Virus record (IMG/VR): IMGVR_UViG_3300042731_011014
Span: 32,001-96,000 of that record
DNA from: a virus
Direction: 5' to 3' (one strand)
DNA length: 64,000 nucleotides
The notes under the pieces are model-generated. The model saw nothing but the letters and a program-made list of their open reading frames with translations, searched no databases and was not told the origin of the DNA. How positions within the stretch are numbered: position 1 is the stretch's first letter; every line of letters starts with the position of its first letter. Shown piece by piece: positions 1 through 64,000 of the stretch. A program made the position numbers and the translations under genes.

Positions 1-3
1 CCA

Positions 4-339
4 TTAGTTGGTTAAAAAATCCTTTAACTTACCTGATACTTGAAATATCTCATTAAACTTCGACATATCCTTAATGTCAGAAAAAACCACAACATCGAGG
101 TTTCCTGCCATTAAATCAAAGCCACCCTCGAGATACCTTTTTTTCATATTGTTAATTCTTTTTTTAACAGTATTAACAGAACCATGACAAAGCACTACAT
201 AACCCTGTCTATCATATCCTATTGCAACCTTTTGGCATGAATAAACAACGTTCATAATTTTGTTACCAATCTTTGCACACCAACGATAAACCCCATTATC
301 ATCAACGAGTTCATACCTTTTTTGATTACTATAAAACAC
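4..339 (-). CDS. hypothetical phage protein (111 aa)
   Basis: ORF in the co-oriented gene string, overlapping the stop of the upstream gene; no motif recognised. Confidence 0.6.
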   Translation of the reverse strand: MFYSNQKRYELVDDNGVYRWCAKIGNKIMNVVYSCQKVAIGYDRQGYVVLCHGSVNTVKKRINNMKKRYLEGGFDLMAGNLDVVVFSDIKDMSKFNEIFQVSGKLKDFLTN

Positions 340-841
340 CTAATATCCTCCATAGCGAAACAACCTTGATCCAAAACTTCTTATCTCTGCACCTTACATC
401 CCCATTAAGCGCATCAAGCGCATATTTAACACTCTCGATCATATCAAATGAGTAAAACCTATGTCCATTCAACCCTCTAAATGGCGTTGGCGGCATCGAT
501 CCCTTTGCTTCCCATGTTCTTACAGTCTTAGTTGTTCTACCTATAAAATTAGCAAGAGCACCAATTTTATAAAGCTTAATATCTTTCAATTCCCCCTTCA
601 CCATTACTTTAGCAACTACTGGTATATAGTTTATTTCCTTGAATTTTTTCCTAATCCTATCCCTTTCGCTATAAGCTCTGCTCTTAATATTATCCCTAAA
701 TGCTTTATTACACCTATACCTATTCCGTTTATAAGCTAGAATTTTTTCTCTATTTTTTAAGTAATAGCCTTTCTTGTATTCTAAAATTTTATTTCTAACC
801 TTTAGGTAGTATTTTCTATGCTTACTTATTTTCCTTCTCAT
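329..841 (-). CDS. MerR-type helix-turn-helix DNA-binding protein with basic N-terminus
   Basis: C-terminal LYKIGALANFIGRTTKTVRTWEAKGSMPPTPFRGLNGHRFYS matches the MerR/excisionase-like winged HTH pattern. Confidence 0.7.
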   Translation of the reverse strand: MRRKISKHRKYYLKVRNKILEYKKGYYLKNREKILAYKRNRYRCNKAFRDNIKSRAYSERDRIRKKFKEINYIPVVAKVMVKGELKDIKLYKIGALANFIGRTTKTVRTWEAKGSMPPTPFRGLNGHRFYSFDMIESVKYALDALNGDVRCRDKKFWIKVVSLWRILGVL

Positions 842-1242
842 GGCTCCTCTATAAGGTTAGTAACTGTATTCCAATCATAGACCTCCAATACCCCAATCAC
901 CATAGATTCGATCTCGCTCTCATCAAAATCTCTGCATGAGCAAATATTGAGCCAAAAAAATCCACCATCATCTCTTTGTAAGTTTCTTTTAGACCAACCG
1001 TGAAACGATATGTGAGATGTTGAAAGTATCAAAGCACTAGAACCGCCTTCGTCGTAAAAAACCGCCTCCCCTTTCCTGCTAAGATCTTCTTTAACATTTA
1101 CAGAAATTGATTTCAAAACCCTCATTCCTATAAGATCACATATGCATGACAGTAACCACTTTATATCCCCTTCTGAGTTAAGAAAATCCCTCCTCTTAGT
1201 CCAACCGACTAAATCAACACTTTTGCCTATTATTCTTTTCAT
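838..1242 (-). CDS. S-adenosylmethionine decarboxylase proenzyme-like protein (SpeD/SpeH family)
   Basis: GGSSALILSTSHISFHGW followed by WLNICSC resembles the SpeH core G-x-T-G-x-x-x-L-x-E-S-H-I-S-I-H-T-W...D-x-F-T-C; 134 aa fits the family size. Confidence 0.65.
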   Translation of the reverse strand: MKRIIGKSVDLVGWTKRRDFLNSEGDIKWLLSCICDLIGMRVLKSISVNVKEDLSRKGEAVFYDEGGSSALILSTSHISFHGWSKRNLQRDDGGFFWLNICSCRDFDESEIESMVIGVLEVYDWNTVTNLIEEP

Positions 1243-4200
1243 CCCTTTGTCCTTTAAGGTAACCTTTTCTTTTGTAAAACTTTTCCCTACTTAAATACAT
1301 ATTGTTAAATTCAGGAATCATACTATCAACCATGTCAACTATTATAACAGGGGTTTTTTTACCCTTATCGTATCTAGCGGCCCTTCCGACAGCTTGCTCA
1401 ACGTCAGACATGGGAGATGCTAATACCTCTGTATCAATATCAGGTATGTCCAATGCTTGAGACGCCATTTGAAAAGTCGCAAAAATAACTTGGGCTCGCT
1501 CTGCTTTTTTTAACTCATCATCAGTTCTTTTTTTCTTTTTTCGTTTTTTATTCTCATCAACCTCATTGGTAAACCATTGGCCTGTATAATAATCAACAAC
1601 CGTACATGGACCAAGTTTAGTATCTAAAAAATAATCCTTAATTCTATCAAGGTGAAATAAAGATGATGATAGAACAATTACTTTCCTTTTAGCCTCAACT
1701 ATTCTCTCTAATTCAAGAGCTATTCTTTGATTCCTTTTCTTATTAGCATAAAGGAACTTTAGCTTAATCTCTTTTGGGAGTTTACCTGGATCAACTTTAT
1801 CCGTCTTAATTATATCAAATCCAGTCCACACCCTTTTAACAATAATATCCATCTTTTTGGTATTAGATTTGTATCCAACCCTACCAATATGATATAGGAA
1901 AACCTTTTCCGTTCCATCTTTCCTTCTTGGAGTCGCTGAATTGTGTACAAGTATTCCACTAGAAACAAATGAACAGTGACCACAAACTTCAAGATCGTAA
2001 ACATATTTTGGCCGAGCAACATCTCGAATCTCTCGCACAATTCCCTCGGCAAAATTCATGTCTCCATGAACAAATCTCCTCCTACTACCATATCGCCCAT
2101 ATGAATTACCATCGAGAGCATGTTTTGAAAAATACACAACATATTTTATTCTCCTGCCTTTTATTCTTCTACCATCAATCATTCCACCACTCACCCTCTC
2201 ACTCACAGAGCACCCAGATAATACCCCAAGACTTCTAAGTAACGATTGACATCCATATGCAAGGCTCTTAGAAGTAGTAGTAAAATGGTAACTTTTCTTA
2301 TCACCATCCCTCTCACTTAAACTACCATCTGAATCAAGTAGCCCCATTAAAAGTTCCATCCTGTCGTTTTTTTTCCATCCAACTATCCACTCCCCAGGAA
2401 TCCATTTTTTATAACAATAAATCTTATCACCCCAAACTGATCGAAATATTTCCGCAACAATCCTATTAGAGTATCCTACTTGACAACTACCTTGTCTTTT
2501 TTCTGTCGATAATTTCCAATTCACCCATCTCAAATCAGACATCTTCTCGATAAAATTAGAAACATCCCTCTCCTTAACAGAGAAACATATTTTACCACCA
2601 TCTAACCACCCATTGCCAAGCCAAAATCCAAACATATAAGCCCAGTCTCTAAGTTCTACTACGCATGATACATACGTACCACTTGCACCCTCTGTATAAA
2701 TCAACTCAGGATCACTCAAAAACTTTCTTTTTCTAATAAATTCTTTTATTGGCAGCCTGCTACCATATTTACCATTTAAATATCTCCACCTGGTTTTTGA
2801 ATCATATTCTTTAACATCTTCTCTGGTTAATCCAACAGCTACATGGACCTTGCTTAAATTAATAGCAGATTTCATAATAATAGATGGAACATCTATAGAA
2901 CCTAAAGAACCACCTCCCCACTCATTCCCATTATCTACAAAAAGACAATCACCTTCAACAATATCCGCGACTCTACACTTTTCAATACCTGCTATTTCCT
3001 TCTTTTTCCCATTTACATACTTGTAATCCAACCCAGCAACTCTAAATATCTCGTGACTTGCAGTAGCTACCAACCTGTTTCCCGACACTGTCAGCTCTTT
3101 AACATTATCGGTACAATTATGCCGGAATATTTTCTTAACCTCCTTCCATTTAAAATCTCTACCACTCCAACCTCTACTGCTAATTCCAGAATTTCTTGTA
3201 TCAATAACTCCATCCTTCTCTGAAAAAAACCTTGAAGCCATAGAATACGCATCCTGTATTTTTCCAACCCAACCACGCCCAAAAATTCCACCTCTCAATT
3301 CCACAACAGATTCTGGGCCAACACTAAGACCAATGCGATTCCTTGCCCTGAACATGGGCATTAATGGCGAAAATGTTGGAGCAGATATCCTATGCACCTC
3401 GTCGGCGATAACTAATCCTGGCCAATCATAAACCTCTTGAGGATATTTACCTTTTCTCATTGATTGCATCATGCCAATTACAACGTCACATCCGCTCGTT
3501 TGACATATATTAGATCTAATAAAGCCAACCTTAACACCTGGAACAAATTCCTCAAGCCTAGCCTTCCATTGATTCATTAAAAACTCGCGATCAACTAGAA
3601 CAAGCGTTGACATTCCAATCGTTGCTATAATTGAACACGCCACAACCGTGTTATGAGTTACTGTAAAATCACCCAATAAGAATCTGCCATCACTATCAAG
3701 TTCAAATCCAGCATACTCACCAACACCATCATCCCTAATGCTAATACCTGTCCTTGTAGCACATTTTATTTGTTTCCTTTCTCCGGGAAACTTCCTCTTT
3801 ATCCTCATTGGGATATCTTTAAAATCACCGGAAACAATCATCCTATAGCAAGTTTTGCTATTAACAACTTTCTCACTAACTGTAACCATAAAACCAAGAG
3901 ACCTAGCTAAAAAACATATACCATCCGCATAACCTTTTCTTGATTGAATTATCTCCATGCACCCGCCAGCATTATTTCCATCAGTATCTAAAATACCAGC
4001 AAAAAATTCTCTTCTATTGTATCTGGAAGATACAAGAAACTTTTTTGGTATACTGCAAGAATTCCTCCCAAAAATATCCCTCATCAACGAAAGCAACCTG
4101 TTACTACCACCACGTTCTCCACATGTTATATGATATGTTGGACAGCCGTTGTAAGAATAATCTGTTCTAACAAAAAGATCAAATTTTCTCGCAATCCTAT

Positions 4201-5026
4201 CACATTCATTATAAATTTCTACATCAGGGTTACTTATCGCAACACCATTCAGATTTTTAGTACCATCCCCAATCCAAATACCAGCAAAATAAGGATCAAT
4301 TGGCAATTTAGGATATGGCTCAGGAAAATCTATACCATTTGGAGGAGAAAATTGTTTATATCTAGATCTCTGGGACTCCGTCAAAGACCTCCATTCATCA
4401 ATAGATATATCTACAATTTCTTTGCTTTTATTATTTACAAGAGTAAGAATATGAACATCATTACACACCCATGATTCGCCTTTTATTGGAATAATTCTCC
4501 TCAATTCGCCAACGCCACGAGTAGTGGACAATACCTTCTTTGGCTTACTATCTGGTCCCATTAACATATCACCAGCTTTTACATCTTCAACACATGTAAT
4601 GTCACCATTATAATGAAGAACCTTCGTTCCAATTTTAAGGCACTTACCAAATCCTGGCTCTGCTTGTATTATCAAGCCAGTTCCAGGATGCTTTAAATAA
4701 TCTACAGCAACATCATGTGCATTTTCCTGATCATGTCGAAAATTAATCCTGGATTTTAAAAATACTTGATTACCATGACTTAGTCTATACTCAATATCTA
4801 TTCCAATTAACCCTTTTTGAAAGAAATATTCTCTAGGAATTCCAATATAGTTACCCCTTTGCTCATACATAAAAATTGGTTTCGGATCATCAGCAAGTCT
4901 ATGCATTTTTCTTGGAGTAACAGTTAATTGCTTCCTATACTCAAACAACCCGTTTATTTCCATGTCATCAGCATGGATCCATGCCATACCGTTAAGGATA
5001 GCTTTCACCCTACGCTCTCCTGACAA
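1214..5026 (-). CDS. superfamily 2 helicase (UvsW/XPB-like) with two inteins
   Basis: After intein removal: Walker A AEPGFGK|T, DEVH, motif III SAT, ALDIPDID and EQAVGRAAR. Confidence 0.9.
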   Translation of the reverse strand: MSGERRVKAILNGMAWIHADDMEINGLFEYRKQLTVTPRKMHRLADDPKPIFMYEQRGNYIGIPREYFFQKGLIGIDIEYRLSHGNQVFLKSRINFRHDQENAHDVAVDYLKHPGTGLIIQAEPGFGKCLKIGTKVLHYNGDITCVEDVKAGDMLMGPDSKPKKVLSTTRGVGELRRIIPIKGESWVCNDVHILTLVNNKSKEIVDISIDEWRSLTESQRSRYKQFSPPNGIDFPEPYPKLPIDPYFAGIWIGDGTKNLNGVAISNPDVEIYNECDRIARKFDLFVRTDYSYNGCPTYHITCGERGGSNRLLSLMRDIFGRNSCSIPKKFLVSSRYNRREFFAGILDTDGNNAGGCMEIIQSRKGYADGICFLARSLGFMVTVSEKVVNSKTCYRMIVSGDFKDIPMRIKRKFPGERKQIKCATRTGISIRDDGVGEYAGFELDSDGRFLLGDFTVTHNTVVACSIIATIGMSTLVLVDREFLMNQWKARLEEFVPGVKVGFIRSNICQTSGCDVVIGMMQSMRKGKYPQEVYDWPGLVIADEVHRISAPTFSPLMPMFRARNRIGLSVGPESVVELRGGIFGRGWVGKIQDAYSMASRFFSEKDGVIDTRNSGISSRGWSGRDFKWKEVKKIFRHNCTDNVKELTVSGNRLVATASHEIFRVAGLDYKYVNGKKKEIAGIEKCRVADIVEGDCLFVDNGNEWGGGSLGSIDVPSIIMKSAINLSKVHVAVGLTREDVKEYDSKTRWRYLNGKYGSRLPIKEFIRKRKFLSDPELIYTEGASGTYVSCVVELRDWAYMFGFWLGNGWLDGGKICFSVKERDVSNFIEKMSDLRWVNWKLSTEKRQGSCQVGYSNRIVAEIFRSVWGDKIYCYKKWIPGEWIVGWKKNDRMELLMGLLDSDGSLSERDGDKKSYHFTTTSKSLAYGCQSLLRSLGVLSGCSVSERVSGGMIDGRRIKGRRIKYVVYFSKHALDGNSYGRYGSRRRFVHGDMNFAEGIVREIRDVARPKYVYDLEVCGHCSFVSSGILVHNSATPRRKDGTEKVFLYHIGRVGYKSNTKKMDIIVKRVWTGFDIIKTDKVDPGKLPKEIKLKFLYANKKRNQRIALELERIVEAKRKVIVLSSSLFHLDRIKDYFLDTKLGPCTVVDYYTGQWFTNEVDENKKRKKKKRTDDELKKAERAQVIFATFQMASQALDIPDIDTEVLASPMSDVEQAVGRAARYDKGKKTPVIIVDMVDSMIPEFNNMYLSREKFYKRKGYLKGQRDEKNNRQKC
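1940..3325 (-). mobile_element. Ser-initiated intein with LAGLIDADG endonuclease before helicase motif III (aa 568-1029)
   Basis: RIGL|SVGPESVVEL...SGILVHN|SATP; blocks MFGFWLGNG and LLMGLLDSDGS. Confidence 0.9.
3650..4642 (-). mobile_element. intein with LAGLIDADG endonuclease in the helicase P-loop (aa 129-459)
   Basis: GFGK|CLKIGTKVLHYNG...GDFTVTHN|T; LAGLIDADG-like blocks FAGIWIGDG and FFAGILDTDG. Confidence 0.92.
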
Positions 5027-5231
5027 TAATTATTTGCTTGTTATCTTCTGGATCGAAAAGACTATCAAACACAATAAAAGCTTTCTTTTCACCATTACCA
5101 TCCAAATCAAGTAATAGTTTTTGACCGGCCGGCATGAGTTCAAGATGTATAGACATTTTGGACTCAATCTCAGAATTGCCTAATCCAGTAGGTAAGCCAA
5201 CTTCCATCATTACATCAGTCAAATACGTCAT
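5010..5231 (-). CDS. hypothetical protein (73 aa)
   Basis: ORF in the coupled gene string. Confidence 0.6.
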   Translation of the reverse strand: MTYLTDVMMEVGLPTGLGNSEIESKMSIHLELMPAGQKLLLDLDGNGEKKAFIVFDSLFDPEDNKQIIIVRRA

Positions 5232-5404
5232 ATGTTTTCCTCAAAATCCCTTTCAATCTCGTCAATATCATCATCAGTTAAACGCTCAAAACACTCATGT
5301 AACTCTTCTTTTACATTGTCTATTCTATCCTTACTCGCACCTTTATCAATTAAACCTCTAAGCTTCCTTGAAACTCTTATATAGTCATCTAAAGTTACAC
5401 TCAT
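5228..5404 (-). CDS. small hypothetical protein (58 aa, MSVTLDDYIRVSRKL...; below the ORF-track cutoff)
   Basis: Fills the gap exactly, with a TAATG overlap upstream and an ATGA overlap downstream. Confidence 0.6.
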   Translation of the reverse strand: MSVTLDDYIRVSRKLRGLIDKGASKDRIDNVKEELHECFERLTDDDIDEIERDFEENI

Positions 5405-5754
5405 TAAAATTTCTTACCGCCATGCTTATGGGGCCTACTCAAATTGTAACGCATCTTTTCAACTATAGCCTTGCCAATATCAAGACCTTTTCCTTTTGAA
5501 AAATCCATTATCCTAATAACCACATCGGCAAGCTCAACCGATGCGCTATCAAGATCAATCATGTCATCTTTTGGATTCCCATTTCTAAGTCCTTCGAGTG
5601 CTTCTGAAAGCTCGGAATGCATTAGAGCTATAAGCTCACCATCATTCCTATTCTTCCCGTCATCCCAGAATCCTTTTTTAATAAAGTTATCATGAATATG
5701 CTCAGCCATTTTATCCCAGTGATCAATAAATCTGTCTGTATCCTGTTTTTTCAT
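5404..5754 (-). CDS. MazG-like all-alpha NTP pyrophosphohydrolase
   Basis: ALMHSELSEALE...VELADVVIRIMD is the ExxE...E-x-x-D metal-binding pattern. Confidence 0.85.
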   Translation of the reverse strand: MKKQDTDRFIDHWDKMAEHIHDNFIKKGFWDDGKNRNDGELIALMHSELSEALEGLRNGNPKDDMIDLDSASVELADVVIRIMDFSKGKGLDIGKAIVEKMRYNLSRPHKHGGKKF

Positions 5755-6052
5755 AAAAATCCCTTTACTTTGCCCCCTAGCAACCTAAGAGTTATTAGAA
5801 CAATGTCAGCACAAACAATTTTTGTATCAACAAATTCACTGAATTCTTCAAATTCATTTGCTAACGTTCCTTGAGAGTAGTCAACAAAATTGACATATCT
5901 CATATTAGGGTACCATTTGTTCGTTTCTAGTTCTTCTTTACTGAACAGTTTTGCATCGCAGAGTTCAGTAACCCATTTTGTAGGATTAATATTTTTCAGA
6001 AATTCAAATTTGTCCCTTCTTACTAAGACATATGCTCTTTTCTTTTATCCAT
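5751..6052 (-). pseudogene. about 100-codon gene with a frameshift just after its start codon
   Basis: RBS-preceded ATG at 6052 is out of frame with a roughly 95-codon open frame (KKRAYVLVRRDKFEF...KVKGFL*) that ends in an ATGA overlap with the MazG-like gene. Confidence 0.45.
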
Positions 6053-6059
6053 TGTTCAC

Positions 6060-6350
6060 CTACCACATTTCTATTATAATAGAACACGAACTGCCTTCAA
6101 ACATATATTCACTATAAAGGTATCTTGGTTCATAGTTAATAAATATCTTCTTAGTACCAAGCGCTAATGATATTTTTTCCATCATATCAAAAGTTATGTT
6201 CACATATTCATTAAATTCTACAGTAACAACTCTACATTTATCATCCTGAAACCATATTTGATTTCTATTTATCCGATTATTACCTATTACACCCATAATT
6301 TGTTCAATTATTTGATCTTTATCCATCTGATTATTACCTATTACACCCAT
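6060..6350 (-). CDS. hypothetical protein with duplicated 18-aa N-terminal segment
   Basis: ORF track; contains a 54-bp-period duplication. Confidence 0.6.
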   Translation of the reverse strand: MGVIGNNQMDKDQIIEQIMGVIGNNRINRNQIWFQDDKCRVVTVEFNEYVNITFDMMEKISLALGTKKIFINYEPRYLYSEYMFEGSSCSIIIEMW

Positions 6351-6374
6351 AATTTGTTCAATTATTTGATCTTT
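6275..6374. repeat. tandem direct repeat, 46 bp identical, 54-bp period
   Basis: gattattacctattacacccataatttgttcaattatttgatcttt occurs at 6275-6320 and 6329-6374. Confidence 0.95.
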
Positions 6375-6402
6375 TCTTACCTGGACATTTATCCATATGA
6401 TT

Positions 6403-6613
6403 GCCTATGCATTAGCGGGAATCGAACCCGCAAGCCCCCCACGGACTCTCTAAATTAAGGCTACAAGGCCGCATAACTGAGCAAGCTGCTCAGCTTACTG
6501 CCTTGAGCCTTAATGCTGGTTACGTAATCCAGCGCCATCTGTTTCAGTAGACCGTCTATCCGTTTAAAGCATCCCAGTCAAAACAACCGAAACTGCCTAG
6601 GCGTTTGCATCCC
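6403..6613 (-). ncRNA. putative structured ncRNA with a tRNA-type T-arm at its 3' end
   Basis: GC-rich intergenic island. It has a perfect T-arm GCGGG-TTCGATT-CCCGC (6415-6431), a 61-nt internal hairpin (6454-6514) and 5'/3' pairing GCCTAGGCA/TGCATAGGC. Confidence 0.55.
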
Positions 6614-6628
6614 TTTTTTGTTAAAAGA

Positions 6629-7333
6629 TTAAAAAGGAATATCATCCTCTACTGGCTTATCACTATTCTTCTTGTTTTCATTGTTCGTGAAAACGGACTC
6701 CTCTCTACGTACTGCATTTAGTATTCTAAGTAACTCGGAGCGACTTTTTGGAGCAAAGAATTTTTCATAATCGTAGGACTCAGGTGTCCATATTTTACCT
6801 TGTTTATCTTTGTACTTAAACTCATCAGCACTAAGATCCACCTCACCTAAAAACTCGCGGATATCACCTGAACTTGCATCGGTCTCAGACGCCCTATAGA
6901 ACTCGTATTTACATCCTTCCAGTGACCCTCTACGCTGTCTAGATCGCTCAATTGCCTTTGCCACATCTGTTTTTACAGCAAGTAACCTCTTGACATTTTT
7001 TCTTTCATTCCCTTTTTTATCAACCCATGGAGTAGCATCGATAACAGTATACATAGTTACATAATATTTTTTCTGACCCGAATCGCACAGTGGACAGCCT
7101 TCAGGATTTTCATCAGGTGGAATGTTTTCAAGACATGTGAACCAATTTTGCCATGTTCCATTTAGGTAAAGTTGATGCTCCCAGAACTGAATACATTCGT
7201 CATCGACAAAGATAATTTCTCTATATTTATCAGGTGGCATCCATACCCGCTGAGGAGGTTTAGCTCTATTTTTCTGTTCCTCTTCTCTTGCCTCTTCAAA
7301 ACCATCGTACCCTGTTTTAAACCATCCGGCCAT
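6629..7333 (-). CDS. phage single-stranded DNA-binding protein (gp32-like, Zn motif)
   Basis: Aromatic-rich core, C-x10-CPLC, acidic tail ending DDIPF (SSB-like C-terminus), next to the primase. Confidence 0.75.
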   Translation of the reverse strand: MAGWFKTGYDGFEEAREEEQKNRAKPPQRVWMPPDKYREIIFVDDECIQFWEHQLYLNGTWQNWFTCLENIPPDENPEGCPLCDSGQKKYYVTMYTVIDATPWVDKKGNERKNVKRLLAVKTDVAKAIERSRQRRGSLEGCKYEFYRASETDASSGDIREFLGEVDLSADEFKYKDKQGKIWTPESYDYEKFFAPKSRSELLRILNAVRREESVFTNNENKKNSDKPVEDDIPF

Positions 7334-7349
7334 TCTTCATTCTCCTTCG

Positions 7350-7619
7350 TCAATTTTTTGACTTTAGTTTACACCATTTCGGCGCCTTAAATTCAAATTC
7401 CCTTTTGGATTCTTCCTCTCTTTGTTTTTCCTCTTTGACCCTTATAATATCTCTTAATTGTTTAATATTAACCTTGGTAACTTTAAAACATCTTGGACAG
7501 GTAACATCATCGTTAATATCTTTTGCATGTTCAATAATTTCAATTCCGCACTCTGGACAAATTAAATTTAAATCATTGTTTACACCAAAACATTCACTCA
7601 TGATAGCACCCAATCTCAC
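7350..7619 (-). CDS. small zinc-ribbon protein
   Basis: CPECG...CPRC. Confidence 0.65.
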   Translation of the reverse strand: MRLGAIMSECFGVNNDLNLICPECGIEIIEHAKDINDDVTCPRCFKVTKVNIKQLRDIIRVKEEKQREEESKREFEFKAPKWCKLKSKN

Positions 7620-7644
7620 TTGTTCAATGATGCTTAACTATTTT

Positions 7645-9807
7645 TTACAATTTAATATTCTCTATTTCTTTAGTTACCTCTTTTTTACTCATACCACCGG
7701 GATCGCATTCGTCTGGTAACTCAATAACTTTAACCTGGATTTTTTTAGCTATAAGATTTCTCAACTTAACCATTGCATCCTTTCCCGCCTTATCACCATC
7801 AAACATTATTACAGCGCCTCTGTTAACCGGAATGCATCTAACTATCCTTAATATCTGTTCGTCACTAAAACCTGTCCCCATTGTCGCAACCGCATTGTAC
7901 CCATACTGCCACATAATAACAGCATCGATATGGCCCTCAACTAAAAACACATCACCCCTAGACTCCTCTATAAGATGTTCACCGAATAAAAAATTACCCT
8001 TCTTGAACCTTAAAAAATCAGATTCCCTTCTCCAATCAATAAATGGCTTAAGTTTATACTCACCTATATCCCAATTATAGTGACAATTATGGACCAATAA
8101 GCCATTATTTACAAATGTCTTTGCCTCAGTTTCAAAATCAACAAGTTCTTCCTCTGATAAAAACTCAATACCATCAACAGCAACAGGCATACCATCTCTT
8201 ATGGTATGAATTAACATAGCACTTTCAAAACGGTCCCTTACAGTGGACGCGATCATCCTCAGCATCGACCATGATACCCTACTTCTACCTGCCAATGCAT
8301 CAGGATTAATCCCAACACCAGACTCCCTGCAAAATTCTCTTAACAATTCACCCGCGAACATCCCAGTTTTTCTTTCGCTACCATAATGCCTAATTATTGC
8401 CTTTTGTTTCTCATTAATACCAAATCCAACTGAATTAGCAAATCTCACTGCCTGCTCGCCACACATTGTTAATACAAAAGAACCACATTTAGATCTCTTT
8501 TTATTAGCAAAAACCCCAACTGACTGCAATAATAACATAATACCGTCTATGGCACATTCAGAATTCAACCCTATTCTAACCTTTCCATCAGCACTTGATC
8601 CGTCAGCATCAAACACACCACGAATAAATCCAACAATTTCAGATCTAGAACTCATTGTCGGTACAAACCATGAGCTACTTTTGCTTCTACGTGGCCTACT
8701 ACCGATACAATCTAATGCACGTATTCTATCACCTGAAATCGCAAACCACTTAGTATCACCACATGGTTTTCTTTCAACAAATTTTAGACCACTCACCTTG
8801 GCGGCCTTTTTTAATGATTCCCGCCAATATTTCACATTTTTATCAAATCCAAAAACAATTGTTCTACTGCTTTCTCGATATCCATCACCACAAAAGGCAC
8901 CTACAAGCCACCACCATAAATCTGCAACATTATCACCGCTTGCCCAACCAGGTGCTAAATACATAAAATCATCACGACTTAACTCCTGTGAATGAACCCA
9001 GCTCCATTTACCTTTTTTCCAGCACCAAACCTTGTGATTGAAACCAAAAAACACTTCTTGACCATTCCTAAGGGAAACTTTTACAACCCTACTGGTTGTA
9101 TTCCATTTATTTACAATTTTAGACCATCCCCATTTACCTTCTTTCTCGTTAAACGACCACACCTTATCCCCAACCACGACCGCACCTGCTTCGATACAAC
9201 CTCTTCCTGTAATAATAATTGAATCTCTTCTAATACAATATTTTGGTATCCTATCTCCAACACTTCTACCACTTACCCCGCGCAATCTCCCCCTTTCATC
9301 TCTTGTCACAAATATCGCTCTAGCGTTCTTTTTGTCAAACCCAATATTCCAATATCTTGCTGTCTCGATACTTATACCACGATCAAGAATATACCTTGGG
9401 ATCTCCCCTAAGAATCCATCAATAGATGATTCAGGCAAAAAATCGTAATAATAATCGCTTTTATCTTTACATTCTGCCTTTTTTGCCCAAGATGAAATCA
9501 TCTGTCTAGGTAACCTTGAATACCTCATAAGCAATAATGATTTGCCGGAGAAATCCGGGGAATCATATCCTTTTAGCCCCCATTCGCTTATTGCCATTTT
9601 TTCAAGAATGCCTTCAAAACCACAAGCAAAGCATTTACAGTAACTACCTCCAGAGTTGTTAACAAAAACCGAAAACGATGGATTCCTATCATACCCTCTT
9701 TTATGGTTCTCCCCTTTTGGGCATGTTGAAATAATAGATCGCGCTCTGTTCTTTATTTTTTTGCACCCAATAGATTCAAGTAACTGTTTTATCTTATCTT
9801 CTGTCAT
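7645..9807 (-). CDS. DnaG-like DNA primase with one intein
   Basis: N-terminal Zn finger (CP..H...CFACG), GRSVG..PKY, TOPRIM motifs LVEGHIDA and FDGDKAG. Confidence 0.9.
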   Translation of the reverse strand: MTEDKIKQLLESIGCKKIKNRARSIISTCPKGENHKRGYDRNPSFSVFVNNSGGSYCKCFACGFEGILEKMAISEWGLKGYDSPDFSGKSLLLMRYSRLPRQMISSWAKKAECKDKSDYYYDFLPESSIDGFLGEIPRYILDRGISIETARYWNIGFDKKNARAIFVTRDERGRLRGVSGRSVGDRIPKYCIRRDSIIITGRGCIEAGAVVVGDKVWSFNEKEGKWGWSKIVNKWNTTSRVVKVSLRNGQEVFFGFNHKVWCWKKGKWSWVHSQELSRDDFMYLAPGWASGDNVADLWWWLVGAFCGDGYRESSRTIVFGFDKNVKYWRESLKKAAKVSGLKFVERKPCGDTKWFAISGDRIRALDCIGSRPRRSKSSSWFVPTMSSRSEIVGFIRGVFDADGSSADGKVRIGLNSECAIDGIMLLLQSVGVFANKKRSKCGSFVLTMCGEQAVRFANSVGFGINEKQKAIIRHYGSERKTGMFAGELLREFCRESGVGINPDALAGRSRVSWSMLRMIASTVRDRFESAMLIHTIRDGMPVAVDGIEFLSEEELVDFETEAKTFVNNGLLVHNCHYNWDIGEYKLKPFIDWRRESDFLRFKKGNFLFGEHLIEESRGDVFLVEGHIDAVIMWQYGYNAVATMGTGFSDEQILRIVRCIPVNRGAVIMFDGDKAGKDAMVKLRNLIAKKIQVKVIELPDECDPGGMSKKEVTKEIENIKL
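8086..9237 (-). mobile_element. intein with LAGLIDADG endonuclease in the primase (aa 191-574)
   Basis: PKY|CIRRDS...NGLLVHN|C; blocks LVGAFCGDG and FIRGVFDADGS. Confidence 0.9.
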
Positions 9808-9817
9808 ACAAGACTAT

Positions 9818-10021
9818 TTATTTTAATTTCAATCCCATCATGTCGGATGTGCTAATCACTCGACCGCACTTGCATTTCCAGCCACAAGGATCTAGCCCGA
9901 TATAATACTTAGGAATCATCATTAACTCAGTTAAAGGATTCCTTACTGGAATATCGCATTGAGGACACTTGAAACGCTCAATCCATTGAAACTTTTTACA
10001 CTCTTCTTTTCTCGTAATCAT
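9818..10021 (-). CDS. small zinc-finger protein
   Basis: CPQC...CGWKCKCG. Confidence 0.6.
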   Translation of the reverse strand: MITRKEECKKFQWIERFKCPQCDIPVRNPLTELMMIPKYYIGLDPCGWKCKCGRVISTSDMMGLKLK

Positions 10022-12561
10022 AAAAACAACTCATCATCTTTGTTTAAATCATCGTTCTTAATTGCCTTTTCCGGCTTATCAGCTTGACCAAAATCCATTG
10101 TCTTAAAATCCCATTTAGATACCAGATCCATGATTTCACCCTCCCTCATTTTGAGCATCATAATTTTCATAAGGCCATCCTGCTTGAAATCCCCGGTCTG
10201 AACCAACGCAAAAGCTATATCTGCATCCCATCCAATAACATCGGTAATGCCAATATTTGCTATATCAATTGTATCCGGGTCGTCATCACTTACTGTCCGA
10301 TTAAACTGCGTTGACGCGCACCCGACAATACCATACCTTTTTGCTAGTTTTTTAATATGATCTGCAACCATAGACACCCTGGTATGTCGATCATAAACGC
10401 CGGGCACCTTGACCAAGTACATCCCATCGATCACTACAATATCAGGTCTGGTTTCATATATTGCAGCCTCTATGCTGTCCAATGTAATATCAAAATCGTC
10501 ACCAACGATGTAAATGCCTTCATTTTCAATCATACTGTCGATTTCATCGAACATTTTTGCTTCCGCAAAATCACCAAGCTTAGCTCTACGCATATTCTGG
10601 TAGTTCATTCTCAAATGTATTGCATAAAACCTTTGAGCAATTCGAGCCTTTGCCATCTCGGTGCATACAAAAAGAACCTTGTACCCATTCAACCATGCAG
10701 CTCGAGCAACTAAAATCATCGCCCATGTATTATGCGCAACTAAATTATTCGCTATGTAGTTATGGGTGCTATTAATAGTAAAATCACCAACTTCATGATC
10801 ACCATCATCCTCAACCGATATAAGCTTATCAAATAATATTTCCTCGCTCACCATCCACTTAAACCTATCCAATGCATTTTCTGCTTCATCGAATAGCGCC
10901 CTCAGATATCTTCTACTACCACAGCCATTTCCACTTTTATTAACAAAATCTCTCGTACTAACATAAGATTTCAGACCAAGTCTCTCCCTGACCCTATTAA
11001 AAAGTAATTTACCTTTATCAGTCTTTAAATACTTAATCCTAAAACTATCCTGCGTCTTAAAGATAGCACCCCTTAGTTCATCGCTTGATGGAACGACATC
11101 AGTATTTGGATTAATTGAATCCTTAACCAGTTCCAATCTCTCACCTTTTGGTCCAGGCATATTGTGGAACATATCTCTAAACTTATTTCGGGTCCAGGCC
11201 TCGACTCTAAGTCGCCATGCATTAAATTCCTTCCCTTCACACTTCACCTTCCTATAGCTCTTTGATGCAACAATTCCAAACCTTAAGAGTAATGTTACCA
11301 ACTCATCGACCAATTTTTCCGAAGACAAAGAAATCTCAATCCTATCTCTCCCGCCATTCCTAACCTCACCGTCGCACGCCCAAAATACCTCTATAAATCT
11401 CGCGAGTAAAACATTTGGGAGTTTCCATATTACATCAGGAATACACTTATTAATTGATTTATCACAACCAATTCCATACCTATTCAAAAAAGCCCTACCA
11501 CCAAGAAGACTATATGTATTCTTAGCCTTTCGATCTGAAACATCCAATCCAGCGCTTTTCGCTGCTGTCTTGAACAAAGTAACAATTGACTTCTCCTCTT
11601 TAGTTACCGTTACATCATATCTCTTTGTATAGTTTCCATCAGCAAGTAATATTGCCATTAACTCCACGTGGCTAACCGGTATAGAAACAGGCTCTACTGG
11701 CTCTGGAAGCCATGCTGAACCAACTATCCAATCCTCACGCACATTCAACCTGTCAGCTCTTACCCATCCTCTTTGTGTTAACATAGGGTGCTCTGGTGTG
11801 ACCGATATTTTTCTACCCAATCTTGTTTTTATTTCTAGACATTTGCTTCGGCCAGTAAGAATCCAAGCATCAGGAACAACAGCTTTTATCCCCCCACCGT
11901 TAGCCTGATCAAGCGTATAGACACTTTTTCTCTTATCAATAACATCTTTCGCTAGTAACCTCTTACCTGTTAGAGGATCGATCATGTAGGTATTATCAAG
12001 CCTATTACACTTTCCAACACCTAACCGGGCTACGGCGACAACAAAATCACCCGGCCAAAAACCAAGTGTTGCCTCAGTCATATCCTCCCATGGTGTCGGT
12101 ATCCCAACCTCACCGCGTTTAATTTTCATATAGATTTCTTTAACTTTTGGACCAAGAGAAAAAAGACTTTCAACTTTTGCTGACCCAGGGGATGTTGCCC
12201 AAATCCTCCTACATAATTCAATATTCTTTTCAAACGCCTTTTCAGGATCGTTTTTTTCAAGATGCTTAATTACCGGATCTAAACCTTCTCTTAACTCAAG
12301 GTATAATGATCTCTTTTTTACCTGTTCAATCCAATAGCCAACCACACCATCAGACTTACCCAGCAATATTCCCTTTGCTTTTTTAACTATACTTTCCGAG
12401 GGAATATCATCAAATTTCCTCCAATACTCTACTATAAACTTTACGACAGTTGCACCCTGACCCTGTAACATACTGGGAGTTATACCACTATTGATTAATT
12501 CCAAAATGCCGTCACGGCCACCATTAAGCAAGGCGCACGCAATGCCATTGTCAATATCCAA
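10018..12561 (-). CDS. DnaB-like replicative helicase with one intein
   Basis: ARLGVGK|T P-loop, VLFVCTEM, VVIDGMYL, STQFNR, IGWDADI, KMREG. Confidence 0.92.
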   Translation of the reverse strand: MDIDNGIACALLNGGRDGILELINSGITPSMLQGQGATVVKFIVEYWRKFDDIPSESIVKKAKGILLGKSDGVVGYWIEQVKKRSLYLELREGLDPVIKHLEKNDPEKAFEKNIELCRRIWATSPGSAKVESLFSLGPKVKEIYMKIKRGEVGIPTPWEDMTEATLGFWPGDFVVAVARLGVGKCNRLDNTYMIDPLTGKRLLAKDVIDKRKSVYTLDQANGGGIKAVVPDAWILTGRSKCLEIKTRLGRKISVTPEHPMLTQRGWVRADRLNVREDWIVGSAWLPEPVEPVSIPVSHVELMAILLADGNYTKRYDVTVTKEEKSIVTLFKTAAKSAGLDVSDRKAKNTYSLLGGRAFLNRYGIGCDKSINKCIPDVIWKLPNVLLARFIEVFWACDGEVRNGGRDRIEISLSSEKLVDELVTLLLRFGIVASKSYRKVKCEGKEFNAWRLRVEAWTRNKFRDMFHNMPGPKGERLELVKDSINPNTDVVPSSDELRGAIFKTQDSFRIKYLKTDKGKLLFNRVRERLGLKSYVSTRDFVNKSGNGCGSRRYLRALFDEAENALDRFKWMVSEEILFDKLISVEDDGDHEVGDFTINSTHNYIANNLVAHNTWAMILVARAAWLNGYKVLFVCTEMAKARIAQRFYAIHLRMNYQNMRRAKLGDFAEAKMFDEIDSMIENEGIYIVGDDFDITLDSIEAAIYETRPDIVVIDGMYLVKVPGVYDRHTRVSMVADHIKKLAKRYGIVGCASTQFNRTVSDDDPDTIDIANIGITDVIGWDADIAFALVQTGDFKQDGLMKIMMLKMREGEIMDLVSKWDFKTMDFGQADKPEKAIKNDDLNKDDELFL
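10729..12009 (-). mobile_element. intein with LAGLIDADG endonuclease in the DnaB P-loop (aa 185-611)
   Basis: GVGK|CNRLDN...NNLVAHN|T; blocks MAILLADG and FIEVFWACDG. Confidence 0.9.
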
Positions 12562-12583
12562 TGCTAGGCCCTCCGACGCAATG

Positions 12584-13252
12584 TTACTTACAAAAGCTTC
12601 TTTCTAGATTATTCATATGTTTTTCTAGGTAATTATGACCACTAACAGAAACAGGGAGCATGTACCCTCTTATTGCATTATACAGGGTATCATTATAGTT
12701 TTTGCCTATCTCATTCTGAGTTAAGATTGTTGTAATAATAGTTGCTTTCATATTATTTATTCTGCTTTTTACAATATCACTTAGTGTCATTAGATAATAA
12801 TTAGCAGGTCCCCCTGATTCTTTTCCAAGATCATCTATTATCAACAAATCTACCTCTTTTGATCTTCGGTACAAAGTAAGTCCACCACCAAAGATGCTCT
12901 CCTTAAATGATTTTGACGCCATTTCCTGCGCTGAAGAAAACATAGCTGTGTACTTCCTACGCCTAACCTCCTTTGCAATAACAATGGCACAGCTAGTTTT
13001 TCCAGTATTATGATCACCAAGGAACAACAATCCATGACCTTCACAAATCATACTATCAATACTTTTTAAGTATTTTAGGATAGTTTTCTTATGAAAGCTA
13101 CCATCTGGTTTAATTTCAGAATACGATACACTCCAGAATCTAGTAGGAACACGCATCCTATTTAAATGATCTTCGGTCAAACTAATGCGCCGCCGAACAT
13201 CACCAAGGTAAGTCCTTCCTCCATCCGACTTCTGGATCTCTATTCGATGCAT
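12584..13252 (-). CDS. DnaC/IstB-like AAA+ helicase loader
   Basis: GDHNTGKT Walker A and LLIIDDLGKE Walker B, adjacent to DnaB. Confidence 0.85.
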   Translation of the reverse strand: MHRIEIQKSDGGRTYLGDVRRRISLTEDHLNRMRVPTRFWSVSYSEIKPDGSFHKKTILKYLKSIDSMICEGHGLLFLGDHNTGKTSCAIVIAKEVRRRKYTAMFSSAQEMASKSFKESIFGGGLTLYRRSKEVDLLIIDDLGKESGGPANYYLMTLSDIVKSRINNMKATIITTILTQNEIGKNYNDTLYNAIRGYMLPVSVSGHNYLEKHMNNLERSFCK

Positions 13253-14150
13253 GTTTATCAGATCTCCTAATTGTTCCTTTGCTATTGATTTCTCCTCTTA
13301 TAGCCTCCTGAATCCACATATCACCCATTTTAATTACAAGTTGCAAAGTAGGAGCATACGATTTATCCAACTTAAACCTCTCCCTTAAACTATTCCACTT
13401 TTCAAAAACAAATTCAACTAATTTCTTCGTATTTTCGCTACCATAGTCATCAATAAGGATCTTTGCCATAGCCTTCCTTTTAGCCCTCCACTTCTTATCT
13501 GGTAAATCATCAAATTTTTCCTGCCAAAGACTATGCCAAATTAATTCTATATCCTTTAAACTACAATCGCTCTCTTTCTCATTGTTTTTACTTGATTTTA
13601 TTATACTAAGCTCTAACTCCTGGCCCCTTCTTTCCTGCGCCTCTTTCCTCTTTTTCTCTTGCGTTCTTTTAAGAACAGCATTTATCTGATCTTTATCAAT
13701 ATCGCAATCACTTTTATCCATTTTTTCTTTTTTATCACAGATATTGTTTCTTGTAATATTAGATATCCCAAGATCCTCATTTGGCACCCTGATAAATCCA
13801 GTCCTATTTAACGTATCATTGGTAAGCACCCCGTTACCATCCTCATAAACCCTATCTAGTGGCATTAATATAGTTATATTGGACTTACCGTACTTTTTTT
13901 CCTGTTTAATCAACCCCTTATTCTCAAGTTTAGCTAGGCACCTGAATACACTCCTCCTAGTTAATTTCGTATCAGCCATCATCCTTTCAATACCAGGGAA
14001 GCAGGATCCTTTTTCCCTCTCATACCATTTTAACTGAAGGTACAATCTAAACGTCGTGTTATCTATTTCAGAATCAAAAAGCAATATCCCATTACACCTA
14101 ACACCCCATAAACCATCTATCTCTCTAGCGTTCTTTAGAGCGTCTTTCAT
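13200..14150 (-). CDS. replication initiator / replisome organiser with N-terminal HTH
   Basis: FRLYLQL...CFPGIERMMADTKLTRRSVFRCLAKLENKGLI HTH pattern, upstream of the loader and helicase. Confidence 0.7.
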   Translation of the reverse strand: MKDALKNAREIDGLWGVRCNGILLFDSEIDNTTFRLYLQLKWYEREKGSCFPGIERMMADTKLTRRSVFRCLAKLENKGLIKQEKKYGKSNITILMPLDRVYEDGNGVLTNDTLNRTGFIRVPNEDLGISNITRNNICDKKEKMDKSDCDIDKDQINAVLKRTQEKKRKEAQERRGQELELSIIKSSKNNEKESDCSLKDIELIWHSLWQEKFDDLPDKKWRAKRKAMAKILIDDYGSENTKKLVEFVFEKWNSLRERFKLDKSYAPTLQLVIKMGDMWIQEAIRGEINSKGTIRRSDKHASNRDPEVGWRKDLPW

Positions 14151-14545
14151 TGCTTTTTTTCTTCTTTATATTCAGAAAGTGCAACCTCTATCTCTTGAAA
14201 CTGCTTACTTTGAACATCACTTACTTTTTTTAAAACAGCCTGAAAACATGAAACGCAATATAAAACATTATATTTCTTTACATCTCTTCTACTAATTTTA
14301 AAAGACAAGGTTACACCTTTCATTCCCTTTTCAGGTAAGACATTATTGCACCTAACGCATGATATGTTGGCATTCTTTTTTACCTCATAACATGATCTAC
14401 ATATCTTCGACCAAATAAAATCATTGCTGATTTCCTCTTTACAATTTGCACATCTTTTGATTTTACTTTTCATGAATAGATACTCTACATTTGGTCTTGC
14501 AATATTTTTCCCATATCTCCTCAAACTTACTTGGCCATTCAACAT
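14147..14545 (-). CDS. hypothetical protein with three CxxC pairs
   Basis: CANC, CRSC, CVRC...CVSC. Confidence 0.55.
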   Translation of the reverse strand: MLNGQVSLRRYGKNIARPNVEYLFMKSKIKRCANCKEEISNDFIWSKICRSCYEVKKNANISCVRCNNVLPEKGMKGVTLSFKISRRDVKKYNVLYCVSCFQAVLKKVSDVQSKQFQEIEVALSEYKEEKKQ

Positions 14546-14717
14546 GCTCCATTAAATAACATAGTTCTTGGTAGGCTTTTATAGTCTTACAGTTTTCAAG
14601 TGCATCCATGATAGAATTAGCTGATACTCTCACATTGACAATCCATTTTAAAAGATCAAAAAAATCTTTCTCATCAACGCAATCTTCTCTAACTGGATGA
14701 AGATTATCTTTGGTCAT
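14463..14717 (-). CDS. hypothetical protein (84 aa)
   Basis: ORF track; co-oriented. Confidence 0.5.
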   Translation of the reverse strand: MTKDNLHPVREDCVDEKDFFDLLKWIVNVRVSANSIMDALENCKTIKAYQELCYLMEHVEWPSKFEEIWEKYCKTKCRVSIHEK

Positions 14718-14770
14718 CTTAATCCTCTGTTAGTAGTCGCCTGTTATCCTTTTTACTTTCATGCACATGC

Positions 14771-15334
14771 TCAAGCGTTTTTTCTTGATCGTCTTGTTCT
14801 TGCTCTTCTTTTTCCCTCTTTTTTTTCCTTTGATTCTCCATTTTTACCTTCACATAATAGCCCTTTATTATTACCTAGTACGATTGCTTTCAATCTAACC
14901 TTTACACCAAGTATATGTTTATCATAATCAGAAAATATGAATTTAACAGGATTCATAATAAGCATACTGCCAGATATGACTTGATATTGCTCACATGCAA
15001 GCTTCATTTTATCAAAATGCTTACTAAACATCCCGGCCATTTTAACTGGTATTGCACCTATCGATCCTATCCTGTTTCCATTTTTATCACATGCGCAAAC
15101 ATCAATAACCAGCTTACTAAAAGGCACTAAGGCAAGACATATTTCTCTTTTACGAGCAATCTTTATTAGTGAATCCTGCCTTTTCTCTCCATTGAAAATT
15201 TTATCAGTTCTATCAAGATTAATATCAATCTCAACCCAACCATTGTCAAGCTGATTGATTGAGTTAATCTCATTTGCCCATTTTTTATCATTTTTTTTAT
15301 TCTTAGCGAAACCATCAAGTACAATTGGATTCAT
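14771..15334 (-). CDS. hypothetical protein with basic C-terminal tail
   Basis: ORF track; ATGA overlap with the upstream gene. Confidence 0.6.
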   Translation of the reverse strand: MNPIVLDGFAKNKKNDKKWANEINSINQLDNGWVEIDINLDRTDKIFNGEKRQDSLIKIARKREICLALVPFSKLVIDVCACDKNGNRIGSIGAIPVKMAGMFSKHFDKMKLACEQYQVISGSMLIMNPVKFIFSDYDKHILGVKVRLKAIVLGNNKGLLCEGKNGESKEKKEGKRRARTRRSRKNA

Positions 15335-16359
15335 GTAAACAATATCCTCTTCCTGTATCCCTGTACCGTCGCTTTTACTACATCGAGTAGATCTTTAAAT
15401 GATTTTGGTCTAAATTCAGCCAATTTTGATACATGTACTTTTCTTTTAATGCCAGGTAAGTCAAAATCAAATACAAGTTCACCTGCTGACCAAAGAATAT
15501 CCAAGGTAGGTCTAGCATTAAGTAACCATTCACAGAACTGATTCCATAAAACAAGATCGTTGAAGCGTTCAATCAACCCGTTATTAGACAAGTAATCTCT
15601 TAAAGTTATTTTTTTACTTAAAAACGACTCAGGAAAACACTTTAGACATAGATCTTTTTTAAACAAGAATTTCCAACTCTCTATGTCATTCGGGTTATCA
15701 TTACCGATACTTATTTCGGTTTTCCCTAGGGGATAGATTTTACAAATGGTTGGCCTATCATCACCGAGAGCACATTTAAAAAACGGAAGGTTTTCTTTGT
15801 CGCGCCAAAACCTCTCATAAACCTTCGTTCCATCATTTCTAATTTCGTTCATTAATGAAATATATTCTTCTTTCCCTCTTAATTGTGCTACAGGTACAGC
15901 CATTGGGCACTTGGAAATACTTTCTTTATCATTCGGAAGTAACCTGTGAAATAAAAGATATCCTATTGGCACACCGCTATTACCGTCAATTGTCCAGGTA
16001 ACTATCCCGTGAGGGTTTCTGCTGGACAGTAGCGACGTTGATGAAAAAAAACCCATCTTTCTAACTATATCATTATTTATCATTTTCCAAATATCTAACG
16101 GTGATAATGGGATCTTTCTTCCAAAGCAACATCTACCAGATCTGTTACACATGAATTGAATTTCATCGTCTAATCCAATTACTTCGGTATTTTTTTCAGT
16201 TGCTTTTTTAATTATAATCTGATCATTCTCAGTGGCCGTGTAACCAGATATCTCATCTTTGCTACACTCAACAGGTATGCAATTTTTAAATAGTTCATCG
16301 CCAGCAACAGGAGGTTTTTTTGTCTTTCTTTTTTTAGAAAGATATTTGCCCATATTCAC
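15331..16359 (-). CDS. YkgJ / CxxCxxCC family metal or Fe-S cluster protein
   Basis: FMCNRSGRCCFG...CP...CALGDDRPTICKIYPL matches the YkgJ C...RP..C..YP pattern. Confidence 0.75.
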   Translation of the reverse strand: MNMGKYLSKKRKTKKPPVAGDELFKNCIPVECSKDEISGYTATENDQIIIKKATEKNTEVIGLDDEIQFMCNRSGRCCFGRKIPLSPLDIWKMINNDIVRKMGFFSSTSLLSSRNPHGIVTWTIDGNSGVPIGYLLFHRLLPNDKESISKCPMAVPVAQLRGKEEYISLMNEIRNDGTKVYERFWRDKENLPFFKCALGDDRPTICKIYPLGKTEISIGNDNPNDIESWKFLFKKDLCLKCFPESFLSKKITLRDYLSNNGLIERFNDLVLWNQFCEWLLNARPTLDILWSAGELVFDFDLPGIKRKVHVSKLAEFRPKSFKDLLDVVKATVQGYRKRILFT

Positions 16360-16384
16360 CTACTTGTGATTTTTCTTTTTATAG

Positions 16385-16416
16385 ATTCTAGCTCGGGAGG
16401 TGAATTTTGCAAGGGT
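16385..16416 (-). promoter_or_regulatory. sigma70-like promoter
   Basis: ACCC-TTGCAA-16 bp-TAGAAT upstream of the 15331..16359 gene. Confidence 0.6.
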
Positions 16417-16476
16417 GTCTGGTGCACTTTTTTTGAGAAAAAACGTACTGGCGTGTTTTTTTTGACTTTAAGTTGG

Positions 16477-17067
16477 TTATTTTTTTGACTTCTTTTTCTT
16501 CGGTCTAGGCGTCACCGATGGCAGGCTATGTAAATCATATAGTTCCGCCTCAATGCCATCGGTATTATCGCTAAAATTGCTAAGATCTTCAAAGCATGTC
16601 TCCTTCGGTAAGACTTTTCTTGTCACTTCGAAAAATTCATCAATCGGGATGCCAGCTCTACGAGCTAAGTTAAGAAACTCACCCATATCGCCTTTTGGTT
16701 TCAGAAAAACTTGATCTTTAAACAAAAGATCAAACATATGTTTTCCGTAGTCGCGGATAAACCGATCCGAGGAAACCGGATCGGTGATTTTTGGCCGAAT
16801 AGCCGAGCTAACAGTGACAATGCAGTCAGTACCGTCAAATTTGACTGATTTTCTTTTTTCACCTAAGATAGACTTTTTGCGCCAATGAATCTTAGCCTGA
16901 TCCCTTAAAAGTTCAGCATAGATCTCTTTTTCTTTATTGAGATCATCAATTTTCATTTTGATCTCATAAAGAGCATCTACGTGCTCTTGAACGGCATCAT
17001 CGGTTTTTTCGTCTTGTTTTTTTAATGCATCCGCCAAAGACATTGTTTTTTTCCTTCGATTCCTCAT
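16477..17067 (-). CDS. hypothetical coiled-coil protein
   Basis: ORF track, 196 aa. Confidence 0.6.
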   Translation of the reverse strand: MRNRRKKTMSLADALKKQDEKTDDAVQEHVDALYEIKMKIDDLNKEKEIYAELLRDQAKIHWRKKSILGEKRKSVKFDGTDCIVTVSSAIRPKITDPVSSDRFIRDYGKHMFDLLFKDQVFLKPKGDMGEFLNLARRAGIPIDEFFEVTRKVLPKETCFEDLSNFSDNTDGIEAELYDLHSLPSVTPRPKKKKSKK

Positions 17068-17263
17068 CGCTTATTTTATCTCCGCATAGTGGGATGCTGA
17101 TCGTATCCACATCAGAATCAGCCCAATCATCCCCCCATGGAATCAGATCATCAAATGATCCTATCTCATGGCAATCATCGTCAATCAGACGATCCCGTGC
17201 ATTCATCAAAGCAGTTATTTCCTGTTCTGATAACTGCCGACCCATGTAGGATTTAAAATACAT
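16997..17263 (-). CDS. hypothetical acidic protein
   Basis: ORF track; first gene of the leftward replication cluster. Confidence 0.5.
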   Translation of the reverse strand: MYFKSYMGRQLSEQEITALMNARDRLIDDDCHEIGSFDDLIPWGDDWADSDVDTISIPLCGDKISDEESKEKNNVFGGCIKKTRRKNR

Positions 17264-17269
17264 TGTTAT

Positions 17270-17830
17270 TTCTCTTTACTCTTATAGATTGCACGATTGG
17301 GGCCAACTACATGTAGTTGTTTACAGGTTTTTAGCCCTAAAAGCCTAATGTTTTCAATAGGTATGACATGTATCATAAGCTAATGATATGTGTGGCCGAC
17401 ATGTGTTACATTGCAAATATTGCAGAGATTAAATTTTTGAGAAAGTATCAATATGAACAGAATTGAGTATTTTCAGTACTTTACAATTGGATTTTCTCTA
17501 TGCAAAAAGTTGCAATCCGACATGTCAGATATCAACATTTTTGCGATGTAGGGATATAGGGCATATTATTGCTTCTTATTATACTCATACTCTGTTTGAA
17601 TCCAGAATCCCAAATGCTTTAGCTTTGGGAGTACGACAAGCGCTGTGATAGCGTTTTGTGAAAAAAGTGCGATGAGAACTGTATTGAGTTTTCCTGATAT
17701 CGTACATTGTCATTATTTGGCTCACATTTAACTACTTAAAATATTTCAGAAAATTTCCATTTTTACCCTTGATCTTTTCTACTGATCAATCACTATATAA
17801 TTGTAGCGAGAAAAAAACAAAACAAAGGAG
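17270..17830. promoter_or_regulatory. divergent non-coding control region with clustered palindromes (candidate origin or operators)
   Basis: About 560 bp with no credible gene at the strand switch; four ACATGT-centred palindromes and a hairpin at 17608-17630. Confidence 0.45.
17765..17806 (+). promoter_or_regulatory. conserved phage early-type promoter, copy 1
   Basis: ACCCTTGATCTTTT...TCACTATATAATTGTAG; closely matches the copies at 24286 and 24678. Confidence 0.7.
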
Positions 17831-17836
17831 AGAGAA

Positions 17837-18022
17837 ATGAGAGTAGAGAAATTAAGAACAAAGATAGAAGCGCACTCAAGCGAGAACGGATGTTCTTGCG
17901 CGGAGGAATTCGCGCAAGAGTGCAAGGAACTGTCTCTCTCTGCGGGGGAAGTTCCCCAGCAAATGCTTACATATTGGCTGCGTACGATTGAATCGTACGC
18001 ATGTGATGAGGAGCAGGATTAA
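17837..18022 (+). CDS. small acidic hypothetical protein (61 aa)
   Basis: Strong RBS AAAGGAG, directly downstream of the conserved promoter. Confidence 0.7.
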   Translation: MRVEKLRTKIEAHSSENGCSCAEEFAQECKELSLSAGEVPQQMLTYWLRTIESYACDEEQD

Positions 18023-18075
18023 TTAAGCCCTGCTAGAGCCCTCTAGTTAACCGGAGGGCTCTATGGAAGGCTTAA
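18023..18075 (+). other. long intergenic hairpin (possible RNase III-type processing site)
   Basis: Outer TTAAGCC/GGCTTAA and inner perfect 10-bp TAGAGCCCTC/GAGGGCTCTA stems; no U-tract. Confidence 0.55.
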
Positions 18076-18088
18076 CAAAGGAGAAAAA

Positions 18089-18289
18089 ATGGAAGAAAGA
18101 AACGAGCACACCTATTCCTACTATAGCGGGGGGGGGTACTACCCCAAATTAGGGAAGTTCGGGACGGAGCTTATTAAAAAGAATAAAAAATTCGGATATT
18201 CCTTTGATTACAAAGGAATCTCCCATGGCCCATACGCTTCATGGGAAGAAGTCGTAAAAGCATTACGAAAATATCACAATAAACTTTAG
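18089..18289 (+). CDS. small hypothetical protein (66 aa) containing a G9 tract
   Basis: RBS AAAGGAG; GGGGGGGGG at 18128-18136. Confidence 0.7.
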   Translation: MEERNEHTYSYYSGGGYYPKLGKFGTELIKKNKKFGYSFDYKGISHGPYASWEEVVKALRKYHNKL

Positions 18290-18765
18290 GATCCTTCATT
18301 TTTTTTACCCAGTGCCGCCTTTATAGCTTTTATAGCTGCTTCCTTCATATTATCATCAATATCACCGTGTGTATGATCATAATCGAGCATCTTAACATTT
18401 AGGTCTTCAGCAAGATCTCTAGCTATCTTCCTATCAACAGCTTCGCGAATTGACTTCCATTCATCTGGATTATTTATCAATGACTGTGGTATACCGAATT
18501 CGTCATACTTTTCATCAATCTTGATACCTAGATCGTGAGCTGCCTTGCTAACGATCTCAATTTTTCCACCAACAAATTTCATAAAATTATCCAGACAATC
18601 TACAACCTTTTTCATTTCATTATCCAGATCCTTATCCACACCTTTGTTAAGTTCAAGATCATCACAGATCACGACCCTGCAAGTTGCTACACGATCTAGT
18701 ATCAATTTTACTCGATCCAAAAAATCAGACATGTCAGTACCTATTTGTTCTATTACTGTGCGCAC
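18286..18765 (-). CDS. hypothetical protein (159 aa)
   Basis: ORF track; converges on the plus-strand pair. Confidence 0.6.
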   Translation of the reverse strand: MRTVIEQIGTDMSDFLDRVKLILDRVATCRVVICDDLELNKGVDKDLDNEMKKVVDCLDNFMKFVGGKIEIVSKAAHDLGIKIDEKYDEFGIPQSLINNPDEWKSIREAVDRKIARDLAEDLNVKMLDYDHTHGDIDDNMKEAAIKAIKAALGKKNEGS

Positions 18766-19102
18766 CTTTACCAGTAACCGCTTTTATTCTTTGTGTCAAC
18801 TTACATCCCCTTGCTTTTACACATCCATACCGCTGACACCCACAATCAAGTGTAAGTATTTCACCTTTTTCTGTAATCAAGTCACAGGAACAATAGCCAT
18901 CCCCATCGGAATCTTGACTTGCACACGTTAAGCTTTTGATTTCACCAAGATTATCCGCGTACTCGGTAGCAGCCTTTAACGCCGCAGCATAATCGGCCCC
19001 GCAACTACCTATACCGCCAATAACCGCTGAACCGATAATCAAAACAACGGCCACACAAATAAGCAATTCACCTAGAGTTAATCCGCTTTCTCTTTTCATC
19101 AT
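18734..19102 (-). CDS. type IV pilin-like protein (prepilin class III signal, Cys-rich C-domain)
   Basis: MMKRESG|LTLGELLICVAVVLII has a basic leader, Gly at -1, Glu at +5 and a hydrophobic helix; C-domain has 7 Cys and DSDGDG. Confidence 0.7.
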   Translation of the reverse strand: MMKRESGLTLGELLICVAVVLIIGSAVIGGIGSCGADYAAALKAATEYADNLGEIKSLTCASQDSDGDGYCSCDLITEKGEILTLDCGCQRYGCVKARGCKLTQRIKAVTGKGAHSNRTNRY

Positions 19103-19137
19103 CCTTTTCCTTTCTTTATCGTTAAACTCTCAATATC

Positions 19138-19305
19138 CTATTTGCTGATCTTCTTTTCGTAATCTCTTAATTTTTTTACCGCCTCCAGCAGTGATGTTTC
19201 TGCAACCGCACTTGATTGAATCCCTATTGCACCAGCCCATGATTTAGCATACCTTACAATCTCTTCCTTTAGTCCTTGTAGTTTTTTTCTTTGATTACTT
19301 GTCAT
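19138..19305 (-). CDS. small hypothetical protein (55 aa, MTSNQRKKLQGL...)
   Basis: Open frame filling the gap, with an upstream GGAG RBS. Confidence 0.5.
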   Translation of the reverse strand: MTSNQRKKLQGLKEEIVRYAKSWAGAIGIQSSAVAETSLLEAVKKLRDYEKKISK

Positions 19306-19321
19306 CCCGGCTCCGCAGTGC

Positions 19322-19840
19322 TTACAAACAACACCTATAATACGTTATAAAAGAAAAGCTAACCTTTTCCTTTGACCTTCTATCGACACCTTTTGCATTT
19401 TCTTTATAGGCCAATCTCCATTTACTAAAATCAATGTTAGGGAAAAATGTATCAGCATCATAATCTCTATCTATTACAGTCAATTCAAGCACTGATGCAA
19501 TATCAAGTCCGGCCTTATAGATCCTTGATCCACCTATAAGAAAAGCTCTATTTTTGCAACCACTTTTTACATGCTTTATAGCATCATTAAAGTTATTGTA
19601 AACCGTAACATTGTCAGGATCAAACCCACTGTCAGATGTTAAAACAATATTCTCTCTTTTAGGTAATGGTCTGGATTTTTTAGGAAACGATTTATATGTC
19701 CTTATCCCCATAATACACGGGTAACCCATCGTAAGTTTTTTAAATCTAACAAAATCCTCTCTAATACTCCAAGGTATCTTGCCATTAATACCAATGGCGT
19801 TATTTCGCGCAATAGCAGCTATAATCGTAAAATCGACCAT
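19322..19840 (-). CDS. folA: dihydrofolate reductase
   Basis: IIAAIARNNAIGINGKIPW...EDFVRFKKLT..IMG.RTY.S..RPLP.REN, IGGSRIY, DADTFFP. Confidence 0.95.
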   Translation of the reverse strand: MVDFTIIAAIARNNAIGINGKIPWSIREDFVRFKKLTMGYPCIMGIRTYKSFPKKSRPLPKRENIVLTSDSGFDPDNVTVYNNFNDAIKHVKSGCKNRAFLIGGSRIYKAGLDIASVLELTVIDRDYDADTFFPNIDFSKWRLAYKENAKGVDRRSKEKVSFSFITYYRCCL

Positions 19841-20706
19841 TAAACTGCTATCTTGAAGCTTATTCTTTTATGATGCTTATAATCAATGATCGATGTATTC
19901 TCATAACTCCAATCAAAAATTGATTCAAAATTATCAGTTGAAATGGTTGGCAACTTGTAAGGATCCCTTGCTATTTGCTTTTTAAGGCCATCAACGTGAT
20001 TCCTGTAAATGTGGGTATCACCCAGAAAACCAATAAGACTACCTTCCTGAAATCCAGCATCTTTAGCAAGTAAATGGAGTAATAATCCATAACTTGCTAT
20101 ATTAAATGGAAGTCCCAACGCAACATCAATGGATCTTTGATTCCATATTAGGCTCAGTTTATTATTTATCACAATAACCTGATAACTGTAATGACATGGT
20201 GGAAGAGCCATGTCTTTTATCTGTACCGGGCTCCATGCTGAAACAATCATTCTCCTATCGTGAGGATCAGTTTTTAGTTTTTCAACTACCAACTTCAACT
20301 GATCGACGCCTTCTGTAGCAGGGGGGAGATTATATGCAGTGTACAATGCACCAAAATTTCTCCACTGGAATCCATAAATTGGACCTAGGTCCCTCTCTTC
20401 CATCATTTTTTTTCTTGTTTCATCATCATGACCATATGGTACTATATTAGGATTGCACCATTCATCCCAAATATGATTATCTCTGGCCTTAAGCCATTCC
20501 TTATCTGTTAAACCTTTTATAAAAAATTCTAACTCTGAGGCAACTAATCTAAAAGGAACAAACTTCGTTGTTACTAGAGGGAAACCAGTTGACATATCAT
20601 GTTCAAACATCGCACCAGGAATTGCTAAAGTATCGATCCCTGTTCTGTTTGACTTCCACTCGCCCTTAGAAAAAATCCTATTAATTATATCAATATACCT
20701 TTTCAT
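19840..20706 (-). CDS. thyA: thymidylate synthase ThyA
   Basis: NRTG, GPIYGFQWR, RRMIVSAW, ALPPCH, QRSIDVALGLPFNIASY, DTHIY.NH. Confidence 0.97.
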   Translation of the reverse strand: MKRYIDIINRIFSKGEWKSNRTGIDTLAIPGAMFEHDMSTGFPLVTTKFVPFRLVASELEFFIKGLTDKEWLKARDNHIWDEWCNPNIVPYGHDDETRKKMMEERDLGPIYGFQWRNFGALYTAYNLPPATEGVDQLKLVVEKLKTDPHDRRMIVSAWSPVQIKDMALPPCHYSYQVIVINNKLSLIWNQRSIDVALGLPFNIASYGLLLHLLAKDAGFQEGSLIGFLGDTHIYRNHVDGLKKQIARDPYKLPTISTDNFESIFDWSYENTSIIDYKHHKRISFKIAV

Positions 20707-20835
20707 AACTTTTCACCTAATAAATGCTTTGCTCTTTTCTGAACTGATTCCCATTCCAGTTTTAATGTCACCACCTCTTACCTTTAATAAAAACAGACTT
20801 TAATAGCGCATTAGCTCCAATTTTAACCGGATCCA

Positions 20836-21306
20836 TTACCAGTCACCCCGAAAATTAGAGAACGGCCAGCTAAACTTCCCCTCGCCGGGTGGTTTTTTAC
20901 CAGCAATCCTCATAAAATCCTCAAACAATCCGATAACAAAAGGTAATACCCTATCATCGCTAATAACACCATGAAGGATAATATCGTCTGGAAGCGTAAT
21001 AACACCCTTATAGCTTTGTCCATAAAGATCGTACAGGTAACTAACGACCGACTGCCATCCACCATAAACATCATTTGCTTCTCTGGCTATAGGGTTCCAT
21101 CCACCTTTTTTTACCCAATTGTAGTTATCAAATGATATATCATCATCATCTGACTTCCTCCATTCAGGTGACCTAATCATAGTAACAAAAGCTTTCTCGC
21201 CAAAGACAGGGGGGATATAGGGCCACATTACTATTTGGGCTATACAGTACTTTTTCGGATCTTTTCCGGCAGTAACCAAATGCGCCATCACTATTTTCTT
21301 AAACAT
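20836..21306 (-). CDS. hypothetical protein (start revised to MFKK...)
   Basis: RBS AAGGAG precedes the ATG at 21306; the ORF-track extension to 21363 runs into the tRNA-like element. Confidence 0.6.
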   Translation of the reverse strand: MFKKIVMAHLVTAGKDPKKYCIAQIVMWPYIPPVFGEKAFVTMIRSPEWRKSDDDDISFDNYNWVKKGGWNPIAREANDVYGGWQSVVSYLYDLYGQSYKGVITLPDDIILHGVISDDRVLPFVIGLFEDFMRIAGKKPPGEGKFSWPFSNFRGDW

Positions 21307-21321
21307 ACTTACTCCTTGCTT

Positions 21322-21410
21322 TGGCCCCCTCCGCCAGATTCGAACTGGATCTTTTACCGACATTGAGGCCTATACCCGGTAAACGTTTTACCCTATAAAC
21401 TAAAGAGGGG
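21322..21410 (-). tRNA. atypical tRNA-like gene with enlarged anticodon arm (identity not assignable)
   Basis: Acceptor CCCCTCT/GGAGGGG + G73 + encoded CCA; D-arm GTTT-ATAGGGTA-AAAC; T-arm CCAG-TTCGAAT-CTGG; anticodon arm TTTACCG-17 nt-CGGTAAA. Confidence 0.75.
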
Positions 21411-21542
21411 CTTTTAAATCATCAGAGACCGTTTATCTTCCTGAATCTCCTCTTTTTTTTCAATCTTATTACTTTACTTTTTCCTTGACCTTTTTCTGGA
21501 TCTGTCTTTTCTTCTTCTATAATCTCTTTTTACCATAATTAC

Positions 21543-21803
21543 TTACCTGTTCATATTAAATGGAAGCAAATAATCATACTGTTCTGCAAAGTTCATCTCA
21601 TCAAGTATTCTAGCTAAATCTCTGGAATAGGGAACTACTATTCCAAAAACAACTAGCTCCTCGTCATCGCTCTTTTTAATAACCACAGGGAAGGGTGTAT
21701 TCTTTACCTTCTGAACTCTAACAAGATTTCCAACTTCATAACTTACCGGATCAGAAGTCTTGTAAATCACTCTACATCCGATTATTCGCTCAATCCTCTG
21801 CAT
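21543..21803 (-). CDS. hypothetical protein (86 aa)
   Basis: TAATG coupling to the upstream gene. Confidence 0.6.
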   Translation of the reverse strand: MQRIERIIGCRVIYKTSDPVSYEVGNLVRVQKVKNTPFPVVIKKSDDEELVVFGIVVPYSRDLARILDEMNFAEQYDYLLPFNMNR

Positions 21804-23125
21804 TAAAATTTAGATCCCTTTTCTTGCAACCCGATTATTATTGAAGAATAAATTTTATGCATTTCCTCTTTAAACTCAACAGTATGATTGCCAGCAGTAC
21901 AATGTGCAAGTTCTTCGATAATGGTTGATAGCAGATCTTTCTTATCAACCAATACATTCCTTGATATTCTTATTCTTTTTTGTGCACGAGAGTACCCACC
22001 CATAATCTTATCATCCATAAACTCAACAATATCCAAAAATTTGTCGAGATCTTCTTTGCCCATAAACGCAACCAGCCTGCTAACCCACAGCAAGTTATTT
22101 CTCTCCACACTATTAAGAGAACCCACATCAAACTCATTTCTTACCTCATTGCCAACTGTTTTCAACTCCTGTAGATTATATTTTTTATCCAATACCTTCC
22201 TTAAGCCAGATCCAACTACAATCCCCTGTTTCCCGAGGTGAGACACTTCATTAAGATCATCCATGGATCTAACTGGAAACGAATCCTTACCATGCTTTTC
22301 TTCAAACATTTCACCGATTTTATCGGCAAAAATATCATCAACACAATAGCGACTCGCGAAGTGCTCAGTATCGGCCGCATTTGTTGAGAGGAGAGAAAAA
22401 GCAGCACTGTAAAGATTTTTATCTTTTTTTGTTAACTTTTCCCATAGTGCAGTAATTTCATAAGAAAAATCGAATGAATTGATCATTTTTCGATCACGAT
22501 CCGTTTGAGCATTAAAGAGATCGTATCCGTAAGTCATATCCTCTTTATGTTCAATAAATATACCCTTAATATAAATGTTTCCAGCTAATCTTTTGTCAAG
22601 CAATAGTCTGCCCTTATCCAAATCAATAGATTCTATTTTCTTATCGCCCAAAAACAAGATACGATGATTCAGCATTTTCCAGTCGTCTAGATTTACACCA
22701 ATGATCTCAACTATTACACCGCTGCAATCCTTGCGCTTAGCCGTGTCAAAAGCCAGTACCTTTTCATTGTCAAAGTTTTTCGAAAACACAAAAGAAGGGG
22801 TCCACAACTCGCTACCATTACGGATTTTTACGCCATGCCCTGCTTTTAACAGGGCAATAATGCCCAGTTTTAGACCCTCTCCATACTCACCGATCTGATC
22901 ATTTTTCCCTTTTTTATCAGTATACCCGTAAAGCATATGCTTTTTTGATAGAAGAGCACCATTATTCGATACCCTAAGAAGCTTCTTCTTAGGAAGATAT
23001 TTAACGGCCATTACATGGCCCCTCGAGTCTTCATCCTTTGCATTTTGGAGAATCTCCCGACACCCTTCCCAAACACCCCAATCAGGCACACAATCAATAA
23101 ACATAGACAATTCAAATCTGGGCAT
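21803..23125 (-). CDS. GHKL (HATPase_c/Hsp90-like) ATPase with C-terminal zincin-like EELAH motif
   Basis: REILQNAKD (N box), SNNG, GYTDK, IGEYGEGLKLG (G boxes); C-terminal IIEELAH. Confidence 0.75.
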   Translation of the reverse strand: MPRFELSMFIDCVPDWGVWEGCREILQNAKDEDSRGHVMAVKYLPKKKLLRVSNNGALLSKKHMLYGYTDKKGKNDQIGEYGEGLKLGIIALLKAGHGVKIRNGSELWTPSFVFSKNFDNEKVLAFDTAKRKDCSGVIVEIIGVNLDDWKMLNHRILFLGDKKIESIDLDKGRLLLDKRLAGNIYIKGIFIEHKEDMTYGYDLFNAQTDRDRKMINSFDFSYEITALWEKLTKKDKNLYSAAFSLLSTNAADTEHFASRYCVDDIFADKIGEMFEEKHGKDSFPVRSMDDLNEVSHLGKQGIVVGSGLRKVLDKKYNLQELKTVGNEVRNEFDVGSLNSVERNNLLWVSRLVAFMGKEDLDKFLDIVEFMDDKIMGGYSRAQKRIRISRNVLVDKKDLLSTIIEELAHCTAGNHTVEFKEEMHKIYSSIIIGLQEKGSKF

Positions 23126-23360
23126 TACTTATTTCCTCATAATTAGGCTCATCGGTAAAATCATAGGTTTCACCGCATGACCTACACTTAACAATTAAGA
23201 CCCTGTTTTCAGCACAAAATTTATCGATTGAAAGATTATCGCTCCCACAGTCACACTGATCCATGAAATTAAAAACAATATCATCATCAGGTAGGGTATC
23301 ATCCCACTCTGCGGGAACGTTAGTTTTCCAGGAATCGTAATAATTGAATGAATTATCCAT
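23112..23360 (-). CDS. small zinc-ribbon protein
   Basis: CDCG...CRSCG. Confidence 0.6.
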   Translation of the reverse strand: MDNSFNYYDSWKTNVPAEWDDTLPDDDIVFNFMDQCDCGSDNLSIDKFCAENRVLIVKCRSCGETYDFTDEPNYEEISNAQI

Positions 23361-23598
23361 TATTAAACGCCTCCATTAAATCAATCTTAATAATAACTCG
23401 ACTAGGTACCATTTGGCCGGACGGGATTACATTTACATCCAAAAGCCCACACTCGGCATATCCAACCTGATTATTATCACCGGTGATAATAATAAACCCG
23501 CAAACTTGGCCTTCGCTTCGAACTTTAATCAAAGCGAAGGCACCGCTATCTAGGAAGCCTAAAAAAACATCATATCCCATCTTCATTTTTTGAAGCAT
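23353..23598 (-). CDS. hypothetical protein (81 aa)
   Basis: RBS AAGGAG upstream. Confidence 0.6.
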   Translation of the reverse strand: MLQKMKMGYDVFLGFLDSGAFALIKVRSEGQVCGFIIITGDNNQVGYAECGLLDVNVIPSGQMVPSRVIIKIDLMEAFNNG

Positions 23599-23612
23599 TA
23601 TTTTCTCCTTGT

Positions 23613-23659
23613 AAAAAAAAAAAAAACGGCTGTAGCTGGATTAGCTAGGTCCCAGCCGC
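23613..23659 (-). terminator. intrinsic terminator
   Basis: GCGGCTG...CAGCCGT stem (with inner TAGCT/AGCTA) followed by about 14 T on the minus strand. Confidence 0.75.
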
Positions 23660-23676
23660 CAAGACCACAATCAAGG

Positions 23677-24267
23677 TTATCTCTCACCCTTAATCTCTCT
23701 CTCGATCTCATCGCGCCAATCATCCAAAAAACACGACATGTCGCCCTCTTGAATATATTCCAAGATTACATCAAATATTGTCCCAACCTCATACGCCCCT
23801 TTATCTTCATCGTATTTCACAAAACCCTCACAAAAATACGATGTATCCATTTCGCCTACACCTTGAGTCAAAATAGTAGCAACGTGCTCAGTCGAGTCGC
23901 TGAAATATTCATTGTTTTGCAGTGTGACAATAGTGCCATCGGCGAAGATGCAAGCCCTATTTCCACCATTGTGATTCACTAAAACCTCTTTCGCTAGTTC
24001 GTCCCAATCGATCCGATCATAGAGGGCTAAAACAAATTTATCTAAAACAAACTCGTAGGCAGCTTCGGCTAGAAACTGAGGCGATCCACATCTGACCAGA
24101 TTATCAATCTCATCCTCAAGGCTATCACGGTTCCATTTGCATTGTTTTTCGAACAAATCTAATGGCTTAACGTTAAAATAATTGTTCCAGTTAAATTTAT
24201 ATCCATTGGCTTTTTCGAATTTTTCTTGACATGACATTATTTTTTCCTTGATTGAAAGATTTGCCAC
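23677..24267 (-). CDS. hypothetical acidic protein (196 aa)
   Basis: Follows the conserved promoter; purine-rich RBS. Confidence 0.6.
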   Translation of the reverse strand: MANLSIKEKIMSCQEKFEKANGYKFNWNNYFNVKPLDLFEKQCKWNRDSLEDEIDNLVRCGSPQFLAEAAYEFVLDKFVLALYDRIDWDELAKEVLVNHNGGNRACIFADGTIVTLQNNEYFSDSTEHVATILTQGVGEMDTSYFCEGFVKYDEDKGAYEVGTIFDVILEYIQEGDMSCFLDDWRDEIEREIKGER

Positions 24268-24285
24268 CCCTTTTCCCCTCCCGCC

Positions 24286-24327
24286 CTACAATTAAATGGT
24301 GACAGGTGGACGGAAAAGATCAAGGGT
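24286..24327 (-). promoter_or_regulatory. conserved phage early-type promoter, copy 2
   Basis: ACCCTTGATCTTTT...TGTCACCATTTAATTGTAG. Confidence 0.7.
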
Positions 24328-24399
24328 AAAAATTAAGAAAGATAAGAAAAATTAGGTAGTTAAAGGTGGTTCATTCCTCACCAAAAACCACATTGGCCG

Positions 24400-24612
24400 T
24401 CATATCGTTCGTTTCAACTTCCCTTCTAATTCCTCCCAATCCTTTAATTGCTTAGGCCCAAAACAATCTTTACAAACATTCCTATGGGGATACATGGTTC
24501 CAGCATGCATAGCCTCGTTATATGAAAGGGCTCTTTCCCTATATTTGCCAAAAACCTCCCCTTTTTCTATTTTTTTATTGCATTTTACACAGTTTCGCTG
24601 TTTTTTTTGCAT
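24400..24612 (-). CDS. small zinc-finger-like protein
   Basis: CVKC...H...CKDC. Confidence 0.6.
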   Translation of the reverse strand: MQKKQRNCVKCNKKIEKGEVFGKYRERALSYNEAMHAGTMYPHRNVCKDCFGPKQLKDWEELEGKLKRTI

Positions 24613-24677
24613 AATAAAATTTCATTGTTTTTTCCTTGAAAAAGATATTTTGGCCCCCCTCTCAACCCTTCCCCTCC

Positions 24678-24720
24678 CTACAATTAAATCGTGACAGCTC
24701 GAACCCAAAAAATCAAGGGT
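24678..24720 (-). promoter_or_regulatory. conserved phage early-type promoter, copy 3
   Basis: ACCCTTGATTTTTT...TGTCACGATTTAATTGTAG. Confidence 0.7.
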
Positions 24721-24759
24721 AGAAAATTAAATATTTCAGTAGATACGTAGGATAAAGGT

Positions 24760-26253
24760 CTACAATGCAGTATTTTCGTGAAGCGTAGGCTCTTCTGACG
24801 AATTCATTCTCACTATGAACTCATGTAGGTTTTTGTTTATCTGTAGTACACTCTGGGCTCGTGTAGTGGCCACATAGATCAGGTTTAGCTCTTCAGGATC
24901 CATGTCTTTAGGGCTCACCAGTTCCCCCATATCGCCAAATAGAGATTCGAAGTCATCTACTAGCCTCACCTGGTCAAACTCCAGCCCCTTAGCCTTGTGG
25001 CAGGTTGAGAACACTATTTCTGCATTATCCTGCTCAACAGTAGCAGTCCTGATCGCCTTCACAAGATCAGGTATCCGCGTACCGTACTGATCAACGACAG
25101 TACATCGGGTAGTCAACTCAAAATCCTCAACTTCCTTGGCGAACTCTTTAAGATCTGAGTACCTATTAAAACTAGCTATATACGGATCTCTGATAAATTC
25201 TTTATTGCCGCATGCCAGCCAGTAGGTATCTACAATTAAATCGAATCTATATCCATTAATCCCACCTACAAAGGCAATTTTCTTACTCAAATGGTTTTCA
25301 ACAATCTCCCTAAAAAGTCCTGAATTCGTTCGGGCAATTACTGCACACTTACCACTAGCATCCCCTATCTCGCTGTTATAAAAATCAGATCCGATAATAG
25401 AGTTTTTTTCCCCACGAAACTGCTGCAACAAAAGTGATGCAAGATCGGCGATTTTCTGACCAAATCGAAAGCTTTTGGTTAAATACTTAATTTCAGTCGC
25501 TTTTATCTCCTCAAGAAAATTTTTACAACCTCTCCAACCATAGATTGCTTGGTACGGATCACCTACCAAAATCTTGGGACATTTTTGCATAAAAATAAAA
25601 TCTGCTGTCACCGGGTTCGTATCTTGAGCTTCGTCAAGCATGATGCAATCAAAATTCAATCTTGGTTTTGATAGCTGATAAATCTTTAGATATCCATCAT
25701 GTAGCATACCAATGGATTCATCACTTCTATCGGCCATTTTTTTCCAAATATCTTTAGCCATTTTAACGAGATTATTCATTTTTAATTTAAGATCGCCTTT
25801 TTTGTCAGAATCGCTATTATTTTTCAGGTATTCAAACCCCATTGGTGTTATATGCTTCGCAGATATTAGATTATCGTCCGACACCAAATATGCGGTAACT
25901 GCATCCATCGCAAAACGCACCTTCTTGTAGTTATTAACCGACAATGCATCACATACGGTATTTACTTTCAAACTCGATATTAGCTTGTGTCTATACTTTG
26001 CTCCAAAATTACGCCAAGCTAAGCTATGGGAAGTCTTTGCAGTTACATTTTTAGGGAATTTTTTCTGCGCCTCAAGCTGAACACTTTTATTAAACGCAAC
26101 ATAAAGAAACTCAGTTTTAGGCCTTGCCTTGGCATACTCGACAAGCGTTGAAGTTTTGCCGGTCCCTGCAAACGCCATTACCTTTAAAACATCCCTGTCA
26201 TTAAGATCAAAATCAACTATATCATTCTGCTCTGCGGTCATTCGCATAAACAT
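24760..26253 (-). CDS. UvrD/Rep-like (FBH1-like) superfamily 1 DNA helicase
   Basis: MAFAGTGKT, LDEAQD, VGDPYQAIYGWRG, SFRFG, STCHKAKGLEF, YVATTRA. Confidence 0.92.
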   Translation of the reverse strand: MFMRMTAEQNDIVDFDLNDRDVLKVMAFAGTGKTSTLVEYAKARPKTEFLYVAFNKSVQLEAQKKFPKNVTAKTSHSLAWRNFGAKYRHKLISSLKVNTVCDALSVNNYKKVRFAMDAVTAYLVSDDNLISAKHITPMGFEYLKNNSDSDKKGDLKLKMNNLVKMAKDIWKKMADRSDESIGMLHDGYLKIYQLSKPRLNFDCIMLDEAQDTNPVTADFIFMQKCPKILVGDPYQAIYGWRGCKNFLEEIKATEIKYLTKSFRFGQKIADLASLLLQQFRGEKNSIIGSDFYNSEIGDASGKCAVIARTNSGLFREIVENHLSKKIAFVGGINGYRFDLIVDTYWLACGNKEFIRDPYIASFNRYSDLKEFAKEVEDFELTTRCTVVDQYGTRIPDLVKAIRTATVEQDNAEIVFSTCHKAKGLEFDQVRLVDDFESLFGDMGELVSPKDMDPEELNLIYVATTRAQSVLQINKNLHEFIVRMNSSEEPTLHENTAL

Positions 26254-26259
26254 TATTAT

Positions 26260-26499
26260 CTGTTCCTTATTTGTTGCTCAAAGTTACTGTTCTACAGGTA
26301 ATTCGCTCTCAGTTGATACCAAATCTTTGGTGCAACTTGAGTCTTGGTTGAGCAGTCCCAACCGGTAGCTATCAGTCCGTTTTTGCAATATGGATTTCAC
26401 TTCCTTAAAGTTTGTCCAACGATCTATCTCAGGATCATATAATCTTGCTAAAACGTTTTTAGCAGCATTCTCATCAGCCTGATATACTTCCCCTATAAT
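26260..26499 (-). mobile_element. TnpB 3'-terminal fragment (RuvC-III region and putative guide-RNA scaffold); no start codon, no transposase
   Basis: Frame 26499->26284 reads IIGEVYQADENAAKNVLARLYDPEIDRW...RLGLLNQDSS...STESELP; AD-x-NAA-x-N[IV] is the TnpB RuvC-III motif. Confidence 0.7.
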
Positions 26500-26731
26500 T
26501 TAACTCCTTAAACTCTCTTATCTCATCAAACTCAGTTAGCATAATCCTTATTGATAATGATCTCGGCTGTGGCTTGACATAGATATTTCCAATTTCACTA
26601 GCATATATTGCTGATAACCCTAGGCAAATATCCTTTCTTTTACTCACCATCTCCCCTATCTTCTCATTCCTGAGGTACACTACATACTTCACCCCAAACA
26701 AAAACCTTTTTATCTCGCCTAGAATATTCAT
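26474..26731 (-). CDS. hypothetical protein (probable start MNILG at 26731); stop codon lies inside the TnpB fragment
   Basis: RBS GGAG before 26731; last codons overlap the TnpB remnant. Confidence 0.55.
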   Translation of the reverse strand: MNILGEIKRFLFGVKYVVYLRNEKIGEMVSKRKDICLGLSAIYASEIGNIYVKPQPRSLSIRIMLTEFDEIREFKELNYRGSISG

Positions 26732-26732
26732 C

Positions 26733-27329
26733 TTATCTCCTTTTAGGTACATCAATAATTTTCTCTTCACCCAATCCGTGTTTTAGAAATTTAATTATTT
26801 TTTTCAGATCCTCCCACGATTCCCCTTTTTTAGAGGGATTCCTAAGCAGATAGGCAGGGTGATATGTCGGCATTACTGGAATTTCGCAGTGTGACTTATA
26901 AAACTTTCCACGTAACCTAGTTATACCAATATCAGTTTTTAGTATTGTTTTCGTGGCCGGATTACCTAACGTTACTAATAATTTTGGTTTGACAATATCT
27001 ATCTGCCTACTAAGATAATCAAAACACATCTCTATCTCATGTTCTTTTGGATCTCTATTATCTGGCGGGCGACATTTGATGGTATTTACCACGGATACAT
27101 CATCCCTTGAAAGTCCCATCGCTTTCACCATTTTTGTTAATAATTGACCAGCAGATCCAACAAAAGGCCTACCTATTGCGTCTTCACGAGCACCAGGGGC
27201 CTCGCCTATAAACATTATTTCAGAATCAAGCTTTAGCACCCCTGGTACAACTCTATTTCTAACTCTCTGCAATCCACACATTGAACAGTCGCCAATTTCT
27301 TCCTCTAATTTTTTAATCTCATCAATCAT
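26733..27329 (-). CDS. udg: uracil-DNA glycosylase family 4 (Fe-S)
   Basis: CSMC, FIGEAPG..ED..GRPFVG.AG, KCRPP.NR.P, C...., TYHPAYLLRN. Confidence 0.93.
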   Translation of the reverse strand: MIDEIKKLEEEIGDCSMCGLQRVRNRVVPGVLKLDSEIMFIGEAPGAREDAIGRPFVGSAGQLLTKMVKAMGLSRDDVSVVNTIKCRPPDNRDPKEHEIEMCFDYLSRQIDIVKPKLLVTLGNPATKTILKTDIGITRLRGKFYKSHCEIPVMPTYHPAYLLRNPSKKGESWEDLKKIIKFLKHGLGEEKIIDVPKRR

Positions 27330-27420
27330 TACGCCTAGATCTCCTCAGTTTTGGCTCAACGTCTTTAATGCAATGGTTTATTCGCTGAACCAACGCCGAA
27401 ACAATTTCAAAAAATGCCGG

Positions 27421-27618
27421 TTAACCATTATTACTTTTAGTGCACATAATCTCACCGTCTAAAACAACTATTCTAGATAGAAAATTCTTATTATTTACTA
27501 TAAATTCAATATTATATTCACTAGAGGAAGAATCTCTTATTATATTAACAAAATCAAAACATAAACCAAACCTTTTTAAGGATAATATTACCGTGTCTTT
27601 AATTATCGTCTCAAACAT
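27421..27618 (-). CDS. hypothetical protein (65 aa)
   Basis: ORF track; co-oriented. Confidence 0.45.
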   Translation of the reverse strand: MFETIIKDTVILSLKRFGLCFDFVNIIRDSSSSEYNIEFIVNNKNFLSRIVVLDGEIMCTKSNNG

Positions 27619-27630
27619 TTACAAATCTAG

Positions 27631-28041
27631 CTAAAAATCACTTACATCAGCCTCTCCATTTTTTAGCTTAAATCTGACTTCTACCGGCGAATGCGGAGGT
27701 AACCATATCGGCAATTCTATTCTTCCATTTTTCTGATAAGCAATATTTACCCAGTTACCCATTACATTGATAGCCACATCACTCACACCACTATGAGGAA
27801 GAGCATGATTATAACCTTGACTTGGATCAGCCTCATAATAATAAAAAATATCTTTATTATCATCAGTATCTTTTGTTTTTTTTGAAAAAAAACCACCATC
27901 ATTAATTAATTCACACATAGATATCGTTTTTTTAGCTAACTCATTTGCTAATTGAATCTTATTAGTTGTGAATAGGGAACTGTTATCTAAAATCTCTCTA
28001 GCCAATAATTCAACTGTCTCTAGTAATATACCTGGATTCAT
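27631..28041 (-). CDS. hypothetical protein (136 aa)
   Basis: RBS AGGAG. Confidence 0.6.
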   Translation of the reverse strand: MNPGILLETVELLAREILDNSSLFTTNKIQLANELAKKTISMCELINDGGFFSKKTKDTDDNKDIFYYYEADPSQGYNHALPHSGVSDVAINVMGNWVNIAYQKNGRIELPIWLPPHSPVEVRFKLKNGEADVSDF

Positions 28042-28139
28042 TTCGTCTCTCCTATGCTATAGACGATAGATTTTCGCTTAATTCATTTTAAAGTCACTAT
28101 ATCTACTAACCATATCAAGATCAAGCATCTATCATAAAT

Positions 28140-31100
28140 CTAGGAGCATCCACTAGTTCCACCGCAATTATCGCACTTATAGCACGATCCAGATCTGCTC
28201 ATCAGTGCACCGCACTCTCTGCATGTTGGCGCATCAATATCAATAATATAAGCATCACTGGCTATATTTTTCTCATTATCATCATCTAGCATTAAATAGT
28301 GTTTTCCGCCTGGAAAATTACGATCAAGCCATCTAAAAATATAATCCATTATGGACTTAGCCATCCTGATTTCAGGATTATCGGTAATACCTGATGGTTC
28401 AAATATAGTAAATGAGAATTTATCAACCCATACTTTTAAGGGAACTCCATGTTGTAATCCTATTGAAATCGCCGTCGCGAAGCTATCCATTAGTCCTCTA
28501 ATTGTACTACCTTCTTTGGCAACATTAATAAAAATCTCACCAATAAAACCAGATTCATACATACCAGCAGTAATATACCCCTTGTGACCCCCAATATTAA
28601 ACCTGTGAGTAACACTGGATCTGGTATTTGGCATTTTAGCTCTGTTTACTGTTGGCGGCTTAATGATATGCTTATTGGACTCCTTTTTTTCATCCATTGA
28701 CGTGTTTAACGGTTGAGTTCTTTTGCACCCATCACGATAAACTGTAATGGATTTCAGTCCAAGACGCCAAGCTTGAATATAAGCATTTTTTATATCTTCA
28801 ACAGTAGAATCACTAGGCATATTAACAGTTTTACTAATAGCCCCCGAGAGAAATGGTTGAACAGCAGCCATCATTTTAATATGACCCATATAATCTATCA
28901 TACGACCATTCGTTGACGACCTAAGCGAACAATCAAAAACAGCAAGATGATCTTCTTTAATATAAGGAGATCCGTCAATTGTGCCTTTCTTTTCTATATA
29001 ATCTACTATTTCCTCTATCTGTACACTATTATATTTGAGACTTTCTAAGGACCCCACAACCGACTGATTAACTATCTTTACAGTTCCTCCGCCAACCATT
29101 TTTTTATACTTTACAAGCGCAAGTTCAGGCTCAATACCGGTTGTGTCACAATCCATCATAAAACCAATAGTCCCGGTCGGCGCTAATAATGTTGTCTGCG
29201 CGTTTCTACACCCATAGCCATCTTGTAACCAAGTCTTGGCCTGAGCCCATCTTTCAAAAATCCTTTTATAAAAATCATTACTAATATAATATTCACTAAT
29301 CTTAGTGCTTTCATGGGCATGTCTACCGATTATATTTTCATCCATATGTTTACAATCAAAACCCTCAAATGAACCCCTCTCCTTTGCCATCTCAATACTG
29401 GTACAATATGCCTCTGCTGTCATTAAAGACGTTACAGCAGCGGCAAAACCTCTCCCCTTTTTACTATCATAGGGTATACCCTTACTCATTAATAACGCAC
29501 CCAAATTAGCATAACCAAGGCCAAGCGTCCTGTACTTATGGCTATTCTCTTTAATTTTCTTAGTTGGATAGCCCGACTTATCTACAAGTATATCCTGCGC
29601 AATAATCATGATTCGCACAACATGCGAAAATAAATCAAAATTAAATTCTCCATTTTCGTTGAATTTTTTTAGATTAATACTGGCAAGATTGCACGCACTA
29701 TTATCCAGAAACATATACTCACCACAATTATGCACACACAGTCCATTTGCCAAACCAATGTTAGTAATCGGGCAACTAAAATCATAAACATCATCTTTTC
29801 CACAACTCTCAACTGATATAATCTTTAAGAAGTTTCTCCTCGATCCAGAATAACTATCTACAACACTATTGGCATTACATATCAATCTAAGTTTTTCTTG
29901 TTGACATCTCTGCGGAAAACCAATAAATTTCGCAAACTTTATTCTATCGATCATATCGGTAATTTCAAGATGATATGATTCTTTACTAACATATTCACCA
30001 TTTGGCCATAAAATATTAACTTCCTTATTATGACACCTAACCGAACTTGATATATCCATAGATTGTAATAGCAATTGAACATTATTAAGCATTTCCTTGC
30101 ATGTAGATACAAGCCTAATAGCCTCATTTGAATCGCAACATACATTCCCATTGGCACCAAAAAGGCCTCTTAAAAACGAACATTGTGCATTATGCGTAAG
30201 ACCAAAAAGAAAATTTGGTAAATCCCTGTCTGGTAGTGCAGACATATCCATACCAATTTCTTCTAACCAGTGAAAAAAATAACTACTAGAAAATACATAA
30301 CACCTTTTATTTAGATTATAAGACGGATCCGTTTTATTAATATCAGAAAAAATAGGCAATACTGTATTCTCGATAAATTCAGTGTCCTTTCCTTTGGTAA
30401 AATAAAGAGATACGACACGGCTACTCTTATTGTATCCACCATCCCCTTGGAGAAAACCCAAAGACTCCATTAATATTTTTGAAGCATAAGAATAGTACTT
30501 TCCAGTCTTTCCAGTTATACATTTTGGAATTTTATTCGCCAGATCACTCCCAGCATTACCCTGTAATACGCATGGAATAATAAGTCCCCTTGACTCAACC
30601 GCTGGAACAAACCCTATTTCAGTTAGTATCCTATGATCACCGGTTAACCTTATTTCATGACCTCTATTGGTTTTTATCTTAACAATATCTTTTACCCCCG
30701 TCTTCCAAACTTCACCTTTTACATATCCAAATCCATCAAATATTCCAACGGATTTTCCATCAAGATCTTCTACTTTTTTCCACCCAGAAGATGTTAATAA
30801 TCTGGTACCCCTACTAATACATGGATTACTAGAGTTAATTCTACCCTCTGATGGCACTGTATTCCAACTATTTATGGTAGTATCAAATTGGATCCCAGGA
30901 TCACCGCAAACATGTGCAGCCTCAGCAATAGCCGTAAAAACATCTCTAGCCTTAACCCTATCAATAGCTTTACCGTCAGTTACAGCTATCAAATCATAGA
31001 AGTCATCGTTTTCATATGCTCCCATAAACTCATCAGTTACCCTAACACTATTATTGGCATTCTGATAACATACCGTATTGTAAGCATCGCCATTTATAGA

Positions 31101-33935
31101 TCCATCATAACCAGCATCTATTAGAGCCCATGCCTTTTTTTCCTCTTTAACTTTACAATTAATAAAGTCCATTATATCTGGGTGATTTACGTTTAATATT
31201 GCGATCTTAGCAGCCCTGCGCGTATTAAAAACAGCAATACCTGATCCGGATTTTCTACCATCACTCCATATTACAAAATTATGACCACTATTTTCTGTTT
31301 TATCATCATTTGTCTCACAAAAAACCTCAACATCGTATGAATCGTGAATACCGATGCTTTCCACCCTCAACACTCTGTGATTATCCTCCTTAACCTCTTT
31401 TAGAAAACTTTCATACCCACCAAAATTGTTTTCTATTGACTCTAGTATTTTTTTCGCAGACGAGAAATTACCAATAATTTTTTTTCTATTTTCACAATAA
31501 AGATCAAATGTATCAATACATCCACCATTATTGATAATCCTGTAAGCTAAATTCTTCATCCTTTTTCTAACAGAAAGCTTTTGCAATTCAGATGGATTTC
31601 TTTTTTTCATACCATCCCTTTGCTTTTTTCTATACTCCTCAACCTTCTCAGAATTCTTCCAAAAAACAGAATCAGCATGCATTCCATTTAGTTTTTCAGA
31701 TCTTGAAAATTTTCTTTTCGAAAAAACATGACTCCCTTTTTCAAATAACTCTTTTCCATGAATCGAAGCATGTTCTGATTGAGGCATAATTTTTAAATTA
31801 GAAATATCGTTGTTCATCCTGTCCCCATCAATATGATGAACAATATCGCCATTTTTACACTGTAAAATATCCTCTGCGACTAACCTATGGAGGTGATTTT
31901 TCCCTTTGAGACCATCTCTTAGATTAACTCTTAAATATCCACTATTTTCTGATATCACACAAGAAAACAAGGACATGCCTTCTCTAAGGTTTCCAGCATT
32001 TACTGTATTCCCATCAGCCATTCTAATTGGATGATCATACGAGACCTCGAAAAAGCCTTTATCTGTAGTAATCCTAATCATCTCTTTTGGACTAGACTTC
32101 CATGCTTGAGCTTTTTTTGCTACATATCTATTCCTAGGGGGATCAAATGATAAGCATATAAACTCATCCAATTTCGCTAACTCTTCAACTCGAACTGGTC
32201 CATTGTTCGTATAGATTCTCTGCCATGGTATTAAACACTTACCTCCACTACGAATTACTCCAGCCCACGAATCATATCCACGCATAAAAGACACTGGTCC
32301 ACTAGCATACCCGCCACCTCTAACATGCTCCTTTGTGCTACGAAGCGTTGAAAAATTCGTGCCTGTTCCAGATCCATGCTTAAAAAGCATACCTTCAGTT
32401 TTAACAAGATCAAGGATTGAATCCATATCATCCTCAACCTCATTGATAAAACAATTATGAGTAACATACCCTTCATAAAGAAACTCTTCGTTTGAAGATT
32501 GTATATCAAAAACCTCTTCGGGCTCATCAAGCATTTTTATTGATTTTATCTTCACCCTATGCAAATCATGCTTTTGCTTTCCTTTTCTCGAAAAAGTTCC
32601 AAACAGCGCTTCATTTTTATCCTTAGCTAAAAAACCAATCCTCTCCCGGAAAATCTCCCTTTCACTCTCATATGATATATCGACACACCATGAGTCAAAT
32701 CTATCTTCTCTCTTATCCTTTTTTTCACCGTATCTAGAGAAAATACCAACACTTTGCAGTAACAATTGCACCCCATCAATAAAATCCCTGGGCATTCTAC
32801 TTAATCCCACAGAGTGTCTTTCTTTAGTAATATATCCATTGCACTGAAAAACACTTTTCAAATAAGATATTCTTGCTCTTATATTAGCCCCTTTAATTCT
32901 CTTGGGAACTCTAGCTTCCTTTTTTCTATACATAAGTTCATATTTTTCAATAAAGTCCCTAAATATCCTTCCATAAGATCTAAATCTAATAAAATCAATA
33001 TTAGGATCTTCTGTTTCCTCGGGAATCTCATTAAACTTAACATTTGGAAAAACTACATCTAAATGTTCTCTAATCCAGGATCTTTCATATTCATTAATTG
33101 TTTCAAATTCAACTATATAAGAATTACACTCATATTTTCCAATAAAACCATTACAAACAAGCCATCCAGCTAATGCAGCCTCACTTTCGCAAATCTGATC
33201 CCCTTGTTCAATTACCGTCCTTTGCCTCCATAAATAATCCCCAATATTTAACTCATCAACTCTTTTCCATTTACCATTACCTTTATGATGATGCGCAGAA
33301 AAAAACCTATGATCTGTAGTTGCGTACAATCTAGAACCATTAACAAGTTCTATTTCAATGACTTCCCTGAAACCGTTATTCTTCTTCGCCTCAAGACTCG
33401 CAACACCTTCCTTTGTTATCAACCCTATCTTAATCCCGTAACCATCTTCCAGCTTGTTATTAATAATATCCCTCATGGTCATCATTCCAAAATCGGTCAT
33501 AACAGTTGCATAACCAGGTAGGCATGCTGAACATTGCGGATTATCCTCAACACCCACGTTAAACCAAACAGGGCTATTAAACGCTGCATATTGTTTAATT
33601 AAGATGTACCTCAATTCGTCAAGAAAATTAGCTGCGTCATCATTATCAAAATATTCCTGCTCAATACCCCAATTTGTTATTGTCTTAGCCACCCGCTCAA
33701 CAAGGCTTATTACACTGTTTTCCCTTTCTAAGCTTCCTAGCTTTCCCCTAAAATACTTCTGAGCTACAATATTAAGCGCTGTCTGTGACCAATCTTTGGG
33801 CACTTCAACATTTTTTTGGCTAAAGAAGACTTCACCTTTTTCATTCGTAATTACAGCATCCCTTCTTTCGACCTCAATACCCATGTATGAATCACGAATT
33901 TTAATATCAGATGTTAGTATCCTATCTATTTTCAT
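28140..33935 (-). CDS. nrdJ: class II (B12-dependent) ribonucleotide reductase with three inteins, C-terminal TSCPD domain and Zn ribbon
   Basis: Exteins give FNSPVWFN, PQCSA|CF, GSGTGTNFS, GGK|TRRAA, SSNP|CGE, CNLASINL, APTGTIGF, ISKTVNMP, YRDG, terminal CRECG...CDNCG. Confidence 0.95.
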   Translation of the reverse strand: MKIDRILTSDIKIRDSYMGIEVERRDAVITNEKGEVFFSQKNVEVPKDWSQTALNIVAQKYFRGKLGSLERENSVISLVERVAKTITNWGIEQEYFDNDDAANFLDELRYILIKQYAAFNSPVWFNVGVEDNPQCSACLPGYATVMTDFGMMTMRDIINNKLEDGYGIKIGLITKEGVASLEAKKNNGFREVIEIELVNGSRLYATTDHRFFSAHHHKGNGKWKRVDELNIGDYLWRQRTVIEQGDQICESEAALAGWLVCNGFIGKYECNSYIVEFETINEYERSWIREHLDVVFPNVKFNEIPEETEDPNIDFIRFRSYGRIFRDFIEKYELMYRKKEARVPKRIKGANIRARISYLKSVFQCNGYITKERHSVGLSRMPRDFIDGVQLLLQSVGIFSRYGEKKDKREDRFDSWCVDISYESEREIFRERIGFLAKDKNEALFGTFSRKGKQKHDLHRVKIKSIKMLDEPEEVFDIQSSNEEFLYEGYVTHNCFINEVEDDMDSILDLVKTEGMLFKHGSGTGTNFSTLRSTKEHVRGGGYASGPVSFMRGYDSWAGVIRSGGKCLIPWQRIYTNNGPVRVEELAKLDEFICLSFDPPRNRYVAKKAQAWKSSPKEMIRITTDKGFFEVSYDHPIRMADGNTVNAGNLREGMSLFSCVISENSGYLRVNLRDGLKGKNHLHRLVAEDILQCKNGDIVHHIDGDRMNNDISNLKIMPQSEHASIHGKELFEKGSHVFSKRKFSRSEKLNGMHADSVFWKNSEKVEEYRKKQRDGMKKRNPSELQKLSVRKRMKNLAYRIINNGGCIDTFDLYCENRKKIIGNFSSAKKILESIENNFGGYESFLKEVKEDNHRVLRVESIGIHDSYDVEVFCETNDDKTENSGHNFVIWSDGRKSGSGIAVFNTRRAAKIAILNVNHPDIMDFINCKVKEEKKAWALIDAGYDGSINGDAYNTVCYQNANNSVRVTDEFMGAYENDDFYDLIAVTDGKAIDRVKARDVFTAIAEAAHVCGDPGIQFDTTINSWNTVPSEGRINSSNPCISRGTRLLTSSGWKKVEDLDGKSVGIFDGFGYVKGEVWKTGVKDIVKIKTNRGHEIRLTGDHRILTEIGFVPAVESRGLIIPCVLQGNAGSDLANKIPKCITGKTGKYYSYASKILMESLGFLQGDGGYNKSSRVVSLYFTKGKDTEFIENTVLPIFSDINKTDPSYNLNKRCYVFSSSYFFHWLEEIGMDMSALPDRDLPNFLFGLTHNAQCSFLRGLFGANGNVCCDSNEAIRLVSTCKEMLNNVQLLLQSMDISSSVRCHNKEVNILWPNGEYVSKESYHLEITDMIDRIKFAKFIGFPQRCQQEKLRLICNANSVVDSYSGSRRNFLKIISVESCGKDDVYDFSCPITNIGLANGLCVHNCGEYMFLDNSACNLASINLKKFNENGEFNFDLFSHVVRIMIIAQDILVDKSGYPTKKIKENSHKYRTLGLGYANLGALLMSKGIPYDSKKGRGFAAAVTSLMTAEAYCTSIEMAKERGSFEGFDCKHMDENIIGRHAHESTKISEYYISNDFYKRIFERWAQAKTWLQDGYGCRNAQTTLLAPTGTIGFMMDCDTTGIEPELALVKYKKMVGGGTVKIVNQSVVGSLESLKYNSVQIEEIVDYIEKKGTIDGSPYIKEDHLAVFDCSLRSSTNGRMIDYMGHIKMMAAVQPFLSGAISKTVNMPSDSTVEDIKNAYIQAWRLGLKSITVYRDGCKRTQPLNTSMDEKKESNKHIIKPPTVNRAKMPNTRSSVTHRFNIGGHKGYITAGMYESGFIGEIFINVAKEGSTIRGLMDSFATAISIGLQHGVPLKVWVDKFSFTIFEPSGITDNPEIRMAKSIMDYIFRWLDRNFPGGKHYLMLDDDNEKNIASDAYIIDIDAPTCRECGALMSRSGSCYKCDNCGGTSGCS
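29727..30821 (-). mobile_element. RNR intein 3, LAGLIDADG type, at the NP|CGE active-site Cys (aa 1039-1403)
   Basis: SSNP|CISRGT...NGLCVHN|CGE; blocks LGFLQGDG and FLRGLFGANG. Confidence 0.9.
31224..32237 (-). mobile_element. RNR intein 2 with HNH endonuclease, ending Phe-Asn (aa 567-904)
   Basis: GGK|CLIPWQ...SGIAVFN|T; HRLVAE...VHHIDGDRMNNDISNL..M...EHASIH. Confidence 0.88.
32454..33524 (-). mobile_element. RNR intein 1, LAGLIDADG type (aa 138-494)
   Basis: CSA|CLPGYATV...GYVTHN|C; blocks LAGWLVCNG and YLKSVFQCNG. Confidence 0.9.
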
Positions 33936-33985
33936 TACGATCCCTTTACTTTGTCCACGCGTGGGAGTTACCTATAATTTTCTCC

Positions 33986-34267
33986 TTACCTAACTACGTT
34001 CCTATTAAATGTAAATATTAAAACATCATCAAAACAATCACCAAGATTCCATTTAATAAATCCCAATGAATGAACCCCTTTAAAAACATTAAAACCAACT
34101 ATGTTTTTACCATCAAACACCTCAACAAACCTGTACCCTAATCCCTTCATTTTATTTAAAGACTTCCACGTCAGCCTTATGGATAAATCATTATCAATTA
34201 CAGATTCTAAATCACGCCTGATACGCCTTGATAACTTTAACCTATCAAGCAGTTTAACCCAGAACAT
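33986..34267 (-). CDS. hypothetical protein (93 aa)
   Basis: RBS GGAGGGG. Confidence 0.6.
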   Translation of the reverse strand: MFWVKLLDRLKLSRRIRRDLESVIDNDLSIRLTWKSLNKMKGLGYRFVEVFDGKNIVGFNVFKGVHSLGFIKWNLGDCFDDVLIFTFNRNVVR

Positions 34268-34273
34268 ACATCA

Positions 34274-34597
34274 CTACCCCCTCCATGTTTCGGTATTTAT
34301 ATATTCCATCGGCACATACTTCACTAACCAAACACCGTTCTCAGATAAATAAAAATCATGACCATCTCTACTCATATCATTTGCGCGAATTACAAGAACA
34401 ATAGGAACACCATGCCTTGAACCAATATCCATAGCTATTTCACCATCAGCAGATAAATGAACATATTGCCTATTTCCAGGCTTGATGCCACCTTCCATTA
34501 TCGATCTTACAGATGTAACAGCGGTCCCGTGATAAAGCAATTGTGGTGGCATAATAGGTTTTAGATCTAAATCAACATTTACGGGATCATATCTCAT
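34274..34597 (-). CDS. KptA/Tpt1 RNA 2'-phosphotransferase, C-terminal NAD-binding lobe only
   Basis: VDLDL.P..PP.LLYHGT, GIKPGNRQYVHLS, G.RHG, FYLSENGVWL; probable start MRYDP at 34597 (GAGG RBS); the N-terminal lobe is absent. Confidence 0.8.
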   Translation of the reverse strand: MRYDPVNVDLDLKPIMPPQLLYHGTAVTSVRSIMEGGIKPGNRQYVHLSADGEIAMDIGSRHGVPIVLVIRANDMSRDGHDFYLSENGVWLVKYVPMEYINTETWRG

Positions 34598-34675
34598 TTT
34601 TTTCCTCAAAATAATACACAAAGGGTCGCTTAGCGTCCCTCCGCACGAAAACACCTACATATCATCTTAATAAAA

Positions 34676-34707
34676 ATTGTGACCCTAAAATCAATTATGT
34701 CAATGGT
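34676..34707 (-). promoter_or_regulatory. sigma70-like promoter starting the accessory and nucleotide-metabolism block
   Basis: ACCA-TTGACA-16 bp-CACAAT, the same architecture as the three conserved copies. Confidence 0.6.
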
Positions 34708-34724
34708 TTTTTTGAGTAAAAAAT

Positions 34725-35144
34725 TTATCTGTTTAATGTTGCTAGCTTATATGCACCATAGGTCGCAACACTGGAAGCTATAAAGCCAACTACTACCCCA
34801 ACCCACAGTTTATTTTGATTCCACCAACTTTTCTGGCTTAATTTCTCAATTTTTTTATCGGCCTTTTTAAGGGCCTCTTTATATTCATTTTCTTTGAATT
34901 CCCACAAATCAGTATTTATTTTTACCTTATTCTCTAGTGACTTAAACTCAATCCTAATCTTCCCAACTTTTATAGCTGTCGCCTCATTCATTAACACCCC
35001 GCTAAACGGAGATTCCTCACCTTTCTTGATTTTCAAATAAACACTGTCTTTTTTATCGGCAAGCAAATTAAAAGAAAACAGAGTTATAAAAAACACTATA
35101 ATCCACTTCATTTTACTCCCCATCATAATCAAAACCTTTTTCAT
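34725..35144 (-). CDS. membrane protein (signal peptide, coiled coil, C-terminal TM); possibly lysis or spanin related
   Basis: KWIIVFFITLFSFNLLA signal, central coiled coil, LWVGVVVGFIASSVATYGAY TM. Confidence 0.55.
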   Translation of the reverse strand: MKKVLIMMGSKMKWIIVFFITLFSFNLLADKKDSVYLKIKKGEESPFSGVLMNEATAIKVGKIRIEFKSLENKVKINTDLWEFKENEYKEALKKADKKIEKLSQKSWWNQNKLWVGVVVGFIASSVATYGAYKLATLNR

Positions 35145-35198
35145 TGATTAACCGCTGACTACCTTTTAAAAACTTGAGTGTTTCTTTTATCATAGCTC

Positions 35199-35399
35199 TT
35201 ATTCTGTCTTCCTTTTCATCTTTTTGCCACACACTGGACATTTCTTATGTATACACGGTTCACCTATTTCATGATCTTCTTCGTGTCCGCACCTGCATAC
35301 ACATTTTCCTCCTGGGCCAAGTGCATCACCATTATTTCTCCCCAATCTCTCAATTATATTCCGATTCTCTTTTAAAAACCTAAGTGCCTCTTTTATCAT
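35199..35399 (-). CDS. small Cys/His-rich metal-binding protein
   Basis: GPGGKCVCRCGHEEDHEIGEPCIHKKCPVCGKKMKR. Confidence 0.65.
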   Translation of the reverse strand: MIKEALRFLKENRNIIERLGRNNGDALGPGGKCVCRCGHEEDHEIGEPCIHKKCPVCGKKMKRKTE

Positions 35400-35411
35400 T
35401 ATGATACCTTT

Positions 35412-35816
35412 TTAAATAGGATCAGAAGCTATTGCAACCCTAATCTTCATACTACACGCAACTGTCGTTGCAAACTGCTTTCCATCGTTAGTTTTAATTC
35501 TGGCCCCCCAGTAATACGTCCCGTCATCCAAAGATGATGTATCGGCTGGAATTAAATAAACCTTCAACTCACCATTAGTTGCGTCAGTAACTTCAGCCTG
35601 CTCATTTCCACCGCCTGCAAGATTCGCTGTTTTTTTAATGATCTTAGCATCATTATCTGAATCATCCTCATTTAACTTAACAATAAAAAGCGCAGCTGCA
35701 TTAGTAAGATCAATTGCTGCCTCAGTATCAGCGTTTGTAACAGTTAATTTTATTGTTTTATCAGTCCCTTTAATTACTTGAACCTCGCCGCCATCGCAGC
35801 AAACAGTTACAGCCAT
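35412..35816 (-). CDS. BppU-N-like (baseplate upper protein) virion protein
   Basis: GTDKTIKLTV...IDLTNA...DATNGELKVYLIPADT...GTYYW pattern. Confidence 0.65.
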   Translation of the reverse strand: MAVTVCCDGGEVQVIKGTDKTIKLTVTNADTEAAIDLTNAAALFIVKLNEDDSDNDAKIIKKTANLAGGGNEQAEVTDATNGELKVYLIPADTSSLDDGTYYWGARIKTNDGKQFATTVACSMKIRVAIASDPI

Positions 35817-36061
35817 TATTCACATCCTACGTTAAAATTTAGCTCATCAACTTCCTCAACCTCAATAGCTATTGAGTCCTCAGATGTTGTAACACAGATA
35901 TTAAAATCGCCTGAATCTACGAGTAAACTATAACTCGGCTCGTCAGAAACAGAGATTCCTATATCTAACTCTGATACAGAAATTTCTATACCTTCTATTT
36001 CCTCTCTTACAACCGCATATTTAGGCCATAATTTGCCTTTTGTAACTAAAGCTAGACTCAT
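35816..36061 (-). CDS. acidic hypothetical virion-associated protein
   Basis: TAATG coupling. Confidence 0.55.
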   Translation of the reverse strand: MSLALVTKGKLWPKYAVVREEIEGIEISVSELDIGISVSDEPSYSLLVDSGDFNICVTTSEDSIAIEVEEVDELNFNVGCE

Positions 36062-36812
36062 CGTAAGCCTTCCGCAACGTGGGCAAATTGAACATCAGGC
36101 CTTTGTGATCTCGGATCCATTTTCCACTTCCAACACTTTTTGTCTTCAACCTTTTCCTTTGTGCATCGAGGTTAGATTTTCATTAAAAAATCGTAAATAA
36201 TATTCACTGTTTTAATAAAAAACCTTTATGAAGGTAAAACCTTCATTGGCGTTAACCCTAACGCCTCTATCCCGTTCGCAAATGCATTCGGGACTGCCTT
36301 TTTTTTTAGTATGCCAATTGAACCGTTTATATCCTTTTTTCTGAATCTATTCTATACTTCCTAGCCGCCAACATCAAATTAAGTAGATTGCTTTCCCATA
36401 TATATCGGCGATGTTCATTGCTAGTAAGCCAACTACTGACATGACCAGTCATATCTAATACAATAATTCCACATTTATTTGCAATCAAACTAAACTCGCC
36501 GATCTCATCATATCTAAAATTACCAATTGCAATAACTGCATAGTGAGGCTTTTCCTCTATTCTTAATCATCCCAGCGTTTGCGCAAGAACCTTTAAATTA
36601 GGTCTTAATTTTGCCTGAACACCTATTTGAATCTTATTTCTCACCAGAACGATATCCCAATTACCTTGCTCAGGATATGCAATAAAATTCCGTTTTTCGG
36701 CCTCACTAATAAGATTATCACATAGCCTCTTTTCAGAAGCAAACTTTTTCCTTATCCTCTGTCGTCTCATGTTGAAACTATTTATTCTTCGGTTTTGTCG
36801 CCAAAAAATCAA
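36062..36812 (-). pseudogene. interrupted PD-(D/E)xK-like nuclease gene or remnant
   Basis: YPEQGNWDIVLVR...IGVQAKL resembles D-x(n)-[EQ]-x-K; the frame continues about 63 codons past an in-frame TGA at 36567, then fragments. Confidence 0.4.
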
Positions 36813-37515
36813 TCATTGTTTTTCCGCCAGTACGCTTCAAAGTATCAATAATATTCTTGCCAATCTTGTTTTTAACCGGCTTACTGGCCCATTTTACAGC
36901 CCTTGCTCTAAGTTTAGAACCAAGTTGGGTAATTTCCTTCTTTGAAAGCTTTTTATTATTATCGACAATAATAAAATTACTCCCACCAAAAAGAGTTTGA
37001 AATTTCCCCATATTATTTTGAACTTGGTTCCAGCTTTTTATTACTACATCCTTTGGTACACTTCTTTTTCTTTTCTCATTCCTTTCATGAGCAACGTCTA
37101 ATGATGTATTCACAAAAACCATAGCAGTATCATAACCAAAACCTTCGAGTCTTTTCCTTGCTTTCGATATTTCATCGTAATCCTTGCCAGTCCCATCAAC
37201 AACTATCCCAAGCATTCCACCTAACCAATATCCTTCCCGTTTTTTAGTAATCTTTTTTGCATAATCCCTTGCTACCATCTGTTTTTTATACATTAATGGC
37301 TTTTTTGGATCTATATCAAAAGATAAACCTCTCCCTCCTAAAAGAACTTCGAATGCAAGATCTGTATTTAAAAACTTCAATCCAGCCCCAGCGAACATAT
37401 GGTTAGCTATAAAGCTTTTTCCGCTCCCTGGGCCACCAGCAAGAAAAACAGCTTTAAAAATATAAGGATCATTAATCCCCTCTGCAATCATTCTAAGTTC
37501 TTCAAGTAAATCCAT
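36778..37515 (-). CDS. zeta-toxin / AAA_33-like P-loop kinase
   Basis: KAVFLAGGPGSGKS, NTD, VVDGTG, VFVNTSLDVA.ERN..R.RSVP. Confidence 0.8.
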   Translation of the reverse strand: MDLLEELRMIAEGINDPYIFKAVFLAGGPGSGKSFIANHMFAGAGLKFLNTDLAFEVLLGGRGLSFDIDPKKPLMYKKQMVARDYAKKITKKREGYWLGGMLGIVVDGTGKDYDEISKARKRLEGFGYDTAMVFVNTSLDVAHERNEKRKRSVPKDVVIKSWNQVQNNMGKFQTLFGGSNFIIVDNNKKLSKKEITQLGSKLRARAVKWASKPVKNKIGKNIIDTLKRTGGKTMIDFLATKPKNK

Positions 37516-37530
37516 TTTTATATTCTCCTA

Positions 37531-39903
37531 TTAAGGTTCAAGTACCATTCTAAAAGTTTTCATTCGATTAATACCTTCCCAGATTGTTTCCATCGTATAA
37601 GTAGCCACAAGACCCGTAATCTCGGCCCCACCATCCGTTGCAGCCTCAGCATTGGCCTTACTGTCAAACACCCTCACACGCGCTGTAATGAGCTGAGAGT
37701 CCGCATCATGCGAGGTGTTATCAATATAAGCATTCTCGTGATTAAGGCCCAGGAGGCGGGCTATAGCCGTCAAATCAGGCATTTTATTCGCTATATCATG
37801 AAGTGAGTCTTGAGATGAATCAAAATCACCATCGCCCCCATCTTTAATAAGCTCAATATTATCGCCTATATTAGTAACATTCGTATTGATCATGTCACCT
37901 GTGGCAGCAATATCATGAAGTGAATCCGTTGTGTTACTAAAATCACCATCACCGCCATCCATTATCCTATTCGCTTTAGTGTTAATCTCAGCCGCATGCC
38001 TGGATTGATCATGGAGCGAATCTTCTGTAGCCAAAAAATCACCATCCCCACCATCCTTAATCAATTCCAAATCAACCTGGTTCGCGGCCACACTTTCACT
38101 GATCTTTTTCAGCGAATCATCATCAGTATTAAAACCAACACCCTTAATCTCCTCTAAATCAGTTCCAATATTACCCAAATCATTATCAATACTATTAAAA
38201 TTAAACTCATTCGCTAAACGCTGGTCGTGTAACGAGTCAAGAGTATTAGAAAAATCTCCTGTACCGCCGTCCTTAATAAGTCCCAAATCAGTAATAATAC
38301 TTATATTATCTCCTTGTAAGTCATGTAAACTATCCTTCGACGGATCAAAATCACCATCCCCGCCATCCTTGATTAATTGGATCTGCGGATTTAAATCTTT
38401 TGTGAAAAGTTTTATATCATGAAGGCTATCCTCACCAGGCACAAAATCACCATGACCTCCGTCTTTAACTAACTGAATTTCAGTATTTAAACTCTCATAA
38501 TGGAGTGTTTGATCTCTAAGACTATCCTCACCAGGTACAAAATCACCATCGCCGCCATCTTTGATTAATTCCAAATCCACCACAATACTATCCACATCAA
38601 CCTCTACCGCATTTTGCTGCTCCCTTAAATCATGAAGCGAATCAGTACTAGAATTAAAATCGCCGTCTCCGCCATCTTTTATTAATTCGAGATCTACTTG
38701 ATTGGCAGCTACCGCATTACTCAGGGCATTATCAGCAATTGTTCTATCATGCAATGAATCCTGTGTAGGACTAAAATCACCATGACCCCCATCTTTGATC
38801 ATCTCAAGCTGATCTCTTAAATCATGAAGTGAATCCTTATCTACATCAAAATCACCGTGACCGCCATCAAGTGCAGAATCAACTTTTCCAGAAATATTAT
38901 CCCCTCTAATACTCTGATCATGCAGAGAATCGCTACTAGGGTTAAAATCCCCGTCTCCCCCATCCTTGATAAGAGATAGCTCTGTTTCAATAGCCGCAAA
39001 CTTACCTTGAATGTCGTGAAGTGAATCCGTAGTTGGAACAAAATCACCGTCGCCTCCATCCTTAACAAACTGAATCTCTTCTTCTATCGCTTTCAGTGAA
39101 TGATCAGCGGTAAATGTTCCCGTATTACCATCCTTAACCCATTGAATTTGAGTATTATTTCTATCACTATGTCTAGTTTGATCATGTAAACTGTCTTCGG
39201 ATGGATCGAAGTCACCATGACCGCCATCCTTAATTAATTCAAGGTCCACCTGATTTGCTGCAATAACAGACGTATGATCATGAAGTGAATCAGTATTTGG
39301 ATTGAAGTCACCATGACCGCCATCCTTAACCAGTTGGATTTGATTATTTAAATTATTATAATTACTTACCTGAGAAGCTTGAATCGCTGCAAACTGAGCA
39401 GCATGATCATGTAATGAGTCTTGAGATGGATTAAAGTCGCCATCCCCGCCATCTTTGATAAGCTCGACATCTGTTTTTATCGTTGAAATTTTCTCATCAA
39501 TGTTATCTGTGAACCCCCCAACATGAATCTCGCCATATTGAGGGGTGTTTTCTGCATCAGTTTTCGGATCCTGCACAATTATAAATTGGTAAACATCAAA
39601 CCCATTGATAGGATTAGTTATTTTCGATGTGTCAAACCCGCGCTGATGAGATGGTTCATTTAACTGATACTCTCCAGGTGCATTGGTCGAATCAACCTCA
39701 TTCATACTTTCTAATAATTGAACCACACTGCCAACCGACTTAAAGGTTTCATCACTCCAATCATAAAAATCCCCATTAGAAGATCGCCAAACCTTAATCT
39801 TGATATCAGTTTTTAACGCTAACGGATCACCATTATCATCTAATATTGTCGCAATAACTGGTTCCTTATCGCCATTCTGAATTCTCACTGAAGAATAATT
39901 CAT
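37531..39903 (-). CDS. repeat-rich fibre-like virion protein with about 16 IKDGGxGDFxxxxDSLHD repeats
   Basis: Counted directly in the translation; repeats are separated by heptad-like linkers. Confidence 0.75.
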   Translation of the reverse strand: MNYSSVRIQNGDKEPVIATILDDNGDPLALKTDIKIKVWRSSNGDFYDWSDETFKSVGSVVQLLESMNEVDSTNAPGEYQLNEPSHQRGFDTSKITNPINGFDVYQFIIVQDPKTDAENTPQYGEIHVGGFTDNIDEKISTIKTDVELIKDGGDGDFNPSQDSLHDHAAQFAAIQASQVSNYNNLNNQIQLVKDGGHGDFNPNTDSLHDHTSVIAANQVDLELIKDGGHGDFDPSEDSLHDQTRHSDRNNTQIQWVKDGNTGTFTADHSLKAIEEEIQFVKDGGDGDFVPTTDSLHDIQGKFAAIETELSLIKDGGDGDFNPSSDSLHDQSIRGDNISGKVDSALDGGHGDFDVDKDSLHDLRDQLEMIKDGGHGDFSPTQDSLHDRTIADNALSNAVAANQVDLELIKDGGDGDFNSSTDSLHDLREQQNAVEVDVDSIVVDLELIKDGGDGDFVPGEDSLRDQTLHYESLNTEIQLVKDGGHGDFVPGEDSLHDIKLFTKDLNPQIQLIKDGGDGDFDPSKDSLHDLQGDNISIITDLGLIKDGGTGDFSNTLDSLHDQRLANEFNFNSIDNDLGNIGTDLEEIKGVGFNTDDDSLKKISESVAANQVDLELIKDGGDGDFLATEDSLHDQSRHAAEINTKANRIMDGGDGDFSNTTDSLHDIAATGDMINTNVTNIGDNIELIKDGGDGDFDSSQDSLHDIANKMPDLTAIARLLGLNHENAYIDNTSHDADSQLITARVRVFDSKANAEAATDGGAEITGLVATYTMETIWEGINRMKTFRMVLEP

Positions 39904-39910
39904 TTTTACA

Positions 39911-40384
39911 TTAACCCTGCGAGCTACCGGTTACTCTTAAGTTATTCTTAAGCATTATCCCTTTAATATTACTATTCATATCTGATACAACATCAATCAT
40001 TTTGTTAATACTTTTTCTTAGCTCATTTTGACTGTCATGCATTTTAATCAATAAGTTATTTAAATCACCAACACCATTACTTAACGTCTTCAAGGAATCA
40101 TCCATCGACCTCCTAACATACCATACCGGCACGCCATCCTCATCCCTTACATTATGCATTTCTAATAATTTTTCCGATTCCTTAGCAACTCTCTTTAAAA
40201 GAGCATCTGTCTCAGAAATATTTTTTTCAACCTTTATATAACACCTATCAGGTTGTTTACCTGCCGTTGCAGCTTTTGGAATAAACCTATTAGCTAATAT
40301 CTTTAAAACTTCAATTATTCCAAGCGACATTGCTACCACAACTCCAAGCAATGTTAAATCTACTGTTTCCATTTTATACCTCAA
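39911..40384 (-). CDS. holin-like membrane protein
   Basis: N-terminal TM (LTLLGVVVAMSLGIIEVL) followed by a coiled coil. Confidence 0.45.
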   Translation of the reverse strand: MRYKMETVDLTLLGVVVAMSLGIIEVLKILANRFIPKAATAGKQPDRCYIKVEKNISETDALLKRVAKESEKLLEMHNVRDEDGVPVWYVRRSMDDSLKTLSNGVGDLNNLLIKMHDSQNELRKSINKMIDVVSDMNSNIKGIMLKNNLRVTGSSQG

Positions 40385-41200
40385 TCAAGAAAACACTTCT
40401 TTTGCCCTATCATAACCAATTTTCATCATTGCTCGCATTTCCTCGGGAACAAACTTAAGAGAATTCTTTGTTAATTCCTTTTCCGGCTCAATAATAATTA
40501 GATCAATATCATCACACATTACTGAATCAATATCGTTATTTCTTATTTCTGTAACCATTAAATCAAGAGATCTAAATAATGTGCTTGGAATTCTATTATA
40601 TTTTTCCTTATTTCTCGTGACCGTAGGTGGTGATAGTTTAATTGCGAAAATTCGCTTTGCTCCACAATCTATAGCCGCCTGAATTGGCACAACTTCTCGT
40701 ATGCCACCATCTAAATGATAATCACCACCCTCAAAGATCTGCACAGGTGGCATAAAACCAGGTTCATTACTACTTGCTAAAAGCGCTCTTCGAAATTCAT
40801 TAACACACATCATCTTCGGCGACCAATAACATATACTTCCAGAATTTAAATTCACTGTGCAAACATAAACACCCTTACTACTTTGTCTCAACTTATAAAA
40901 AATAAACGGTGTCAAGTTAGTATTAATAATATTTTTTAATCCACTATCATTATATAAAGAAGCTCGCCAAGGAAGTGTTAAACAACAATTTTTTCTCAAA
41001 AGATCTTTTGTTCTAACATTAGAATAAATTTTTTTTACTATATGAAAATCACCGCTGGCAACCAATGGAACAATTAATGCTCCTGTGCTTGTTCCAATTA
41101 AAATATCAAATGATTCACCTTTCTCTAACAACCACTCAATTGCCCCAATAGCAAAAGCCCCCTTACACCCGCCACCACTTATTACTAGTGCTGTTTTCAT
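40385..41200 (-). CDS. patatin-like phospholipase
   Basis: ISGGGCKG oxyanion motif, GTSTG nucleophile elbow, LDGG. Confidence 0.92.
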   Translation of the reverse strand: MKTALVISGGGCKGAFAIGAIEWLLEKGESFDILIGTSTGALIVPLVASGDFHIVKKIYSNVRTKDLLRKNCCLTLPWRASLYNDSGLKNIINTNLTPFIFYKLRQSSKGVYVCTVNLNSGSICYWSPKMMCVNEFRRALLASSNEPGFMPPVQIFEGGDYHLDGGIREVVPIQAAIDCGAKRIFAIKLSPPTVTRNKEKYNRIPSTLFRSLDLMVTEIRNNDIDSVMCDDIDLIIIEPEKELTKNSLKFVPEEMRAMMKIGYDRAKEVFS

Positions 41201-42228
41201 ACGATCACCTGAATATTATTTGGTCTATACAACTGGAACCAAAAAGATACTTCCCCGCCCAACGGACTTTTTTTTCTAACCGTAAGAACAGTTTTCCAAT
41301 TTTGATGAATCCACTCCGTTTTTGAAACATCTACATCAAAAACACCCATAGGATTACCAAGAAAAATATTACTAAACGTTTTTATTTGAAAAGTTAAATC
41401 CATTAAATGATAATTCCCAGACGGAATTGGAGTTGATTCCTCCCATGTACACGCTGGTATAATAATACCTGTATCAAAATCCACATCCCAAAAACCAGTG
41501 CCAATCTGTTCAACAGGAGCACAATTTGCTAGTTTCAATTTTTTATCAGCAACTGGCGCTGACGCAGGAATAAAAATATTATTAGATGTATCATGATAAA
41601 CATCTGTCTCACCACTTACATCATGTACATTCGCCGGTATCTCAAAATGCAACCACCACCTATCCTCAGATGGTTTCCAATTTTCTACAGGAGTATTAAT
41701 TAATCTCCCATCTTTTATTGCAACAGGGGTATTAAACTGAACATCAACACTCTTGATTGTTCCATTAGCTGTATTCACCTCAGATTTATCGAACTCCACA
41801 ATAATAAAATCCCCCTCTCCTAGTCCAAGATTTGGAGGAGTTGGACTCATATCATCTGACGCGCCAGTAACATAAAGCATCCAACCCTGTGGCATAGGAG
41901 CATTTACAACATTAATACGGGAGTCTTTTTCTTGAGGAGTATCAATCCTAACCTTCAAAAAATCATCATCAGTTATCGGCAACCGCTGTACAAAATTAAA
42001 AACATGGGCAAGCGCTTCCTGAAGTGTTAAATCTCTCGATCCATCATTTACTGTTAACGATAAATCAGGATTTACTAAATCAGCTAATAACTGCTCAGAA
42101 TAGGCAATTTTTAGCCGAGACAAATGCACTTCTAAATCAAGATCATCGTTTGCTGGTATAGAAACCGCTGGAACTGTGTCCTGTAACTTCCAAATAGTAT
42201 CACCATTATTTTTTATAATTGTTGGCAT
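41197..42228 (-). CDS. putative virion structural protein
   Basis: Position and composition; N-terminus resembles that of the next gene. Confidence 0.55.
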   Translation of the reverse strand: MPTIIKNNGDTIWKLQDTVPAVSIPANDDLDLEVHLSRLKIAYSEQLLADLVNPDLSLTVNDGSRDLTLQEALAHVFNFVQRLPITDDDFLKVRIDTPQEKDSRINVVNAPMPQGWMLYVTGASDDMSPTPPNLGLGEGDFIIVEFDKSEVNTANGTIKSVDVQFNTPVAIKDGRLINTPVENWKPSEDRWWLHFEIPANVHDVSGETDVYHDTSNNIFIPASAPVADKKLKLANCAPVEQIGTGFWDVDFDTGIIIPACTWEESTPIPSGNYHLMDLTFQIKTFSNIFLGNPMGVFDVDVSKTEWIHQNWKTVLTVRKKSPLGGEVSFWFQLYRPNNIQVIV

Positions 42229-44589
42229 CTATGACTCCCTATTTCCCTTAAATCTCACCCAATCAATGATCAAATTCCTAGCAGAAGATCCTTGATTTTC
42301 ATGATAAACATGACCTTGTAACAAATAAGTTGGAATATTGGTCAAATGAGTATTTTTAAGAACATCATCAATATAAAATTTCACAGTTGATCCATCAGTA
42401 GAAATAATTCTGAATTTATGCCAATTTGTATCTTGGGCTGTACCAGTATCAAGGTCAGTAATCGATCCACCAACTCTAGTTCTACTAAACCAATTGCCGG
42501 TTCCATCAAGAAAGAAAAAACATTCCGCTGTACCCGCGTTGTTCTGGCCACCTAACTCTATCCAATGAGCAGAAGTTTCCAGCATCCTTGCTCTATATGT
42601 TAAGTCTATACATCCGGGAACAGAAAAAAAGGCAAAATTTGAACTTATATAATTAGTTCCAGAGACCGGCCCAACTATTAATTGCAACTGACCAGCCAAC
42701 CCATCCACAACAGCAATAGATGATCCTGCGCCACTAACTTCTGTATACCAAAGATCTGTATTTAAATGAGCAAAATCATCAAACATATCTAAACCAGATT
42801 CTGGATCATATCCCCCCGGTATATTTAACCTCGCTCGACCTCCTCCAACATCAGTAAATGTTACACCATCACCAACAACATCAAGAATTGAATGAGGTGT
42901 ACTGGCTAACGTAACAGTATCTCGCTCCATTGTTATATTGGAACCAGATCCAGTATCACCCTTTGGCCCTTGCGCCCCCGTTTGACCCCGAATCCTCATT
43001 ATCGTAAGACCTGAGCCACCAGCCCTAAGATTAATCGTACTTGTGCCAAGTGTCCGCCTGGCTTGTATTTTAATTTTGTCTCCCCACCCAACTGAAACAA
43101 CAGCAAACGCTATCGCCTGACCGCCATAATTCAATTGACGAGCATACGAGGGCGATACCATTCCGGCAATTTCCGTATAACCAGATCCGGTATCAATAGA
43201 CATGCGCATTTCTGCTTCAGATCTGCTTGATCCAGAAATCACATTCACTGCCACTCTAGCAAAAATAGCCACTGTATCAGTAGCCTCAAAGGTTACCTCA
43301 GCAGAGGAGCCTGTATGCTCAAACATTGCATCTTTTTTGCGCTCTGTATCTAACGGAACATCGGTCCATCCAGAACTAATATCTGTTCCTCCAGCCGCAT
43401 CATAGGCATCAAAATATTCGGTCGCCTCACTAATACCCTGAAAAGTTATCTCCTTCCAAACAGCATTACTTGTTGAAGCATCAACACATATAAACGCCTT
43501 ATCCGTTGTATTGTTATGCCAAATTGAATTTATTGAATACCCGTCTACGTCGTCATCACCAGCGCCCGGATCCGTAGTAGCTCCAACATTGTTCTTTGTG
43601 TTCGAAACATTTTCCAAACCAACGTGACTCGCGGGCTGAGTTACAGTTGTGTGATCGTCTAATGTATCCCCATCATCACTAACATCCCGGCCATCTACGG
43701 TCCCAGAAGTTGCTATGTTCCCTAAATCATCTATTGTCACAGCCGAATTCTGAATTATTTTACCGGCCGCGCCATCAAACCTAGCAATTGCATTATCAGT
43801 CGAGCTTCCTGGCCCAGAAACATCCCCTGTCCCAGCACCACCAGAAGGATATTCTATCCAAGTTGAGCCATCATATACCCAATGAGAGCTATCATCCGTT
43901 TGTTTGGCCTCATCGCCCTCTTGGACGGTTAGGGCGAGTCTTTCTGTTGAATCAGCTACAATATGAACTTCTGGCAAGGCAACCGAAGGTATCTTTGAAG
44001 CCGGAACCTTCCCACCTGCATCAAGATCACAAACACCGTTTACTGCACCCTTCTCACTCGAAGGGATCGCCCCAATATTCGCTGGATCTAAATTTGGATG
44101 TGGATCCGCGCTATTTTCATGAGTACTGAAATCCGAAATTGTTACAGCACCAACCTGGGCGGCTGTAACATCATGGGGATTAGAAGTACTATTAGCATGA
44201 ATATTATGTACCGATTGACCAACAAGAGGATTTCCACTATCTATTACACCAGCCCCATCTAAGGCATCTTTTTGGTCGCTCGTAGGATCGTTTGAATTAT
44301 CGTGATGATCAGTTGCGCTAACATCCTCTAATTGATCGTGTGAAATCTGAGTTATTACAGGAGGGGTTGAAGCATCTATTGCCTCCTGATTACTGAGTAG
44401 TTCCCCATTAATTCTAACTTCAATATCATCCGCATTAACTAAGGTAATATATTCAGAATTAAATGGGATTTTCTCTTCATCGTTCCATAGAGAAACATCC
44501 ACCCATACACCGTCCGGCAACTCCATATCCGGAGCAACAATTTTCTGGAGATTTATGATAGAGCCCGTTTTGTTGCGTACTTCAAACAT
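42229..44589 (-). CDS. tail fibre-like protein with short collagen segment and C-terminal lectin-like domain
   Basis: NPHDVTAAQVGA, GAVNGVCDLDAGGKVP, DNAIARFDG, GQTGAQGPKGDTG, FDDF...DWV. Confidence 0.7.
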   Translation of the reverse strand: MFEVRNKTGSIINLQKIVAPDMELPDGVWVDVSLWNDEEKIPFNSEYITLVNADDIEVRINGELLSNQEAIDASTPPVITQISHDQLEDVSATDHHDNSNDPTSDQKDALDGAGVIDSGNPLVGQSVHNIHANSTSNPHDVTAAQVGAVTISDFSTHENSADPHPNLDPANIGAIPSSEKGAVNGVCDLDAGGKVPASKIPSVALPEVHIVADSTERLALTVQEGDEAKQTDDSSHWVYDGSTWIEYPSGGAGTGDVSGPGSSTDNAIARFDGAAGKIIQNSAVTIDDLGNIATSGTVDGRDVSDDGDTLDDHTTVTQPASHVGLENVSNTKNNVGATTDPGAGDDDVDGYSINSIWHNNTTDKAFICVDASTSNAVWKEITFQGISEATEYFDAYDAAGGTDISSGWTDVPLDTERKKDAMFEHTGSSAEVTFEATDTVAIFARVAVNVISGSSRSEAEMRMSIDTGSGYTEIAGMVSPSYARQLNYGGQAIAFAVVSVGWGDKIKIQARRTLGTSTINLRAGGSGLTIMRIRGQTGAQGPKGDTGSGSNITMERDTVTLASTPHSILDVVGDGVTFTDVGGGRARLNIPGGYDPESGLDMFDDFAHLNTDLWYTEVSGAGSSIAVVDGLAGQLQLIVGPVSGTNYISSNFAFFSVPGCIDLTYRARMLETSAHWIELGGQNNAGTAECFFFLDGTGNWFSRTRVGGSITDLDTGTAQDTNWHKFRIISTDGSTVKFYIDDVLKNTHLTNIPTYLLQGHVYHENQGSSARNLIIDWVRFKGNRES

Positions 44590-45567
44590 TTATGCTCTCC
44601 ACTTTACTAAAAACCAACCCTGAACATCAGTAGTCGCATTGGGACCACCATTCCTTGCAGCAAGAACACTACCCTGAGTAAAATTAGCATCCAACGAGTT
44701 CGAATAACCAGAAACAGCAGTTGAATTTCCGGCAACTATTGTCGTCCCATCATCTGTAAGCTCAAAATCAGCATTATCTGTATCAGATCTTGAATATCCA
44801 GCCCCAACAACAGTACCATTCCATGGTACAACATAACCTATTGTCGCTGAAAACGTTAACCCATTAACACCACGATAATACCCACCAGACGGAGTACTTC
44901 CGTTTCTACCAAACTGAAAAATGGCCATCGACTCTGACAACCATTTCGATCTTGATTCATCATAAGTCATCCACATTTGAAGTGTTATATTATAATACCG
45001 ATCACCATTTTGAGGAGTCGGCGAACTTGGATCGCTAGTACCAGGAGGATGAATAAAGGCCCCTTGAATTCGCCCATTATTATCTATCGTGGGCACACTA
45101 TTTTGAATTATTTTACCTGTTGTACCATTGAACCTGGCTATCGCATTATCCACAGAACTGGCCGGCCCATCAACATCACCCGCAGAATCAAGTAATGTTC
45201 CAGCTGTAAAAAAAGCTCGATCTTGATAAATATTTGTTACATCCAAAACATCAGTAACTACCCTAGCAAGACGAATATGAATTACCGATGAACCAGGATA
45301 CCCAGTTGTATTTACTTGAAGCGTACCGGTGGAATCAAGGTAAACATAATTTGTATCATTTGCTGTAACTGAATTAGTAACCGATCCAGCATATAATCCC
45401 TTTGTGCCAGCCATATCATATCCAAACTGTTGAACTGATACAGTCAGAATACCATCTCTCTCGACGGCACCATCTTTAAAAACAGCGGCGACCGCGGCCT
45501 CAACCTCATTACCATCCTTGTCATACCATACGGTCTGAACAATCGGTTTTTCATAATCAAAAGCCAT
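44590..45567 (-). CDS. putative tail or virion protein
   Basis: Shares the GDV.GP.SS.DNAIARF.G..GKIIQNS module with the previous gene. Confidence 0.65.
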   Translation of the reverse strand: MAFDYEKPIVQTVWYDKDGNEVEAAVAAVFKDGAVERDGILTVSVQQFGYDMAGTKGLYAGSVTNSVTANDTNYVYLDSTGTLQVNTTGYPGSSVIHIRLARVVTDVLDVTNIYQDRAFFTAGTLLDSAGDVDGPASSVDNAIARFNGTTGKIIQNSVPTIDNNGRIQGAFIHPPGTSDPSSPTPQNGDRYYNITLQMWMTYDESRSKWLSESMAIFQFGRNGSTPSGGYYRGVNGLTFSATIGYVVPWNGTVVGAGYSRSDTDNADFELTDDGTTIVAGNSTAVSGYSNSLDANFTQGSVLAARNGGPNATTDVQGWFLVKWRA

Positions 45568-45575
45568 TTAAAATC

Positions 45576-46145
45576 CTAATCGACAAAATAAGTCATAGAA
45601 TAACTAACTTCTGCACTACCACCACCAGACACTTTTTCTACTTTTAGAATAACGTCTCCAACAGCCGGAGTTACTGCATTACCCTTCACATTATCCAAAT
45701 TTGCTCCAGTGTTCACAGCCGTTACATTTGTCTCAATATTTCCTGCAACAATATAATCAAAGTCTCCCGCAGTTTGAGCTAAATCAATTCCAAAAATCTT
45801 CGTGCTTTGACCAATTTCACTTTTTAATCTAGCTGTATCGGTTGCATACAATGAAACAGCATGCAGCCAACCTATAGTTGCATCAGTACCATTTATTGCG
45901 AGAATGATGCCTATCATACTTTTCCACTGAGAGATCATTCTTTCTTTTATTATTCTAGCACTCGAACTAACAACCTTCACACTGCTACTACCAGAATGTT
46001 TATAATCGCCTCCTCCACCATCTAAATCTATCAAAATAAAATAAGTTGTATTGGTGATAGCAGAATTATAAAATTCTACTGCAACAAACTTTTCCGCCAC
46101 TTTAGATTGAGGTGTGCTATCCACTTCTGCAATTACAAAACTCAT
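45576..46145 (-). CDS. putative virion protein
   Basis: Beta-rich ORF in the structural cluster. Confidence 0.55.
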   Translation of the reverse strand: MSFVIAEVDSTPQSKVAEKFVAVEFYNSAITNTTYFILIDLDGGGGDYKHSGSSSVKVVSSSARIIKERMISQWKSMIGIILAINGTDATIGWLHAVSLYATDTARLKSEIGQSTKIFGIDLAQTAGDFDYIVAGNIETNVTAVNTGANLDNVKGNAVTPAVGDVILKVEKVSGGGSAEVSYSMTYFVD

Positions 46146-46146
46146 T

Positions 46147-46875
46147 TTATACCTTACTCCAATCTATACCAACAACTTTTCCCAACGACCTTGTTAATAC
46201 GCCGGTATAAGTATATTTCTCCTGTCCATTACTATCATACTGAATTATTTCAATTTCCGAAATTTTGCCACTAGTTCTTATAATATTTGTTTCTCTTATT
46301 TTATTTGATTTTCCGGAATCTGTATAATAAACAATGCTCGTTACCCTTCCATCTACTCTGATCACCTCCTGGTAAGTATCCTCAACAACCTCATGCGTGA
46401 GAGTATCAAGACCCTCATGATTTTTAATTCCGCTACTACCACTAGCATTACCACCAAATGATAATCCTAATCTCTCTAAATCCAATACAGCGTTTTTAAT
46501 ATAAACACTATGTACAGGATCATTTGACGCATATCGTAAATCTATAATTGGTGCACTTTCCTCTTCTAAAGTAATAACAACTGTCCCCCCGCAGTGAACA
46601 TACACATCATTCTCATTCAATTTAAACGCCGAGGGATCTATAAGATCTATCGAATCTTGTAGTAATTCAAGTTTTACCCTTGCCCCACCTTGCACCCTAA
46701 TATCACATGCCCAATGCAAAGCATAAACACTTGGCCACAAAAGCCCTTCCGGAATTAACTGAACTTTCGAAACTGTATTAACCCCCTGTGTACTACTTTC
46801 AGACAAGCTTGTAGCATAAGCACAATTACAATGCATCAAAGATAATCGCTGTACAATATCATCTTTCTTAGTCAT
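46147..46875 (-). CDS. putative virion protein
   Basis: ORF in the structural cluster. Confidence 0.55.
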   Translation of the reverse strand: MTKKDDIVQRLSLMHCNCAYATSLSESSTQGVNTVSKVQLIPEGLLWPSVYALHWACDIRVQGGARVKLELLQDSIDLIDPSAFKLNENDVYVHCGGTVVITLEEESAPIIDLRYASNDPVHSVYIKNAVLDLERLGLSFGGNASGSSGIKNHEGLDTLTHEVVEDTYQEVIRVDGRVTSIVYYTDSGKSNKIRETNIIRTSGKISEIEIIQYDSNGQEKYTYTGVLTRSLGKVVGIDWSKV

Positions 46876-47879
46876 GATTCCCTATCCCCAGATGCTTTTA
46901 CCCAATCTACATACGCATCCTGTTCACTTCCGGCACTAGTAGTAGATATGTAAACATATGGACCAAGATAAGACGGAGGTATTCTAGTAGTATGAGTAGC
47001 AACCAATGATCCATCATAATAAAAAAGAACCTGGCTAGATGACAAAAAAATTGCATACTCATGCCAAGAGGAATTAGCCGCAAATCCCAAATCAGTGCTT
47101 TCTTCACCGCCCGAATCATCGCTTTTTGCATACCAATTATATGAACCCCATCGCTCAAACCATGCTGAATAAGGTCCTGCACCACCCAAAAAAACATAAG
47201 AATTCGCTGTATCCTCAATTTTCAATCTAAAAGAAAATTTTGCGTTAGCAGCAGCACTGTAGTTATCATGATTAAAAATAGACACATGATCATCATATAC
47301 TGAACCAGAACGTAAACGCGCTTGACCACCTATCGCATTATCGGGCAACGTAGCACTACTAGAACCAACTATATCTATATCCCAATTTTCATCCAAACTA
47401 TTACTAAGAAAATCATCCCAAAAAAAACATTTACTAGGTCCAGCAATATAACACTCTGATATTGCACCATCTAAATCTGAAACTGCATCTTGGACATTAT
47501 CAGCAGTAGTTTGAGTTAATCCAGTTGAATCAAATCCAACCCTGCCTGCGCCTGGGGGATGCCTAAAATTAGCACTGCCTCCAGTCGAATCACCTATTGT
47601 CTCAACAACATCAATTGTTGTTTCATCTATTACATTATCAATGGTAAAAGTACCATCACCAGAGCCACCAGATGTGCCAGAAAGAATAACAATATCTCCA
47701 GATTGCGCTCTTTCATCGGGATCATAAAGAAGATTTACTCCTGAAAACACAACTCTCTTATTAGATGAAGTTGTTGAAACCACAGTAACGCCAGAATTAT
47801 ACTCAATCGTTCCATCTGAACCAAGCTCAGTTGCATCAACAATCTCAAGATCACCAATATCATCTTTTGATAAAGGCAT
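46872..47879 (-). CDS. virion protein with C-terminal lectin-like domain paralogous to 42229..44589
   Basis: FWDDF...W...NWYAKS...WHEY...FYYDG...VDWVKASGDRES. Confidence 0.65.
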   Translation of the reverse strand: MPLSKDDIGDLEIVDATELGSDGTIEYNSGVTVVSTTSSNKRVVFSGVNLLYDPDERAQSGDIVILSGTSGGSGDGTFTIDNVIDETTIDVVETIGDSTGGSANFRHPPGAGRVGFDSTGLTQTTADNVQDAVSDLDGAISECYIAGPSKCFFWDDFLSNSLDENWDIDIVGSSSATLPDNAIGGQARLRSGSVYDDHVSIFNHDNYSAAANAKFSFRLKIEDTANSYVFLGGAGPYSAWFERWGSYNWYAKSDDSGGEESTDLGFAANSSWHEYAIFLSSSQVLFYYDGSLVATHTTRIPPSYLGPYVYISTTSAGSEQDAYVDWVKASGDRES

Positions 47880-48452
47880 TTATTCCTTCTTTTTTCTGGT
47901 TTTTCTTTTTTTCTTTTTCTTCTTTAACTCATAATTATCAAGATCTTTACATATAATACACTGATCATTACCGCATGACTTCCCATCATGACATGGACAG
48001 TTACATTCCGCCATATCGCCCTCATCCTGACATCCGCAGTTAGCACAAACCTTTTTTAACATTTCAACATCTGTAACAATATCCTCTTTTACCTCTTCAC
48101 TTTCTTTTTTATCCTCTTTTTCTTCGACATCCTTAGCTTTAACTCCAGTTAACATCCCGCTATCATGATATCCAACCATCATTGACACTAGTAAATTTGA
48201 AAAAGTCGAACATGCATCGGCTGTCCCTTGATTAAATACTAACTCATTCTGGAGATCCCTAATCTGTTTTTCAGATCTCATTCTCAACCCCTCAACCGAT
48301 TTAAGAAATTGAGACATTAACTGATAAAGACCCCTAGGAGATATGCTTTCACTATTGGTGAAAATCTTATTAAACTCTGCCTGGAGTTTTACAAAATTCT
48401 CTTTGTGCGTACCGCCCCTCTTTTGTGTTTGATATTGCCTCTCGGTTTTCAT
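47880..48452 (-). CDS. coiled-coil protein with Cys-rich and basic C-terminus
   Basis: CANCGC...CNCPCHDGKSCGNDQCIIC then KKKKKRKTRKKKE. Confidence 0.6.
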   Translation of the reverse strand: MKTERQYQTQKRGGTHKENFVKLQAEFNKIFTNSESISPRGLYQLMSQFLKSVEGLRMRSEKQIRDLQNELVFNQGTADACSTFSNLLVSMMVGYHDSGMLTGVKAKDVEEKEDKKESEEVKEDIVTDVEMLKKVCANCGCQDEGDMAECNCPCHDGKSCGNDQCIICKDLDNYELKKKKKKRKTRKKKE

Positions 48453-48757
48453 AGACCCTTCTTTTTTCTTACCATGGCATTTATAACGAGTGTGCAGTCA
48501 TTACAATACACCCCCCATAGTTTTCTATCTACAGCCGGTCCAGATATTAGCCAAAACTTCTCATTTGTGCTTTTATGACCAGCATTACATGTACCATCAT
48601 GAGGATAAATAGGATTCTTTATCAACCCTTTCCCATTGCATTCTTTACATTTTAAAACTGCGGCCTTGCCTTTATTAAAACACTTACATGTTGTTTCAGG
48701 CAAGACCACTCGCATTGTTACGCCGGTCTCTTTTATTAAATCGGCAAAACTATCCAC
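48449..48757 (-). CDS. small zinc-finger protein
   Basis: CKECNGKG, CNDC. Confidence 0.6.
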   Translation of the reverse strand: MDSFADLIKETGVTMRVVLPETTCKCFNKGKAAVLKCKECNGKGLIKNPIYPHDGTCNAGHKSTNEKFWLISGPAVDRKLWGVYCNDCTLVINAMVRKKKGL

Positions 48758-48765
48758 AAATCACA

Positions 48766-50712
48766 TTACTGTAGGATAAAATAATTTATATCATCCAATG
48801 CTCTAACATTAAAATGAGGAGTTACCTGTGTGGTAGAAGTCTCCAGATAATGATCAAATCTTAGATCTGATCCTGGATTCTTTAATACACCTCTCCAATA
48901 AACGAACATGTTTGCACCATTTCCGCCACCATCCAGCGTATAAGTAGCTCCACCAGGTAACGTATGAGCAGTGTTTTTAGGTATAGCCGTAGTTAACCTC
49001 TCAATAATCCTCGTTATTGATGACGCAGTAATATTATCAGCAAGTGCCTGCAATGATTCAACAATAGTCTCACCATCATTTAGAATCGTTCCAGTATATG
49101 TTCTATCTCCGATTTGAGCATTAATAGTATTCAATATCTCTTCAATATTTGTATTATTCGGATCACCTAAATCACTGAAAATAAATTCGTCACCAGTATT
49201 TGTTAACACTGGCGTCGTTTCACCATCAGATGCCCCGATAAACTCGCGAATCTCAGAGATATCTTGGACTAAAACAGCATCAGCTTGAATTCCACCAATT
49301 AAAGTTGTCCTAAAGGCTGTCTCTGGAAGCTCATTGGTTTGATATCTATCACCATTATAAAAATCCCAATTTCCAGGATGACGTGATACCTGCCATAATA
49401 ACGATCCACTATTACCATCAGTAGCAAAGTTGGATCCGTCAACCGTAACCTCCGTTGCTGAAGCTACAGCAGTAATTTTCGCATGTCTTTGGTTACCATC
49501 AACAGCACATCCCCAAACAGTCAGATACCCTCCAATATCCTCACTTAACATTCCCGATAAGCCAGTAACTGTCGTGCTTGAGTCTGTTACAGATGCTGCG
49601 GATCCGCTCCGACCAGAAATAGGCTCTAACTCTTCTTCTGTTGCAGAACCATTGTTTGTTCCATAAATAAGCTGAGCAAAAAACCTCGTCGCTTCATTAG
49701 TAGTGGTATTATTTGGATCCTTTGCGTCACCATAAGAACGCGCATATAAAGCATTACCAGCCTCATCAACTGGTCTACCGCCAGTAACAGGATCAATCAC
49801 CTCAGTAAATGTCGCATCGTAATTAGTTTCATCATATGCGCCCGAATCGGCAACAGGGATACCACGAAGATCGACTGCATCCGCATAGTTTCTACTTGAA
49901 AGAATACCTTTTAGATCAGACTCAAGCTTCCAGCTAATTGTACCTTCAGCCGTAGCAGAATCAAGACCATCCAGCTCCAAGGTATTCCCATCTGTTACCG
50001 TCTTAATCCGGTAAGATCCATCGGCATCAGTTGACCCAGAAATAGTAATAAAACTGTTTACATCATCCGCAACAAAATGCATATCTGTGAACTCAGCAGT
50101 TTCGTCAGAAATAGCCAAGGTTAAATCACTGCCACTAATTGTTGGTCTTAGTTTAACACTATCTTGCTTTACTGTTATTACACGAGTAGAAGCATCCTCA
50201 GTCTTTCCAGCAATATTCGACAGATTTGCTGGGACGTCAGTACCAATTGCACTAGGTCGCTCATAAGTTGGCACATCATCATAGTAATTGGTAGTTCCCT
50301 TTATTAATCTGCGGTCAGTACGGTGAATATTCTGCTCAACTTCAAGAGAATATGGATCATTTATTTCATAGTCACCACCAAACACCTCAGCAGCACCGGA
50401 TGCATTAATGTACGTCAATGTCGTCCCACCCGGTACCGACTGAATCAAAAACGTACCATTATTTCCACCAGTTGTCGCACTGGAAATTGTAATAAAAGCC
50501 CCTATAAGGGCACTTGTCCATGTTTCACCGGCAATAGTTAATGTAACTACGCCCGCCGCAACAGCAAAATTATCAGTGGTTCCATTTCCGGATCCGCTGT
50601 CCTGTTGTCCACCTTTTTGATTTGGTTCATCAGTTAAAGTTTTCGCTTGATCGAAATTAATCGACCCCTGAACATCGATGAGCTGGCTTAGTCTACCAGG
50701 ATAAACAGACAT
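48766..50712 (-). CDS. large virion structural protein (beta-rich, Gly/Thr/Ser-rich)
   Basis: Repeated G.FITISG...GT..I..V modules; RBS GGAGG. Confidence 0.65.
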   Translation of the reverse strand: MSVYPGRLSQLIDVQGSINFDQAKTLTDEPNQKGGQQDSGSGNGTTDNFAVAAGVVTLTIAGETWTSALIGAFITISSATTGGNNGTFLIQSVPGGTTLTYINASGAAEVFGGDYEINDPYSLEVEQNIHRTDRRLIKGTTNYYDDVPTYERPSAIGTDVPANLSNIAGKTEDASTRVITVKQDSVKLRPTISGSDLTLAISDETAEFTDMHFVADDVNSFITISGSTDADGSYRIKTVTDGNTLELDGLDSATAEGTISWKLESDLKGILSSRNYADAVDLRGIPVADSGAYDETNYDATFTEVIDPVTGGRPVDEAGNALYARSYGDAKDPNNTTTNEATRFFAQLIYGTNNGSATEEELEPISGRSGSAASVTDSSTTVTGLSGMLSEDIGGYLTVWGCAVDGNQRHAKITAVASATEVTVDGSNFATDGNSGSLLWQVSRHPGNWDFYNGDRYQTNELPETAFRTTLIGGIQADAVLVQDISEIREFIGASDGETTPVLTNTGDEFIFSDLGDPNNTNIEEILNTINAQIGDRTYTGTILNDGETIVESLQALADNITASSITRIIERLTTAIPKNTAHTLPGGATYTLDGGGNGANMFVYWRGVLKNPGSDLRFDHYLETSTTQVTPHFNVRALDDINYFILQ

Positions 50713-50722
50713 TTTAACCTCC

Positions 50723-51013
50723 TTATTCGGCTAGATAATCCGCCAAAAATAAACTTGTTACCTGTGGGGTAAACTTCATCCTGATCATATTATACCCTCC
50801 CCCAGGTACATTTTCATAGACTTCATACTCACTCGGAAGCATCCTTCTCCCATTATGATATAATCTTACAGTCCTCTTTGGCGGATCATATATTGCTGGC
50901 TCAGGTAAGCTGAAAATTCTGCTAGATCCGTCATATACACCAAGCAAATAAACATTTTCCCTAACCCTGCCTGAACCTGCACCGCCAATTGTGAGAGGAC
51001 TAGTAGTTCGCAT
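50723..51013 (-). CDS. small virion-associated protein
   Basis: DGSSRIFSLP...LYHNGRR motif seen in virion beta modules. Confidence 0.55.
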   Translation of the reverse strand: MRTTSPLTIGGAGSGRVRENVYLLGVYDGSSRIFSLPEPAIYDPPKRTVRLYHNGRRMLPSEYEVYENVPGGGYNMIRMKFTPQVTSLFLADYLAE

Positions 51014-51040
51014 TTCATTTTCCGATCCTTAAAATCAATA

Positions 51041-51361
51041 TTAGTCCTCTAGCTCACTTAAAAAATTAGCTAGCGCCTCTAATCTCTTTTCCTCATCGGA
51101 TTCTTTTTTTATATCATTCAACTCTTCTATTTTCTTATCTGTTTTTGCTTTTATTTTTTCTATTTCTATTCTAGCGCTAGTTTCCTCTTTTTCGATCCGT
51201 TTTTCTACCCTCTTACTTATTTTTCCTTTAGCGTTAACTCTGTCCTTTTTACTCCTTACAATAATAAAAACAATAATCCCAGTAATTAAGCTAAGAAAAA
51301 TATACCAGTGCTTAACAAAAAAATGCCAAAAACTCTTTATTGCATACCATATTTTTTTCAT
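51041..51361 (-). CDS. N-terminally anchored coiled-coil membrane protein (i-spanin-like)
   Basis: TM WYIFLSLITGIIVFIIV followed by a charged coiled coil. Confidence 0.5.
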   Translation of the reverse strand: MKKIWYAIKSFWHFFVKHWYIFLSLITGIIVFIIVRSKKDRVNAKGKISKRVEKRIEKEETSARIEIEKIKAKTDKKIEELNDIKKESDEEKRLEALANFLSELED

Positions 51362-51383
51362 AAAGTCACTCTACTTAATTTAT

Positions 51384-51726
51384 GCGGCGGAAACCCCTGA
51401 TTTCAATCAGGGGAGAAGCCGCCTAACAATTAACCACCAAATTATGCATACGAATAACATTGGGAGTTACCTCCCAATTCTCTGCTTTCGCAGGTAAAGG
51501 TCACCTCGGCAAAGTTAATGCACGGTTTTATATGCAAACAGCACTGGCTTAACCCCTTAGACCTGTTTAACCACTTGCCGTAGAGCCTGGGGCTGGTGAA
51601 GCACCCCAGGGTACCTATATATTCGTGCTTAACGTAGCTCAAGAAGTATTGCTCCTTTGCTTAGCCTGGTTAACATAAGGCCTGTAATCTCTCACAAGCC
51701 CTCGACTTCAGTCGAAGGTAGTTGAC
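51384..51726 (-). mobile_element. non-autonomous IS200/IS605 element carrying an IscB-type omegaRNA (HEARO-like) with iscB deleted
   Basis: Minus strand starts GTCAACTACC with hairpin CCTTCGACTGAAGTCGAGGG, then GTTAACCAGGCTAAG, CTACGTT, ACCCTGGGGTGCTTCACCAGCCCCAGGCTCT, GGTTAAACAG, CAGTG, TTGCCGAGG; ends with hairpin GGCGG..CCCCTGATTGAAATCAGGGG..CCGCC; flanked by ATAAA. Confidence 0.88.
51455..51726 (-). ncRNA. omegaRNA / HEARO scaffold (guide expected from the flank beyond 51726)
   Basis: Conserved motif order typical of IscB-associated RNAs, ending at a GGAGG RBS and vestigial ATG (MLFV...). Confidence 0.82.
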
Positions 51727-52190
51727 GACTTAACCGGATTCGGTTTTACTAGTTTTGTTATCTCATGTATAGCAAGAGACATTGGCCCAGATAACGCTAA
51801 AATTAAGGCCTCCCACCACTCCTTTCCGGCTCCAATCGTAAGAACAATAAATAATCCACCTCCTAGAACTAAAGTTGCAATCCGAATGTAATTTTTTCCT
51901 TTTTCCTTGAACCATGTGCTTGCCATTTTTAATAAAGAAATTAATAACTTGAAAATTGCCGCGAGCAACGCCATCCACGCTACTAACTCACCTGCATGCT
52001 CCCCTGATTTTAAATCCTTTACTGTCTTCACCAATTTTCCAACATCACCAATAACACCTGAAACATCACCATCACTATTAACTGCATTATCTACAATATC
52101 AGCCGGATCCGTTGATGCATCATTGGCATATGCCATATTTAGCATAATTATTGAAAACATTAAAATTAACACAAAAATTGCTTTAATCAT
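51708..52190 (-). CDS. multi-pass membrane protein (holin-like); last codons come from the inserted element
   Basis: Signal peptide plus 2-3 TM segments; the terminal STTFD* is encoded inside the element end. Confidence 0.65.
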   Translation of the reverse strand: MIKAIFVLILMFSIIMLNMAYANDASTDPADIVDNAVNSDGDVSGVIGDVGKLVKTVKDLKSGEHAGELVAWMALLAAIFKLLISLLKMASTWFKEKGKNYIRIATLVLGGGLFIVLTIGAGKEWWEALILALSGPMSLAIHEITKLVKPNPVKSSTTFD

Positions 52191-52193
52191 CTT

Positions 52194-52388
52194 TTATCCT
52201 TCCAGTAATAGTTCTGGTTCACGCTTAATGCCACCCTCATCAATTCCCTTTTTTTCAATATGCTTTTGAAGAGCATCCGATATCACCTCGGCAACTGTTT
52301 TTCCTTCCTTGTCTGCAAGTTCTCTCAAATCACCATATAATTCATCTGTAAACATCAAACCATTCAATACATTTACTTTTTTATCCAT
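52194..52388 (-). CDS. ribbon-helix-helix (CopG-like) DNA-binding protein
   Basis: LMFTDELYGDLRELADKEGKTVAEVISDALQKHI. Confidence 0.7.
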   Translation of the reverse strand: MDKKVNVLNGLMFTDELYGDLRELADKEGKTVAEVISDALQKHIEKKGIDEGGIKREPELLLEG

Positions 52389-52396
52389 CTTTTCAC

Positions 52397-53116
52397 CTAC
52401 TTCTTCGAAGACTTCTCTACAGTATAAGTCTCCTTCATTTTACCGGACCAAACCGTCCTACTGGTAAATTTTACACCCTCACCAGGTATTTGCGCAACTT
52501 CATTAAATGTTAGATCCGCAGTAGCAATCCTAGGTCTGCCACTCGGAAAAAAAGCTTTATAATCAACTGTAATATTCGTAAGTATACAATCTATAAAACC
52601 TATGGAACCTTCTTGCTGCTTTGTCGACGCAGTTCCACCAAGAAATACGTTAGGCATGTATAAGACAAGAATTTGAGGAGGATAGACCCTGTTATCGGCA
52701 TAAGCAGGATAATACAGCGATCTCAACCATGCTATGGCCCCATTGATATCAACATTGTGCTTATCTTGACCAACCTTACCGCCACCGGATGCGGCTGCAA
52801 CAGGAGACAGGGCACCGCCGCCAGCAGTATTAATACCACCATCCTCGTCCCTGCTAAAATAAACAGTAAATGATACAGCCCTAGGACCAAGAGATACCCA
52901 TTGGTATAATGGGAGTGTTCCGCCCGGAACAGATGATTGTGCATACTCAACATTTTGCGATTCTGAAATTGATTCAGGCCAATACTGAAATGCTCTAGGA
53001 TCAGTCCTTGTGTCCTTAGGCGATCCATCATCAATTACCTCAATATACACCCGTGCAAGCTTCTGATCTAGAATATTTTTTCCCAGTTGGGATGCTAATT
53101 TACCTAAAGTAGGCAT
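52397..53116 (-). CDS. contractile-tail tube initiator / baseplate hub-type protein
   Basis: FQYWPESIS...Y....PGG..P..QW...G.R.VSF..YF and P..ATADLTF.E resemble CIS tube-initiator and gp48/54-like proteins. Confidence 0.7.
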   Translation of the reverse strand: MPTLGKLASQLGKNILDQKLARVYIEVIDDGSPKDTRTDPRAFQYWPESISESQNVEYAQSSVPGGTLPLYQWVSLGPRAVSFTVYFSRDEDGGINTAGGGALSPVAAASGGGKVGQDKHNVDINGAIAWLRSLYYPAYADNRVYPPQILVLYMPNVFLGGTASTKQQEGSIGFIDCILTNITVDYKAFFPSGRPRIATADLTFNEVAQIPGEGVKFTSRTVWSGKMKETYTVEKSSKK

Positions 53117-53505
53117 TAATCTAAGGCCCTCTTTGATTTTATTTTAATACCATCTATTACTATTTGATCGATCTCATCTTGAACTAATGATCTTATTGTT
53201 TTGGATATCTTAGGATTCCTATCCCTTCTCAACTGCTGCAATTTCGATATTGGCAAGCTAAATTTTTTGGATATCGCCTTTCTTCTTTTATTCGCCTTAT
53301 TGATACCACCTTTTGATAAGCTAAAATTAATCTTATCCTCATCGACCGCACCGTTATCAATATCTATTGCAACATTTCTTACCTTAACAATATCATCAGG
53401 ATTAAAGCTTCCAACCAAAACACCAGCAATCCAGACCTCGCCAGGGGTGCCTTTTCTCGAGTCGGCAGATATAATTTTTATCTCAATGATTTTTTCAACA
53501 GCCAT
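53116..53505 (-). CDS. hypothetical protein (129 aa)
   Basis: TAATG coupling. Confidence 0.55.
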   Translation of the reverse strand: MAVEKIIEIKIISADSRKGTPGEVWIAGVLVGSFNPDDIVKVRNVAIDIDNGAVDEDKINFSLSKGGINKANKRRKAISKKFSLPISKLQQLRRDRNPKISKTIRSLVQDEIDQIVIDGIKIKSKRALD

Positions 53506-53507
53506 TT

Positions 53508-53933
53508 CTAACCTCTAATCCTTCTAAGCCTATTAATAAGATATGGATCGGTCATAATCCCATTATCAGGAGACATGCCTAACATTACTCCAGTTATTTT
53601 TTCTTTCTTGCCCATTGTATCCATAATCCCTTTTGCCCTCTCTTTGGCCGCTTCTCTTGAACCATCCACAATTTCTTTAACAATATCACATTTGCCGGCC
53701 TCTTTTAAGAGCATTAACTCGTAAGCATCTAATTCACCATCTAATCGATTAAATTCCATAAATATTCTTGTCCACTCGAATAACACTTTCTCTATTTTTT
53801 TCGCAATACCCAATCTCTCTGCTAATCTCTTTTTAATTAAATCAACTAGTTCCCCAGTTTTACCACCCATTTTTTCACTTTTAAGTAATTCAGCAATTCC
53901 GGGCAATGATCGTCTCTTTAAATCCATACACAA
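53508..53933 (-). CDS. hypothetical helical protein (141 aa)
   Basis: ORF track. Confidence 0.55.
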   Translation of the reverse strand: MCMDLKRRSLPGIAELLKSEKMGGKTGELVDLIKKRLAERLGIAKKIEKVLFEWTRIFMEFNRLDGELDAYELMLLKEAGKCDIVKEIVDGSREAAKERAKGIMDTMGKKEKITGVMLGMSPDNGIMTDPYLINRLRRIRG

Positions 53934-53939
53934 ATTCTC

Positions 53940-56900
53940 CTAAGATTCATCAATGTTTTCAGACTGTATAAAAACATGAGGATGAGATTCTTTATCCAAT
54001 CCTAGCAATGAATCTAGACAGTCATTAATCGTCACAGAAACATGCGGGTAAGCACTCTCATCTAATCCAAGTAAAAAATTAGTGCAATCATTTGCCGATG
54101 GCGCAGTAAATTTTATACTCGAACTTCCTTTGAAAAGAAGTTTTAATCCATTAACATAACAAACAGTTGACCCCATTGCTGTATTAATATTACCAGCAAC
54201 CGCTGACAATGCATAGGAGCCACCTGCACCACTATCGCCGGTAACATCAATATCGTTTACGCTATTTCCGTCAACATCTAGATTAATATTATAATGAGTT
54301 GCGTCCAAAGTTAAAATAGGATCTGTTACCGTATGACCTTCAAGTTGTACATTTGAAGGCTTTGTAAATTTTATCTCCCTTGGTGCCTTAAAAATTAACT
54401 TTGTACCATCTACAAAACATACAGTTGAACCAATGGCAGTATTAATATTTGAAGCAATAGCTGACAGTGCATAGGATCCGCCTGCACCTAAATCCCCAGT
54501 TACATCAATATCATTATGTCCACCACCATCAATCTCAAGATCGATATAGCAATTAGTTCTATCGAGAGTAAGTATAGGATCTGTTACTGTATGACCATCA
54601 AACCTAGCAAGCAATGCATCCGTACCAGATCCACCCAAATTATTTCCACGAACAACATAAACGTTCGCTGAGCCAATTGCTATCCCATTCCCAGATCCAG
54701 CATAGGAATTTATATTATTTCCAATAATAATAGATTTCTCCCCCACAGATCGAATCGCATCATGTGCCCCAGCGCCGCTAGCCACGCTAACAAGGTTATT
54801 ACCTGTAATAACACAATTATCCGACGCAGCAACGATACCATACTCTTCAGTTCCTCTAATTACATTCCCTATCATACTGCATCTATGAGCAAGAGAAGGA
54901 ACATTTATCCCTGCTAATGATCCTAAAATAGAGTTCCCCGTAATTGCAACATCTGTACTATTGGTCTCAATAAGAATACCATTTGAGTTAGCCGAAGCCT
55001 TTATTCTATTCCCCAATATTGAGCTTAATTCTCTAGCAAAAATGCCATTAAAACCGTTGCCAGTGACCTCAACATTATTCCCGGTAACTGCGCATGACTC
55101 TCCGGTTTCAATTGAATTACCTTGAGAGTAAACATAGTTACCAACAATGGATCCGACTACTTTTTCTGCACCTATCCCAGTAACAAAATTACTTATCCAG
55201 TTTCCCTCTATTACTGATGGAGTCGGATTAATCGCGGTTGTCGCTAACCGAATACCAGCACCGTCGGCAGCACTCTTTTGCATAACGTTTTTCGAAATTG
55301 TAACACTGTCCGCTTCAAAATTAGCATCACATGAAAAACCGTCATATCCAACACCGGGGTCCCAAATTATATTTTCACTAAAAACTAAGCTTTTTGTTCC
55401 CCCTATAGAAACATAAAATCCATCATATCCAGGCTCATATATAATATTGCCAGCATACCTTGAGAACCTTGCACCGTTATCATAAATACCATACTCGGTT
55501 ACAGTATCTATAATATTGTTAATCACATTAACCATTTCGACTAATTCAGTCGTATAATCATCAATCTCAATTCCTCTAGCGCCTCCATTAATATTATTCG
55601 AACTAACTAAGCAGCTATCAGCTCCAACATGAACAGCTATAGTTCCAGCACTATCCACTATATTCCCAACACACCTACCCCGAATACCACTCATTGTGAT
55701 ACCATCAGCATTCGAATTAAGCAGATAATTACCTATTGCCGCAGATTCTTCACCATTGAGAAGTAAAAGCGAATCTCCCCCGTTCCCGCTCGCATAGCAA
55801 TTTTCTATCGTGGAATATGCACCAACTATTATCCCTCTCAGTCCAGCATTTAATGAGGCGCAATTTTCAATACTGCTAAGATTCCCTGCAAAAATACCCT
55901 CACCACCAAAATCATCAACATAGCAACCAGTTATCAACGAATAGTTACCATCTGTTCTTAATCCCTCGGCCGTTGCATATGCTGGCGTCGCATCACCTAT
56001 TGCAACTACATTCTCAATTCTGCACCTAATACCGGTAAGATAGATACCATAAACCTGATTTACTAAAGAGCAATCTCTAGCAATCACATCATTACCTGAT
56101 CCACTAATGGAGTAGTAAAGCTCACCACCTGACTCAAAGGTACAATTTTCGATAACCGATCCATGTCCGGGATCTTTTATGGCAGAGTATGTTGAAACAG
56201 ATCCGCTGTATTCAAACTTCAAATTTTTAAAAACATTCTTTTCGGATCCAGTGCATAAAAATGCATTGCCCGAATCAAAAGACCATTTTATTCTAGGCAA
56301 ATCGTTTGTTAGGTTATTTAAAAGAAATCCCTCAATAGATACCCTTGCCAGCCCACTAAACCCGACATCATTGAAATCAACCGGATCGGCCAATGTTATA
56401 TCACCGATTACCTTAATTTTTGCATTAATAATATCTCTCTGAGAATGATTTAATATTGTCGCAATATGCGAGACAGCTCTATTTAAACATCCGCTACCAT
56501 AAAAATCAGACGGACCACTATCCGAAACAGTAATCTCAATTGTTTTAAATCGGTCCTCTGCCGTCCTAACAACATCATGGGACATATCAAACTGAGATAG
56601 TGTTGTGTTGTAATAAAAAAAAGCTAATGGAACGTATGATTCATCAAAACCCAACGTTGCATCAATATCAGTAAATTCTCCTGTTGCAGCATTCATTAAC
56701 ATGACTCTATTTTGATTCGCTCCGAGTATTTCATGGTATCCAGCAGATTTAGATAAAACCGTGCCTGTATTTGTCATTAACTTAAATGTAGATGCCCATT
56801 CCACCCTACTTAGTGCATCATTAAATGTGAAACCTGGATATTCTATAACATGAGCACCAATGGTATTACCAACGGCATCCTTTATACCCTGAATTCTATC

Positions 56901-58280
56901 TCTTGCTATTGTATCCCTTTCAGGGCGATACTCTGTAAAAGCTCCTGGAGCAAAACCAGAATAAAAACTTTCAACCCCACACCATAAATTAAACGTACCA
57001 GTAAAACTGGTATCGCTTGTCTCAGAAAAATCAAAATAAATCCATGGGTTTTCATAAAATCCATCCGAATCAGCATCGGCACTTGGATCGACTTCAGCCG
57101 TGTCCGCTGAGTTATTTATTTTTAAAATAGTTATTGGACCACTGTCACTTCCAGTAAGAACGTCCGATCCATCGGTATCAAGTAATTTAAACCTAACATC
57201 CTTGATTATCTGTGAATCAGATCCGGACTTTCCAATATAAACTTTTCTTGGAAGCTGGAACTTGGTACTTGCAATACCTAAAGTAACTGGAACTCTTGAT
57301 GGTTCAGCAATATGTTTTGCTGGAAGTAATCCTCTATGAAGGCCGGTTGCAGTAGGCATTCTTGCAGACTGCGAAGCACCTCTAGTAAAAAGATCTGTTT
57401 GCGCTCCAGAATAGTAACTTTTTTTACCATAATAAATCTGCAAATTACCGGTATAATTAACATTGGAGGTCTCAGAAAAATCAAGATAAATCCATGGATT
57501 GGAATAAAACCCATCAACATCAGCATCGGTACTGGGATTAACTTCAGCTGTATCTGCTGAGTTGTTTACCTTTGAAATATAAATAGGCTTCCCATCATCA
57601 CCAAAAAGTGAAACCTCCCCATTTGCATCGAATAAAACAACGTTTTTATCTTTTATATCCTGAGAATCCGTTCCAATTTTACCAATATGTATCGATCTAT
57701 TAAGTTGAAACTTTGTACTAGCCACTGAAAGGGTTATTAATTCCATTGTAGGCTCAGAAATATACTTCGCTGGAATAAAACCGTACTTGGTACCAGTCGC
57801 CCACGGACGAGTTGAGTTAACCTCGTCCTGATAGATGGTAGCCGTATCAAAATCGGCAGATCCGGCAAGAATGGATACTTTAGCTAAAACCAGATCAGTT
57901 GACACAATGTCAGCTTCATCTATTAAAAGCATGCTAGCAGTAGTTTGAACATCTATATTATAGACAACTCTCATTACAAGAGCCACGATAATATCTGATC
58001 CAGTTGGAACCATCGTTCCATCGACTTCTATTGCTGATGTTTCGCGAATAGTTTGAGACCAACCGCTTTTTTCATATACTGCTACAGAATCGCCATTTGT
58101 TGGATCGGTTAAAACATTAAGCTTCTTTTCGCCAGCAACAGCTTCAACAATAAAACCTCTATATCTTCCAGTTGGCGCAACTGCATTAAGTTTTCTATTA
58201 CTACTTGCCGATGTGTAAGGCTCATACCATCTAGTTTCCACTCTCTCATTGCTAATATTTACAGTCTTATAAGTCGACAT
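53940..58280 (-). CDS. tailspike / tail fibre with parallel beta-helix (depolymerase-like) region and two internal duplications
   Basis: Many I.GN.I / GI.. PbH1-type repeats; duplicated N-region (...NNSADTAEV.PS.DAD.DGFY.NPWIY.DFSETS) and duplicated C-region (GHTVTDPILTLD...GGSYALSA...). Confidence 0.8.
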   Translation of the reverse strand: MSTYKTVNISNERVETRWYEPYTSASSNRKLNAVAPTGRYRGFIVEAVAGEKKLNVLTDPTNGDSVAVYEKSGWSQTIRETSAIEVDGTMVPTGSDIIVALVMRVVYNIDVQTTASMLLIDEADIVSTDLVLAKVSILAGSADFDTATIYQDEVNSTRPWATGTKYGFIPAKYISEPTMELITLSVASTKFQLNRSIHIGKIGTDSQDIKDKNVVLFDANGEVSLFGDDGKPIYISKVNNSADTAEVNPSTDADVDGFYSNPWIYLDFSETSNVNYTGNLQIYYGKKSYYSGAQTDLFTRGASQSARMPTATGLHRGLLPAKHIAEPSRVPVTLGIASTKFQLPRKVYIGKSGSDSQIIKDVRFKLLDTDGSDVLTGSDSGPITILKINNSADTAEVDPSADADSDGFYENPWIYFDFSETSDTSFTGTFNLWCGVESFYSGFAPGAFTEYRPERDTIARDRIQGIKDAVGNTIGAHVIEYPGFTFNDALSRVEWASTFKLMTNTGTVLSKSAGYHEILGANQNRVMLMNAATGEFTDIDATLGFDESYVPLAFFYYNTTLSQFDMSHDVVRTAEDRFKTIEITVSDSGPSDFYGSGCLNRAVSHIATILNHSQRDIINAKIKVIGDITLADPVDFNDVGFSGLARVSIEGFLLNNLTNDLPRIKWSFDSGNAFLCTGSEKNVFKNLKFEYSGSVSTYSAIKDPGHGSVIENCTFESGGELYYSISGSGNDVIARDCSLVNQVYGIYLTGIRCRIENVVAIGDATPAYATAEGLRTDGNYSLITGCYVDDFGGEGIFAGNLSSIENCASLNAGLRGIIVGAYSTIENCYASGNGGDSLLLLNGEESAAIGNYLLNSNADGITMSGIRGRCVGNIVDSAGTIAVHVGADSCLVSSNNINGGARGIEIDDYTTELVEMVNVINNIIDTVTEYGIYDNGARFSRYAGNIIYEPGYDGFYVSIGGTKSLVFSENIIWDPGVGYDGFSCDANFEADSVTISKNVMQKSAADGAGIRLATTAINPTPSVIEGNWISNFVTGIGAEKVVGSIVGNYVYSQGNSIETGESCAVTGNNVEVTGNGFNGIFARELSSILGNRIKASANSNGILIETNSTDVAITGNSILGSLAGINVPSLAHRCSMIGNVIRGTEEYGIVAASDNCVITGNNLVSVASGAGAHDAIRSVGEKSIIIGNNINSYAGSGNGIAIGSANVYVVRGNNLGGSGTDALLARFDGHTVTDPILTLDRTNCYIDLEIDGGGHNDIDVTGDLGAGGSYALSAIASNINTAIGSTVCFVDGTKLIFKAPREIKFTKPSNVQLEGHTVTDPILTLDATHYNINLDVDGNSVNDIDVTGDSGAGGSYALSAVAGNINTAMGSTVCYVNGLKLLFKGSSSIKFTAPSANDCTNFLLGLDESAYPHVSVTINDCLDSLLGLDKESHPHVFIQSENIDES

Positions 58281-58291
58281 CTAGCCCTCTC

Positions 58292-58999
58292 TTAATTGAT
58301 TAAATTTAATTTAACCATTATTGTATTTGCGCCTGTTTTCTCTCGCCTGTCAATAGTACCATATGCAACCATAATGTCATTCTCATCAAAAAGCCCTATC
58401 TCAGTCCAAAATGGGACTGGCCCATGAGGGTAAGATTTTCCATTATCGTTCGCTTCAGATAGATCAACATAGCACTTACAAATACAAGTACCAAAATCAT
58501 CGCCTTTAAATTCAAGTTTTGTAGCAGCATCAACACCAAAACTTTTTTGAAACGTTGCAAGATCGCTATCATTATCAGCTTCCAAGTCTGCCCTTGACGG
58601 ATCTGGCTCCTTAGGATCACCTCTATGTTGATAATCGCCATAAACTGTCGCTCCACCTGGAGGGGCGGTTGTAAATGTTACATCATACTCACCTGAGTTA
58701 TAATTAATCGTCCCATACCCATCCCCTGTAAAATTACCACTCCCATCATCGGTTAACGTTTGCGCACTTGTCGGCTCATCAATAGTGATACTATTAGGAA
58801 TTATAGGTTTATTTACAAAATTACCAGTAAAATTAGTTGTACCACCCGGTGCAACAGACATACTTTCATTATTAATAGTTGTAGGTAACCATCCACCTTC
58901 GCCAATACGAAAATAATCCATTTTATTATTAACACTACCCATTTGACCCTTCGCCGCCTCATCTCTGCCAATATTTGTCACAATAGCCCGATCTGCCAT
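58292..58999 (-). CDS. tail collar / baseplate wedge-associated protein
   Basis: TN.GR...YFRIGEG...EIGLFDENDIMVAYG is the P2 gpH N-terminal-like pattern. Confidence 0.7.
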   Translation of the reverse strand: MADRAIVTNIGRDEAAKGQMGSVNNKMDYFRIGEGGWLPTTINNESMSVAPGGTTNFTGNFVNKPIIPNSITIDEPTSAQTLTDDGSGNFTGDGYGTINYNSGEYDVTFTTAPPGGATVYGDYQHRGDPKEPDPSRADLEADNDSDLATFQKSFGVDAATKLEFKGDDFGTCICKCYVDLSEANDNGKSYPHGPVPFWTEIGLFDENDIMVAYGTIDRREKTGANTIMVKLNLIN

Positions 59000-59007
59000 A
59001 ATATCTC

Positions 59008-60324
59008 CTATGTTACTGTAACTTCTATGGTTACACGCGCACCATTATCAGTTGGACTATACCTGTACTCCAAATAAACTTTTTCCCCGGACTTTACTGG
59101 CAAAGAAAATGTAACATCTATAGATCCATCGGCATAAGTAACCGTGTTAGTTCCACCACCATCTACATCACCTGTTAGATTCCCGCTTCCATCATCTGTT
59201 ACAATCATATTTGATGAATCATTCGCCACAGCAGTAATAATCAATGATCCAGGAAAAATCTCCTTAAAATATGTTTCACCTGTAAAGTCTTGCTCAACAT
59301 TATCGCCAATACCAAAGGGCTCTAACCTTCTCCAAAATAACTGATCAGCCGGCAATGCATCATACCTATGGCCAAAATGAACATTCATTTCAACCTCTTC
59401 CTCAATTGGAATCCATTCAATATTAGCCGGCATAATCCGATCAAGTTTTTGTACAAGTTTTCTAAATGCTTCTGTTTGATTTACCTGAGGGTATGCTTGA
59501 ACACCCCACGGAGACGGACCAGGTGTAAATTTAAACCGTACAGCGCTAGTCTTACAGTGATCGCATTTTCCTTCAGCACATACATAATTGGCAAAAATCT
59601 TAGTACCAGGAGGTGGCGTTGATGTAAATTCAACCGAATACCTCCCTGTTGTATAATCAATAACCCCAGCCCCATCACCTGCAAGCGTCCCATCCTTGGA
59701 AGCTTCATCTGTTAAAACCTGGGACGTCACCTCATCAGTATATATAGTAACAGTGCCGGGTTTAATTGGATAACAAAGTGTGTTACCGGTTTTCTGAGAA
59801 TTCCATGACCACTCAATAGTACTCCATGTTCCCGGTCCGGCATTCTCTTCCTCAAAATCACAAACGATATTATCTACATCAACACCACCTGTTTCGCTGG
59901 CAGCGTTTTCAACTTCAATACCTATTTCAAGGGAATCAAGATCGGCATCTTCCCATTCCTCAGCCGTAGCAGGGTTATAATCCCAAGTCCAAGATAGATC
60001 AGTAAAACCACCAGTAGGCGTCTCTTGGGTTATATGAATAAAATCAAAATTATTTATTCTAAGAAAAGCCTTTACCTTGTAACCCGCAGCAGTTGGTTGT
60101 CTACATTTTGACCTAACAGTTACGCTATTAGGCCTCTTGTTTCCATAAATAGGTGAATAATCAGTTAATTTTGCACTGTATTTTGCAAACGCGAGTGCAG
60201 CAGGATCTAGGTTAATGTACGCAACACCATCAGCCGGATCCTCATTAACTCTTGGCCAAAATGGACCAGTACCAGTAACCTCCTGATAATATCCATCATT
60301 ATTTGGGACCAAAGTTCTGGTCAT
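59008..60324 (-). CDS. baseplate wedge-associated protein
   Basis: L.RIMPANIEW motif; shares the LTDDGSGN..GDG.G.I.Y..G...V.F module with the previous gene. Confidence 0.6.
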   Translation of the reverse strand: MTRTLVPNNDGYYQEVTGTGPFWPRVNEDPADGVAYINLDPAALAFAKYSAKLTDYSPIYGNKRPNSVTVRSKCRQPTAAGYKVKAFLRINNFDFIHITQETPTGGFTDLSWTWDYNPATAEEWEDADLDSLEIGIEVENAASETGGVDVDNIVCDFEEENAGPGTWSTIEWSWNSQKTGNTLCYPIKPGTVTIYTDEVTSQVLTDEASKDGTLAGDGAGVIDYTTGRYSVEFTSTPPPGTKIFANYVCAEGKCDHCKTSAVRFKFTPGPSPWGVQAYPQVNQTEAFRKLVQKLDRIMPANIEWIPIEEEVEMNVHFGHRYDALPADQLFWRRLEPFGIGDNVEQDFTGETYFKEIFPGSLIITAVANDSSNMIVTDDGSGNLTGDVDGGGTNTVTYADGSIDVTFSLPVKSGEKVYLEYRYSPTDNGARVTIEVTVT

Positions 60325-60332
60325 ATCAACCT

Positions 60333-61361
60333 CTAATCATTGGCGGCAACATGCACGTGCGCTGTAACCCGGTCGCCCATTGTAAAATCTTGCAATCTAT
60401 CTAATACTATTTTAAACCCTTTTGGCAGTGGAAACACCTCCCTTGCCGGGCCATCGTACCCTGAAACAAACTGATTCGGAGTACTACCGTCAAAAGCCAA
60501 TTCAAAAACACCATCATTTGATGGCTTAATCCATATCTTAATAGAATTTAACCTGATTCCATACTTATGCTCAACAGAAATCTCCACATTTGTACTCACG
60601 TCAGCGGAAGAATCTGGCTCTGGCACTTGAGCAACAACCTCTGGCGGTTCAGCCGAAACATAAAACGAATAAGTAAAATCACTCGCCGTACCAATAAGAT
60701 CTTCAGCGGTTACTCTAACAGGAATAGTTGCCTCATAAGCAAAATTAGAACTAGGAACAATTTTAAAATTAAATCCATTGGTTATCGATGTTTTAGTAAC
60801 AGTAAAATTATTTTTTTGATCGTCATCCTCCCATGCAACAACACTATCAACATAGATAACTACAGAATCGGCATTCACTCCTTGATTATCTGTTAGATCA
60901 AAAATTATAGGCCTATCAGACTCAACATACCTCTCGCTTCTTCCAGGATCAAAATTCGATAAAGATGGGCCAATCTCGTCTCTCGTTTGAAACTGATAAA
61001 TTTCATCAAGAACTTCACTACCAAATGATTCGGCATACACTTCAATGTTTATCCATGCATAATTAGCTAATAAATCATCTGGATTTATTTCATATCTAAA
61101 TCCATTTGAAATTATCGTCTTTGCTACCGAAAATCCCACCTGTTGAGTATCATTTTGCCATGCTGTAACTCCATCAACTCTAATAATTATAGAATCCTCA
61201 TCGACACCTGTAATATCATCGTAAACTTCTAAAATGATATTTTCATCTCTAAATACACCGGTCTCATTAGCCTGCGGATCTAAATTCCGCAATACCGGAG
61301 GCGCACCAATATCTTCATACCCATAAGATGCAATCCCATATTGTGTACCATATCCACCCAT
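60333..61361 (-). CDS. Ig-like repeat virion protein
   Basis: Three P.L....P...E..V...I...D..G....SI.I.VDG repeats. Confidence 0.65.
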   Translation of the reverse strand: MGGYGTQYGIASYGYEDIGAPPVLRNLDPQANETGVFRDENIILEVYDDITGVDEDSIIIRVDGVTAWQNDTQQVGFSVAKTIISNGFRYEINPDDLLANYAWINIEVYAESFGSEVLDEIYQFQTRDEIGPSLSNFDPGRSERYVESDRPIIFDLTDNQGVNADSVVIYVDSVVAWEDDDQKNNFTVTKTSITNGFNFKIVPSSNFAYEATIPVRVTAEDLIGTASDFTYSFYVSAEPPEVVAQVPEPDSSADVSTNVEISVEHKYGIRLNSIKIWIKPSNDGVFELAFDGSTPNQFVSGYDGPAREVFPLPKGFKIVLDRLQDFTMGDRVTAHVHVAAND

Positions 61362-61382
61362 AACGCCTCTCCAACAAATCTA

Positions 61383-64000
61383 TTATAACAATTTAACTCT
61401 AAACCAACTAAACGAAGCAGCAAAACCGCTAGAACCTTCATCAAATAAATAAATTCCAATTCGAGAAGGTGTAAAAACCGAATCAAACTCTCCGGACTTA
61501 TCCCAAACAGTGCCATCCGGAGAACATAAAAATTCATATAATTGAGTTGAATGCGTATATTTAATTTTTAAAAATACTAAATTATCATACCATACACGTT
61601 CAGCTTGATCTCCAGTAAAAGAACCATTTATAACCCGATCATGTTTTAAAACTTGCCCACCACCATCTTTTGCTCTCATCCAACCAACCCAATTACAAGA
61701 TCCACCACTATCTACACCATTATCCATAAATATTCCCACCATATGATAATTACTCCAAACAGTAGCTCTTAACTTAATATAGACCTCAAAATCAACCGAA
61801 TCAGGACTCATCTTTGCTAAGGTATGATGTTTTGTTATATCCCACCCACTACCATTACCATTAATATTCAACCATAATCTACCATCATCAATTCCCCACG
61901 TACCATAAGTCGGATCGGGATTTCCGCGACGTATCCAACTCCAATCACTGTCTAATGCTAATTGTCCCGATCCTGTAAATTCATCATCATATGATGATGG
62001 ACTACTTGGAGGAATATCTTCTTCATGACCAGCATAAATTGCAGTTGTCTCAATTACAACATCGTCCTCATACTCAATAATAGGATCAATAAAATAATGT
62101 CCACCACTCCAATTACTCGTCGGAAAAGCATCACTAGCCGTATAAAAACTTGGCCTGGCGTCTATGTTATAGGCATCGCCAATTGACCTAGGACCCTGAG
62201 TTAAAGTCGGACTACTTGCCTGCCAATGTTTCGCCTCACCCCAATAAATCGTCGCCATAAATTCCTCACCAATATCCGATCCAGAGATCTCAAAAGGTGA
62301 ATCGAACAACACTTCGTAAAAACCTGCTGTAGTGGGAGCATCCACGCTTTTTGTTTTTAGCTGGGATTGCCCGTCTACTCGCCACAAACTCAACTTATTA
62401 GTCAGGCTTCCAGTATAAGTGCCGCCGACATAATATCTGACCCCCACGATATTGCATGCTTTATTACAACGGAACTTGTTTCCTTGGGTGAATCTTCCGC
62501 TTGTATCCACCACCGCAGCATCCACGGCACTTGAGAAAAGATAACTATCCCTCTTTGTAGTTGTCTGAGGAGTTATCTGTGCGCCCTCTAACAAAACAGC
62601 GTCGAAGCCTTCTTCATCGCCAGAAGCTTTAATCGTTACAATATTACTGGAAGGGTTATATTTGTACTGGAGCTGCTGTTCCGCAGAACTTCCAGAAAAT
62701 ACGCCAACATAATCAAGTTTTTGGCCATTGCGATAAAATAATAAATGATAACCCGAAAGGGTATCAGCAAGACCAGCTCCCCCAGGCGTTTTATTTAGAT
62801 TAAAATAAACGTTCGCATCGGGTGTTTCAGTTCCGTCGGTTGTAAAATGTTGCTCCACTAAATGAGTAGCATTTTCATAAAGATTGATATTGTTATAAAC
62901 AAGACTAAATTTCTGGAAATGTGTATCTGTTGCAGGCTGGCTTCCCCAAACAACAATGAGCAATGCTATTATATTTTTATTGTAACTAAACTCTTGATCA
63001 AACTCTCTAACAATTGTCATGTCGTCTAAGGACGGTTCATTGTCAACATCATTCGCTGAAGCCAAATAATAAATTCTATTTCCTCGCCGCATAATAGCTA
63101 ACCAAGCATAATCTTGGTCTGTTGGAATAACACTCGTATGGTGTTGTTCACCGTCATCAACAACAGAATGAATTCTATAAGTACCAGAATGATAACTTAG
63201 TTGATTCCTGCCGTAATCAGTTTTAGAACCATCTAAATAATGGACAATCCCTCCAGCATTTGAATTAGCGGAATTTACTACATTACTCACAAAAACTTTA
63301 GCAACAAAATCTAATGGTTCGATTGATAATTTTAAATTTGGTGCAGTAAACGTTGAACCATACCAGTCTAAAGTTAACCCACCGGAACTTCTTCCAATTG
63401 CAAGCTTAGTGTCGTCTTCTATAATAGTTGGATCTGGATCTGCAACGTCAACAATATCCTTAGTCCAATTATCATGGATATCCGAATTATTTAAGTTATC
63501 GTGAAAGTCTATTCCTTGGCCGACGTAACCTCGGAGACGAGTTGATACTGTTTCGTATTTGAGACTAAATTTTCTAAATTCGCATGACCATGCTCCATTA
63601 TATGTCCAACCTACATGCACTAAAGCAATTGCCGCATTACCGTACGGAACCGATACACTTTGCGTCGTTGCGTAGGTCATTAAATCAATATTTGGCTCAT
63701 CAGTATAACTACCAATAGAATAATACAAGATAAGATCGCCACCACGTCGGCGAATAGCTAACCAACAATTATCCTGTCCAATGTCAGCAACAATGGTGTT
63801 GTCACTGCTGATATTCCAAAGTAATTGCCAAGCACCGCTATTTGAACGTAAACCAAACCTCATCTTTGTATTAATATTGGAAAAATCGTAGTAAGCCAAG
63901 ACTACTTCGGTCCAATTCTGCACAGTTTTATTTGAGACATGCACCTTAACCGCGAAATCATAATGTTGGGGTAATAAATAAACTCTTGGGGCATTGACTC
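61383..64000 (-). CDS. large virion protein with lectin-like and DUF4082-like domains (5' end beyond the window)
   Basis: Frame stays open to the window edge; GNKF....IVGVRYY...LSLW...G resembles DUF4082; DDEF lectin-type motifs. Confidence 0.7.
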   Translation of the reverse strand, partial: VNAPRVYLLPQHYDFAVKVHVSNKTVQNWTEVVLAYYDFSNINTKMRFGLRSNSGAWQLLWNISSDNTIVADIGQDNCWLAIRRRGGDLILYYSIGSYTDEPNIDLMTYATTQSVSVPYGNAAIALVHVGWTYNGAWSCEFRKFSLKYETVSTRLRGYVGQGIDFHDNLNNSDIHDNWTKDIVDVADPDPTIIEDDTKLAIGRSSGGLTLDWYGSTFTAPNLKLSIEPLDFVAKVFVSNVVNSANSNAGGIVHYLDGSKTDYGRNQLSYHSGTYRIHSVVDDGEQHHTSVIPTDQDYAWLAIMRRGNRIYYLASANDVDNEPSLDDMTIVREFDQEFSYNKNIIALLIVVWGSQPATDTHFQKFSLVYNNINLYENATHLVEQHFTTDGTETPDANVYFNLNKTPGGAGLADTLSGYHLLFYRNGQKLDYVGVFSGSSAEQQLQYKYNPSSNIVTIKASGDEEGFDAVLLEGAQITPQTTTKRDSYLFSSAVDAAVVDTSGRFTQGNKFRCNKACNIVGVRYYVGGTYTGSLTNKLSLWRVDGQSQLKTKSVDAPTTAGFYEVLFDSPFEISGSDIGEEFMATIYWGEAKHWQASSPTLTQGPRSIGDAYNIDARPSFYTASDAFPTSNWSGGHYFIDPIIEYEDDVVIETTAIYAGHEEDIPPSSPSSYDDEFTGSGQLALDSDWSWIRRGNPDPTYGTWGIDDGRLWLNINGNGSGWDITKHHTLAKMSPDSVDFEVYIKLRATVWSNYHMVGIFMDNGVDSGGSCNWVGWMRAKDGGGQVLKHDRVINGSFTGDQAERVWYDNLVFLKIKYTHSTQLYEFLCSPDGTVWDKSGEFDSVFTPSRIGIYLFDEGSSGFAASFSWFRVKLL

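Follow-up and report, generated by a model that had tools for sequence, protein, structure and literature searches.

The window analysed here is a 64,000-nt stretch (bases 32001–96000) of a 177,890-bp IMG/VR virus record that CheckV rates as 100% complete; coordinates refer to the window unless stated otherwise. On its minus strand, a uracil-DNA glycosylase gene (26733–27329) is followed by an ORF of 85 or 98 aa (26474–26770; 85 aa counted from the ATG at 26731), by the relic described below, and by a gene for a UvrD-like SF1 helicase (24760–26253; Pfam UvrD-helicase and UvrD_C), whose protein has its nearest relatives, at 53% identity, in Desulfobacterales. The upstream ORF had no homologue at any length but itself among 1.84 billion representatives, and its stop and last 11 codons are supplied by element sequence. 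The relic lies in sense orientation with respect to the phage operon. Scanning for promoters and terminators at the relic revealed nothing above chance and, as neither stands out, it is probably co-transcribed with its operon neighbours.

Between the two neighbours, a stop-to-stop frame (26284–26499, minus strand) runs for 71 codons, starting IIGEVYQADENAAKNVLARLYDPEIDRW..., with no ATG, GTG or TTG at its head and with the motif QADENAAKNVLAR. A preliminary description of this DNA had reported this unannotated frame, with its RuvC-III motif and missing start codon, and had taken it for the 3′ end of a TnpB gene; the frame is present as described, and a search against TnpBs of 455–459 aa bore the assignment out (82% identity over 94% of length, E = 7e-26). 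Among 5.8 billion proteins searched (E at most 0.001), the 71-aa frame had 152 matches to longer proteins, the best being TnpBs of 455–461 aa that were 78–82% identical over 92–96% of the frame. Pfam alone recognised nothing in the frame, so detecting the homology needed the large protein search. In a profile built from 21 TnpB matches (A1), the fragment corresponds to positions 387–456 of 459 (E = 9.8e-36), and the homology to TnpB (IS605 OrfB/Cas12f1-like TNB) includes the RuvC-III D-x-N-A-A motif. The sole match among GenBank phages was an IS605 OrfB gene in a Helicobacter felis prophage (71% DNA identity). The tnpB remnant itself spans 26284–26492 (minus strand) and comprises ~70 terminal codons, among them those for the RuvC-III motif QADENAAKNV, and a TAA stop (26286–26284); its frame differs from that of the upstream ORF, and homology to relatives starts at an invariant GGGG (26493–26490). 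A complete TnpB with RuvC-I, RuvC-II and zinc ribbon is absent at the locus, which holds the last 70 codons only and is, judged by its sequence, a TnpB gene fragment and not a TnpB gene. Shorter TnpB proteins in the database were plain 5′-truncated TnpBs, not orphans of the relic's build.

The relic shows no decay in its sequence. It matches 75 of the 75 columns that are conserved at ≥90% in the other sequences, the top value of any sequence, and compared with five close relatives it carries four private changes, all conservative. Conservation this complete is equally compatible with a recent origin and with selection; of the two, youth is the simpler reading, because conservation extends to positions relevant for the lost protein alone.

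The right end (26260–26289, minus strand) consists of the direct repeats CAGTAAC and GAGCAAC and the terminus AAGGAACAG (26268–26260), whose last bases are the AG core. In alignments of 17 to 23 3′ ends, all 23 relatives aligned share the terminus ...AGGAACAG, past which the flanks diverge immediately, so that the boundary drawn in the preliminary description (...GGAACAG at 26260) proved exact. The two 6–7-nt motifs inside the right end (A2 columns ~245–268, window 26289–26273) are direct and not inverted repeats. They covary across the family (for example, GCGCAAC..GCGCAAG and TGATCAAC..TGATCAAG, compared with CAGTAAC..GAGCAAC in the window) and are probably binding sites of the transposase (TnpA). 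Adjoining the terminus is the guide-equivalent flank ATAATAATGTTTATGCGAAT (26240–26259, minus strand), which spans the first helicase ATG (26253–26251). The proposal that a guide is taken from the downstream flank agrees with this boundary, which makes the flank ATAATAATGTTTATGCG..., the start of the uvrD-like gene; from TnpB biology we infer that this flank could serve as a guide. Searching the window with the guide-equivalent 17-mer at up to 3 mismatches returned its own flank as the only match. The terminus AAGGAACAG also puts AAGGA 10 nt before the helicase ATG, and it thereby offers the helicase a predicted substitute ribosome-binding site.

Overlapping the 3′ end of the tnpB remnant and ending at the right-end terminus is a conserved structured RNA region (26260–26386, minus strand), a configuration characteristic of omega RNAs. 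A covariance model of this region (R2), built from 22 relatives with the window left out, matched the window over model positions 1–125 of 125 with 124.7 bits (E = 1.7e-23; rank 3 of 33 matches), and its matches in the 177,890-bp genome comprised the relic only. RNAalifold on 23 sequences predicted one 5-bp hairpin and one long hairpin. In helix 1 (GTTGG/TCAAC; 26347–26362, minus strand) 100% of cells were paired, with both-side changes in three of five pairs, while helix 2 (CTCA-GTTG ... CAAC-TGAG around the variable hairpin ACCAAAGATTTGGT; 26308–26341, minus strand) had both-side changes in 12 of 13 pairs. Taken over all 18 specified pairs in the 22 relatives without the window, 86% of cells were paired and 15 pairs had both-side changes. 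None of 500 shuffles reached the observed covariation, and pairing fell to 28–46% in slid-partner controls. Synonymous-codon identity across 23 tnpB genes was ~0.35–0.45 over most of the gene and rose to ~0.8 in the last ~45 codons, with an additional small peak near the invariant GGGG. The hairpins previously noted at the TnpB 3′ end (26362–26347 and 26341–26308) are thus both present and are the family's covariation-supported helices; the guide-RNA scaffold proposed there corresponds to the family's conserved structured RNA region, which the fragment carries. This scaffold region is intact in the relic, and its omega-RNA role is predicted. A further 5′ hairpin within the RuvC-III codons, GCTAAAAACGTTTTAGC, folds in the window and is absent from the family consensus fold.

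The opposite junction also carries element sequence. The window reads GAGTTAAATTATAG (26506–26493), which abuts the GGGG directly, and at the same place the two relatives whose 3′ ends are most similar read GAGTTGTAAATAG and GAGTTATAAATAG. The first three bases, GAG (26504–26506, minus strand), would be the TAM and include the AG core dinucleotide; the remaining 11 nt, TTAAATTATAG (26493–26503, minus strand), resemble the tips of the closest relatives (GAG-TTGTAAATAG in L006 and GAG-TTATAAATAG in L007) and appear to be all that remains of a left end of ~50 nt. A left end can be recognised in 12 family copies, and GAG stands before it in every one; all 12 read GAG, 8–10 nt, AG and then ..TTGAY. 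The left-end flank in family copies is often GGAG, and the TAM is inferable as GAG only, with no conservation further upstream. The tip is carried by the element: where one element occurs in different surroundings (L014/L018 and L022/L024), its copies cease to agree just before the GAG. A caution is that the tip comprises only 11 nt and that its match was recognised post hoc, although it is rare, with "GAG-N8-10-AG" ending at 0.2% of window positions and the clade-specific GAGTT-N4-6-ATAG at 3 of 128,000.

A second orphan, L016 (metagenome contig Ga0180732_1020240), has the same build: GAGCAAAACTTACAG(G) is followed directly by the final ~125 nt of tnpB and the right end, giving GAG, 12 nt and a shortened 3′ part that scores 115.7 bits with R2. 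A 249-aa ORF with a GLAAYNAGP motif, which we take to be typical of lytic transglycosylases, has its end fused to this remnant. In the two orphans the break falls immediately behind the tip AG, and the tip's final bases (ATAG or ACAG) look like the right-end terminus. Two other loci fall outside this comparison, one being too degenerate (40 bits; L056) to inform the junction and the other (L076) being cut 26 nt upstream. The earlier view of the locus as a 3′ end only, with no left end visible, is therefore not supported: GAG and an 11-nt tip stand at the left junction, as in the closest relatives and in L016.

Because the left-end tip is present at the junction and L016 repeats the build, we read positions 26506–26260 (minus strand, 247 bp) as, with high probability, an internally deleted insertion sequence of the IS607 family and not as a lone right end. 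Comparison with relatives shows the origin and anatomy of the element at the level of sequence. What would have been retained is the target-side GAG (inferred TAM, AG core), 11 nt of the left end, and the last ~233 nt with 70 tnpB codons and the complete right end; ~385 tnpB codons would have been lost, plus tnpA if it was ever present. In intact relatives the retained part would specify the structured 3′ RNA, that is, the predicted omega (right-end) guide-RNA scaffold. How the deletion arose, and any guide activity, we infer. Counting against this reading, a random deletion leaves the shared break after the tip AG unaccounted for.

The most likely site of the original insertion lies between AAGGAG and the start codon ATG of the gene for the UvrD-like helicase. 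The window GAG is part of this AAGGAG (26509–26504), likely the original ribosome-binding site of the helicase gene, in whose place the right-end terminus AAGGAACAG would now act, 10 nt before the ATG. The empty site was thus likely AAGGAG|ATAATAATG, with the ribosome-binding site, 6 nt and the helicase ATG; a fuller reconstruction would read ...TTTAAGGAG|ATAATAATG. A point against AAGGAG|ATAATAATG is that, without a stop, the upstream ORF would continue in frame through the junction and into the helicase gene, which is odd, but has a 1 in 3 chance anyway. Blastn and tblastn searches against GenBank phages, and an IMG/VR peptide scan with the helicase, turned up neither a close relative of the phage nor an empty allele. 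The only other contigs with the locus (L025 and L026) are 100% identical over ≥6 kb and have the insert, and the next helicase relatives are bacterial and without synteny.

The relic is assigned to its IS607-type family by descent only. In the close relative L006, the stop of a MerR-Resolvase serine recombinase overlaps the tnpB start, and C-termini of such serine recombinases (IS607 TnpA) lie upstream of tnpB in L006, L013, L014, L022, L033 and L050. Unlike these relatives, the relic locus has no serine-recombinase TnpA; in some other relatives, tnpB stands alone in phage-like contigs. The family has 23 loci in IMG/VR, among them a 217-kb contig bearing three copies and one of 412 kb bearing two, and the named sources of its proteins are Desulfobacteraceae, Thiomargarita, Beggiatoa, Thioploca and Chromatiaceae. 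A same-strand ORF of at least 60 aa starts 3–9 nt past the right end in 10 of 24 family copies (L006–L051). Insertion between a ribosome-binding site and a start codon, with the element bringing its own AAGGA, seems from these flanks to be a habit of the clade.

Several other observations concern individual relatives. The L014 element recurs at another site in L018 (Ga0172362_10114556) with a 4-nt deletion that shifts the tnpB frame, and the 3′ RNA region of this copy is intact despite the frameshift (118.6 bits). L022 and L024, from a metagenome contig and a Nanopelagicaceae MAG, are one element with a shared right flank and differing left flanks, a discrepancy that reflects a rearrangement or an assembly difference. 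In L009/L010 the end of a gene for a 313-aa Phage_integrase (tyrosine recombinase; 2060–3001) coincides with the start of a family tnpB, and a tyrosine recombinase is an unusual partner for TnpB.

In its present state the internally deleted element would be a non-coding, non-mobile relic. It is a single copy in its genome, where profile A1 matched the relic and one unrelated TnpB and nothing else, and the 178-kb phage genome contains no cognate TnpB; any guide activity would therefore need a TnpB in trans. The one intact IS607 of the phage (G000:C1 ~18,100–19,800; L005 1456–3127, minus strand; outside the window) encodes a 188-aa serine-recombinase TnpA that overlaps a 393-aa TnpB. It was rejected as parent or partner of the relic, to which its TnpB C-terminus and right end are unrelated; its TnpB belongs to a different clade. 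This resident element is visibly G+C-richer than the phage.

Guide action would thus be possible only if the host or a co-infecting phage supplied the cognate TnpB. Such a guide would direct cleavage at insert-free alleles (GAG + ATAATAATGTTTATGCG...) and would spare its own locus, where CAG replaces GAG beside the guide-equivalent flank, a substitution that, by analogy, should prevent self-cutting. We consider it rather unlikely that the relic works in this way today, as an orphan guide RNA transcribed by the phage, loaded by the TnpB of a host or co-infecting phage and cutting insert-free alleles, so as to drive its own copying or exclude competitors. In its favour, the scaffold is intact and scores among the family's best, and the family is frequent in large viral contigs, where several copies share a contig, as well as in Desulfobacterales and large sulfur bacteria, the phage's likely host range. 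Gene-less IS200/IS605 elements with omega RNAs that need TnpB in trans also exist (PMC10055086), and the same genome has two nuclease-less HEARO RNAs. However, the phage has no cognate TnpB, no independent promoter rises above chance, and the conservation of protein-only positions points to recency rather than to selection on the RNA.

The preliminary description had instead envisaged a lone right-end piece of ~233 bp (26492–26260), inserted without a left end at an AG microhomology in ...AAT TAT AGA TAA TAA TG, an account that we judge improbable. Here the empty site would read ...AATTATAGATAATAATG, the joint would be AATTATAG|ATAATAATG, and TTAAATTATAG would be phage sequence. The arithmetic of excising 26260–26492 does work, yielding a stop and a TAATG overlap, and AG is also the family's inferred core dinucleotide. 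Yet GAG and the tip of the closest relatives match the 14 nt that adjoin the fragment on its left, with the pattern repeated in L016; the site would need TAG, whereas all 12 recognisable left-end flanks have G at -3 (GAG); and no known IS607 step inserts a right end alone. The excision coordinates were slightly short, as the element reaches 14 nt further left, to 26506, and the ancestral stop/start junction proposed with them, TAATAATG (AAT TAT AGA TAA TAA TG), is unlikely because TTAAATTATAG belongs to the element.

That the remnant persists because it serves the helicase as 5′ leader and ribosome-binding site, its precise loss being harmless and its imprecise loss harmful, would fit the AAGGA that AAGGAACAG sets before the ATG and the recurrence of right ends just upstream of start codons in 10 of 24 copies, but such a role would account for the last ~10 nt only, not for 233 well-conserved nt, and is quite doubtful.

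Read as an internally deleted IS607 element, the locus invites comparison with several known systems. The IS607 element of C. botulinum has a GG core; TGGG at its left-end flank is used by both TnpA and TnpB, TCGG stands at its right-end terminus, and self/non-self discrimination at -3 has been shown experimentally (10.1101/2023.11.20.567912). The relic's family resembles this IStron in that relatives have a serine-recombinase TnpA, that the guide-RNA region overlaps the tnpB 3′ end and stops at the right-end terminus, and that flank and terminus share the core and differ at -3 (TGGG vs TCGG there, GAG vs CAG here). It differs in its TnpB clade (~455 aa), in having an AG and not a GG core, and in lacking a group I intron; the window copy, moreover, is without tnpA and retains only a small part of tnpB and the tip of the left end. 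Reading the locus itself as an IStron with a group I intron was rejected: neither Intron_gpI nor any other Rfam family matched at the locus, and the relatives' left ends are short, with only ~50 nt before tnpA.

PATEs are IS200/IS605 elements without genes, often with an encoded omega RNA that depends on TnpB in trans (PMC10055086). Like them, the relic is without a protein gene, keeps a predicted guide-RNA module and transposon ends, and would depend on a nuclease in trans. PATEs, however, retain functional hairpins at both ends, occur in multiple copies and move by means of a Y1 TnpA (PMC10055086), whereas the relic is of IS607 type, lies in a phage, has a left end reduced to an 11-nt tip and occurs once in its genome; functional ends on both sides and several copies were thus not found. 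RAGATH-18-derived RNAs, which accompany short (~390-aa) IS607 TnpBs (PMC11061315), are likewise IS607-associated TnpB guide RNAs, and the size of those TnpBs (~390 aa, PMC11061315) is close to that of the phage's resident 393-aa TnpB. At the relic locus no Rfam family reached its gathering threshold.

The same genome carries two HEARO RNAs (the omega RNA of IscB). One lies in the window (51494–51726, minus strand; 140.5 bits, full length), and the other (G000:C1:132388–132591, minus strand; 65.7 bits, below the cut-off) stands beside a 39-aa remnant of an IscB N-terminus (G000:C1:132226–132342, minus strand; Pfam RRXRR, 29 bits). A genome scan with one IscB-associated Pfam domain (RRXRR) found no intact IscB. 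These mini-elements are like the relic in having kept a guide-RNA scaffold and lost the nuclease gene; they differ in the nuclease, IscB (IS200/IS605 type), and in the RNA. Together with the TnpB relic, the phage therefore has three nuclease-less guide-RNA remnants.

As a concept, nuclease-less guide-RNA elements are already known for IS200/IS605. What is new is that the element is of IS607 type and lies in a phage, that the left-end-tip architecture occurs twice, and that two nuclease-less HEARO RNAs share its genome; the locus as it stands is a well-characterised relic, not a new system. It points to a route of decay in phages in which loss of the nuclease gene leaves the guide-RNA module and both termini pristine, a pattern found three times in one 178-kb genome. 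It also draws attention to a TnpB/IS607 clade that is common in large phages and whose right end brings a replacement ribosome-binding site, and whose GAG flank and CAG terminus suggest, by analogy, the same self/non-self logic as that shown experimentally in a distant IS607 element. Should a nuclease acting in trans make use of the orphan RNA, the RNA would represent a minimal selfish guide, an intermediate on the way from transposon guide RNAs to stand-alone guide loci.

A bolder and very doubtful extension is that the phage keeps its nuclease-less modules (one TnpB-type and two IscB-type HEARO) on purpose, borrowing nucleases from the host or a co-infecting phage so as to cut insert-free competitors and spread by repair, with the left breakpoint shared by two independent orphans marking a regular, transposase-mediated loss of the nuclease gene. 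Were this true, such borrowed-nuclease modules would amount to a guide-only gene drive.

Elsewhere in the window, a 1931-aa ribonucleotide reductase ORF (28140–33935, minus strand) has Pfam matches to intein-splicing and LAGLIDADG domains and a weak match to HNH, indicating one or more intein insertions and providing a further sign of the phage's heavy colonisation by homing elements.

What the first reader, a model, noticed from the sequence alone, without database searches (positions are those of the whole stretch)
51384..51726. Orphan IscB-type omegaRNA cassette with both transposon ends, sitting between its guide flank and an ATAAA motif
Seen: a 343-bp GC-richer island with omegaRNA/HEARO motifs in order, a terminal hairpin at each end, and only a vestigial MLFV start where iscB should be. 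Joining the flanks gives CCG GTT AAG TCA TAA, so the holin-like gene would end NPVKS*, with its stop inside ATAAA. Established: IscB takes its guide from the flank 5' of the omegaRNA and needs a 3' TAM; ATAAA is the TAM reported for KraIscB-1; stand-alone omegaRNAs can act in trans. Inference: this is a nuclease-free element whose RNA would direct a trans IscB against element-free alleles in related phages, allowing homing or phage-phage competition.
Basis: partly seen in the sequence, partly recalled or inferred. Interest (0 to 1): 0.82.

Follow-up and report, generated by a model that had tools for sequence, protein, structure and literature searches.

The report
Nuclease-less IscB guide-RNA mini-transposon in phage
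A T4-like phage carries a small transposon remnant that kept the guide-RNA scaffold of the Cas9 ancestor IscB and lost the nuclease gene; this is a known kind of transposon derivative, and nothing here shows that the phage uses it.

Summary
Window 51494-51726 (minus strand) matches Rfam HEARO/omegaRNA over the full model at 140.5 bits (cut-off 83). That score equals those of omegaRNAs beside intact iscB genes (141-145 bits). The scaffold sits in a GC-richer island with a hairpin at each end. Of iscB, only ATG-TTA fused to the last five codons remains.

It is an insertion. The nearest related phage has the two flanking genes overlapping at ATGA, with nothing between them.

The 177,890-bp phage has no iscB and no Y1 tnpA. 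It holds a second, more decayed copy about 49 kb away. The closest full-length elements found share only 81-86% omegaRNA identity.

The ATAAA "TAM" reading is probably wrong:
- The sister copy has GTGGA at that position.
- 16 of 17 relatives carry ATGA a few bases beyond the end hairpin.
- The two copies stay similar for about 22 nt beyond the hairpin, and both then reach ATGAA, the next gene's start codon.

The element therefore more likely spans 51362-51726. The upstream gene still ends NPVKS* in the empty site.

Verdict: a PATE-like, non-autonomous IscB-derived mini-element, a new member of a known kind. Trans-guided homing is untested and has no identified nuclease. This scan has noted similar orphan omegaRNAs in other phage genomes.

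The parts
51727..51742 (-). Flank immediately 5' of the scaffold (CGAATCCGGTTAAGTC). It would be the about 16-nt guide if the RNA were loaded by an IscB. It is also the last codons (..PNPVKS) of the membrane-protein gene.
   Evidence: Position relative to the HEARO match. The 16-mer occurs once in the phage. The rule that the guide lies 5' of the scaffold comes from Meers et al.. A guide length of 16 nt is reported for OgeuIscB.
51494..51726 (-). IscB omegaRNA (HEARO) scaffold, full length. It begins GTCAAC at the transposon right end.
   Evidence: Rfam RF02033, 140.5 bits, GA 83, model 1-211 of 211. Omega-RNAs beside intact iscB score 141.4 and 144.5 bits. All relatives start at GTCA.
51699..51718 (-). 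Right-end hairpin (CCTTCGACT GA AGTCGAGGG on the minus strand). It is the first internal hairpin of the omegaRNA.
   Evidence: Inverted repeat I5. It is paired in the cmscan alignment.
51461..51493 (-). 3' extension of the omegaRNA beyond the Rfam model: hairpins CTGC-GAAA-GCAG and TTGGGAG-GTAA-CTCCCAA, running into the former iscB start codon.
   Evidence: Inverted repeat I3. The same two hairpins sit before the ATG in full-length elements L007, L008 and L124. Meers et al. note that RF02033 lacks downstream elements.
51442..51460 (-). iscB remnant: ATG-TTA (codons 1-2) joined at a GTTA microhomology to the last codons (G)YSYA plus TAA. As it stands it reads MLFVC...
   Evidence: Alignment with the sister copy, which keeps 37 N-terminal codons. 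IscB C-termini are DGYAYS* in L007 and DGYSYAHH* in L127. The sister copy's stub matches RRXRR/PF14239 and NF040563.
51384..51423 (-). Left-end (in TnpA orientation) subterminal hairpin: GGCGGC-TTCT-CCCCTGATT-GA-AATCAGGGG-TTTCC-GCCGC.
   Evidence: Inverted repeat I1. The same architecture (TCC..CCCC loop GGGG TTTCC closing stem) ends 17 full-length relatives.
51362..51383 (-). Probable left-end tail of the element (ATAAATTAAGTAGAGTGACTTT).
   Evidence: Similar to the same stretch of the sister copy: 13 of 22 identical, 7 of 9 mismatches transitions, P about 0.004 and 0.0004. Relatives have a 5-10 nt tail between hairpin and ATGA. The boundary is not proven.
51357..51361 (-). ATGAA: start codon of the 106-aa downstream gene, and the more likely target-adjacent motif (TTCAT in TnpA orientation).
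   Evidence: Both copies are followed by ATGAAAAAA. ATGA follows the left end in 16 of 17 relatives. The GstIscB wild-type TAM is TTCAT. The related phage has an ATGA stop/start overlap at this junction.
51708..52190 (-). 160-aa membrane protein gene of unknown family. Its last five codons (STTFD) and its stop lie inside the element.
   Evidence: ORF list. The homologue in related phage L004 (143 aa) ends 9 residues after HEITK, the same length as the predicted pre-insertion ...HEITKLVKPNPVKS*. No family hit.
51041..51361 (-). 106-aa downstream gene, separated from the membrane gene by the insertion.
   Evidence: ORF list. In L004 the homologous 101-aa gene overlaps the upstream gene by ATGA.

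Best explanation
This is a non-autonomous, internally deleted IS200/IS605-family IscB element, a PATE-like mini-transposon of 343-365 bp. It keeps the right end with a complete omegaRNA scaffold and the left-end hairpin, but has lost iscB.

A full-length or already shortened element entered this T4-like phage lineage. The entry was presumably by single-strand transposition catalysed by a Y1 TnpA supplied in trans in an infected host (inferred). It landed at the stop/start overlap between a small membrane-protein gene and the next gene, in the same orientation as those genes.

The insertion is nearly harmless. The upstream protein keeps its sequence and gains five residues. The downstream gene keeps its ATG and gets a new leader from the element's end.

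Deletions at short microhomologies then removed the nuclease gene. The scaffold with the upstream flank is probably transcribed passively as the 3' part of the membrane-gene mRNA (inferred). With no IscB in the phage, the RNA has no partner there. The most likely present state is a tolerated, slowly decaying selfish remnant, as the more damaged sister copy shows.
For: - Full-length HEARO match, 140.5 bits.
- iscB is reduced to ATG-TTA plus (G)YSYA*. Intact relatives end DGYAYS* or DGYSYAHH*.
- The end hairpin has the family's architecture.
- The full-length relative L007 shows the complete layout: omegaRNA, iscB, antisense Y1 tnpA, end hairpin.
- The phage lacks iscB and Y1 tnpA.
- A second copy lies at G000 132168-132591, 92.5% identical. 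It has a 37-codon IscB stub ending in a stop and a 30-nt deletion inside the omegaRNA, and scores 65.7 bits, below the cut-off.
- The related phage G001 has both sites empty and no HEARO.
- Both copies have the same orientation as the upstream gene, the bias reported for IscB elements.
- Protein-less PATEs that carry omegaRNAs are described.
Against: - Copy 1's scaffold is as good as those next to working genes.
- The two copies share a 134-column run without a substitution over the 3' half of the omegaRNA, while the rest differs at 23 sites (permutation P about 5e-5). This could reflect selection on the RNA rather than decay; gene conversion would explain it equally well.
- The host is unknown, so a host IscB or TnpA cannot be excluded.
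- The left boundary and the TAM are not settled.
Confidence: 0.78

Rival explanations
1. The orphan omegaRNA is a working trans guide. It is co-transcribed with its 5' flank and loaded by an IscB made by the host or by a co-infecting phage. It directs cleavage of the element-free allele in related phages, so the element homes into them or excludes them.
For: - The scaffold is intact, 140.5 bits.
- It has the same orientation as the upstream gene, so it would be transcribed with its guide.
- The 3' half of the RNA is identical in both copies.
- Published discussion says omegaRNA-bearing PATEs would need nucleases encoded in distinct IS elements acting in trans.
- TnpB-driven homing of IS605 between plasmids is reported.
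- T4-like phages recombine actively (general knowledge).
Against: - The phage has no iscB.
- No iscB with a matching omegaRNA was found. The best matches are 81-86% in the RNA and about 80% in the first 29 residues.
- The sister copy's scaffold is broken.
- Copy 1 has a C-A mismatch in the first stem where copy 2 and the relatives pair.
- No close relative phage with an identical empty site exists in the collections searched.
- The proposed ATAAA TAM is not shared by the sister copy.
Confidence: 0.1
2. The element has been co-opted for gene expression rather than for guiding. Its structured RNA stabilises or insulates the 3' end of the membrane-gene message, and its left-end tail supplies the leader or ribosome-binding site, possibly also a promoter, for the downstream gene.
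For: - The tail now lies directly upstream of the ATG of the 106-aa gene.
- In the sister copy the tail reads AAAGGGG-T7-ATG.
- 9 of the 16 relatives scanned carry an SD-like motif in the left-end tail just before ATGA, and roughly half of those ATGAs open real ORFs.
- A weak sigma-70-like match spans the end, 51406-51377 on the minus strand.
Against: - The related phage manages with a plain ATGA overlap.
- The promoter match is 9 of 12, and such matches are common here: 9 found against 4.1 expected.
- Copy 1's tail has only a poor SD (GAG).
- There is no sign of conservation across phages.
Confidence: 0.07
3. The segment is native to the phage, or an assembly artefact, not an insertion.
For: None beyond the lack of an identical empty allele at nucleotide level.
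Against: - Two copies lie at unrelated loci of one contig, each flanked by phage structural genes.
- The syntenic relative lacks both.
- The segment contains iscB remnants and IS ends shared with bacterial elements.
- Its GC content is 10 points above the genome's.
Confidence: 0.02

Closest known systems
[quoted passage not shown]
   Same: IS200/IS605-type ends are kept and there is no protein gene. The omegaRNA is retained, and both mobility and any guiding depend on proteins supplied in trans.
   Different: This one is derived from an IscB rather than a TnpB element. It still shows the deletion scars (start codon and last codons of iscB). It sits in a lytic T4-like phage that has no matching nuclease or Y1 transposase at all.
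ISGst5, the IscB element with its HEARO-type omegaRNA at the right end and a TTCAT TAM (same paper)
   Same: The omegaRNA lies upstream of iscB and is bounded by the right end. The guide comes from the flank. The orientation matches the upstream gene. ATGAA (= TTCAT) lies beyond the left end in both copies here.
   Different: The nuclease is deleted. ATGAA lies 22-25 nt beyond the hairpin rather than the 5-10 nt seen in the relatives I examined, so the TAM assignment is not proven.
Full-length relatives found here: L007 (omegaRNA-iscB-tnpA), L124, L127, L013
   Same: Same omegaRNA family, same two hairpins before the ATG, same IscB N- and C-terminal residues, and the same end-hairpin design.
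   Different: Only 72-86% identical in the omegaRNA. They come from bacterial or unassigned metagenomic contigs, and all keep the 420-430-aa nuclease.
HEARO/IscB systems on viral contigs (Goltsman et al. 2022, PMC9755519)
   Same: That study classed over 16% of HEARO-encoding fragments as viral or prophage, so IscB elements in phages are already known.
   Different: Those carry the nuclease. Here only the RNA and the ends remain.

Membership tests
HEARO / IscB omegaRNA (Rfam RF02033) | Covariance-model score at or above the curated gathering score, over the whole model | tested here: met
   140.5 bits against 83, model positions 1-211 of 211, E=3.4e-29.
HEARO / IscB omegaRNA (Rfam RF02033) | Lies directly upstream of an iscB (HNH/RuvC) ORF on the same strand | tested here: not met
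   Only ATG-TTA plus the last five codons remain. An iscB was once there, as the sister copy's RRXRR stub shows.
IS200/IS605-family non-autonomous element (PATE-like) | Subterminal hairpins at both ends; no inverted terminal repeats; no protein gene | tested here: met
   Hairpins at 51699-51718 and 51384-51423. The longest internal frame is the 17-codon fusion remnant. The end hairpin matches the design seen in 17 relatives.
IS200/IS605-family non-autonomous element (PATE-like) | Inserted next to a conserved target-adjacent motif at the left end, with no target duplication | tested here: inconclusive
   There is no duplication. ATAAA is not shared with the sister copy, which has GTGGA. ATGAA is shared by both copies and fits the family, but lies further out than in the relatives.
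IS200/IS605-family non-autonomous element (PATE-like) | More than one copy, and an empty site in a related genome | tested here: met
   Two copies in the phage. Both sites are empty in related phage G001, at the level of gene order only, because that phage shares 51-58% protein identity.
IS200/IS605-family non-autonomous element (PATE-like) | A Y1 TnpA available in trans | tested here: not met
   No PF01797 match in the phage. The host is unknown, so host supply is not testable here.
Functional OMEGA (IscB-omegaRNA) system | A cognate IscB nuclease in the same genome or a known partner genome | tested here: not met
   PF14239 and NF040563 find only the 37-39-residue stub. The closest intact IscB elements have 81-86% omegaRNA identity.
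Functional OMEGA (IscB-omegaRNA) system | A transcript that joins guide and scaffold, and cleavage of the empty site | not testable with these tools
   Needs RNA-seq and a cleavage assay.

The most novel reading that the evidence does not exclude
Lytic phages keep nuclease-free omegaRNA mini-elements as cheap gene-drive cassettes. The RNA is transcribed from late genes together with its flank. It borrows an IscB from the host's own IS elements, or from a co-infecting phage, to cut element-free alleles in competing phages. The phage thereby gains marker exclusion without paying for a nuclease gene.
Probability: 0.06. Interest if true: 0.75.

Novelty: new member of a known kind. Interest (0 to 1): 0.3.

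Why it matters
It adds a clean, well-delimited example of how IscB elements decay inside a phage genome. It shows nested microhomology deletions that spare the guide RNA, and an insertion at a stop/start overlap that harms neither neighbouring gene. It also shows that IS200/IS605 elements repeatedly invade this phage lineage. It does not change what is known about OMEGA systems. It would matter only if a host IscB were shown to use such orphan RNAs during infection.

Tried and rejected
- Close phage relatives with a nucleotide-level empty site: none in GenBank phages, in IMG/VR using the membrane protein, or in the 5.8-billion-protein set, where the best hit is 38% identical on short contigs. 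Only a distant syntenic relative was found.
- Exact-pattern scans for near-identical omegaRNAs: nothing in viral contigs or metagenomes. A shorter shared 18-mer gave 28 metagenomic loci, the best 86% identical.
- IscB relatives in IMG/VR: 10 loci, none close.
- Inferring the host from the nearest elements failed. Relatives are spread over Chloroflexota, Desulfobacterota, cyanobacteria and proteobacteria.
- OgeuIscB's NWRRNA TAM: its first four positions fit every candidate boundary, so it does not discriminate.
- Predicting the TAM from bases next to the hairpin foot: no consistent relation across relatives.
- The KraIscB-1 TAM and the 'stand-alone omegaRNAs act in trans' statements from Altae-Tran 2021 could not be checked, because the paper is not held.
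- 'Holin' identity: no family hit.

Full report
**What is there**

The Rfam scan of the whole window gives one hit above threshold. HEARO (RF02033), the RNA now known as the IscB omegaRNA, matches 51726->51494 on the minus strand over model positions 1-211 of 211. The score is 140.5 bits against a gathering score of 83, with E=3.4e-29. OmegaRNAs next to intact iscB genes in two metagenomic relatives score 141.4 and 144.5 bits. By this measure the scaffold is undamaged.

Downstream of the Rfam model lie two small hairpins, CTGC-GAAA-GCAG and TTGGGAG-GTAA-CTCCCAA. They run into an ATG at 51458-51460, exactly as in full-length elements.

After ATG-TTA the sequence jumps to TTCGTATGCATAA. Read in the other frame this is (G)YSYA-stop. 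Intact relatives end DGYAYS* (L007) or DGYSYAHH* (L127). About 20 nt further on comes a long hairpin at 51384-51423. Its design (TCC..CCCC, loop, GGGG, TTTCC, closing stem) ends 17 full-length relatives.

The island is 47.5% GC in a 37.8% GC genome.

**Context**

The window is bases 32001-96000 of a 177,890-bp virus record rated complete. It is a T4-like myovirus with tube-, sheath-stabiliser- and fibre-like genes.

The element lies between a 160-aa membrane protein gene (51708-52190) and a 106-aa gene (51041-51361), all on the minus strand. The membrane protein has no Pfam or PHROG match, so 'holin-like' is unsupported.

With the element present the protein ends NPVKS-STTFD*. Without it, the protein ends NPVKS*.

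**It is an insertion**

The nearest relative I could find is IMG/VR contig L004/G001, with 51-58% identity in neighbouring proteins. It has the same gene order. Its membrane-protein homologue ends nine residues after HEITK, the same length as the predicted pre-insertion end here. That gene overlaps the next one by ATGA, with nothing in between. The same record has no HEARO match.

**A second copy, and no nuclease**

Searching the whole phage finds a second HEARO match at G000 132388-132591. It scores 65.7 bits, below the cut-off. It is followed by 37 codons of an IscB N-terminus, MLKALVLDKNKMPLMPCHPARVRELLKKG.., which match RRXRR and NF040563. This stub is fused to ..IAFKYC.. of the C-terminus and then broken by a stop.

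That copy (424 bp to the hairpin end) sits 2 nt after the stop of a gp15-like gene, again in the same orientation as the genes. Its site is also empty in the relative.

The two copies are 92.5% identical over 308 ungapped columns. Copy 2 has lost 30 nt inside the omegaRNA. Copy 1's larger iscB deletion is nested within copy 2's and is flanked by a GTTA microhomology.

The phage has no other iscB and no Y1 tnpA.

Full-length relatives include L007, which carries omegaRNA, iscB and an antisense Y1 tnpA. They are only 72-86% identical in the omegaRNA. They come from bacterial MAGs of many phyla or from unassigned metagenomic contigs.

**The left boundary and the TAM**

Three results argue against that.

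1. The sister copy has GTGGA at that position.
2. In 16 of 17 relatives an ATGA lies 10-17 nt after the TTTCC of the end hairpin. That is 5-10 nt beyond the closing stem. Three copies from one Anaerolineae genome stay alike up to that ATGA and diverge after it. The experimentally determined TAM of GstIscB is TTCAT in transposase orientation, which is ATGAA in IscB orientation.
3. The two copies here remain similar for 22 nt beyond the hairpin. Of those, 13 are identical, and 7 of the 9 mismatches are transitions, the same bias as inside the element, where 20 of 23 mismatches are transitions. Pairs of this phage's own gene-upstream regions reach that identity with P about 0.004, and about 0.0004 when transitions are counted. 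Both copies then read ATGAAAAAA, the start of the next gene.

My reading is that the element most likely runs to 51362 (365 bp) and was inserted at ...GTTAAGTC|ATGAAA. That restores a TCATGA stop/start overlap like the one in the related phage.

The tail is longer than in the relatives. It could have been captured by use of a more distant TAM, which Meers et al. report as possible. A boundary at about 51374, the family's usual distance, is not excluded. About half of this phage's gene starts are ATGA, so the ATGAA coincidence alone is weak. Only an excision or cleavage assay can settle the boundary. NPVKS* results from the 51384 and 51362 boundaries; a boundary near 51374 would instead give NPVKSRVTL*, still with an ATGA overlap.

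**How it most likely works**

- Shown: the element is an IscB-derived IS200/IS605 mini-element with an intact guide-RNA scaffold and no nuclease.
- Shown: it is an insertion, it is co-oriented with the surrounding operon, and it leaves both neighbouring reading frames usable.
- Inferred: it arrived by TnpA-mediated single-strand transposition in an infected cell. It is transcribed passively with the membrane gene. It is now a tolerated remnant, like the more decayed sister copy.

Protein-less PATEs that carry omegaRNAs, and the orientation bias of IscB elements, are both described. IscB/HEARO systems on viral contigs are also known.

**What speaks for more than decay**

The two copies share a run of 134 aligned columns without a substitution across the 3' half of the omegaRNA. 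All 23 differences fall in the first 123 nt or the last 50 nt (permutation P about 5e-5). Selection on the RNA core would explain this, and so would gene conversion between the copies in a recombination-proficient phage. I cannot separate the two.

Against function, copy 1 has a C-A mismatch in the first stem where copy 2 and the relatives pair. Copy 2's scaffold is broken. No partner nuclease is known.

**Verdict**

The interpretation as an orphan omegaRNA cassette is supported. The ATAAA TAM and the trans-homing function are not supported. The element is a new member of a known kind. This scan has already noted similar orphan omegaRNAs in other phage genomes; those notes are leads, not evidence.

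Noticed in passing
outside the window: G000:C1:132168-132591 (locus L003:1443-1866, minus strand): Sister copy of the element. Its omegaRNA has a 30-nt internal deletion (65.7 bits). A 37-codon IscB N-terminal stub is fused to C-terminal codons and ends in a stop. It has the same end hairpin. It is inserted 2 nt after the stop of a gp15-like sheath-stabiliser gene and just before the ATGAAAAAA of the next gene.
   Followed up: yes
outside the window: G000:C1 about 18100-19800 (locus L100:1441-3112, minus strand): An apparently intact IS607-type pair: a 188-aa serine recombinase with an N-terminal HTH, overlapping a 393-aa TnpB (PF07282, 65.6 bits). The phage therefore does carry one complete OMEGA-type nuclease, but of the TnpB class, which uses a different RNA.
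   Followed up: partly
window 26284-26499 (minus strand): A 71-codon open frame without a start, containing QADENAAKNVLAR, which looks like a TnpB RuvC-III motif. It lies between a UvrD-like helicase gene and the next gene and is probably another transposon remnant.
   Followed up: partly
loci L007-L014, L020-L033, L057, L087, L090, L098, L110, L124 (left ends of full-length IscB elements): In this IscB family the left end is followed by ATGA in 16 of 17 cases. In 9 of those 16 the last few bases of the element carry an SD-like motif (GGAGG, AAGGA) at ribosome-binding distance. About half of the ATGAs open real ORFs. The elements seem to land on start codons and bring a replacement ribosome-binding site.
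   Followed up: partly
alignment A1 of copy 1 (window:51340-51780:-) and copy 2 (L003:1400-1900:-): Of the 23 substitutions between the two copies, 20 are transitions. They are confined to the first 123 nt and the last 50 nt. The 3' half of the omegaRNA is identical in both, which points to gene conversion or selection.
   Followed up: partly
window 53940-58280 and L003:1-840: The 1446-aa fibre-like protein and the sheath-like protein share repeated segments (..DGTHYNINLDVDG..DIDVTGD.G.GGSYALSA..).
   Followed up: no
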